A stretch of DNA of 43,137 nt from NCBI RefSeq assembly GCF_001194135.2, contig NC_068982.1, forward strand, positions 59,498,260 through 59,541,396, in the 5' to 3' direction. Source of the DNA: Octopus bimaculoides (Eukaryota). The notes under the pieces were generated by a model that was not told where the DNA came from, ran no database searches, and saw only the letters and a list, made by a program, of their open reading frames with translations. Of this stretch, positions 1 to 43,137 are shown one piece after another (position 1 is the stretch's first letter; the number at the start of each line of letters is the position of its first letter). A program made the translations under genes and the position numbers.

Positions 1-290
1 AGACACATACAATAGGAATACAAAATACAAAATGGCTGATATTTAGCAAGGTGAGACACACATAAGAAGGAAGGAAACAAAGGACCACTGATGAGGTCAC
101 AGAAGTGTGACGAAAGAACTCTGGCCGAAATAAGATTAAGATTAATGTAATATAAAGCTGAAGAAAATTAACACCAAATATACAGTGCGTGTGTTTTTAT
201 TGGCTAAACTGGCAATATGACCATCCCCAAGTACAACAACATCTGTTTCAACACACGATTTCACATCAAAAATCTTGCAAAACAAATATG
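1..290 (+). mobile_element. Penelope-like (PLE) terminal-repeat / retrozyme-type remnant carrying a hammerhead motif
   Basis: Contains the hammerhead core at 82-126 and ends directly in a (TA)n/(TAGA)n tract at ~290. The PLE assignment is inferred from the known association of minimal type-I hammerheads with PLE pLTRs. Confidence 0.5.
82..126 (+). ncRNA. Minimal type-I hammerhead ribozyme-like motif, near intact
   Basis: Reads GGACCA(82-87) CTGATGA(88-94) G GTCAC-agaagt-GTGAC(96-111) GAAA(112-115) G-aa-C T C(121) | TGGCC(122-126). All core nucleotides are present. Deviations: one extra G before stem II and one bulge in stem I. Confidence 0.7.
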
Positions 291-298
291 TATATATA

Positions 299-331
<33 letters not shown>

Positions 332-360
332 TATATAGATAGATAGATATGTATATATAC

Positions 361-540
361 ACGATGGGTTTCATTCAGTTTCCATCTACTAAATCCACTC
401 AGAAGGTTTTGGTCAGCCCAAAGCTATAGTAGATGATGCTTGCCCAAGGTGCCACGCAATGGGACTGTACCTGGAACTATATGGTTGGGAAGCAACCTTC
501 TTCCCACACATCCACTCCTGCACCTACACAGCCACTCCTG
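361..540 (-). mobile_element. tRNA-headed CORE-type octopus SINE (family A), 5' half
   Basis: Reverse complement matches the head and core of the full copies at 26308 and 35500 (…GTGGCACCTTGGGCAAG…). The first ~15 nt are tandemly duplicated at 526-540. Confidence 0.85.
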
Positions 541-2189
541 TATCTCTGTGTATTTATTATTTTGGGATATACATACCATATAATTTTATATTATATTTCA
601 TATAAATAATATGTACAAGAACAAACACGCATGCACACTTTTACAAGTTTCCATACACCCTACACATTCACTTGTCTTTTGTCATAGTCCTAAATGTTGT
701 ACACTTAGGAGACAGTGTTGTTGTATTGATGAATGCTCACTTAAAACTATGTGCACACGTCTCTCATCTTGCAGCGGTAGGAGTCAAGTGTTACTATATT
801 TCAGCCATGTTTGATAAAGTTATCTCTTGGCATTGACAAGCTGCAAGCCAGAGGTTTGTGTTATGTCTGCAACCAGGACTAAATGCTTGTGAACATGTGT
901 GGAAGAGAGGGAGAACGATAGAAGAAATATAGTAGAAGCGGTATATATACATATATGTGAGATGATAGAGAGAGAGAGAGACGGTTGGGAGGAGAGAGAA
1001 GTGGGTAACACAAACAACAGCTCTGTATCTACCGACAATTCAAGTGAGTGAATGCACATGTACAATCTTAATCATTGCCGTCTTCAACAAGGGAGATGTG
1101 TCATGAGGCCAATAAAAATGACCTCTACATTGGTTTTACCACTTGTATAATGCGCCAAGTGCTCACTGCGATTCAGAAAACAAATGAATCACTGTCAGTT
1201 ATCATGAAAGATAAGTCTTTCTACTAGCTGAAGTCTGTCTTTCCAAGTGGTGCTAGGTTACCAATGTATTGATAATCTACACAAATTCATATTTTTCACA
1301 CAGATACTTACATAAATTGGCTTATAAATAAAAACAAATCCTGTAACATATCTTTCTTGACTTCCTATGTCCTGTTTAGGATTGAAGCAGTAATGACCAA
1401 TTTATATTGGACATGTTTTCAGGAGACTGTTTCCTAACCTTTCAAAGAAGCATTTTGTTTCAATCCCAGAATTCATTGCTTCCACTTTTCCTTTTTCACA
1501 TTCTGTTATAGAGAAATCAATGTAGCTTGATTGTTATATTGCAGCAGATTATTCCTAATGGATGATAATAATTTATACAGTCAATTTGTCCAACGTTCAA
1601 TAGCTGATGGCTGGAAGCAGTTGATCACTGACTCATGGTTTAAAGTTCAAACTCTGTCGTTGGTACATATGTCATGCCTAATTCAACCCTGATGAAAAAT
1701 AGGCATCACATCCTACCTTATGTTTAAAAGTTTATCCTTATTAAAAGCCTCCAATTCATATGATACAAACATACAAAAATTAATACATGAAAATAAAAGA
1801 AAAAAACTATGGAAAAGATGTCATTTATGATATCCCTAGTTTGATTATGTTAATCAAATTTCTATCTGCTTCATATGATATTGCACAGAGTATATTAAAA
1901 AATGAAGGCATGCATATTACATAACCATTTCTATAAAATTATGTCCCAAATATACATTGGCTACAATTTTTATTTCCCTGTCCATTTTTTAAGTGCTTTG
2001 TATCACTCAGGTTGCCATTCTGCTGCTATATAATTATGTTCACTAGTTTGTCAATAGCTGCCACTGCAATTTTACACTGATATTATATCACTGCCATAAA
2101 AAACAAAAAAAACACACTTTATAGTATGAGTTATAGGAGAATCCTGAATACTCCCACGTGACTGAAGTTGGACTAACCGATTCGGCTCG

Positions 2190-2492
2190 GCTTGCGAAGA
2201 CCTGTTGGGGAAAGCGAAATTGTGATGGCACCTGTACCAGTGGAGCGCTAAGAGCACCGTTCGAGCGTGATCGTTACCAGTGTCGCCTTCCTGGCACTTG
2301 TGCTGGTGGCACGTGAAAAGTCATTCGAGCGAGATCATTGCCAGTGCCGCTGGACTGTGCAGGTGGCACATAAAATACACCATTTTGAGCGTGGCTGTTG
2401 CCGGTACTGCCTGACTGGCCTTCGTGTCAGTGGCACGTAAAAGCACCCACTACACTCTCAGAGTGGTTGGCGTTAGGGAGGGCATCCAGCTG
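2190..2492 (+). mobile_element. RTE LINE 3' end / 3' UTR with ~3.5 internal ~65-bp repeats, truncated
   Basis: GAAGACCTG…AAGCGAAATTGT resembles the ORF end at 4752-4779. It is followed by TGGCAC…AAAAGCACC units and CACTACACTCTCAGAGTGGTTGGCGTTAGG, as at 15863 and 39778. Confidence 0.8.
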
Positions 2493-2553
2493 GCAGACAG
2501 TATAACCTATCTATCTATCTATTATGTACGTATATATATATATATATATATAT

Positions 2554-2771
2554 AATCAAAATAAGCAACAGGATATCAAGAAGTGATGCAGTACAACCGT
2601 TTCAAGTGGCTCCATTTAATTGAACAATGCAATCATTACATCAATTTATTTGTGCAGCTGATGATAGCTCTGCATTTAAAGTGATGTAATGATTGCATTG
2701 CTCAATTAAATGGAGCTGCTTGAAACAGTCGTACTGCATCACTTCTTGATATCCTGTTACTTATTTTAATT
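2554..2771. repeat. Long fold-back palindrome (90-nt arms, 38-nt loop)
   Basis: 2554-2643 is the reverse complement of 2682-2771 with ~7 mismatches by hand count. Flanked by (TA)n at 2531-2553 and ~2857-2877. Confidence 0.95.
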
Positions 2772-3017
2772 TTATTCACCTTACTTTGAGTTGTACGGAT
2801 AATACCAGACTGACTTGGTGCTTCAGTTTAAGTACCTAATTCAACTGAATCTCAATTATATATATATATATATATAATATGAGGGGTTTTGATATCCAGA
2901 AGACCCAAGATGCAGGTTAGGCTATGTAAGTGCTACAGAAGGACTGCAGTTAGACTCCCGGTTCAATAATAGTGGGAGTGAAGAGTCTAATGCAGGTTGT
3001 GTGTAAGTGTATGTATG

Positions 3018-3178
3018 TTAAATGAAATGAGATAACAAGGCCAAGGCAGTGTGATATTTCTAGGATATTTATAAAGAGAAAGGTAGTCTTTCAGTTGTAA
3101 ACTGTAAGACTACCTTTCTCTATATAAATGTCCCAGAAATATCACATTGTTTTGACCTTGTTATCTCATTTTATTTAA
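3018..3178. repeat. Long fold-back palindrome (79-nt arms, 3-nt loop)
   Basis: 3018-3096 is the reverse complement of 3100-3178 with ~9 mismatches, 5 of them G.U-compatible on the + strand. Confidence 0.95.
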
Positions 3179-3474
3179 TATATATGTTAATCAATGAAAT
3201 TCCAACTTTGATTTTCATGTTTTAGTATTTGCAATTTTTACAATATTGAAATAAACTAGTACTTTCTTGTGTAACACAATTATCAGGTTTATGTTGTAAC
3301 AGTTGTGTTCCACAATTAACAACTGTAGTAAAATGGTTAGATTTATCCTTTAAATAACCTCTGATGGGCTCCAACAGGCTATATCTTATGAACTGTATTT
3401 TGACCAATCAGCATGTGGCTTAGATATCATGGTTTGGTGAGTGCACCAACTGAATTCTAACCGTATTTCAACCA

Positions 3475-3683
3475 ATCCGTATGTAGTTCTTAGGGAGACA
3501 CAGAAGGACACAGGATATGACAAGGCTGGCCCTTTGAATTACGAGTACGATCAATTTTTGCCAGCTGAGTGGACTGGAGTAACTTGAAATAGAGTACCTT
3601 ACTCATGGACACAAAGTCCTGCCAGGAATTGAACCTACAACCTGACAATCATAAGTCAAATACCCTAACCATTAAGCCATGCT
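3475..3683 (-). mobile_element. tRNA-headed SINE with Nin/Deu-like central domain
   Basis: Minus strand reads AGCATGGCTTAATGGTTAGGGTATTTGAC…GGTTCAATTCC (A/B boxes), then …TCCAGTCCACTCAGCTGGCAAAAA…. Confidence 0.75.
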
Positions 3684-4089
3684 TATATACATACAAAGGC
3701 ACACACACACACTACTCCTCTTTCTTTACATAAAACAATAAAGTATGACATGGTAAAATTATCAAAAGGGAACAACAATTTTATGATAGCAATCTTAAAT
3801 TAGATTTCATGCTTATACAATTTAGCACAATAATAAAGTGACAAATTTAATCTTTCGGGTGGTTTGATGTTCTGTTTGAATGACAAAATTCATCAATATG
3901 GGCGATAGGTATGGCCAAAGCTTTGTGAAATGAATCCACCATTGCCGTTACTTAAAAAGTCTTTCTCTTGGGAAATACTATTGTCATGGAAGGAAGAATG
4001 AGAGTAAGGTATGTTACTGAAGCTTGGAATGGAGAAGTTTGATTCAGTAATTGGTAAGTCTGTTGATTTCAGTAGCTGGTTCCTCTGTG

Positions 4090-4093
<4 letters not shown>

Positions 4094-4124
<31 letters not shown>

Positions 4125-4126
4125 AC

Positions 4127-4180
<54 letters not shown>
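4094..4180. repeat. Compound (CT)n-(TA)n-(GT)n microsatellite
   Basis: Directly visible; it generates the spurious ORFs at 3893-4278. Confidence 0.95.
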
Positions 4181-4184
<4 letters not shown>

Positions 4185-4437
4185 CATACGTGCACACATA
4201 CTTGTTAAATATAGACACATAGCTTCTTTGATTTATAAGTACCTGACATCCAAAGCAGTCTTGGAGAAGGCACTGTAAAGATTATAGTTGTGTAGAAAGG
4301 CATGTATGATATAATCAATTACTAACGCAGTTGCCACTATTTATGTTATCATTGGCAGACTGACCCTCCCAAATTAATATAACAGAGAATGTACACACAT
4401 ATATATATATATATATATATGTATATACATAATACAT

Positions 4438-4779
4438 ATGTATATGCTCCGTTGGATGTGTAATGTCAATGTGAATACCCGTCAGAGTGTAAGTATCTTG
4501 AGAGAAAAGCTGAACATTAGAAGCATCAGTTGTGGCGTGCAAGAGAGACGATTGCGCTGGTATGGACATGTGGTGAGAATGGAGGAGGATAGCTGCGTGA
4601 AAAAGTGCCACACCCTAACAGTTGAGGGAACCCGTGGAAGAGGTAGGCCCAGGAAGACCTGGGCTGAGGTGGTGAGGCAAGACCTTCGTACATTGGGCCT
4701 CACCGAGGCGATGACTACTGACCGAGACCTTTGGAAATGTGCTGTGCGTGAGAAGACCCGGCAAGCCAAGTAAGATCGT
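4438..4779 (+). mobile_element. RTE-clade LINE ORF C-terminus, 5'-truncated, frame intact
   Basis: MLRWMCNV…ERRLRWYGHVVRMEE…GTRGRGRPRKTW…DRDLWK is the characteristic post-RT C-terminus of RTE/BovB-like LINEs. It starts at a (TA)n tract, stops at 4771-4773 and runs into a gap. Confidence 0.93.
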
Positions 4780-5648
4780 NNNNNNNNNNNNNNNNNNNNN
4801 NNNNNNNNNNNNNNNNNNNNNNNNNNNNNNNNNNNNNNNNNNNNNNNNNNNNNNNNNNNNNNNNNNNNNNNNNNNNNNNNNNNNNNNNNNNNNNNNNNNN
4901 NNNNNNNNNNNNNNNNNNNNNNNNNNNNNNNNNNNNNNNNNNNNNNNNNNNNNNNNNNNNNNNNNNNNNNNNNNNNNNNNNNNNNNNNNNNNNNNNNNNN
5001 NNNNNNNNNNNNNNNNNNNNNNNNNNNNNNNNNNNNNNNNNNNNNNNNNNNNNNNNNNNNNNNNNNNNNNNNNNNNNNNNNNNNNNNNNNNNNNNNNNNN
5101 NNNNNNNNNNNNNNNNNNNNNNNNNNNNNNNNNNNNNNNNNNNNNNNNNNNNNNNNNNNNNNNNNNNNNNNNNNNNNNNNNNNNNNNNNNNNNNNNNNNN
5201 NNNNNNNNNNNNNNNNNNNNNNNNNNNNNNNNNNNNNNNNNNNNNNNNNNNNNNNNNNNNNNNNNNNNNNNNNNNNNNNNNNNNNNNNNNNNNNNNNNNN
5301 NNNNNNNNNNNNNNNNNNNNNNNNNNNNNNNNNNNNNNNNNNNNNNNNNNNNNNNNNNNNNNNNNNNNNNNNNNNNNNNNNNNNNNNNNNNNNNNNNNNN
5401 NNNNNNNNNNNNNNNNNNNNNNNNNNNNNNNNNNNNNNNNNNNNNNNNNNNNNNNNNNNNNNNNNNNNNNNNNNNNNNNNNNNNNNNNNNNNNNNNNNNN
5501 NNNNNNNNNNNNNNNNNNNNNNNNNNNNNNNNNNNNNNNNNNNNNNNNNNNNNNNNNNNNNNNNNNNNNNNNNNNNNNNNNNNNNNNNNNNNNNNNNNNN
5601 NNNNNNNNNNNNNNNNNNNNNNNNNNNNNNNNNNNNNNNNNNNNNNNN
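4780..5648. other. Assembly gap. Other gaps: 7552-7651, 14936-14994, 16413-16593, 23758-24315, 26506-27255, 41556-41907
   Basis: Runs of N, most abutting (TA)n or (GT)n. Confidence 1.
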
Positions 5649-5694
<46 letters not shown>

Positions 5695-5704
5695 AGCTTG
5701 TCGC

Positions 5705-5895
5705 TGTTTGTCTCCCCACCATCACTTGACAACTGATGTTAGTGTGTTTATGTCCCCGTATCTTAGTGGTTCAGCAAAAGAGAACGATAGAATAAGTACT
5801 AAGCTTACAAAGAATAAGTCCTGGAGTGGATTTGTTCAATTAAAGGCAGTGCTCCAGCATGGCCACAGTCAAATTACCGAAACAAGTAAAAGAGT
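5705..5895 (+). mobile_element. Family A SINE, 3' half
   Basis: …TTGACAACTGATG…GATAGAATAAGTAC…CCAGCATGGCCACAGTCAAA…GAAACAAGTAAAAGAG matches the 3' half of the copy at 35500-35897. Confidence 0.88.
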
Positions 5896-7434
5896 ACATA
5901 TATTTAAAAAATCCAATAGACATAGAATCAGCAAAATTTGTGCTCCGTCTGTACATATACATTAGTGTGTGTTTGTGTTTGTGTTTGTCCCATCAATGTC
6001 GGTGAATTTACGACTGAAACAAATAAAAGAATAAAACAATGCCTGCAGAAAGTTATGCAGGGTACATATATGAGAAGCTAGAGAATACCATTTACATTGA
6101 CAAGAGTAATAGCCTCTCCTGGACTAGCAATAAGTATATCACATCTCATCTCAAAAACTGCACTCTTGCTATTCAAAAACGTATGATGACTACTAACTAC
6201 TTGATGAATGAGAATGATTAGAGTGCTTCTAGACCTCCACACAGCAATGGAAAGTGACAGTTTGAATCATACCAGGATAGAAGATATCTCCCATATCAAC
6301 AGCAACTTTCAAAAAATATTTACAAGATAGTACCATCATTTGAGACATGACACTCTCCTGACAGCCATAACTAAAGTCACACCAGAAGCAGAAAATATCC
6401 ATAATTTTAAGAATAAAGAACGCTAGTAGAACATTCCAACGAAAACAACAATAGGCTGGTCATTGTTGTAACTGGTCAGGGAACAGCTTAGTGGGTGTGA
6501 ACATCTCATCAAAAATTTTTAAAAATGAAAACATCGATGGTGAACCAATGAGAAACCAACAGTTCTTATATTCAGGTTATAGATTTTCATTTCTCCTTAT
6601 TATCATAAATTCACTGAACTATGTAACAACAGATCTGCATAAAAAAAAAAAATTAAAACACTGAGGTTCTCCAAAAGAGAACAAACAGGTTGATTTGCAT
6701 TCTTCAAATGCAATCTATGAGAGATACAAAGAAAAAATTCAAAACATTTCAAAGATTCTGTGGGAAACTTCTAGGTACACAGGCACACAATCAATATATA
6801 CATATGGAATACACATGCACACACATACATAAATAGTAATGAGACGACCCCAGTTGTCTCAACACAAAACGTTGTTTATTGTCATCCAATCTGTGGACAC
6901 AATTTGATTATGTGATGTTGATTATTTAAGCTCATGTTGATTCATCTGGAGAAAAACACATTATGGACTCTACCAGGTGACATAGATATATATTGGCTCA
7001 TTGTTGTGGATTGGCTCTTTTTGCCTTAGCACACTTATTGTGGTACAGACAATTTACTTTGCATCAGGGGTAAATTGAAATTACAATTCACCACTTCACA
7101 CTTCAGTTTCAAATTGTTGTAATATTTAGTTCGTTTTGTTATATTTTGAGTACAATATTATTCATCTTACTTTATAACAAGTAATGAAGTACACATACAG
7201 TTGTGGACTAACATATGTTCACCAACTACTTGAGTACAGGTTTATCAACATGCACTCACATACACAGCACACTTATAGTTATATGCATACCTCATTCAAT
7301 TCAGATAGCTACAAACCACAAGAGCTAACATGACTTGATTAAAAGAGCATCATTGTTTTGTTAGGGACCAGTCTGAATTCTACAGAAGAGAAAAAAATTT
7401 AAATAAATCCCAAAGTAGCATATATCTCATTTAT

Positions 7435-7488
7435 TTGCCAGCATGGGAAATGGACATTAAATGATGATGATGATCCTGATGATGATGT
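7435..7488 (+). mobile_element. RTE LINE extreme 3' tail with (GAT)n
   Basis: GCCAGCATGGGAAATGGACATTAAATGATGATG matches the tail at 18810-18840. Confidence 0.7.
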
Positions 7489-8111
7489 GTTAGGTCTTGT
7501 TTGCAAGTTGGTGTGGGTTAGAAAAGCTGTATAGATTTTCTTTATTTGGTGNNNNNNNNNNNNNNNNNNNNNNNNNNNNNNNNNNNNNNNNNNNNNNNNN
7601 NNNNNNNNNNNNNNNNNNNNNNNNNNNNNNNNNNNNNNNNNNNNNNNNNNNATATATATATATATATGTCTTTCATAACAGATTTCTAATATTTGCTATA
7701 TAAATGATAAAATAGTCTTGTGTTTGTTATGAATGTGTGGTTCATCATTCTACTAGCCATTATTAAAATAAACAGAGAGAGAGAGAGAAGAGGAGAGAGA
7801 GAATTATAATCCTTTTGCTGAACAGATTATGTAAAGTGTGGGGATAATTTAACTAAGACTGATAGTCCTTTAGCTGATCTGATTATATAAAATATGAGGT
7901 AGTTTAACTAAAAATTTTTATAATATTGATTTCTTTTGATGAGGCAAGCATAGACCAGTTTTGCAAGGAAAGGCATAAAATCTTTCAATTAGCTTCAGTA
8001 CTTTACTGGTACGTGATTTATTTATTCTAGAGAGACATCAACCAATTATCTGCTTTTTAAATAAAAATAATTTATTGATTAGAATCTATAATTAGTATCA
8101 TGTTAGCTATA

Positions 8112-8552
8112 GATAATAATGATTTCAAATTTTTGTACAAAGCCAGGAATTTCAGGGGAGTGGTTAAGTTGATTACATCACCCCACCCCCGTCCTAGACT
8201 GGTACTTATTTTATCGACTCCGAAAAGATGGAAGGCTAAGTCAACCTCAGTGGAATGTAAACTCAGAACTTAAAGATGGACGAAATGCCGCTAAGCATTT
8301 CTGTCTGACATGGTAACAGTTCTGTCAGCACACCACTTTCCGAAGAATTATAATAATGATTTTAAATTTTTGTACAAGGCCAGCAGTTAAGTCAATTACA
8401 TTGATCCTGGTGTTCAACTGGTACTTATTTTACTAACTATGAAAGGATGAGAGGTAAAGTCAACCCTGGTGGTATTTGATCTCAGACCATGAAGGTGGAT
8501 GAAATGCCGCTAAGCATTTTCCCTGGCATACTAATAATTCTCCCTGCTTGCC
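8112..8552 (-). mobile_element. Two tandem Nin-domain-type tRNA SINEs (family B), minus strand
   Basis: Copies at ~8112-8337 and ~8350-8552 are each the reverse complement of GG(C/T)GGTGAGCTG…AAATGCTTAGCGGCATTTC…CATCCTTT…ATAAAATAAGTACCAG. Confidence 0.8.
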
Positions 8553-8800
8553 TTTTTATGATAATGATAAAAATTAACCGTGGTAAAGTGTTGAACAAAA
8601 TACATTACCATATTTTGTTGCATCCCTTTATGTTTAGGTTCAAATACTGCTGCTGTCAACTATGCCTTTCACATTTCCTGGGCCAATAAAATAAAGTATC
8701 AGTCATGTACTAGGGATGTGCTATCACTGACTGTTCTGTCTCCATAAATTATTTTTGGTCTCATATCTATGTATGAAATCAATATTATCAGTTGCTATAA

Positions 8801-9240
8801 GGCAGTGAGCTGTCAAAATCAGCATGCCGACCAAAATGCTTACTAGCATTTTGTCCATCTTCATGTTATGAGTTCAAATTCCATGAAGGTCCACTTTACT
8901 TTTAATCCTTACAAGTGGTCAATAAAATAAGTACTAGTTGAGCACATGGGTCAATGTAATCAACCTACCCCCTCCCAAAATGTCTGGCCTTGCAATATTA
9001 CCATTGCCATCTAAGGTGGTGAGCTGACAGAATCATTAGCACACCAGGCAAAATTCTTAGTGACATTTCGCCTGTCTCTACATTCCCAGTTCAAATTCTA
9101 CCAGGGTCGACTTAGCTCTTCATCCTTTTGGGAGTCAATAAAATAAGTATCAGCTGAGCACTGGGTTTTGATATAATTCTCTTACCCCTTGTCATGAACT
9201 TACTGGCCCTGTGCCAAAATTTGAAATGAATATCACCATT
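8801..9240 (+). mobile_element. Two tandem family B SINEs, plus strand
   Basis: Copies start at 8801 (GGCAGTGAGCTG) and 9015 (GGTGGTGAGCTGACAGAATC). Both have AGTTCAAATTC (B box) and AATAAAATAAGTA. Confidence 0.82.
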
Positions 9241-9311
9241 GTCATCACATTTGTATTCAGTTACCACAGTAGTTCCCAACTCTTTTATCTAGATGAGTTT
9301 TCCCATGGAAC

Positions 9312-9349
<38 letters not shown>

Positions 9350-9439
9350 CTCAAAGACCCCCAATACTACCTTTACAAACCCCAAGTTGGGAACCACTGA
9401 GTTGCCACTGTAATGTCTCTGTCAACAAATTCCATTATT

Positions 9440-9680
9440 ACACTATCCTATATCATCATTGTCATTATAACATTTACGCTAGCATAAACATCATCATTGG
9501 TGCAAGCTGCTGCCACCACCGTCCCCACTACCAGCACCTCTACCTCAATTACCGCCTCCGCCATCATTCTTATCACCACCATGACCATTATCATCACCTC
9601 ATTACTACTAACACCATCACTACAACAACTACCACCACCACTATCACCACTACCAACACAATTATTGTCATCATTGTTGT
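9440..9680. repeat. Degenerate trinucleotide low-complexity tract (CAT/CAC/TAC). Similar tracts at 11750-11810, 24620-24860 and 31950-32310
   Basis: Directly visible; source of the His/Thr-rich pseudo-ORF at 9211-9711. Confidence 0.85.
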
Positions 9681-10030
9681 ACTAATGACAGCTTATCCTT
9701 TGGGAGACTGATAGTCTAAATAATCTCCCTGCAGTCATACAAAGTCCTGAATGTCTTCTATTTATCCCACTTATTTATATATGAACAATACAAAAGAGCT
9801 ATTAATTTTTACCCAACACTCTCACATTACCAAATCAGAATGACTCCTTAAGGCTATATATATATATTCAATTTTACACACCAATTAGAAGTAAGGAAAT
9901 AGGTAACCTGTATTGAAAATCTTGTTGTTTTGTCAATATTGAGCATAATTAAGTGTTCTATAATATACATAACAGAAGATATGGACAAGTTAAAGACAGT
10001 GTTTATAAAATATTTACATGAAGTAAATAT

Positions 10031-10430
10031 AGGTGAAGGCATGGCTGTGTGGTAAGACTTTTGCTTCCCGACCACATGGTTCTGGGTTCAGACCCACTGT
10101 GTTGCTCCTTGAGCAAGTGTTTTTTAGCCATAGCCTTGGGCCAACCAAAGCCTTGTGAGTGAATTTGGCAGATGGAAAGTAAAAGAAGCCCGTCATATAT
10201 GTACATACATACATATATATCTCTGTGTGTTTGTTCCCCACTACCACTTGACAACCAGTGTTGGTGTGTTTATGTCCTCATAACTTAACAGTTCAGCAAA
10301 GAAAACCAATAGAATAAGTGCCTGGCTTTAAAAAATAAGTACTGGGATTGATTAATTTGACTAAAATCCTTCAAGTTGGTGCTCCAGGATGGCTATAGTC
10401 TAATGACTAAAACAAGTAAAAGACAAAAGA
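10031..10430 (+). mobile_element. Family A SINE, full length, diverged
   Basis: Head GGTGAAGGCATGGCTGTGTGGTAAG, internal TA/TG microsatellite, tail GAAACAAGTAAAAGA. Confidence 0.9.
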
Positions 10431-10868
10431 TAATATTTTTTTCCACTGCTTAGTCACAGAAAAAAGGGCCATAAACACTTTTAACAATGGATTTTGCTAA
10501 TGACATTTAAGGACCTGGTTGGCTTCAGCAGTGATATCAATGTCATTGTAATTATCATCATTATTACTGAGAATAAAACAGGATATATAATTCTCAGAGC
10601 ACAGAGTTAGTAGCCAGATACTGAGCACATGAAAGAGCCTCTCTGTGGTTGGTTAATTTATAAAAAAATTGCAGCTGAATCTTCAAATCATACACTTAGC
10701 AAGGAGTGAGCCATCAAGTCATTTTTGACCCATTGGAAGTAGTAGCCAAATTTCTTTAAAATTACAGCCTACCACCTTAAAAAGGAAGGACATTTTGGAT
10801 AATTAATCAAAAATACAATCAAAAGATTTCTGGTTCTTGTTGAAATGTCTTTGCTCATAAATTTGCAT

Positions 10869-11188
10869 CAGTGGTTCTTAACCCCTGAGGGTCCATATAA
10901 GATTTTGGGGTTTCACACAACAATATAGTAAACTGGGGATCCACAAAAGTATTTTTAGGGCCCCTGAAAAATTGTGGTATTAGTATGTATAACAAGAAAT
11001 ATCTAGGTTTCTTTCTCTAACATTTCATATAGTTCAACCTACACAAATGAATGTGTGAAAAACAAAATAGGAATTTTGAAAGAAGTATCAATAAAACTAA
11101 TTTTTAAACATCGAATGGCTATGGGGGTCCACCAGAATAAAATTGTAATCAAAGGGGGTCTATAGATAAAAAATGGTTGAGAACTCTG
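10869..11188. mobile_element. hAT/Charlie-like MITE
   Basis: TIRs CAGTGGTTCTTAACC … GGTTGAGAACTCTG. The 8-bp flanks atttgcat/atctacaa match 5/8. Homologous to 34915-35267. Confidence 0.8.
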
Positions 11189-12479
11189 ATCTACAAGATT
11201 AAGACTGATTTGGGTCTCAAGAAGAACAGTAAATATAATCATATTTAGTAATTTCAGCAAGATGTTCAGTTTTCAAGTACAATCCTATTCATGTTAGTGA
11301 GGCCAAAATGGATTTCTTAAAAAAATCCAGTAAAAGAAAACAACAAAAATATGAACAAAACCTATATATATATAATTGGTCTTTATCGAATGATGAAGAA
11401 CATGGTAAAATTTTCTTCTAATGCTATGTAGTCCTCTATCATTATATTTACTCTGGATTGACAGCAGATATGCAATAACTGGCCTGTAGTAGAATCACTT
11501 TAATCCTTATGAAATATTGCTATATAACAATCTGATAATTTGTTGGATAAATATTCGATAGAAGTAATTGCAAATAATTAATTAAGGTCAAGTTCTTTGG
11601 AAGATATTTTGGCAGTTGTTCTAACATTGATAAATAAAATGACTTTGTGGTAGGGAGAAGATGAAAACATGAGGTGAGTGAAAGTCTGACCGAAAATAGG
11701 AAATTAATATTCATAATGAGAAAGAAAAGAAAAATTAAATACCATCTTCATCAACATCATTGTTGTTGTCATTATCACCATCATTGTCATCATCATTATC
11801 ATTATCAATAGAAACAATACTAAATTATGAAATGCTGCAGGATCTATGAAAATAAGTATAACAGTAGTGTAATACTTGATATACATAATTATACACTTCA
11901 TCTAATTATACTGCATAACACGATTTTTGTCCTTGGGTAGCAGCTGTTATATCCTATTTGCTCACCCTTTAAAAGTATGAAAAATGGTTAATATTTCCTT
12001 CAAACTTTTCTTTTGTTACATTTATTCAAATGCCAAAAAATCCCTCTCAATGCATGGCTATGATGCTTCCCCACTGCTCCAGCTTATGGCCAGAGATGCA
12101 CATATTGCTAGCCACTAAGGGGCATGCTCAAGGGGTTAAAGTCAAGCATCTGACAAGCAAATCTGTGGTAATGAGAAGAATATTTGCTATAACAATATTT
12201 TAACGATATTTATGCTTCAGCAACTCAGTGCTGAATCTGTCTGAAATGTAATGGAAAATAGGTCAGCTTGAAAACGCTGAATATCCAGGTCATGAAAGCA
12301 GAGTTTGAAGGGAATAATAGTAATTTCCTTTGACTTCTAGATAGAAGCAAACAGGAAATAACATTTACTGACTAAAGACAAAAATATAAATATTTTGTTA
12401 TGCAATTTTATCATAGCTGTCTAATATAGAAAATCCTTCATACTTTTATAAATTTGACACATTGTTACTGAAAGATTAA

Positions 12480-12699
12480 ACCTTTAGCATTTAAACCGAC
12501 CATATCCAGCCCAAATATTCTACATGTTTTATGTTCAAACTGGCCGTGTGTGGTCTCTCACAACTGCCCTACAATAACATCTTAAAAATATACAATCACC
12601 TCCTCAAAATCTCAAAGCTACGAGAAAATGCTTGACTAATTGAAACCATCATGAATAAATAAGCATTATATTTGATAGACTAATCTGAATGTTAAAGGG
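12480..12699. mobile_element. TTAA-flanked piggyBac-like MITE (220 bp)
   Basis: TTAA(12476-79)-aCCTTTAGCATT … AATGTTAAAGGG-TTAA(12700-03). Same family as the host element at 37657-39191. Confidence 0.85.
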
Positions 12700-12904
12700 T
12701 TAAATGTAGCCAATTGTTATCCAAGGGACTTTCACCCATCATAGTTGTTTTCACTGACAAATACCCTCTCATATATCTACTACACATATATCTCTTACAG
12801 CAAATTCTGTTAATAAAATATCTTGCATAACACTCAATCTTTCATTCAATAGGTGCAGCTGTTTAAGCACTTTGGAATCCATCTGAAAATGTCTCTGATT
12901 CTGT

Positions 12905-13045
12905 TTTAAAATAGTTTTAGTTAAAACCTTCCATCAAAATTTCCTGTTAATTTATGTTCCAAACACCAACTTAATCATGGTCAAGTTATTTTGATAAATT
13001 CTCTGTTATTTTCAAAGTTAATTGAAACAAAGGCATTACCCTATT
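12905..13045. mobile_element. Internal fragment of the MITE family at 29599-29815
   Basis: Colinear similarity (AAAACCTTCCATCAAA…AAGTTATTTT…TTAATTGAAACAAAG). Confidence 0.6.
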
Positions 13046-13855
13046 GCTGTTGAAGTAGGGTAATGAAAGAATTAAAGTAACACCCAAAGTTGTTTTATCA
13101 TGCTAAAGAGTTTAATTATGCCTTTCGTTTAGATTCCCTGTTGAGGTTGTTTAAAGCATAACACTCAAACTTGCTTCATTATGTTAAATATTTTTCTTAC
13201 ATCTTTTGTTCTTTAGTTAAAATTGTTAAAAGCACAGAACTTGATTACATGAATCTCATGATAAGCAGATTAATGTTAAAGGTTATATTGTCATTGACTA
13301 ATAATGTTCTTACCCCATCCCAGCTCAATTATTTCTCATTAGTTATTTAATGCCCTTGTATTAACTATGTTAACACTAACATAACTATTGTTCATTGTAT
13401 TTGCTGAAGTAGTGATGAAAGAATCACTAAATAAACATACAAGATTGTATACTGGTTGGTGGTGGAGGCAAATAGATTTGTTTAGAGAATGTGATTAACA
13501 TTGTTTAATTTGTACATTGCTAGTAATGCTAGTATTAGGTAGTTATGATAGCACACTCATACAAAAGTATCTTTAAATACACAACTACATTCATACAATT
13601 GTATGTATTGTATGTACGCATTCCCACCCATACACACACTCATATGCACACCTGGAGTAATCCATACAGATATGTAGACATCCCACCCTAGACACTGAAA
13701 ACCCAGAGTATCTAGGCTTTGAGAACATCTGTGGAAGATGATACTTTCTTTGACATCAGTAAAGCTTTTGAGTACATCTATCATGTGAATTTTTTCTTAA
13801 ATCTTCCTGACTATAAATCTTTACCAATCACAAGCCAACAGGGGACCCACTTTAT

Positions 13856-13950
13856 TAGTGGTTTTCAACAAGGGTCCATATGGCCCTTGAGGTCCACATA
13901 ATATTTTCTTGTTAAAATTTATCTGCAATAAATCGGTTGTATTTCTACAA
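13856..13950. mobile_element. hAT-like MITE left end fragment
   Basis: TAGTGGTTTTCAACAAGGGTCCATAT…GGTCCAC resembles the left ends at 10869 and 34915. Confidence 0.55.
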
Positions 13951-13954
13951 TACA

Positions 13955-14095
13955 CAAAACATTCTTCATTTCATGTTGCTTTAATCTATTCAGCTGATAA
14001 AAATGAGTAATCCTGTGATGGACTGGCATCCCATCCAGCACCGGACAAAACCAGCAAACTAGCCCTATGAGTCAGTATGACTCAAGAAGGACCTT
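13955..14095 (+). mobile_element. SINE 3' part with Deu/V-like GATGGACTGGCATCCCATCCAG block
   Basis: Shares the GATGGACTGGC(A/G)TCCCATCCAG block with the full SINE at 22492-22806. Confidence 0.6.
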
Positions 14096-14544
14096 ATCTC
14101 AGGACAAATATCGCAGTAAAATTGCCTATCATGAAGGCTACATCTCATACTTTCAATTAACCTTTCGTTACAATCCTGTGTAGTAGGCAAGGGATTAGGA
14201 AGAACATTTGAAAGCCCAACAAAAATATTTTGTGATAGTTACTGCTCTAAATGCTCTGATTTCAAATCCTGCCAAGGTTATCTTAATCTTTCTTCATCTT
14301 TCTTGAGTGAGAAAAGTATATTAAATAAAATAATATTAAAATAAGCATGACCGTGTGATGAAAAATTTTATCTGCCCAACTGAGTGGTCCCAAGTTCAAT
14401 TGCACTGCATGACATTTTTGGAAAGTTCGCTTTAATAGAGCTTTGACTCTACAAAAGCCTTTTGAGCAAAATTTAGTTAAGAGAAAAAGCGTGTGGAAGC
14501 CTGTTGAATGTATGTATTGTTTGTGCATGAGCATGCATGTGGAT

Positions 14545-14800
14545 GCACATGGCTTAGTGGTTAGAGTGCTGGACTCACGATCATGAGATTCTGCTTTTGA
14601 TTCTTGGACCAGGTGATGTATTGTGTTCTTGAGCAAAACACTTCACATTGATGCTGTCCACTCGGCTGTAGAAGTGTGTGCCACTAGTGGAGGTGCATTG
14701 CTTAGCAGTTAGGGTGTTGGATTCACAACCATAAGATTGTGGTTTTGATCCCTGAACTGGATGGTCCATTGTATTCTTGAGCAAAACACTTCACTTCACT
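14545..14800 (+). mobile_element. Two tandem tRNA(Arg-like)-derived SINE heads
   Basis: Units at ~14545 and ~14689. Each has TGGCTTAGTGGTTAG / TGCTTAGCAGTTAG (A box), a TTTTGAT(T/C)C B-box-like motif and TTCTTGAGCAAAACACTTCAC. Confidence 0.75.
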
Positions 14801-14886
14801 GGAGAGGGATGGTCTCTACCAGGCTTTCTCACCTTAGCTGCAGTGCCCCAACAATTCCCAAGGAGTTACAGGACTTATCATGCATG

Positions 14887-14919
<33 letters not shown>

Positions 14920-15099
14920 TAGTGTATCTCTGTGTNNNNNNNNNNNNNNNNNNNNNNNNNNNNNNNNNNNNNNNNNNNNNNNNNNNNNNNNNNNGTGTGT
15001 GTGTGTGTTGTGTGTTAGAGTATTGTCATGAGACAGCAAAAACTGTTGCATCAAGTGAGAGTTCTTTGTTGTATTTGGACCCTTCTCACTCACCCATCC

Positions 15100-15285
15100 T
15101 TCCAATCCCAGCCAGCTTTGCCTTTTGTTTTCTTTTCAGGTCGATAAAGTAAGTACCAGACACAGTAATGAGATTGATAATGTTGACTAAAAGAAACAAC
15201 AAAAGAAAAATCTCTTCAAAATCAGTGCCCCACCATGGCCACAGTCCAGTAACTGAAACCAATGACAGAACAACAGAATGAAAAA
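15100..15285 (+). mobile_element. SINE fragment with a family B-like central block and a family A-like 3' tail
   Basis: GCTTTGCCTTT…GGTCGATAAAGTAAGTACCAG, followed by CCACCATGGCCACAGTC…CTGAAAC. Confidence 0.65.
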
Positions 15286-15380
15286 AAAGTGATTAAAATT
15301 CATACTTTATAATCTATCCCACTATAAAATTTCATAGCTAAGAGAAATCTCCGCCACCAAAAAAATTATAAGGTAAATAT

Positions 15381-15564
15381 AGGCACAGGCATGGCTGTGT
15401 GGTAAGAAGCTTGCTTCCCAAACACACAGTTTCAGGTTCAGTCTTGCCGCATGGCACCTTGGGCAAGTGTCTCCTGCTATAACCTCAGGCCGACCAAAGC
15501 CTTGTGAGTGGATTTGGCAGACAGAAACTGAGAGAAGTCCGTCGTGTGTGTGTGTGTGTGTATG

Positions 15565-15618
<54 letters not shown>

Positions 15619-15835
15619 TGTGTTTGTCCCTCATCGCTGCTTGACAACTGATATTGGTGTGTTTATATCCCTGTAACTTAGCAGTCCAGCAAAAGAGACC
15701 AATAGAATAATTACTAGGCTTTAAAAAAGAAACATCCTGGGCCGACTTGTTTGACTAAAAAAAAACTCTTCAAAGCAGTGCTCCTGCATGGCCACAGTCA
15801 AATGATTAAAACAAGTAAAAAAATAAAAAAAGAAT
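15381..15835 (+). mobile_element. Family A SINE, full length
   Basis: Head GGCACAGGCATGGCTGTGTGGTAAG, core GGCACCTTGGGCAAGTGTC, expanded internal (GT)n, standard tail. Confidence 0.92.
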
Positions 15836-15862
15836 GCTAAAAGAATTTTTTTCCCTTGTATA

Positions 15863-16220
15863 CCATTCGAGCGTGGCTGATGCCAGTGCCACCTGGCTGA
15901 CACCTGTGCTGGTGGCACATAAAAAGCACCATTTGTGCATGACCTATGCCAGTATTGCCTGACTGGCACCCTTGCTGGTGGCATGTAAAAAGCACCATTC
16001 AGCCATGGTCAATGCCAGTGTCATTTGACTGGCTCCCGTGCCAGTGGCACATAAAAAGCACTCACTACACTCTCGGAGTGGTTGGCATTAGGAAGGGCTT
16101 CCAGCTGTAGAAACCTTGCCAAATCAGATTAGATCCTGGTGAAGGCTCCCGGCTTGCCAGTCCTCAGTCAAACCGTCCAACCGATACCAGCATGGAAGGC
16201 AGACGTTAAATGATGGCGAT
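15863..16220 (+). mobile_element. RTE LINE 3' UTR with three ~64-bp internal repeats
   Basis: Three GTG(C/T)(T/C)(G/A)GTGGCA…AAAAAGCAC units, then CACTACACTCTCGGAGTGGTTGGC… and the tail GACGTTAAATGATG. Confidence 0.88.
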
Positions 16221-16343
16221 CAGTCTAGTAGTTGACATTTGATCTTTCCTAGTTTTTGTTTACTATAAGGGGTCATTGAATCCACAAACTGATTTCCTAA
16301 CCCCCCCCCCAAAAAAAACGTCTTAAATCATTTCATTCTCCAG

Positions 16344-16407
16344 CTACCGATTTGTCCACCACAGCCCCCATCCTACCCCATGCCCCCAAACTCATTGAGA
16401 AACACAA
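16344..16407 (+). other. Candidate 64-nt internal exon (possible LPICPPQPPSYPMPPNSLRNT or TDLSTTAPILPHAPKLIEKH)
   Basis: Acceptor tttcattctccag, donor gtaag(t). C-rich relative to flanks, with two frames open. No product recognised. Confidence 0.4.
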
Positions 16408-18489
16408 GTAAGNNNNNNNNNNNNNNNNNNNNNNNNNNNNNNNNNNNNNNNNNNNNNNNNNNNNNNNNNNNNNNNNNNNNNNNNNNNNNNNNNNNNNNNN
16501 NNNNNNNNNNNNNNNNNNNNNNNNNNNNNNNNNNNNNNNNNNNNNNNNNNNNNNNNNNNNNNNNNNNNNNNNNNNNNNNNNNNNNNNNNNNNNCAAGTAA
16601 GTAATCAGTCGAAAGTCTTGACATACATTCTTAAGGTGTTACTTTTATAATGCAGCAGAGCTTTAGTCTTTGCTTCTTGGCTTCTAATCAATAAACACAC
16701 ATGACAGACACACAAACAAGCATTAAATACCCATATTGTGAATAATCATATACACATTAATGCACATTTTCGACTTGAATGGATTTATTGAACTCCGTTT
16801 TGTAATGTTTTCTTTGTTTTTTTTTTGTTTTTTTGCTTAGTTTTATTATATATTTTTGTTTTTTTTTTCTTTTTGTTTTCTTCAGTGTTGTTTTTCTTCC
16901 TTTTTATGTATGAAGAGACATAACTATGTGTGAGATAATAATCCATATCTAGTCGAGATTCTATGTCAAATTTTACTCCACTTTATATAATACGAAACTG
17001 TATTTATCCCTCTTTCTTGTAGTTTTATTTCACTTGCTTGTTATTTTTCTTATTCTTCTTTTTTAAAATTTATTTGGAGAGGTTCTTATTTTTATCTGAT
17101 TTCACATTTTGCTTCTCTCTCTTGCTTTCTTTACATATATGTGTGTGTGTGAGAGTGTGTGTGTGTGTGTGTGTGTGTGTGCAAAACTCTAGCTATCCAT
17201 CTATTTATCAGTTGCTTTCTATTTTTCTATTTCTCTCTGATTCTCTTGCCATGTATCCCATTAAAATGTGTGTGTAACAACAGCATTTGATGTTACAAAA
17301 GAAAAAGAAAAGAAAAGAAAAGAAAAGAAAACCAAAAGAAAAACAAAACAAAAAGGGAGAGGGGAGAATGTTTGATGTTGGTTGACGGACATTAAACCAT
17401 GTCACCGAAACAAGAGACTAGCAGACAAAAGCATATATACAAGTTGGAATTCATCCATGTCTTCTATCATAGTGCTAAACCTGATCAGACAAAGGTGAAA
17501 TTCCAATCAAATCACACAACTGTACATTTTTTTTTTTTTTTCTCTCCAAAACATGTGTCTGGTAACAAGAGATCATCTTTTGCTATGTTACAATTTTATT
17601 TTTATTTCTTTTCCAACTAATGGAAATCAAAAATAAAAAAAAGAAAAACAGAAATCACTTGTTATCAAACTTGAAACTCCGAAGAAAAATTTTAAAAAGA
17701 AATGAGTAAAAAAAAACAACTATTTTCTTTTTTTTGCTTTTTGTTCTTTAGATCATTGTAGAATTCATTGGAAGAGAGTGCTTATTTTGTAGTTTCTATG
17801 ACTGCACTATAGTGTTTTTCTAACATTTTAGCAAATAGGTAAGCCTGTATCAATAGTTTCTATGAAGTTCTATACCATGTTTTCTTTTGTAACTTCATTA
17901 TGATAAAACTTTAAGTTTATTTGGTGACTGATTACAACCAAAGAGATGAGCTATACAAAATACATGACAGGCCTGCATTCAATTGCGATGATTTTAGACT
18001 TTTAGTACAATGCAAAAAAGAAAGGTGGGAAACATACACAAAAATACATATCCCAAGTAAAATTCGAACCTGCTGCTCCTCTGTTTCTTACAGTTCAATC
18101 TACATCATTTAATGTCTTTTATGTACTTTTAAAATGCATGTAGTCAATGTAAAAATACAACTGTTTTCATTTATAGCTCCCATCATGAAGTGTGAAAGCC
18201 CACTGCAACGAGTAATCAAACCAAGTGGAAATGTTTACAGCAAATTTTGCTTCGGTTTTATTTAATTTCCATCTAAATATAACATTATTTAGGTGTTTTG
18301 TATTGTTTGCTATTTGTTTTCGAAGATAACCAATGGAACAACAGTGGATGCAGTTGCATAAGACAACTGGAGGTTAGTAACTGCTCTTGCTTGTGCTACA
18401 CCTTCCATACAATGAAACTATGGAAGTGATGCTATTACATTTTCGCAGATATGTGTGATACCCAGACTGTTACAATGAAATATTTTGTT

Positions 18490-18843
18490 GCCTAAATGGC
18501 ACTTATGCTGGTGCCATATAAAAAGCACCCTTCAAACGTTGGGCCTCATGGAGGCAGTGATAAATGACTGAGACCTTTGGCAATATATAGTACTTGATTA
18601 GATCTGGCAAGCCAAGTTAGATCGTAGTTGTGGCTGATGCTGGTTACATAACTGGCACCTGTGCTGGTAGCATGTAAGAAGCACCCACTAAACTCTTGGA
18701 TTGGTTGGTGTTGGGAAGGGAATCCAGCCGTAGAAACCATGCCAAATCAGATTGGAACCTGGTGTTGCTTACCAGTTTTCAGTCAAACTGTCCAACCCAT
18801 GCCAGCATGGAAAGCGGACGTTAAATGATGATGATGATGATGA
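18490..18843 (+). mobile_element. RTE-derived element: UTR repeat unit + ORF C-terminal 90 nt + 3' UTR + (GAT)n
   Basis: 18532-18625 aligns with 4683-4779 (TTGGGCCTCA…GAGACCTTTGG…GGCAAGCCAAG…AGATCGT). It continues into the UTR seen at 15863-16220. Confidence 0.88.
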
Positions 18844-21766
18844 AGTGGTTTGAGAAAGATCAAGTCATGGTTTGTCCTGAAGTTGGATTTTAGTGAGGCA
18901 GGAACTGCACTGAATGATAGTAGCACACTTCTATCAGTGACTTCTGGATCAGTAGCAAGACTGGCCAAAACAAAGGAAGGTTGACAGAGGATGCAGTTAG
19001 GTGACCAGCATATTCCACTATGGTCTGAGGTCCATTTCCCACAACAATGTTGCAGGATATTGTCTTTCTGTCTAATGAAATTTAACACTGATGGTCAGGT
19101 TTATTCTACACAGTCTGCTGGAAATTCAGTCTTCATATGTGTAGTCTCAAGTATTTAAATAATTTCACTAAGCATTTGAACTTATTTCCTATTCTTAGAA
19201 CATGAACAAGATGTACTACAGTGCTGAGTCGAAGAATTTAAGCAATAAGGATTTATAGTGGTTTTTGTATTCTTTGTCTATCATTTAATCTTTTTTATAT
19301 AATAGAGTTAAACACATGATGATGTAAAACTCCAAATCTACTACATAAAGTTTTTTTTCAACACTTCTAGGTATTGCATTAGTTAGAAGTTATTCTGTGT
19401 TACTAAACATCAACTTTGTAAAACATACATTTTAACTGAGTATTATTAATTTAGGACATAATGGTCAACATTTTTATCCTATGCAGAAACTTAAAACTTC
19501 TTTTTTTTTTGTTTTTTGCTGATTCGTTTATTGTAGTTAAAACTTTTCCTTTTGGGTTTTCAAGTAACTTTTGATAACAAAAAACAAAAAAAAAACAACA
19601 ACCTTCAAATTAGAAGTTGAAATGAAAAGGTTAATCCTGTTAACCATCAACATGAATTCAAACAGTTACAAGTAGTTTTATGAGTGTTTGTACCTTACCA
19701 CAATGTCAATTAAGAAGCCAGCAACTTTGATCCTTCATGTCTGAGTGCACTGTATTTGTTTTAATAAAAAGAAAGTCTGCAGAAGAAAAAGAAGATATAG
19801 GATGTGTTTTTGTTTTCTTTTTCTGGGTAAGTGATCACCTAGAGAGGTTATTGGAAGAAACCTCTTGCTAAACTGACAAAATGATGATGTGAATATTAGG
19901 AGTTGGCATTTCAACAAGTTCTGATCATTTATAACAAATGAAGAAAGTGAGGAAAATTGCCAAATATGGTAACAAATTAATAGAAAATTGCCATTTCAAA
20001 GGTTGCACTATGCTGCTTTTGTGTAACAGAAATGAACTAATTTTTGTTTTAATCAGGCTCTGTAGAGAACAGCAAACCATTTGCAATAATTGAAAAATAT
20101 CTACACAATGACTTGGCTATAAAGAGACTTTCAGGCAATTATTCACCAAACAGAAAATTATAAGCTGTGCAACTCCTATGATACACAACAGGTTTCTTGC
20201 ACAAGAACTGGAATGAAATACAAGCAAAATTGCACAACTGTTGTAAGCAGTCAGGCCAGGTCTCTGATAGGAGAAAAATTTATCCCTTATCTTTCTCCCA
20301 CCAGTCATCTGGAAGCCCTGAAAACAATTATGGATGCTTTCTCTTGCACCTAAACTATCAGATATATCTCCAATTTAATATTATGTCATATACTGTGCAA
20401 ATGATGCTTCATAAGTTCACTGACATTATGGAACTCTCCACCACACTGCACAAACTAATGATTCCCTGAATCCTGTTTTTAAGAATTTATACATGTTAAA
20501 ACAAGAAAATATAGCAACAAAATAAATGCACTGAATTCATTCACAGAAACTTTTTTGAACGCAGCACTTCAAGGTTTTAGAGTTTATTTTCTTATTAACA
20601 TAAATAATCATTTTTATTTTAATCAACAAAAGTGTTTACAATCCTATGGTTTCTATCTTCACAGATAATGTTACACATGCATAAATTTATTGATTAGTAG
20701 AGTTGAAGTTTGAAATCAGCTATTATTTTCTAAACAGCTTAATGGCTATTAGCATTGTAAAGAAGGATTATCACACACTGCTTTTTGTTCTTGGTTTCCT
20801 AACGTTGACATTTAAATATATATTTTCAAAATATATTCAGTTATTTGTATGAAATGCTGGAACCATTTAATTTTTTAAAAATTAATAATCACTATAACAA
20901 CAAGGGAAATTGATGCTAATATTTTCAGATCTATATATTGATGCAGGTATACAAAGGTATATTTCAATAACCACAATTACCTGATCACTCAAGTAATAAA
21001 GGGTTCGCCCTCAATATAAAATAAAGTGCTGATTTAAGGTATATTTCATACTAGATTTTCTTTAACCTTAAATCAGTAGCTCTCCTAATGGAGAATCAGG
21101 AAAAGGAGTTAGGGGCACTTAAATTTCAGATTATACAGTAATATTTATATTTTGTACAAATTTAATGTGTCTTTTCTTCAATGACTCAAATTTAGTTTGC
21201 TTTTACTCTAAAAAAAAAAAACTATAAAAAAGAAAAGAAAACATTTAAACATCTTATTTTTCTTTCTTCACTTTCTAAACAGCTCAGCTATTGTAGCAAA
21301 CAGTGAATAAATAAATAGTTGTACCAAAAATACTGGAAAGAAAGACATTATTTCAGTCTGTCTCATGAACTTATTTATTTTTGTTTTAAATTCAAAACTG
21401 GAAAAACAAAATTAAACACACAGGCAGTCTCCCCACATGAAGTAGAAGAAGAAGAAGAAGAACAACAACAACAACAAAAACCAACAAATAAACGAAATGT
21501 CAAGAATAATATATCAAATTTCTTCTGAACAGATGCCATCTTAGTAAAAGTTAGAAACAATCTTTAAAAAAAAAATAATTTTACAGATTTTTTATTTCTT
21601 AGAATTGTTTGTTTGAAGTTATATTCAATTCTGTTTATCTTAAAATAATAAGCCATGAAAAAGTTTACATCATTTTCTAATTAGTTGTTAAGCTTGAACA
21701 ACATACCTATGATGACTCTTTATTAAGGGTCACTGGTTTGCTGCTATTAAAGGACTACATACATAA

Positions 21767-21822
<56 letters not shown>

Positions 21823-21836
21823 GTATCAACAGTTGA

Positions 21837-22478
21837 AACACTAACTTCAGGAAATTAACCAGTTACCTGATCCCCTACCACTCAGAAAAACATACAAGCC
21901 AGATTGACTTCATATTCACCAAAGAAAAAAAGATAGTGATGATGATGAATTCTAAATATTTTCCTCGTGAACAATGCACCACTCTAGTGATTAGAGACAT
22001 CAATGTGAGAGCTGGATGGATCAAAATACATAAGACAATATGGTAAAGGAAGATGTAACTTTTGGCCAGTTGTAAACTCAAAGAAATACTAGCCAGTGCA
22101 TGCATAAATCAAGAAGGAAAGCAAAACCATATCACATAGAAAACAACTGGGAGTTTCTGTGTGTCAAACTGCCACAAGCCACAGATCAGGTATGTTAATG
22201 GAGCAAGATTTCAGCTACATGGAACATAACAATGTAGTGGAATAAGACAGTGGCATAAAATCTAATAGATAGGCTTATAAAGAATGGAAGAGAAGAAAGA
22301 TCAAGGAACAAAATCAAGGATGCTAGATATCATATATACTTAGCTAGGAAAGATGCAGAAAATAGGACTAGTGCCAATGTTCTGTGGTGTGAAAATCAGA
22401 GGTGAAAATCAGAGGCATGAGATGCTCTGGATTGCGAAAATGTGAATCAGTATGAATCAGGACATCGTTGGTGAAAAA
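21837..22478 (+). mobile_element. Degenerate RTE LINE fragment: end of AP-endonuclease plus linker
   Basis: Pieced translation: NTNFRKLTSYLIPYHSEKHTSQIDFIFT…FPREQCT…NWEFL…ATDQVC*W…YLARKDAE…ANVL…NQDIVGEK. It contains stops and frameshifts, and a 13-bp tandem duplication at 22389-22414. Confidence 0.8.
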
Positions 22479-22491
22479 TAAATATATATAT

Positions 22492-22806
22492 TATTTATTT
22501 ATGCGCCCTTTTAAAGCCTAGCCAGGCTCATGGGCCCGGTTTCCCAGTTTTTATGGCATATGTGTTTTCCCCAGCTGGATGGGACGCCAGTCCATCATAG
22601 CATTACTCAAGGAACAGGAAGAAAGAGTGAAAGAAAGTTGGGGCGAAAGAGTAGAACAGGGGTCGCTACCATCCCCTGCCGGAGCCTCATGGAACTTTTA
22701 GGTATTTTAACTCAATAAACACACACAATGCCCGGTCTGGGAATCAAAACCGCGATCCTCCAACCACGAGTCCACTGCCCTAACCACTGGGCCATTGCAC
22801 CTCTAC
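22492..22806 (-). mobile_element. Full-length tRNA-headed SINE (family C) with candidate 12-bp TSD
   Basis: Minus strand reads GAGGTGCAATGGCCCAGTGGTTAGGG…TTTTGATTCC…GATGGACTGGCGTCCCATCCAG…(TAAA)n. AAATATATATAT occurs at 22480-91 and 22807-18 (low complexity). Confidence 0.85.
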
Positions 22807-22883
22807 AAATATATATATGTTTGTATATATATCCTGGACAAATTCCTCCCAGGAATACTGGAAAAAACATCTACACCTGGTGG

Positions 22884-22930
<47 letters not shown>

Positions 22931-22944
22931 AGTATCTATGTGTG

Positions 22945-23100
22945 AGTCTTTGTATCTGTGTTTGTTCCCCCATCACTGCTTGACAACCGGTGTTGATGTG
23001 TTTATGTCCCGGTGTCGATTTGTTTGACTAAAACCCTTCAAGGTAGTGTTCCAGCATGGCCATAGTGAAATGAATGAAACAAGTAAAAGAATAAAAGAAT
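22945..23100 (+). mobile_element. Family A SINE 3' half with internal deletion
   Basis: GTGTTTATGTCCC joins directly to GGTGTCGATTTG, skipping ~65 nt of the other copies. Confidence 0.8.
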
Positions 23101-23572
23101 ATATATAGTTTTACATAAGCAGTTATACACCAACACATGTAGAACTGTATGCTTTGAGCTGAATATACCACTATAGAAACAAACTGTTATTTTTACAAAC
23201 ATTCAAGTGCATTTTCGAATATAAGTATATAGCGCATGTACAGATGCACAAATGCACACATGCTCACATGCATGTGCATTTGTATATAAACGAGTCAGTG
23301 AGAGAAAGAGATGTAGGTGGAAACTGACTGACTGGCAAAGTCTGTCAGATAGATTTATGCAGAAAAAAGAACCCCTTGAAAAGAACATTCTTTCATTAGA
23401 ATTCTTTTGTTCTGTAACAACACCAGCACCAACAAAATTAACACCACCACCTTCAACAACAACAACAACAATAACAGCAGTAGTAGTAGTGAAAACAATG
23501 TCAATATTATGTTCAAGACAACTCTAAATTGAACAGCAATGACACCACTATATATATATATATATATATATA

Positions 23573-23757
23573 TCATCATCATCGTTTAACGTCCGCTTTC
23601 CATGCTAGCATGGGTTGGACGATTTGACTGAGGACTGGTGAAACCGGATGGCAACACCAGGCTCCAGTCTGATTTGGCAGAGTTTCTACAGCTGGATGCC
23701 CTTCCTAACGCCAACCACTCAGAGAGTGTAGTGGGTGCTTTTACGTGTCACCCGCAC
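23573..23757 (-). mobile_element. RTE LINE 3' UTR, minus strand, running into gap
   Basis: Near-identical reverse complement of 39778-39967. Confidence 0.92.
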
Positions 23758-24315
23758 NNNNNNNNNNNNNNNNNNNNNNNNNNNNNNNNNNNNNNNNNNN
23801 NNNNNNNNNNNNNNNNNNNNNNNNNNNNNNNNNNNNNNNNNNNNNNNNNNNNNNNNNNNNNNNNNNNNNNNNNNNNNNNNNNNNNNNNNNNNNNNNNNNN
23901 NNNNNNNNNNNNNNNNNNNNNNNNNNNNNNNNNNNNNNNNNNNNNNNNNNNNNNNNNNNNNNNNNNNNNNNNNNNNNNNNNNNNNNNNNNNNNNNNNNNN
24001 NNNNNNNNNNNNNNNNNNNNNNNNNNNNNNNNNNNNNNNNNNNNNNNNNNNNNNNNNNNNNNNNNNNNNNNNNNNNNNNNNNNNNNNNNNNNNNNNNNNN
24101 NNNNNNNNNNNNNNNNNNNNNNNNNNNNNNNNNNNNNNNNNNNNNNNNNNNNNNNNNNNNNNNNNNNNNNNNNNNNNNNNNNNNNNNNNNNNNNNNNNNN
24201 NNNNNNNNNNNNNNNNNNNNNNNNNNNNNNNNNNNNNNNNNNNNNNNNNNNNNNNNNNNNNNNNNNNNNNNNNNNNNNNNNNNNNNNNNNNNNNNNNNNN
24301 NNNNNNNNNNNNNNN

Positions 24316-24356
<41 letters not shown>

Positions 24357-24388
24357 CATATATATATATATTTATACATATATATGCG

Positions 24389-24596
24389 CATGTGTGTGTG
24401 TTTGTGTCTGTGTTGGTCCCCTCACCAATGCTTGATAACCAATGTTGGCGTGTCTATGTCCCCGTAACTTACCAGTTCGGCCAAAGAGACTGATAGAATA
24501 AGTACTAGGCTTACAAAGAATAAGCTCTGGGTGTCGATTTGTTTGACTAAAGGTGGTGCTCCAGCATGGCCACAGTCAAATGACTGAAAGAATAAA
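24389..24596 (+). mobile_element. Family A SINE 3' half
   Basis: Standard 3' half downstream of (TA)n and the gap. Confidence 0.88.
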
Positions 24597-25014
24597 TGAA
24601 CATATATATAAAGAAAGAAATAATTATTATTATCATCATTGCCACTCATGATGATGATGATAATAATAATGATAATTATAAAAGCAATAATAGAAAAGGA
24701 TTTTAACAGCAGCAGTGTCAATAACAAAGTGATAAGATTGATAGACACAGAGAGCTATGACAATAGCAATGACAGCAAATTAATACGATATCAACATCAT
24801 CATCAACAGCAACAACAATGGTTTTAACAGCAGTAGATAAAATGCAACAACAACTACAAAAATGCTAACAGCATCGTTCCTGATAGCAAGGAGGCAAAAA
24901 AAAAAAGTATATATATATATATGTGTGTAATTTTTCATTAATATCATTGAAATATATTCAGCAATGATGGAGACTTAATGTCTGCTGTCACAAAGTCCTG
25001 AGTAATTGTGGGAG

Positions 25015-25500
25015 TGAGGTGGGAGAGAAAGGAGAAAGAAGGAGAAGGAGGAGGAGGAGGAAGAAGAAGAAAAAGATAAAAAGGAAGGGGGAAAATATTA
25101 AGTTGGTGGAATGGGATGATGGTGATGATAATGATGATAAACTGATTGAAAGAAGGAAAAAATCATGAGAAACAGAGAAACAGAGAGACAGACAGAAAAG
25201 CAATGATATGTGATACATACAATAATATTCATACACATACAAATGCAGAAACACATAGCATCAAAAAGGTAAAAGAAAAATGGATGAGCCGAGATAAAAG
25301 TAGATGAGATTGAAAGAATCAAAGAAAAATTAAAAAAACAGAAACAGGAGAGAAAGAGAGAGAGAGGGAGAGGAAGGTAAAGAAAGAGAGAGCAAGAGTG
25401 GAAGAGAGAAAGAGAGAAATAAAATGGTGAATGTGAGAATGAAAAAGAAAGAACTGAGAACAAGAAAGAGGAAAAGGGAGATGGAATTTATCAGAGAGAA
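25015..25500. repeat. Purine-rich (GA/AAG) low-complexity tract
   Basis: Directly visible; generates F/L/S-rich pseudo-ORFs on the minus strand. Confidence 0.85.
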
Positions 25501-26307
25501 AATGAAATTCTGATGCAACCAACCACCAACAATTGCACTGTGAGTTTCCTTCTGCTGCCAATATGTAACAAAAGTCATATGCCTTAAAGACCACTACAGG
25601 ATTTTATAGTAAGCTACCAGCACTGTAAATGTCATATTTTTGATGAATTCTCAGTTGGTGTGAAAGTAGAATTTGAATTTTGATAGTCTCACAAAATATT
25701 TGTTTCCTAGTGCTCTTTTGATGTTTGTGATTTTAACAACAATGAAGTGGCAATATTTAGCTTGTCACTGGTTGAAAGATTAAAATGCAATGAGAAATAT
25801 TTTAAAGCAATTGTTTTTGTTTTTGCTATTGCTGTTGTTACTGGTGGTGGGGGGGGCAGCATTATTATTGTTGTTGCTGTCATGTGAGTTTTCTTCTAGA
25901 ATAACAATGGATTTTTAGTTATGAAGCCCCCCCCCGCCTCATTAAATCTATGATTTCTGTCTTTGATGCATGATACAATCTTCATACAAGACAACAGATA
26001 TACCGCAATAAATAGTCTGACCTTCTGTATTTACCCTCTATAATGCTGCATAAGATTGAAAATACAGATTTGTCTTATACCTGCAATAATTGCTTTGTTG
26101 ATTTTCATCTCACATCTATTTTCCCACGTTGGCATAAGATGGATGAAAACTTACTGAGACAGTATTTTAAGACTAGACACCAGTGGCATTATGATGGTTG
26201 CTGTATTGGATGTGCTGCCACACCCAATGCCACCAAATTCCAGGCAGGGGTATAACAAAAGTTTTCCATAAAGATTTGTGATTAAATTAATGAGTAAAGT
26301 TAATATA

Positions 26308-26472
26308 GGCGCAGGAGTGGCTGTGTGGTAAGTAGCTTGCTTACCAACCACGTGGTTCCAGTTTCATTCCCACTGCGTGGCACCTTGGGCAAGTGTCTCC
26401 TACTATAGCCTCGGGCCAACCAAAGCCTTGTGAGTGGATTTGGTAGACGGAGACTGAAAGAAGCCCATCATA

Positions 26473-26505
<33 letters not shown>

Positions 26506-27255
26506 NNNNNNNNNNNNNNNNNNNNNNNNNNNNNNNNNNNNNNNNNNNNNNNNNNNNNNNNNNNNNNNNNNNNNNNNNNNNNNNNNNNNNNNNNNNNNNN
26601 NNNNNNNNNNNNNNNNNNNNNNNNNNNNNNNNNNNNNNNNNNNNNNNNNNNNNNNNNNNNNNNNNNNNNNNNNNNNNNNNNNNNNNNNNNNNNNNNNNNN
26701 NNNNNNNNNNNNNNNNNNNNNNNNNNNNNNNNNNNNNNNNNNNNNNNNNNNNNNNNNNNNNNNNNNNNNNNNNNNNNNNNNNNNNNNNNNNNNNNNNNNN
26801 NNNNNNNNNNNNNNNNNNNNNNNNNNNNNNNNNNNNNNNNNNNNNNNNNNNNNNNNNNNNNNNNNNNNNNNNNNNNNNNNNNNNNNNNNNNNNNNNNNNN
26901 NNNNNNNNNNNNNNNNNNNNNNNNNNNNNNNNNNNNNNNNNNNNNNNNNNNNNNNNNNNNNNNNNNNNNNNNNNNNNNNNNNNNNNNNNNNNNNNNNNNN
27001 NNNNNNNNNNNNNNNNNNNNNNNNNNNNNNNNNNNNNNNNNNNNNNNNNNNNNNNNNNNNNNNNNNNNNNNNNNNNNNNNNNNNNNNNNNNNNNNNNNNN
27101 NNNNNNNNNNNNNNNNNNNNNNNNNNNNNNNNNNNNNNNNNNNNNNNNNNNNNNNNNNNNNNNNNNNNNNNNNNNNNNNNNNNNNNNNNNNNNNNNNNNN
27201 NNNNNNNNNNNNNNNNNNNNNNNNNNNNNNNNNNNNNNNNNNNNNNNNNNNNNNN

Positions 27256-27314
<59 letters not shown>

Positions 27315-27530
27315 ATACGTTTGTGTACCTGTGTTTGTCCCCCCAGCATTGCTTGACAACCGATGTTGGTGTGTTTACGTCCCCGTAACCTAGTGGTTCG
27401 GCAAGAAAGACCGATAGAATAAGTACTAGGCTTCCAAAGAATAAGTCCTGGGATCGATTTGCTTGACTAAAGGCGGTGCTCCAGCATGGCCACAGTCAAA
27501 TGACTGAAACAAGTAAAAGAGTAAAAGAGT
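26308..27530 (+). mobile_element. Family A SINE, full length, internal microsatellite collapsed into a gap
   Basis: Head GGCGCAGGAGTGGCTGTGTGGTAAG at 26308; tail AAGTAAAAGAGTAAAAGAGT at 27530. Confidence 0.92.
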
Positions 27531-27781
27531 ATTTATTATGAATTTGCCATTTTCAATGGGTGTGCATTGCATACCTAGCACACCCAGAATATATGTCCCT
27601 GCTTGTTTTCAAGCAAGGGTAGGTCTTTTCTTTTAGTTCCACTTGGTTTTAAAAGCATATTGTTATAGGACATAGTGTTCATTGGAAAAGTAAACATGAC
27701 AATGCTATTTTGATTGAACAAAGGCATGCAAACATGCAGAATCTAAACAGTCTTACCTGCATACATGCATACACACACATT

Positions 27782-27816
<35 letters not shown>

Positions 27817-28039
27817 CCATTCACATGCACATACACACACATACATGTGTTTGTGATAGGCTTTCATACAATTTCCATCTGTTTCACTCACAATGTATTT
27901 GTCTACCTATGATAAAGATATGATAAAGGACAATGATAAAGGGCACATGCACAAGGTGTCACAAACTGGGAAGCAAAATCAATATACACATTGTCATACC
28001 TGAGCCTTTTCTAAAACAGGTATAAGGTCACAAATTTTA

Positions 28040-28335
28040 GGAAAGAGAAACAATAGATCGAATCAATGTTTAGAGCTTGACTGCTAATTATTTTATCAAC
28101 CTTGGTAGGATGAAAGACAAAATGTGCCTCAGCTGGTTTTGGTCTCAGAGCATAAATGGAGACAGCTTCTTAAATACAAGATATTTTCATTCTGTTACCT
28201 TACCTTACCTGTTCAGCCATTTCACCATCCTTTTTGCTTTCCACATATTCCAGTCATTAGAGTGCAGCCATACTAGAGCACTAAGAAGTTTTAGATGAAT
28301 GAATCGACCCCAGTACTTACTTTTTGTTAAACCTG
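28040..28335 (-). mobile_element. Degraded family B fragment (~28040-28150) and family A 3' fragment (~28245-28335)
   Basis: TTATTTTATCAACC…GGATGAAAG and CAGTCATT…GCAGCCATACTAGAGCAC…ATCGACCCCAGTACTTA are reverse complements of family motifs. Confidence 0.6.
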
Positions 28336-28342
28336 GTACTTT

Positions 28343-28434
28343 AGGAGTGGCTGTGTAGTGTCTTCTACTATAGCCTCAGGCCAACCAAAGCTTTGTGAGT
28401 GGATTTGGTAGACAGAAAATGAAAGAAGCCCGTC

Positions 28435-28518
<84 letters not shown>

Positions 28519-28737
28519 GTATATGTTTGTGTGTCTGTGTTTGTCCCCCAAACATCGCTTGACAACTGATGCTGGTGTGTTTATGTCCTTGTCACTTAGC
28601 GGTTCGGCAAAAGAGACGGATAGAATAAGTACTAGGCTTACAAAGAATAAGTCCTGGGGTCGATATGCTCGACTAAAGGCGGTGCTCCAGCATGGCCACA
28701 GTCAAATGTCTGAAACAAGTAAAAGAGTAAAGAGAGT
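28343..28737 (+). mobile_element. Family A SINE with deletion of most of the tRNA head
   Basis: GGAGTGGCTGTGT joins AGTGTCTTCTACTATAGCC, followed by a long (TA)n and the standard tail. Confidence 0.9.
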
Positions 28738-28747
28738 ATATCAACAG

Positions 28748-29028
28748 CCTTTTTGCCAAACTGCTAAGTTACAGGGACATAAACACACCAACACCAGTTG
28801 TCAAGCGGTGGTGGTGGACGAACACAGACACACACACATGCAAAAATATATGTATACGTATATTTGATGGGTTTCTTTTTATTTCCATCTACCAAATCCA
28901 CTCACAAGGCTTTGATTGGCCTGAAGCTATAGTAGAAGACACTTGCCCAAGGTGTCATGCAATGGGATTGAACCCAGCACTATGTGGTTGAGAAACAGGC
29001 TTCTTGCCACAGAGCTGTGCTTGCACCT
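28748..29028 (-). mobile_element. Family A SINE, minus strand, 3'-truncated
   Basis: Reverse complement of head, core and part of the 3' half. Confidence 0.88.
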
Positions 29029-29039
29029 CCCAATTTTTA

Positions 29040-29390
29040 TCTTTTACTGGTATCAGTCATTGGATGACAGCCATGATGAGGTACCACTTTAAAGGGCTTA
29101 GTTGAACAAATTGACCCCTGTACTTATTTTTTAAGTCTAGTACCTATTTTATCAGTTTCTTTTGCCAAACCACTAGGCTACAGGAATATAAAAAAAAACA
29201 CAGGTACACACACAAATAATGGCCTCCACACAGTTTCTGTTTACCACATTCACTCATATAGCATTGGTCGGCCTGAGGGTTAAAATAAATTACACCTGCA
29301 CAAGGTATTGCACAGTACAACTGAACCCCAAATCATGTGATTTCAATGCAAGCTTGCTAACCTCACAGTCACACCTGCATTCATACCTGT
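29040..29390 (-). mobile_element. Older family A-like SINE, minus strand
   Basis: CTTTTACTGGTATCAGTCATT…CAGCCATG…TTGGTCGGCCTGAGG…CAAGGT…CTGAACCC. Confidence 0.7.
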
Positions 29391-29598
29391 GTGTTTTTCA
29401 AAAAGCTGTATGACATTCTCTTGTTACACATTATCTGCACTTGTTTTTACATATTTGGAATCATAGCATTAGGGTTAAATTAGAGGGATGAATTTAAGAA
29501 CAGGTAAATTTAAACTATAAAGCTTGATGCATAAAAAACATTATTCTCCGAGCTTTGGTAATGAAATGAAGAAGTACTGTCATTGTTTGATGCTTTAA

Positions 29599-29815
29599 CA
29601 CTTTTGATTTTAACCCAGCCAAAACTGCCTCCAGCTCTACAGTACAAATGTCTTGTTTTCAAAAGTTCTGAATTAAAATCTTCCACCAAACTTTAGTTAC
29701 AATTTATATTCCTAACACTAGCTTAATGATAACTAAGTTATTTTCTAAATTCTTATATTTAAAATTAATTAAAAGAAACAAAGAGCATCTCAACATAAAT
29801 ATGTTAACAAAAGGG
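29599..29815. mobile_element. Second TTAA-flanked piggyBac-like MITE family
   Basis: TTAA(29595-98)-CACTTTTG … CAAAAGGG-TTAA(29816-19). Confidence 0.7.
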
Positions 29816-30059
29816 TTAATCTGATTTTATTTTTATTGTTGCATAAATATGGTATTATTCTAAATTTTATATTACCAGTTTCATCTATAATGTTGAAAGT
29901 GTATTGTTTCTTGATTTTTCTACAAATTTATTACCAAGAGCAGAAAAATATATTTTACTAAAAATTTTTTCAAATGAGGTGTGAAATTTTTAGAAATTGA
30001 TAATTTTTCTATTCAAAATTACTAAAAGGACAATATTTCTACATTATATATACAAAATC

Positions 30060-30335
30060 ACCATCATCATCATTTAATGTTTATTTTCCATGCTGGCACA
30101 GGCTGGATGATTTGACCAAAGTTGGTCGAAGCATTTTGTTTGTTGTGCTAACAATTCTATTAACTCACCAACTTATTAATGATAACAATGATAATTACAA
30201 TAAAAATAATCCTTTCTACTATTGGCACAAGACCTGAAATTTGGGGGTAGGGGACAAGTTGATTATGTTGACCCCAGTGCTTAACTGATATTTATCAACC
30301 CCAAAAGGATGAAAGGCAAAGTCAACTTTGGCATG
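30060..30335 (-). mobile_element. RTE 3' tail fragment (30060-30120) and family B SINE fragment (30175-30335)
   Basis: CATCATCATTTAATG…TTTCCATGCTGGCA and GACCCCAGTGC…TTTATCAACCCCAAAAGGATGAAAGGCAAAGTCAAC. Confidence 0.7.
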
Positions 30336-31774
30336 TCAGCAGATTGATATTTTTGCTCTTTGCCTGTATACATCAGACTAGCAATTTGAATTTGTTTTGA
30401 GAGTGACTTAAGTATATTCGACTGATGAGATGAAATAACAGTAAAATATTAATATCTACTATTTTCATTCGTCTTCAGAGCAATTCATTTCACCTGGTTT
30501 TGAGATATAAAGTGGTTTTTGTTTTAACATTATGTCTTAAAGGGATTTCCCTTGGATGAAATACTACAGTCTGAAAGCATTTAACAACACACAGACATTA
30601 AGTACATTGGGTCAATAATGTGTGTGCGTGTTTAGATATGTGCTCTATCAAAGTTATAAGGTGTGAGTAGTGTTGCTTTGTATTTTCAAAGACGTATAAA
30701 ATGAAGGATCCCTTACTTAAAAATAAGGTAAAGGTTAGCAACAGGAAAGGCATCCAGCTGTAAAGTAATACCTCCATAATATATTCATCTAACCCATACT
30801 TACATAAATAAAAAAAAAAACAGACATAAAATGAAACAAATGTATACACTCTGTACCAATTCTACTACCCTATAAAGAGTAGAGTTAATGGTGATATACC
30901 CAGTATACCATATACCCAGCCAGAATGTACGGTTCTTAAACATTATTCATTTGTTTATTTATTTAATAGGCACCAGATTGTAGAGGTTTTCTATGCTATC
31001 AGGTGAAGTAGAAAGAAACACACCAGTAGCACTAATTGTTTCCTGCTTGTCACATTCCAGTTGTTATTTATAGTTGATGAGGTTATTTTTTTTTCTGAAT
31101 TATGTGTCAGTATTGAAGTTAGTAGAGATTTGCTAGTCTTTTGTAGTTAGAGTAGCTGAAGCAATGCTTTTCTTGGCAACATCCACCATCATTATCTTTG
31201 GCTTATTATTTTCATTATCACTTTTGTCTTTGAAGCCACATAAGATTAGTAACTTACTTAATTTTAGTAAGGGCATTATTTTACCAGTCCATTATTTTGC
31301 TTTAACAGGTAAACTGGATTTCTTTTTTTAAGTGAAATATTCAATATAACAAGTCTGTGAGTCCTTTACCTATAATCATAAGTAAAATTTATATTGATAC
31401 ATTTCAGTATAAAAACGTGTATGTGTGTGTCTTTGTATGTATGTGCATGTGTGCACGTGTATCTAAGAATGAACAGCATGGCCGCAGTCAAAAATGAGTG
31501 AAACAAGTAAATGGTAAAAGGTATCTGTTTGTGGAAGCAAACATGGAAAAGCTGTAGCAGAGTTTATTCATTTGACACTCGTGAACCACTTTGATACTAC
31601 TCAGAGTTTCTCATCAGATGATCCTTTGAGTGATGAAATCCTTTTTAGCTTCTGTTGGATAACATATAATGAATAACTTTGAATAGCATCAGAGCATATT
31701 AACAGCTTGAAACAAATGTGTGGAGAAGCAGTAAGAGAAAGACATTCAATGAAGAGAGACAGACCGACAGACAA

Positions 31775-31813
<39 letters not shown>

Positions 31814-32499
31814 CACACACACATGCACACATACACATGCATGCAAAGAAAAAGAGACAGTGGGAGAGAAAGAGATTCCATTTCAAAAACTATTTCCTAA
31901 ATAGATTATGTTTAATAAATTTTTAATAATTCCATTACTAGCAATGTTATACATCATTATTAACTATCATTATAATCATCATCACCATCGTTATAACCAC
32001 ACCTACCCACATGAACACGATACTGCTGCTGCCATGATGGCACACTATCTACTAACCTTTATTAAAGTTACTATCACTAAAAATGCCACCATTTATTCCG
32101 TGATAGCCACAAACAACAAATGTGATCTCCAGCATCACTGCTATCACTACTGAAAAAAGTCAATCACCATTATAATAGGCTCCTAATAGAGAACATCATT
32201 GCCATCATCGCTGACAACACCTTCACAACCTACCTATACACAACTGCTATCATAGCTAATTAACTCTACTACACTACCACCAACAAAAACAAAAACACTG
32301 CCACCACAAACGCCAGTACTGTCATAGATAATTCTGCCAAACCTTTTCGTCTCTTTGTACTAAATAGATCTCTCATCTTGCCCATGTTAACAAGTGATGA
32401 ATCTCAACAACGAGGCACTTGAAAGTTATATAAGGGTCAATATGAAGCACCTAGAAGGTCAGGTGAAATATTAAGAGTGGTTGGAGAAGTGATACTTAC

Positions 32500-32533
32500 C
32501 GATTTCTTCTTCCCAAGAATATGTCATAACTGG
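32500..32533 (-). other. Candidate minus-strand microexon (34 nt, or 30 nt from the alternative AG)
   Basis: Minus strand: >30-nt poly-T/pyrimidine tract-gcattcgacag|CCAGTTATGACATATTCTTGGGAAGAAGAAATCG|gtaagtatc. Open as PVMTYSWEEEI or SYDIFLGRRNR. Product not recognised. Confidence 0.5.
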
Positions 32534-32542
32534 CTGTCGAAT

Positions 32543-32580
<38 letters not shown>

Positions 32581-34914
32581 AAGAAAGAGAAAACGAAAGA
32601 AAACAACACTATAATTAGACAACAAAAAGAGAAAGAAGTCAAAACATATTCATTAATTCAACTATCTCCCACATGCGCACACAAAAGTCATACATTTAGA
32701 AGGAGGGAAAAAATGGAAGAAGATAGGGGAAAATATTCGAATGCATTTTCAAAGATATTTTGTCACTGACATTCTAGCTGATCAGTAAGAGTTTTGTCTG
32801 TTCTCAGTGATTTAGTTGATAGTCAACGAATATCATGGCCCTTCCATTAAGTTGGCCAATGCTTTGGAAGAAGTAAAATAGTCGGAAGCTGCTCCACACT
32901 GATCTTGGGAAAACTCTATGTTCTGACAGAAAGTTTGTTTCTTTTGTTTTTATTAATTCATAAGGAATTAGTCAGCTAATTTCTAGAGGCTAACCTGTTA
33001 AGTAGGTGTTTGTGCTTGGTTTAAAGTTCAACACTTAAAGTCAAGTATGAAGTGTGCACATACGCCAATAACACCGGTCACATAATTATCGCAGAAGAAA
33101 GGTAAGGGAGTTTGGAGATTACTTTCAACTATCTTCACTATTAGAAACAACTCAATAAAACACTTAGAAAACCATTCAATAAAGAGGGTGACACTCCCCA
33201 AGGAGAGACAATTCAGTGAGTAAAATACTAGTTGACTGCAGATTAGAAACTGTTTTACACTTTCATAATAACTTACTTTCGTACACATACACACACGTAC
33301 ACACACATTAAAAATATTGTTATTCTGTTATTGTTTTATTGTTTTTGCAATTCTTTGAAGTAAGATTTGAAATCCAAATCTTAAAGTTCACTGAACTCAG
33401 TAGTTCAAACTGTTGCTAGTAAGCCCCAAGATTTTGCCATTGTATATATATATATATATATATATGTTTGCATGTTTGTATAGGTATGTGTGTGAGTGTA
33501 TGTATGTATGTATAAAGGCATGGAATTGTGTTAGACCCACCAGCCAGTAACCGGGGTCCTTCTGTGTCTGTTCTCTATTTGCCTGTGCATCTACTATATG
33601 TTTTTTTAACTTGCCAGTCTGTGTCTGTTTTTCTTGTTTGTGTATTTACTATACATTTTTTAACTTATATTTTCATTTATTTTGAGATAGATAGATATGT
33701 ATGCAGGTTTCCGTTTTCTTATCCACTAAACCTTTATAAGATCTTGCAGATTTTTATAGTCTCAGACACCACTGTCATTTCTAGCATATGTATTAAGGAG
33801 TGGCATTCTCTCCCTAAGTTCAGCCATACTTTGTTCCACATAGGTTGGTACGAATCCTGTTGCTCCAATAATGATAAGCATGAAACTGAAAGTGCATCTT
33901 GCAATCTCCTCACCAATGGTTCACAGAGAATTTCTTTCCCCTGTATTTTTCTGATCGTATTTATGTTCAGAGAGTAGCCAATTTATGCAAGAGATCATAT
34001 ATTTATGGGACCCCACACAACATCATCTAGTCAGTTGTGTTTTAACTCGGTGGCTGTTTTAATTTTTAAATCCCAACCTATATTTTTTTAACCCATCGGT
34101 CTAAATATAGCCAACTTTGCTAGTATTCTACTCAGTTTCTATCAATCAAATTTCATTTACAAAGTATTGGTTATTTTGATGCAATGGTAGATGACCCTTG
34201 CCCAAAGTGCTATGCAGTTAAGATCACGCCTAAAACTACAAAGATTTGGAAACAAACTTCTTGATCATGACACCATAACTTTTAGAGTCTCTTTTTATTC
34301 ATTACTTACATATGAATGAATTATACAGGTTTAAAGATATACATGTATAAAAGACGTATTTGTTAGGTGAAATATCCTCTTTTTTTATTTATGCAACATC
34401 CAGGAAAAATCACAAATGAGTAAGTGAAGTATGAAATTCTGAATTACATGTGAGTTAACCATGGTTATTCCATGCACTAAAGGATATAGAAATGAGATAA
34501 CAGTTCTGGTCCTCAACTATAATAATTAAAAATAGTAATTAGAGTATTAAGAATAGTAATTAAAGCATAAGGTTCAATAGACTAGTGACGATTACAAGTA
34601 CTTTGTATGAATTAAAATGACAGGTGAATTAAAAGCTATCATTTACATATTTGTGATGCCTCTCTAAATCTTTGTTCTGTTGTAATCTGATGTATTTCAG
34701 ATGTACTTTGTATGGAGATATAATTTTTGATACGAGAGTATCAAAAATCATAAAAAAATATTCCAGCAATTAAAAACTATAATCACAATATGACTGTTGC
34801 TCCTGCTGTCTGTATTCATCATGTCCTCAACACAGTGGAACTTTGATTGAAGTCAAGCCAATGGGAGGTGAGCAAGCTATCAAGTGAGACAAAATAATGT
34901 GAGAGCTTCTGTGT

Positions 34915-35267
34915 CACTGGTTCTCAACCGGGGTCCATATAAGATATTTTGGGGTCTGCATAAACAAAATGGTAAAATGGGAGTTCACAGAAGTATTTTA
35001 GGGATTCATGAAAACATTTTTTGCAGAAAGCAACGAGGTTTCTTTAATACTTAACATGGTTCAACATGTATCAAGCCACTGAAGCAAGTTATCTCTGAGA
35101 ATGCTATCGCAAAATTACACAAGTGAATGCATGAAAAACAAAACAGGAATTTTGTAAGAATTATCTTTAAAGCTGGTTTTTAAACATGGAATAGCTACTG
35201 GGGTCCACCAGAGTAAAACAGTAGTAAAACTGAGTCGAAATGTTAAAAAAATGGTTGAAAACCACCA
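34915..35267. mobile_element. hAT/Charlie-like MITE, second copy
   Basis: CACTGGTTCTCAACC … GGTTGAAAACCAC. Colinear with 10869-11188, with an extra ~50-nt segment near 35060-35115. Confidence 0.78.
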
Positions 35268-35289
35268 CTCTAAGCAATCACATAACCTG

Positions 35290-35362
35290 TTAGAAATAAC
35301 AGCCAAATCTATTAAATTACACCTGACTTTTTTTAAAAAAGAAAGGATATGTTTGACAGTAT
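35290..35362 (+). repeat. Short dispersed module GAAATA(A/G)CAGCCAAATCT… (also ~10738, ~37408, ~38575)
   Basis: Four similar 25-70 nt copies within the window; family unknown. Confidence 0.55.
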
Positions 35363-35499
35363 CCAAAATATGAATATGCAAAAAGGACAGAATGCTTATG
35401 GTTAGAATCTTTTTTGATTATATATAACTTCTTAATCAGGGTTTCTGAGATAGCTAAGCAACAAGCAGATGTTGTCACACCAAAGTGTTTAGGACTATA

Positions 35500-35897
35500 G
35501 GCGCAGGAGTGGCCGTGTGGTAGGTAGCTTGCTAACCAACCACATCATTCTGGGTTCAGTCCCACAGCATGGCATCTTGGCAAGTGTCTTCTATTATAGC
35601 CTTGAGCCGACCAAAGCCTTGTGAGTGGATTTGGCAGACAGAAACTGAAAGAAGCCCGTCGTATATATGTATATATATATCTGTGTGTGTGTTTGTGTGT
35701 CTGTGTTTGTCTCCCTAACATTGCTTGACAACCGATGCTGGTATGTTTATGTCCCCTTAACTTAGCAGTTCAGCAAAAGAGATCGATAGAATAAGTACTT
35801 ACAAAGAATAAGTCCCGGGGTCAATTTGCTCGACTAAAGGCGATGCTCCAGCATGGCCGCAGTCAAATGACTGAAACAAGTAAAAGAGTAAAAGAGT
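35500..35897 (+). mobile_element. Family A SINE, full length, best-preserved copy
   Basis: Complete head (A/B boxes), CORE-like GCATCTTGGCAAGTGTC, short internal TA/TG and tail (GTAAAAGA)2. Confidence 0.93.
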
Positions 35898-37656
35898 TAT
35901 CAGAAGCTGTATCACTGCAACAAATTTTGATTTGCATTCCCTAACTCTAACCCTAACCATTTCTAATAGAGATACAAGGCCATCAATTTGTAGGGAAGAA
36001 ATAGTTAATTATATCAACTCCAGCACTTGATTTGCACTTTATTTTAATGACCCTATCAGAATGAAAAATAAAATTAACCTTAGAGGCATTTTAACACAAG
36101 ACACAAAGAACTGACAAGGTTGTGCACTTATTGTTCTTTTTGTGCTCTTTCCATGAAATCACTTCAATAACTGCTACTTTTCCCACGTAATTCTTCAAAT
36201 TAATTCATGAAAAAATTACTCCTCTGCATGGAATTTGGTCATAAATTGTGCTTCAGGCCTTCTAAATATAGGAAAGAGCAGAAGACGACTGGCTGAAAAC
36301 TTCTGTTAAAACTCCAAGTTTGTCATAGATTTTTAGATTAATGCTTTCTTGCCTGAATTTGATATCCTTTGTGAACATTTACGTCTGATTCTTCCTTTTG
36401 CTTGCCAATACCATCTCAAGGAGTCTTATCAGAAACAATGTTTAAATAGTTTTACATTGTACTTCTTTTGCAAAATTGTCACATAACACATCTGGTTTAT
36501 GTGATCCTACATCTTAGTACTTATGTAATCTTTTACATCATGTATGTTTATTCTATGTTAGTCTTGCACTAAATCTCTTATGACTACTCTTATTAAATAG
36601 TTCATACATTTTAGTCCCCTGTAACTTATGTTGCTAAAGTATCAGAGGCCAAGATAATTAATATTATTATTTTTATTAATAAAGAAAATACTTATTGTTA
36701 TTATCATCTTTATTTTCATCATTATCATTATTTATTACCATCATAATCATCAACATCAATATAATCATTATAACATTTTAGCAAAACCTATTATGTTTAC
36801 AAAATTTATTTCTCTTCTTAATTTCCCTCTAGATTTATATGTTAGACAGATATGGCGTTTAGCAGTTTAAATGCCATCATTCTACGTAATAAATGAAGTT
36901 AATAAATTCTATGTCATTTTCAATAATGTATGTAATTTCAAGTTTTGAATCTGGTTAGCTTATGTGGATAGGAAATCTAATAGGGAAATAACAGTACATA
37001 TCCTTTCAAAATTACATCATATCTGATATCGTAAAATATTGTGGGAAAATGTAAAGGAAAATGTATTTTAACATATGCTTCTCAGAACTTGGATCAAATG
37101 TTGTAAATTATGCTTAGTAAAGTGGGTGAGAAAAAAATGACACTTCTTTAAGTTACTGTAAAAATATTACCAAATGATCTACTGCTAAGATATATTTGAA
37201 AAAGTGTTTAAGAGAGCCACAAATGATTTAGAATGATATAGAAAAAATATTCCAGGGAAAATGTAAACTATATGAGTTGGGTGGCCACTTGTTTTTAACT
37301 TTATGAGACAATGTATATGAAATATATAAAAGTTGTTTTGTTGTGGTGGCCCTGATATTACAAACTGAAGCTTACAAAAGTCATTGAAGATTGGTAATTA
37401 AACTTGCTAAAAATAGCAGCTAAATCTCCCCTTTATTCCACTTTACTTTTTCAAAAATTTCACTCCACACTTATAAGTCATGGGCTTAATCCTGCTATAT
37501 GGCACTGTGAACAAATATCTTTATCATAATTTTGGATTACATCCAAACCTGTGATAGACACTGCATAGAAGCCCATTGGACTGATTTTACCAGTAATTCA
37601 AAATTCTGTCTTTAGAGCATATTGTGCCATGCTGATTTGGCTTAGAACCATATTAA

Positions 37657-39191
37657 CCTTTTAGCATTTAAACTAGCCATATCCAAACCAAACACTCTAC
37701 TTGTTGGATCTTTTCAATCTCAGTCACAGATTTTTTAATTATTTTTTTTTAACTAAACTGTTTGAAACTTCGGACACTGGTTGAATGTTTCACATAGAAC
37801 ACGGTTTACTCTTCATGTTTTTGACAAAAGTTTGTATTTTAGAAGTTATTTCATGTTAAAGTTGTCATATTTGTGTAATTTTAACCAATCAGTGATGTGT
37901 ATTCACCTGAAGAAAGTTACTGCTGTTTGCAAAAGTTATGGAAGAGTGACAACATCTGGGTCATCGGGTCATCTGTTTTGGACACTGCATACATATATGT
38001 ACGTAAATACACAGACACTTGTATACGTATACACACACACACACACACCAATACATATACACACATGCAACTCATAGAATGCTGAGGAAAGGAAGGGAGG
38101 TGGGTGTGAGGAATACATAGCTTTAAGGAGGAAGGGGGATTGTGAAGTTGACGTCAGTTGTTCATGCAGCGTTTCTGCTGTCCATCACACACACACACAC
38201 ACACACACACACATTCATATGTAAAGCTGATAAAACCCCGAATGGGAGCAAGGAAAAGGTGAGGGTTTAATAAATTAATATGCAGTGGTGGGGGATTGCT
38301 AAGTTTATATAAGCTGTCGTTCAGATTGTCAACACACCACTACTCTCTCCTTTCTCTCTCTCCCTCCCTCTCTCTCTCTCACTCTCTCTTTCTCTTTACG
38401 ATTTGTCACATTAAAAAAATCAGGGGCAATCGCTGAACGAGTTAACTGAAAACGATTAAAATGTGTATTTGTGTGTATGTACATGTCTGTAAGTGTATGT
38501 GTGTATGTATGCATGTATGTATGTATGTATGTGTGTGAGAAAATGTGAGAATCTGTATAGTTACTTGACCTGCTGGAAATAATAGCCAAATCTCAATGTC
38601 ACACGCTAACATTAAATAAACAAGAGGACACATTGGATAAGATGAAAAAAAATACACACACACACATACACGTATGTATTCCCTATAAAAAAACTTTCTA
38701 TTTTTCTCAACCACATTTCTTATCTTTTATACTTTTCGCTCACCTGTCTCTCTCTCTCTCTCTCTCTCTCTTTCAATGACCCAGAAGTTGTTGCTCTTCC
38801 ATTACTTTTGCAAACAGCAGTAACTTTCTTCAGCTGAATGCACATCACTAATTGGTTGAAATTGCCCAAATACGACATCCTTAACACGAAATAACTTCTA
38901 AAATACAAAATTTTGTCAAAAACGTTAAGAGTAAACCATGTTCTACGTGACACATTCAACCAGTATCCAAAGTTTCAAACTGTTTAGTTAAAAAAAAATT
39001 CATTAAAAAATCTGTGACTGAGATTGAAAGGATCCTACTTGTTTTAGGTTCAAACTGACCAGATATAGCCTCTAACTGCTACTCTACAATGTCATTCTAA
39101 AATGTCATCAACGTCTTGAAGCTGTGATTAATTCAAAGCAATGTGAATAAGCAAGAATTACACTTGACAGAATAACCCGAATGCTAAAGCA
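37657..39191. mobile_element. TTAA piggyBac-like MITE split by a nested insertion
   Basis: TTAA(37653-56)CCTTTTAGCATT … AATGCTAAAGCA-TTAA(39192-95). The left 49 bp plus the right 148 bp rejoin to match 12480-12699. Confidence 0.88.
37706..39035. mobile_element. Non-autonomous long-TIR element (Mutator/Foldback-like), 1330 bp
   Basis: TIRs at 37706-37964 and 38776-39035 (~260 bp, ~90% identical by hand count). Termini GGATC…GATCC. TSD TACTTGTT at 37698-37705 and 39036-39043. Confidence 0.88.
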
Positions 39192-39245
39192 TTAATAGTA
39201 CACATGTCAGTAAAACACTCAGCAACTTATATATTAATTCAAAAT

Positions 39246-39285
39246 GAGTTCCGCATTCAGTTGACTGAATGCTCATCAGCAAAAC
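39246..39285 (-). ncRNA. Degenerate hammerhead-like motif
   Basis: Minus strand: CTGATGA GCATTCAG-tcaa-CTGAATGC GGAA CTC. Perfect 8-bp stem II, GAAA changed to GGAA, stem I partner missing. Confidence 0.55.
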
Positions 39286-39344
39286 AAACTGAAATTTTAT
39301 TATCATCATAGTTAAAAAAAATCAATGCATATTTGTTTTTCATT

Positions 39345-39350
<6 letters not shown>

Positions 39351-39383
<33 letters not shown>

Positions 39384-39406
39384 ATAATAATAATAATAAT
39401 AATAAT
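39351..39406. repeat. (TAT)n-(AAT)n self-complementary microsatellite
   Basis: Directly visible strand switch at 39382. Confidence 0.95.
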
Positions 39407-39440
39407 AGTAACATTGAGGAGTGCCTTGAGGTTTCTCCAA

Positions 39441-39486
39441 GACACCTGATGAGGGCTGGAGGGTGTATCAGCTGAAGCGTTGTGTT
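39441..39486 (+). ncRNA. Degenerate minimal hammerhead-like motif in a PLE-type remnant (~39415-39560)
   Basis: GACAC CTGATGA G GGCTG-gagggtgtat-CAGCT GAAG CG TT | GTGTT. Stems I and II pair, but GAAA is changed to GAAG. Confidence 0.6.
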
Positions 39487-39777
39487 GGCGACAAGCATGA
39501 TGAGGACAAGTATCTGTGAAATGTAAAAAAAAATGTAAGTAATTCCTCATCTCCTAAAATCCTAGTGTTTATGTCTGAATCAATCACATTGGCTTTGCTT
39601 ATTGTGAAGTGACAGCAAAACATGCTGGTAATATCTCATCAGTGAAGATGAAAATGAGACTGTGAAGGTCTAGAAACTTTGATGAGAGAAATAGGAATTG
39701 TGTTATTTCAAACAGCAAGAAACACATTCAAAAAATTGAGAGAAAAAAGAAACATTGAAAAATATAAAACTAGACTA

Positions 39778-39931
39778 GCACCCACTACACTCTCAGAGTG
39801 GTTGGCGTTAGGAAGGGCATCAAGCTGTAGAAACTCTTCCAAATCAGATTGGAGCCTGGTGTAGCCATCTGGTACACCAGTCCTCAGTCAAATCGTCCAA
39901 CCCATGCTAGCATGGAGGGTGGACGTTAAAC

Positions 39932-39967
<36 letters not shown>
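39778..39967 (+). mobile_element. RTE LINE 3' UTR with long (GAT)n tail
   Basis: GCACCCACTACACTCTCAGAGTGGTTGGCG…GGACGTTAAAC(GAT)n. Confidence 0.92.
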
Positions 39968-41422
39968 AGTGGTAGGGTGAGATTTGAAGGAGTTTTGACT
40001 GGTATTTCTAGCAGACCAAAGGAATGCTTAGAATGCTTCCATCTTGGCTCATTGACTACAGTTAGCTGGAGGTGGGATTACTAATCAACAACAGAAACAA
40101 CAAAAACTGCTGGTGGTAATCTCTCTAAAAATAATATTATTACTGTTGTTGAACTCATGAAAATGATGTCAATTTTTTTCTCTCCCATATAATCAATCAG
40201 CTCTCTACCCACTTATAATAAAGCTTTCCATATTATATCAATAATGCTGCTACCAAGCATCTATCATGATCTTATATAGTACTTCACATCGACAAGGTTT
40301 GCCAACAAATTTCCTCACCTTATTCTACACCTACATTATTTCTGATATCTTAATCTTTCACTGGAAACTTAACTGATCAGATATGTGAGCAGGTAAAAGT
40401 TCTTGACAATTTATTTTGCCAAAATTTCAATGAGATTCATTCTTGCTCACATCTCCCTTGAGGTTCTACTGACACTCTGCCATGCCTGTAATTGTTATTG
40501 CACAGAAGCCAGTTTTGTGAGCAAGAAACGAGAATATAGTATGGCTGTGATAGTGCAAGAGATGTAGGTGTTGAGAGAAAAACACACACACACACACACA
40601 CACGCAAACACACACACACAAACATACATTCATACACATACACTAAGTTATTGAGTACTGAGAATATTTGGTCATTTAGAGAAAAAAAAATGTCACAACT
40701 AGCCTCATGCTTTTCACTACTTGGATGCCAAGAAAGCTGTGAAGACATTGTTCATTGACTCCTTGTCTACTCATCTACTATCTTCTTTATTTTCAATTGC
40801 TTCTTAGGTAATATGTGCAAAGGATATAGGACAATTATGGTTGACTGCTTAGAAGAGAAATAATCTCTTCATCTGGGAGAATAAAAGTAACCAAATGCTG
40901 TTTATAATGTGCTGTATCCAACACTGGCTCATGGCATTGTATGTGTATGCGTGTGTGTATGTGTGTGTGTGTGTGCGTGTGTGCATATGTATGTATGTAT
41001 GTGTGTGTTCACATATATATGTGTGTGTGTGTGTGTGTGCGTGCGTGCTTATGCACATGCACATATAAATGTTAAACTGAAGTTACTATACTAAAACAAC
41101 TTAGAAACTAACAAAGGAATATTTACTGTTGGAGAACTCAATACTGAGTACAGACTCAAATTTATTGTAAAATTTATTTCCAATGGGATTTTAAATTTCA
41201 TCTTTTCTTTTTCACTAATTAAATAACTTGTTAGGTTATACATATATATATTAAATTCAAATTACGACAAACGTAAATAAACAAACGAAGTTTGCTTTTA
41301 GAAGCGTTGAGATGTCCTTTAGAAAGTTAAAGAAGTGATTTTAAATTCTCAATCGCAGAATAATGCTAATAATATAGCCTGAACAGGATAAATTATCCCT
41401 ATTTTGTAGAGAAAAGTGTAGG

Positions 41423-41497
41423 TGGCTAGCTGTGGACTCAAACTCACATCCCCGTGATTACATGTCACGATGCTTTGACCGATTAAGCTAAGCTACC
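41423..41497 (-). pseudogene. tRNA-Thr(TGT)-like pseudogene / tRNA-derived head
   Basis: GGTAGCT TA GCTT-aatcggtca-AAGC A TCGTGA-caTGTaa-TCACGG GGAT GTGAG-TTTGAG-TCCAC AGCTAGCCA. Cloverleaf with an acceptor bulge, TTTGA instead of TTCGA and a flawed T-stem. Confidence 0.65.
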
Positions 41498-41970
41498 CAC
41501 TACAAATTCCACTGCAAATAAAGATATATAAATCTCGCTTTATGAGACGCTCTCANNNNNNNNNNNNNNNNNNNNNNNNNNNNNNNNNNNNNNNNNNNNN
41601 NNNNNNNNNNNNNNNNNNNNNNNNNNNNNNNNNNNNNNNNNNNNNNNNNNNNNNNNNNNNNNNNNNNNNNNNNNNNNNNNNNNNNNNNNNNNNNNNNNNN
41701 NNNNNNNNNNNNNNNNNNNNNNNNNNNNNNNNNNNNNNNNNNNNNNNNNNNNNNNNNNNNNNNNNNNNNNNNNNNNNNNNNNNNNNNNNNNNNNNNNNNN
41801 NNNNNNNNNNNNNNNNNNNNNNNNNNNNNNNNNNNNNNNNNNNNNNNNNNNNNNNNNNNNNNNNNNNNNNNNNNNNNNNNNNNNNNNNNNNNNNNNNNNN
41901 NNNNNNNATATATATATATATATATATATATACATACATACATATATATGCATACATACATATATGTATT

Positions 41971-42306
41971 TGATGGAAATGCTTAGGTTGGAGAAATCGG
42001 TGGAATGGTTGGCAAGGGCAAATGGAGTGAGGTCGGTGTTGAGGAGGGATGAAGAGCATGTTCTGAGGAGGGTGACTGCGCTTGAGATAAATGGAGCGTT
42101 AAAGTGAGGTAGACTGAGGAAAACGTGGAGGGGACAGGTGGAGGAACAGATTGGGAGGGTTGGTTTGAAAATGGAAGATGTTCAAAACCAGGTAAGATGG
42201 CGAGATGGTGTGAGATGGTTGCTATGGCATTTAGGTAGATCCGGCCACCCCGGTTAACAAGGACAAAACCTGGATTTAAAATACTGGAAGATGATGATGA
42301 TGATGA
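41971..42306 (+). mobile_element. Second RTE-clade LINE subfamily, ORF C-terminus + short UTR + (GAT)n, degenerate
   Basis: From 41973: MEMLRLEKSVEWLARANGVR-SVLRRDEEHVLRR…K*GRLRKTWRGQVEE…GL…RWRDGVR. This is an RTE C-terminal pattern with WYGH deleted and one stop. Not in the ORF track. Confidence 0.85.
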
Positions 42307-42451
42307 ACCATACATACATATATATATATATACCTATAAACATGCATGCATTCATATATGCATATATACATATATATTTACATGCATATATACATATATA
42401 CATACATATATATATATATAAATATATGTATGTATGTATGTATGTACACAT

Positions 42452-42745
42452 GTTGTAGATGCATCTGATGAGAACCCAATAAGTTTCGAAACTGTTACAT
42501 ATATATTATTTCATACCTTGATAGTGTGTGGACTTAAACCCATGTTGACAAGCTCCTGGTATTTATAAAGTGTTAAACACTTTCAGCATGCAAATTTGGG
42601 ACTCCTTCATAGAGTAACTGCTGCATTTCTTGAGTATATAATCAGTTTGACTGTTTATTTTGCTGGAGACTATCAGAATGAGTGTGGACGCCTCTGATGA
42701 GAATCCAATATGGTTCAAAAATCGATTAAAGGTGTTCATTATTTT
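42452..42745 (+). mobile_element. Tandem pair of hammerhead-like motifs 229 nt apart (PLE/retrozyme-like unit)
   Basis: CTGATGA at 42465 and 42694, each followed by GAA(C/T)C-caata(a/t)-G(T/G)TTC and GAAA/AAAA. The upstream flanks are homologous (TGTAGATGCAT/TGTGGACGCCT). Confidence 0.6.
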
Positions 42746-42898
42746 TTTTCAGTCTGCTAAAATTTGCCCTGCTTATAATTATACCATATGTTACATACAT
42801 ATATATATATATGCATACATATATACAAATGTATATATACATACATGTATAGATATATATACATACATATATGTACATATACATACAGACATGCATAT

Positions 42899-42949
42899 AT
42901 GAATATATACATGCATAAATACGTATATGGATATATATACATACATACA

Positions 42950-42982
<33 letters not shown>

Positions 42983-43137
42983 GAATATATACATGCATAA
43001 ATACGTATATGGATATACATACATACATACATATATGAATATATACATGCATAAATACGTATATGGATATACATACATACATACATATATGAATATATAC
43101 ATGCATAAATACGTATATGGATATACATACATACATA
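42899..43137. repeat. 54-bp minisatellite built from TA/TACA microsatellite, 4 copies
   Basis: The core GAATATATACATGCATAAATACGTATATGGATATA starts at 42901, 42983, 43037 and 43091 (periods 82, 54, 54). Confidence 0.95.

What the first reader, a model, noticed from the sequence alone, without database searches (positions are those of the whole stretch)
37653..39195. Russian-doll transposons: long-TIR cargo-carrying element nested in a TTAA MITE
Seen: an intact outer TTAA TSD and TIRs, and an inner 1330-bp element with ~260-bp TIRs, GGATC termini and an 8-bp TSD (9 bp if one terminal C is counted). The empty-site version is available in the same window (12480-12699). The 811-bp interior has no transposase ORF. 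It is a patchwork of microsatellites, unique purine-rich sequence and a copy of a dispersed genomic module (38575). Established: long TIRs starting with G plus 8-11-bp TSDs typify Mutator/Foldback elements, and Pack-MULEs capture host DNA in plants. Inference: a Pack-MULE-like element in a cephalopod, which also folds into a 260-bp dsRNA stem.
Basis: partly seen in the sequence, partly recalled or inferred. Interest (0 to 1): 0.7.

Follow-up and report, generated by a model that had tools for sequence, protein, structure and literature searches.

The report
Merlin transposon nested in TTAA MITE
A 1.3-kb protein-less DNA transposon with 260-bp inverted ends sits inside a smaller TTAA-flanked transposon in an octopus-type genome; its ends tie it to the Merlin (IS1595-like) superfamily, not Mutator, so it is an ordinary nested transposon and not a gene-capturing Pack-MULE.

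Summary
The structure is real. The inner element is window 37706-39035 (1330 bp). Its inverted arms are 37706-37964 and 38776-39035 (234/259 identical), its termini are GGATC, and it is flanked by a perfect 8-bp duplication, TACTTGTT. Removing it plus one duplicate leaves a 205-bp TTAA-flanked MITE that aligns end to end with a paralogous uninterrupted copy at 12476-12703.

The Mutator/Pack-MULE reading is not supported. GG termini, 8-9-bp duplications and TIRs of 24-462 bp are the published hallmarks of Merlin. I fetched one Octopus bimaculoides contig solely because it encodes a Merlin transposase (L001, Pfam DDE_Tnp_IS1595). It holds:
- a 710-bp relative of the window element, with arms 80% identical to the window TIR (E 7.5e-46), the same GGATC ends and an unambiguous 8-bp duplication;
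- an element end ...AAAGATCC 546 bp downstream of the transposase stop codon, 85% identical over about 93 nt to that relative's arm.

The 811-bp interior has no ORF with a Pfam match. It consists of microsatellites, two tandem copies of a degenerate ~156-bp unit, and about 105 bp of an abundant dispersed repeat. No host-gene capture is detectable.

Verdict: a new member of a known kind, of low interest. Weak points: only one related locus was reachable, and its transposase copy lacks a left end.

The parts
37653..37656 (.). Left TTAA target-site duplication of the outer MITE
   Evidence: Sequence read directly; TTAA also flanks the paralog at 12476-12479.
37657..37697 (+). Left part of the outer TTAA-type (piggyBac-like) MITE, up to the inner element's TSD
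   Evidence: Aligns with 12480-12520 of the paralogous copy; terminal CCTTTTAGCATT is inverted at the right end.
37698..37705 (.). Left copy of the 8-bp target-site duplication TACTTGTT of the inner element
   Evidence: identical to 39036-39043. The paralog has a single TACATGTT at the equivalent place.
37706..37964 (+). Left terminal inverted repeat of the inner Merlin-type element (starts GGATCTTTTCAATC)
   Evidence: 234/259 identical to the reverse complement of 38776-39035. Positions 39-222 are 80% identical to L001 6071-6254, E 7.5e-46.
37965..38775 (.). 811-bp non-coding interior of the inner element
   Evidence: No ORF with a Pfam hit. Microsatellites at 38031-38048, 38186-38213, 38343-38395, 38462-38537 and 38747-38771.
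38029..38342 (+). Two tandem copies of a degenerate ~156-bp unit: (CA)n head, purine-rich stretch, then GGGGGATTG..AAGTT..
   Evidence: the repeat finder families D4 and D5, spacing 156. Global alignment score is 71 against a shuffle mean of -22 (sd 12); without the microsatellite head it is 34 against -12 (sd 10).
38560..38665 (+). About 105-bp piece of an abundant dispersed repeat (core GACCTGCTGGAAATAATAGCCAAATCTC ... GGACACATTGGATAA), with an A-rich/(CA)n tail
   Evidence: Matches window 10712-10830, 35265-35380, 37402-37428, 39985-40014(-) and L001 5481-5573 at about 70-88%.
38776..39035 (-). Right terminal inverted repeat of the inner element (ends ...GATTGAAAGGATCC)
   Evidence: 79% identical to L001 6071-6254.
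39036..39043 (.). Right copy of the 8-bp target-site duplication TACTTGTT
39044..39191 (+). Right part of the outer MITE
   Evidence: Aligns with 12529-12699 of the paralog.
39192..39195 (.). Right TTAA target-site duplication of the outer MITE
12476..12703 (+). Paralogous, uninterrupted copy of the outer MITE with its own TTAA flanks; it serves as the 'unfilled' reference
   Evidence: End-to-end alignment with the outer element minus the inner element and one TSD copy: 156 matches and 48 mismatches, 76.5%.

Best explanation
The inner 1330-bp element (37706-39035) is a non-autonomous member of the Merlin superfamily of cut-and-paste DNA transposons.

**How it moves (inferred).** It encodes nothing. 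It would be mobilised in trans by a DDE transposase of the IS1595/IS1016 type (Pfam DDE_Tnp_IS1595) made by autonomous Merlin copies elsewhere in the octopus genome. That enzyme would recognise the GGATC-initiated ends, excise the element, and insert it with a staggered cut that is repaired into an 8-bp duplication.

**What happened here (shown).** This copy landed inside an older ~205-bp MITE flanked by TTAA. The TTAA target and CCYTTT termini suggest the MITE is piggyBac-type.

**The TIRs.** Only about the outer 100 nt of the 260-bp arms resemble the end of the transposase-bearing element. The remaining ~160 nt of each arm is specific to the MITE lineage.

**The interior.** The 811-bp interior is decayed, non-coding filler: microsatellites, a tandem duplication of a ~156-bp unit, and a fragment of an abundant dispersed repeat. 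That fragment is most simply a nested or partial insertion, not captured host-gene cargo.

**Status of each step.**
- Shown: the anatomy, the TSD, restoration of the outer MITE, and the homology chain to a Merlin locus.
- Inferred: trans-mobilisation, the piggyBac assignment of the outer element, and the origin of the interior.

**Age (inferred).** The arms are about 10% diverged. The element is therefore probably old and immobile: up to about 15 Myr if the arms were identical at insertion, using the Jukes-Cantor scale quoted in PMC13282606.
For: 1. **Anatomy.** 260-bp TIRs at 90% identity, GG termini and a perfect 8-bp TSD.
2. **Published Merlin definition.** TIRs of 24-462 bp, conserved terminal 5'-GG, TSDs of 8 or 9 bp; O. 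bimaculoides has the most Merlin transposase hits among the bilaterians surveyed, 191 (PMC8101967).
3. **Homology test.** O. bimaculoides Merlin proteins from that paper's supplement were used as query. This returned P0052, which scores 62.7 bits on PF12762 against a cut-off of 27. Its contig L001 was fetched only because it carries that gene.
   - L001 5575-6284 is a 710-bp MITE with GGATCTTT...AAAGATCC ends and an 8-bp TSD, TAACGTTG. Its arms match window TIR positions 39-222 at 80% over 184 bp, E 7.5e-46.
   - L001 ends an element at ...AAAGATCC (4602), 546 bp after the transposase stop codon. The terminal ~93 nt of that end are 85% identical to the MITE's left arm (z = 20; blastn 88% over 59 nt, E 3e-17). 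Beyond that it diverges from the MITE arms, as expected for an autonomous partner rather than another MITE arm.
   - The first 9 nt, GGATCTTTT, are identical between the window element and that end.
4. **Outer element.** Removing the inner element and one TSD copy restores a MITE that is collinear with its paralog.
5. **No coding content.** No interior ORF has a Pfam hit, and there is no Merlin transposase remnant in the window.
6. **Nesting order.** The outer copies are 23.5% diverged from each other and the inner arms 10%, which fits the inner element being younger.
Against: - Only one related locus could be reached, so the Merlin link rests on one contig.
- The transposase-bearing copy in L001 has no recognisable left TIR. 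There is only an 18-nt inverted match at 2677-2694 (E 0.04) next to a (GT)n tract. That the GATCC end at 4602 belongs to the same element as the ORF is therefore inferred from position and from its divergence from MITE arms, not from a complete TIR pair with a TSD.
- Direct similarity between the window TIR and that end is weak (64-66 of 94-95 nt, z 2.6-3.7). The link runs through the intermediate MITE.
- Mutator elements can also have G-initial long TIRs and 8-9-bp TSDs (the TSD range is from my own knowledge). They are about six times more abundant by bases than Merlin in O. vulgaris (PMC13282606 Table S1).
- The piggyBac assignment of the outer MITE rests only on TTAA and the CCYTTT termini.
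Confidence: 0.8

Rival explanations
1. One reading: a Mutator-like (Pack-MULE-like) or Foldback element that has captured host DNA between long TIRs.
For: - Long G-initial TIRs, and an 8- or 9-bp TSD that overlaps the MULE range.
- Mutator is more abundant than Merlin in O. vulgaris: 55 against 18 families, 13.9 against 2.2 Mb.
- The two copies available enclose unrelated interiors.
- The interior holds a piece of a dispersed repeat.
Against: - The homologues found lie on a contig selected for a Merlin (DDE_Tnp_IS1595) transposase and share its element end.
- The TSD is unambiguously 8 bp in the relative.
- The TIRs are not built of subrepeats, as Foldback arms are.
- No host-gene fragment, ORF or Pfam domain is in the interior.
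Confidence: 0.07
2. A Merlin-type element that did acquire foreign DNA, either by transduplication or gap-repair template switching ('Pack-Merlin'), or by two nearby MITE ends mobilising the DNA between them. On this view the interior is cargo and not decay.
For: - Related TIRs enclose entirely different interiors: 811 bp here, and about 270 bp with telomere-like inverted repeats in L001.
- The window interior contains the same dispersed module that lies immediately outside the L001 MITE, which is inserted into it.
Against: - The module occurs at least five times in 43 kb, so nesting or adjacency by chance is expected.
- Interiors of MITE subfamilies 20% diverged normally differ.
- No gene-derived sequence is present.
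- The sample is only two copies.
Confidence: 0.1
3. A member of another superfamily with 8-bp TSDs (hAT, P, Zisupton), or not a transposon at all (a local inverted duplication).
For: The 8-bp TSD is shared with hAT and P; this rests on my own knowledge of those superfamilies.
Against: - GG termini and a 260-bp TIR do not fit the hAT (YARNG) or P termini; this also rests on my own knowledge.
- Precise restoration of the host MITE, the perfect TSD, and a homologous element with its own TSD in another contig rule out a local rearrangement.
Confidence: 0.03

Closest known systems
Merlin superfamily DNA transposons and their MITEs (Feschotte 2004, as summarised in PMC8101967); related to bacterial IS1016/IS1595
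   Same: Terminal 5'-GG, an 8-bp TSD, and a TIR length (260 bp) inside the published 24-462 bp range. The termini are shared with an element end next to a DDE_Tnp_IS1595 gene in O. bimaculoides. Internal tandem repeats are also reported in some Merlin copies (the Sy.k_F2 family has a 163-bp repeat; PMC8101967).
   Different: This copy carries no transposase. Only the outer ~100 nt of its arms resemble the putative autonomous end; the inner ~160 nt are lineage-specific. A complete autonomous partner with both ends was not recovered.
L001 5575-6284, a 710-bp MITE in O. bimaculoides contig LGKD02092233.1
   Same: GGATCTTT ends, an 8-bp TSD, and arms 77-80% identical to the window TIR over 100-184 bp.
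   Different: Its interior is unrelated (about 270 bp with a degenerate (TTAGGG)n array and its inverted complement). Its arms are about 71% identical to each other, so it is an older or more decayed copy.
Pack-MULEs of plants (Mutator-like elements carrying host gene fragments)
   Same: Long TIRs around a non-transposase interior.
   Different: Different superfamily on the evidence here. No host-gene fragment was detected, and the TSD is 8 bp, not the usual 9-11.
piggyBac-type MITEs (for the outer element)
   Same: TTAA target duplication, short TIRs beginning CCY, size of about 200 bp. piggyBac is a major DNA-transposon group in O. vulgaris (36 families, 15.6 Mb).
   Different: No transposase partner was examined. 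Kolobok also uses TTAA, so the assignment is provisional.
Tandem-repeat-containing MITEs of molluscs (e.g. Donax trunculus DTC84, cited in the PMC13282606 supplement)
   Same: A microsatellite plus short tandem repeats between inverted ends.
   Different: Only two degenerate units are present here. Those bivalve elements have short ends and are allied to Helentrons (PMC7492417 abstract), with no 8-bp TSD.

Membership tests
Merlin superfamily | TIRs begin with 5'-GG | tested here: met
   GGATCT... and, reverse-complemented, GGATCC.... The criterion is from PMC8101967.
Merlin superfamily | 8- or 9-bp target-site duplication | tested here: met
   TACTTGTT on both sides. The relative in L001 has TAACGTTG on both sides, and the 9-bp reading fails there.
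Merlin superfamily | TIR length within 24-462 bp | tested here: met
   259-260 bp, 90% identical.
Merlin superfamily | Autonomous partner with the same termini encoding a DDE_Tnp_IS1595 transposase | tested here: inconclusive
   L001 carries a PF12762 ORF (62.7 bits). An element end, GGATCTTTT... in reverse complement, lies 546 bp downstream and is 85% identical over ~93 nt to the arm of a MITE that is 80% identical to the window TIR. The left end of that copy is missing, and only one locus was available.
Mutator / MULE | TSD typically 9-11 bp (8-10 in some animal and fungal families; from my own knowledge) | tested here: inconclusive
   8 bp in both copies seen, which is at the edge of the range.
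Mutator / MULE | Autonomous partner encoding a MULE (MuDR-type) transposase with the same TIRs | not tested
The only partner evidence found points to Merlin.
Pack-MULE / transduplicating element | Interior made of fragments of host genes with identifiable parental loci | tested here: not met
   No interior ORF has a Pfam match, and there is no parental locus in the window. A genome-wide nucleotide search was not possible.
Foldback elements | Long arms built of tandem subrepeats, with little or no middle domain | tested here: not met
   TRF finds no subrepeat array in the arms, only a period-8, 2.7-copy repeat at the inner edge. An 811-bp middle domain is present.
piggyBac-type MITE (outer element) | TTAA target-site duplication | tested here: met
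   TTAA at 37653-37656 and 39192-39195, and at both ends of the paralog.
piggyBac-type MITE (outer element) | Short TIRs starting CCC/CCY, and a piggyBac transposase partner | tested here: inconclusive
   The termini are CCTTTTAGCATT / rc TGCTTTAGCATT; the paralog has ACCTTTAGCATT / rc CCCTTTAACATT. No partner was examined, and Kolobok is not excluded.

The most novel reading that the evidence does not exclude
The most novel reading not excluded is that Merlin-type elements in octopus pick up and shuffle foreign DNA between conserved long TIRs (a 'Pack-Merlin'). The resulting ~260-bp perfect-stem hairpins, when transcribed from introns or UTRs, would serve as ADAR or small-RNA substrates in a lineage known for massive RNA editing. 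The evidence leaves this open only because the two related copies have unrelated interiors and one interior contains a fragment of another repeat.
Probability: 0.08. Interest if true: 0.5.

Novelty: new member of a known kind. Interest (0 to 1): 0.2.

Why it matters
Mostly as annotation. It shows that a long-TIR element which looks like a MULE by eye belongs to Merlin, a superfamily known to be unusually rich in Octopus bimaculoides. It also supplies a TIR/TSD signature (GGATC..., 8 bp) for classifying some of the 'unclassified TIR' repeats in octopus genomes.

Nested DNA transposons give relative insertion ages. Long inverted repeats are potential dsRNA sources in cephalopod transcripts.

Nothing here changes what is known about how transposons work.

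Tried and rejected
1. **TIR pseudo-ORF as a probe.** I searched the 5.8-billion-protein collection with the fortuitous 68-codon reading frame that is open in both TIR arms, hoping gene callers had translated other copies. There were no hits, so that frame is chance and not a coding remnant.
2. **Metagenome scans.** Two exact-pattern scans of metagenome contigs, with 22- and 28-nt blocks conserved between the arms, found nothing.
3. **Other protein look-ups.**
   - P0047 and P0073 (other O. bimaculoides Merlin proteins) and the window's own retrotransposon ORF are not on record as called genes.
   - P0056 gave an ENA contig (L002) from an unrelated organism with no similarity to the window.
4. 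**Left TIR of the L001 Merlin copy.** Only an 18-nt inverted match was found (E 0.04).
5. **Palindromy beyond the TIR.** I tested whether the interior is a degenerate continuation of the palindrome. Only microsatellite complementarity, (AC)n against (TG)n, was found.
6. **Region 8113-9233.** I asked whether it is a second long-TIR element. It is four SINE-like copies, two forward and two reverse.
7. **Rfam and ARAGORN.** Nothing in or near the element.
8. **O. vulgaris repeat paper.** It holds no consensus library as text.
Full report
**Observation**

The region was read directly and analysed with the repeat finder, pairwise alignment and self-BLAST.
- The inner element spans window 37706-39035 (1330 bp).
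- Its arms, 37706-37964 and 38776-39035, are inverted copies: 234 of 259 aligned positions are identical, with 15 transitions (6 in CpG context), 10 transversions and a K2P distance of 0.104. Self-BLAST gives E about 1e-96.
- The ends read GGATCTTTTCAATC... and, reverse-complemented, GGATCCTTTCAATC...
- The element is flanked by TACTTGTT at 37698-37705 and 39036-39043.
- A 9-bp reading (CTACTTGTT) is formally possible if the last C is given to the flank, but that breaks the symmetry of the ends.

**The outer element**

TTAA lies at 37653-37656 and 39192-39195. After deleting the inner element and one TSD copy, the remaining 205 bp align end to end with 12476-12703, which has its own TTAA flanks. 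There are 156 matches and 48 mismatches (76.5%), and the alignment runs uninterrupted through the insertion point: TCTACTTGTTTTAGG against TCTACATGTTTTATG.

That second copy is a paralog, not an orthologous empty site. It still shows that the inner element is an insertion into a pre-existing MITE. No other copy of the long TIR exists in the window.

**The interior (37965-38775)**

- No ORF is longer than about 90 codons, and those present are microsatellite-derived with no Pfam match.
- TRF finds (AC)9, (CA)14, a (CT)n tract, a (TGTA)n tract and (TC)12.
- The 'unique purine-rich sequence' is part of a ~156-bp unit present twice in tandem, at 38029-38184 and 38185-38342. The alignment score is far above shuffles even without the microsatellite head.
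- The 'dispersed module' near 38575 is real but diverged. About 105 bp (38560-38665) align at about 70-88% with window 10712-10830, 35265-35380, 37402-37428 and 39985-40014(-), and with L001 5481-5573.
- At five or more copies in 43 kb, the module belongs to a very abundant repeat. SINEs make up 11.7% of the O. vulgaris genome (PMC13282606). A nested or partial insertion is therefore the simplest explanation for its presence.
- Beyond the TIRs, the only self-complementarity is (AC)n against (TG)n.

**Host**

The window is non-coding and repeat-dense, with seven N runs.
- A non-LTR retrotransposon ORF2 tail at 4378-4770 has its best named match, at 80% identity, in an Octopus vulgaris protein on a 100-Mb chromosome record.
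- The TIR and SINE-like repeats match an O. bimaculoides contig at 70-80%.

An octopus or close relative is therefore well supported. The species was not determined.

**Which superfamily**

The literature check changed the picture.
- Merlin elements are defined by TIRs of 24-462 bp, a conserved terminal 5'-GG and TSDs of 8 or 9 bp. O. bimaculoides had the most Merlin transposase hits (191) among the bilaterians surveyed (PMC8101967).
- Both Mutator (55 families) and Merlin (18 families) occur in O. vulgaris (PMC13282606 Table S1). Structure alone therefore cannot decide.

No cephalopod nucleotide database was available, so I used an indirect test.
1. I took O. bimaculoides Merlin protein sequences from the supplement of PMC8101967 and aligned them.
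2. I spent the last protein search on that alignment.
3. One hit, P0052 (LOC106883699, 277 aa), had DNA on record: contig LGKD02092233.1, 8016 bp, fetched as L001. P0052 scores 62.7 bits on PF12762 DDE_Tnp_IS1595 against a cut-off of 27.

This contig was chosen only for its transposase gene. It nevertheless contains two homologues of the window TIR.

First homologue: L001 5575-6284 is a 710-bp MITE.
- Its ends are GGATCTTTGGGG...CCCCAAAGATCC.
- It is flanked by TAACGTTG on both sides. The 9-bp reading fails here (A against C), which fixes the family TSD at 8 bp.
- Its arms match window TIR positions 39-222 at 80% over 184 bp (E 7.5e-46) and 77% over 103 bp.

Second homologue: an element end 546 bp after the transposase stop codon.
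- It reads ...AAAAAAGATCC, ending at 4602. Its reverse complement starts GGATCTTTT, identical to the first 9 nt of the window element.
- Its terminal ~93 nt are 85% identical to the MITE's left arm (z = 20 against shuffles; blastn 88% over 59 nt, E 3e-17).
- Further in, it diverges completely from all MITE arms. That pattern is expected of an autonomous partner's end, not of another MITE arm.

The chain is therefore: window TIR, to the L001 MITE, to the end next to the Merlin gene.

**Weaknesses of this link**
- The L001 transposase copy has no recognisable left TIR. Only an 18-nt inverted match remains at 2677-2694 (E 0.04), abutting a (GT)n tract.
- Direct similarity between the window TIR and the L001 end is weak (z about 3).
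- Only one locus could be examined. Other O. bimaculoides Merlin proteins have no contig on record, and a more distant hit came from an unrelated organism.
- No MULE locus was examined.

If the family had 10,000 copies in a 2.7-Gb genome, the chance expectation of a copy in a given 8-kb contig would be about 0.03. Finding two related pieces in the first Merlin contig inspected is therefore meaningful. I put about 0.8 on Merlin.

**Mechanism**
- Shown: a non-coding element with long inverted ends inserted with an 8-bp duplication into an older TTAA-flanked MITE.
- Inferred from knowledge of DDE cut-and-paste transposons and of Merlin/IS1595:
  - mobilisation in trans by a DDE_Tnp_IS1595 transposase that recognises the GGATC-initiated ends;
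  - a staggered 8-bp cut at the target, filled in by repair.
- There is no Merlin coding remnant in the window (tblastn).
- The 10% divergence between the arms suggests an old, probably immobile copy. The outer MITE family is 23.5% diverged between its two copies, which fits the nesting order.
- The outer element is provisionally piggyBac-type, based on the TTAA target and CCYTTT termini. The criterion rests on my own knowledge; Kolobok is not excluded.

**The Pack-MULE claim**

This claim fails on two counts: the superfamily is not Mutator on the evidence above, and no host-gene fragment is detectable. That is expected between subfamilies 20% apart and does not show capture.

**The dsRNA stem**

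The stem follows trivially from the TIRs. The predicted structure pairs the arms along their whole length (MFE -538.7 kcal/mol). There is no evidence of transcription.

**Verdict**

This is a correctly observed nested transposon that was assigned to the wrong superfamily. It is a new member of a known kind and of low general interest. It has some annotation value for octopus 'unclassified TIR' repeats.

Noticed in passing
window 8113-9233 (also L001 7601-7814): Looks like an element with 400-bp TIRs, but it is four copies of a ~210-bp SINE-like repeat with tRNA-like motifs (GGTGGTGAGCTG..., GTTCAAATTC). Two copies are forward (8113-8323, 8350-8541) and two reverse (about 8780-8993, 8993-9233).
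   Followed up: partly
window 332-526, 5649-5896, 10028-10430, 15378-15828, 24316-24599, 26304-26489, 27256-27532, 28357-28739, 28751-29011, 35496-35893: At least ten copies of a 250-450-bp dispersed repeat, 72-89% identical. Many abut (TA)n/(CA)n microsatellites and assembly gaps (N runs at 4780, 23758, 26506 and others). It is probably a major SINE family and the cause of the gaps.
   Followed up: no
window 10712-10830, 35265-35380, 37402-37428, 39985-40014(-), 38560-38665; L001 5481-5573: A conserved module (core GACCTGCTAGAAATAGCAGCCAAATCTC, then ...GGACACATTGGATAA, then an A-rich or simple-repeat tail) recurs. In L001 the related Merlin MITE is inserted inside a copy of it; in the window a copy lies inside the Merlin element. 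Its parent repeat family was not identified.
   Followed up: partly
window 2550-2775 and 3011-3185: Two near-perfect hairpins 235 bp apart: arms of 110 nt and 86 nt, 87% complementary, with loops of 6 and 3 nt. They may be small foldback MITEs.
   Followed up: no
window 4378-4770 (+): C-terminal fragment of a non-LTR retrotransposon ORF2 (...LRWYGHVVRM...GRGRPRKTW...). It is 80-81% identical to an ENA contig protein and to an Octopus vulgaris hypothetical protein, and is cut off by an N run at 4780.
   Followed up: partly
window 41424-41497 (-): The Rfam tRNA model scores 30.8 bits, just above the gathering score of 29, but ARAGORN calls no tRNA. It is probably a tRNA-derived SINE head or a pseudogene.
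   Followed up: no
L001 5888-6022: The interior of the related MITE holds a degenerate (TTAGGG) array of about 9.5 units, followed by its inverted complement (CCCTAA-like). This puts telomere-type repeats at the centre of a hairpin element.
   Followed up: partly
window 37766-37969 (+) and 38775-38974 (-): The same reading frame stays open for about 68 codons in both TIR arms (78% amino-acid identity). It has no homologue in the protein collection and no Pfam hit, so it is treated as chance.
   Followed up: yes
L001 275-884 and 1374-1988: Two further MITE-like inverted-repeat elements upstream of the Merlin gene in the O. bimaculoides contig, with arms of 77 nt at 97% and about 230 nt at 81-86%. 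Neither was classified.
   Followed up: no
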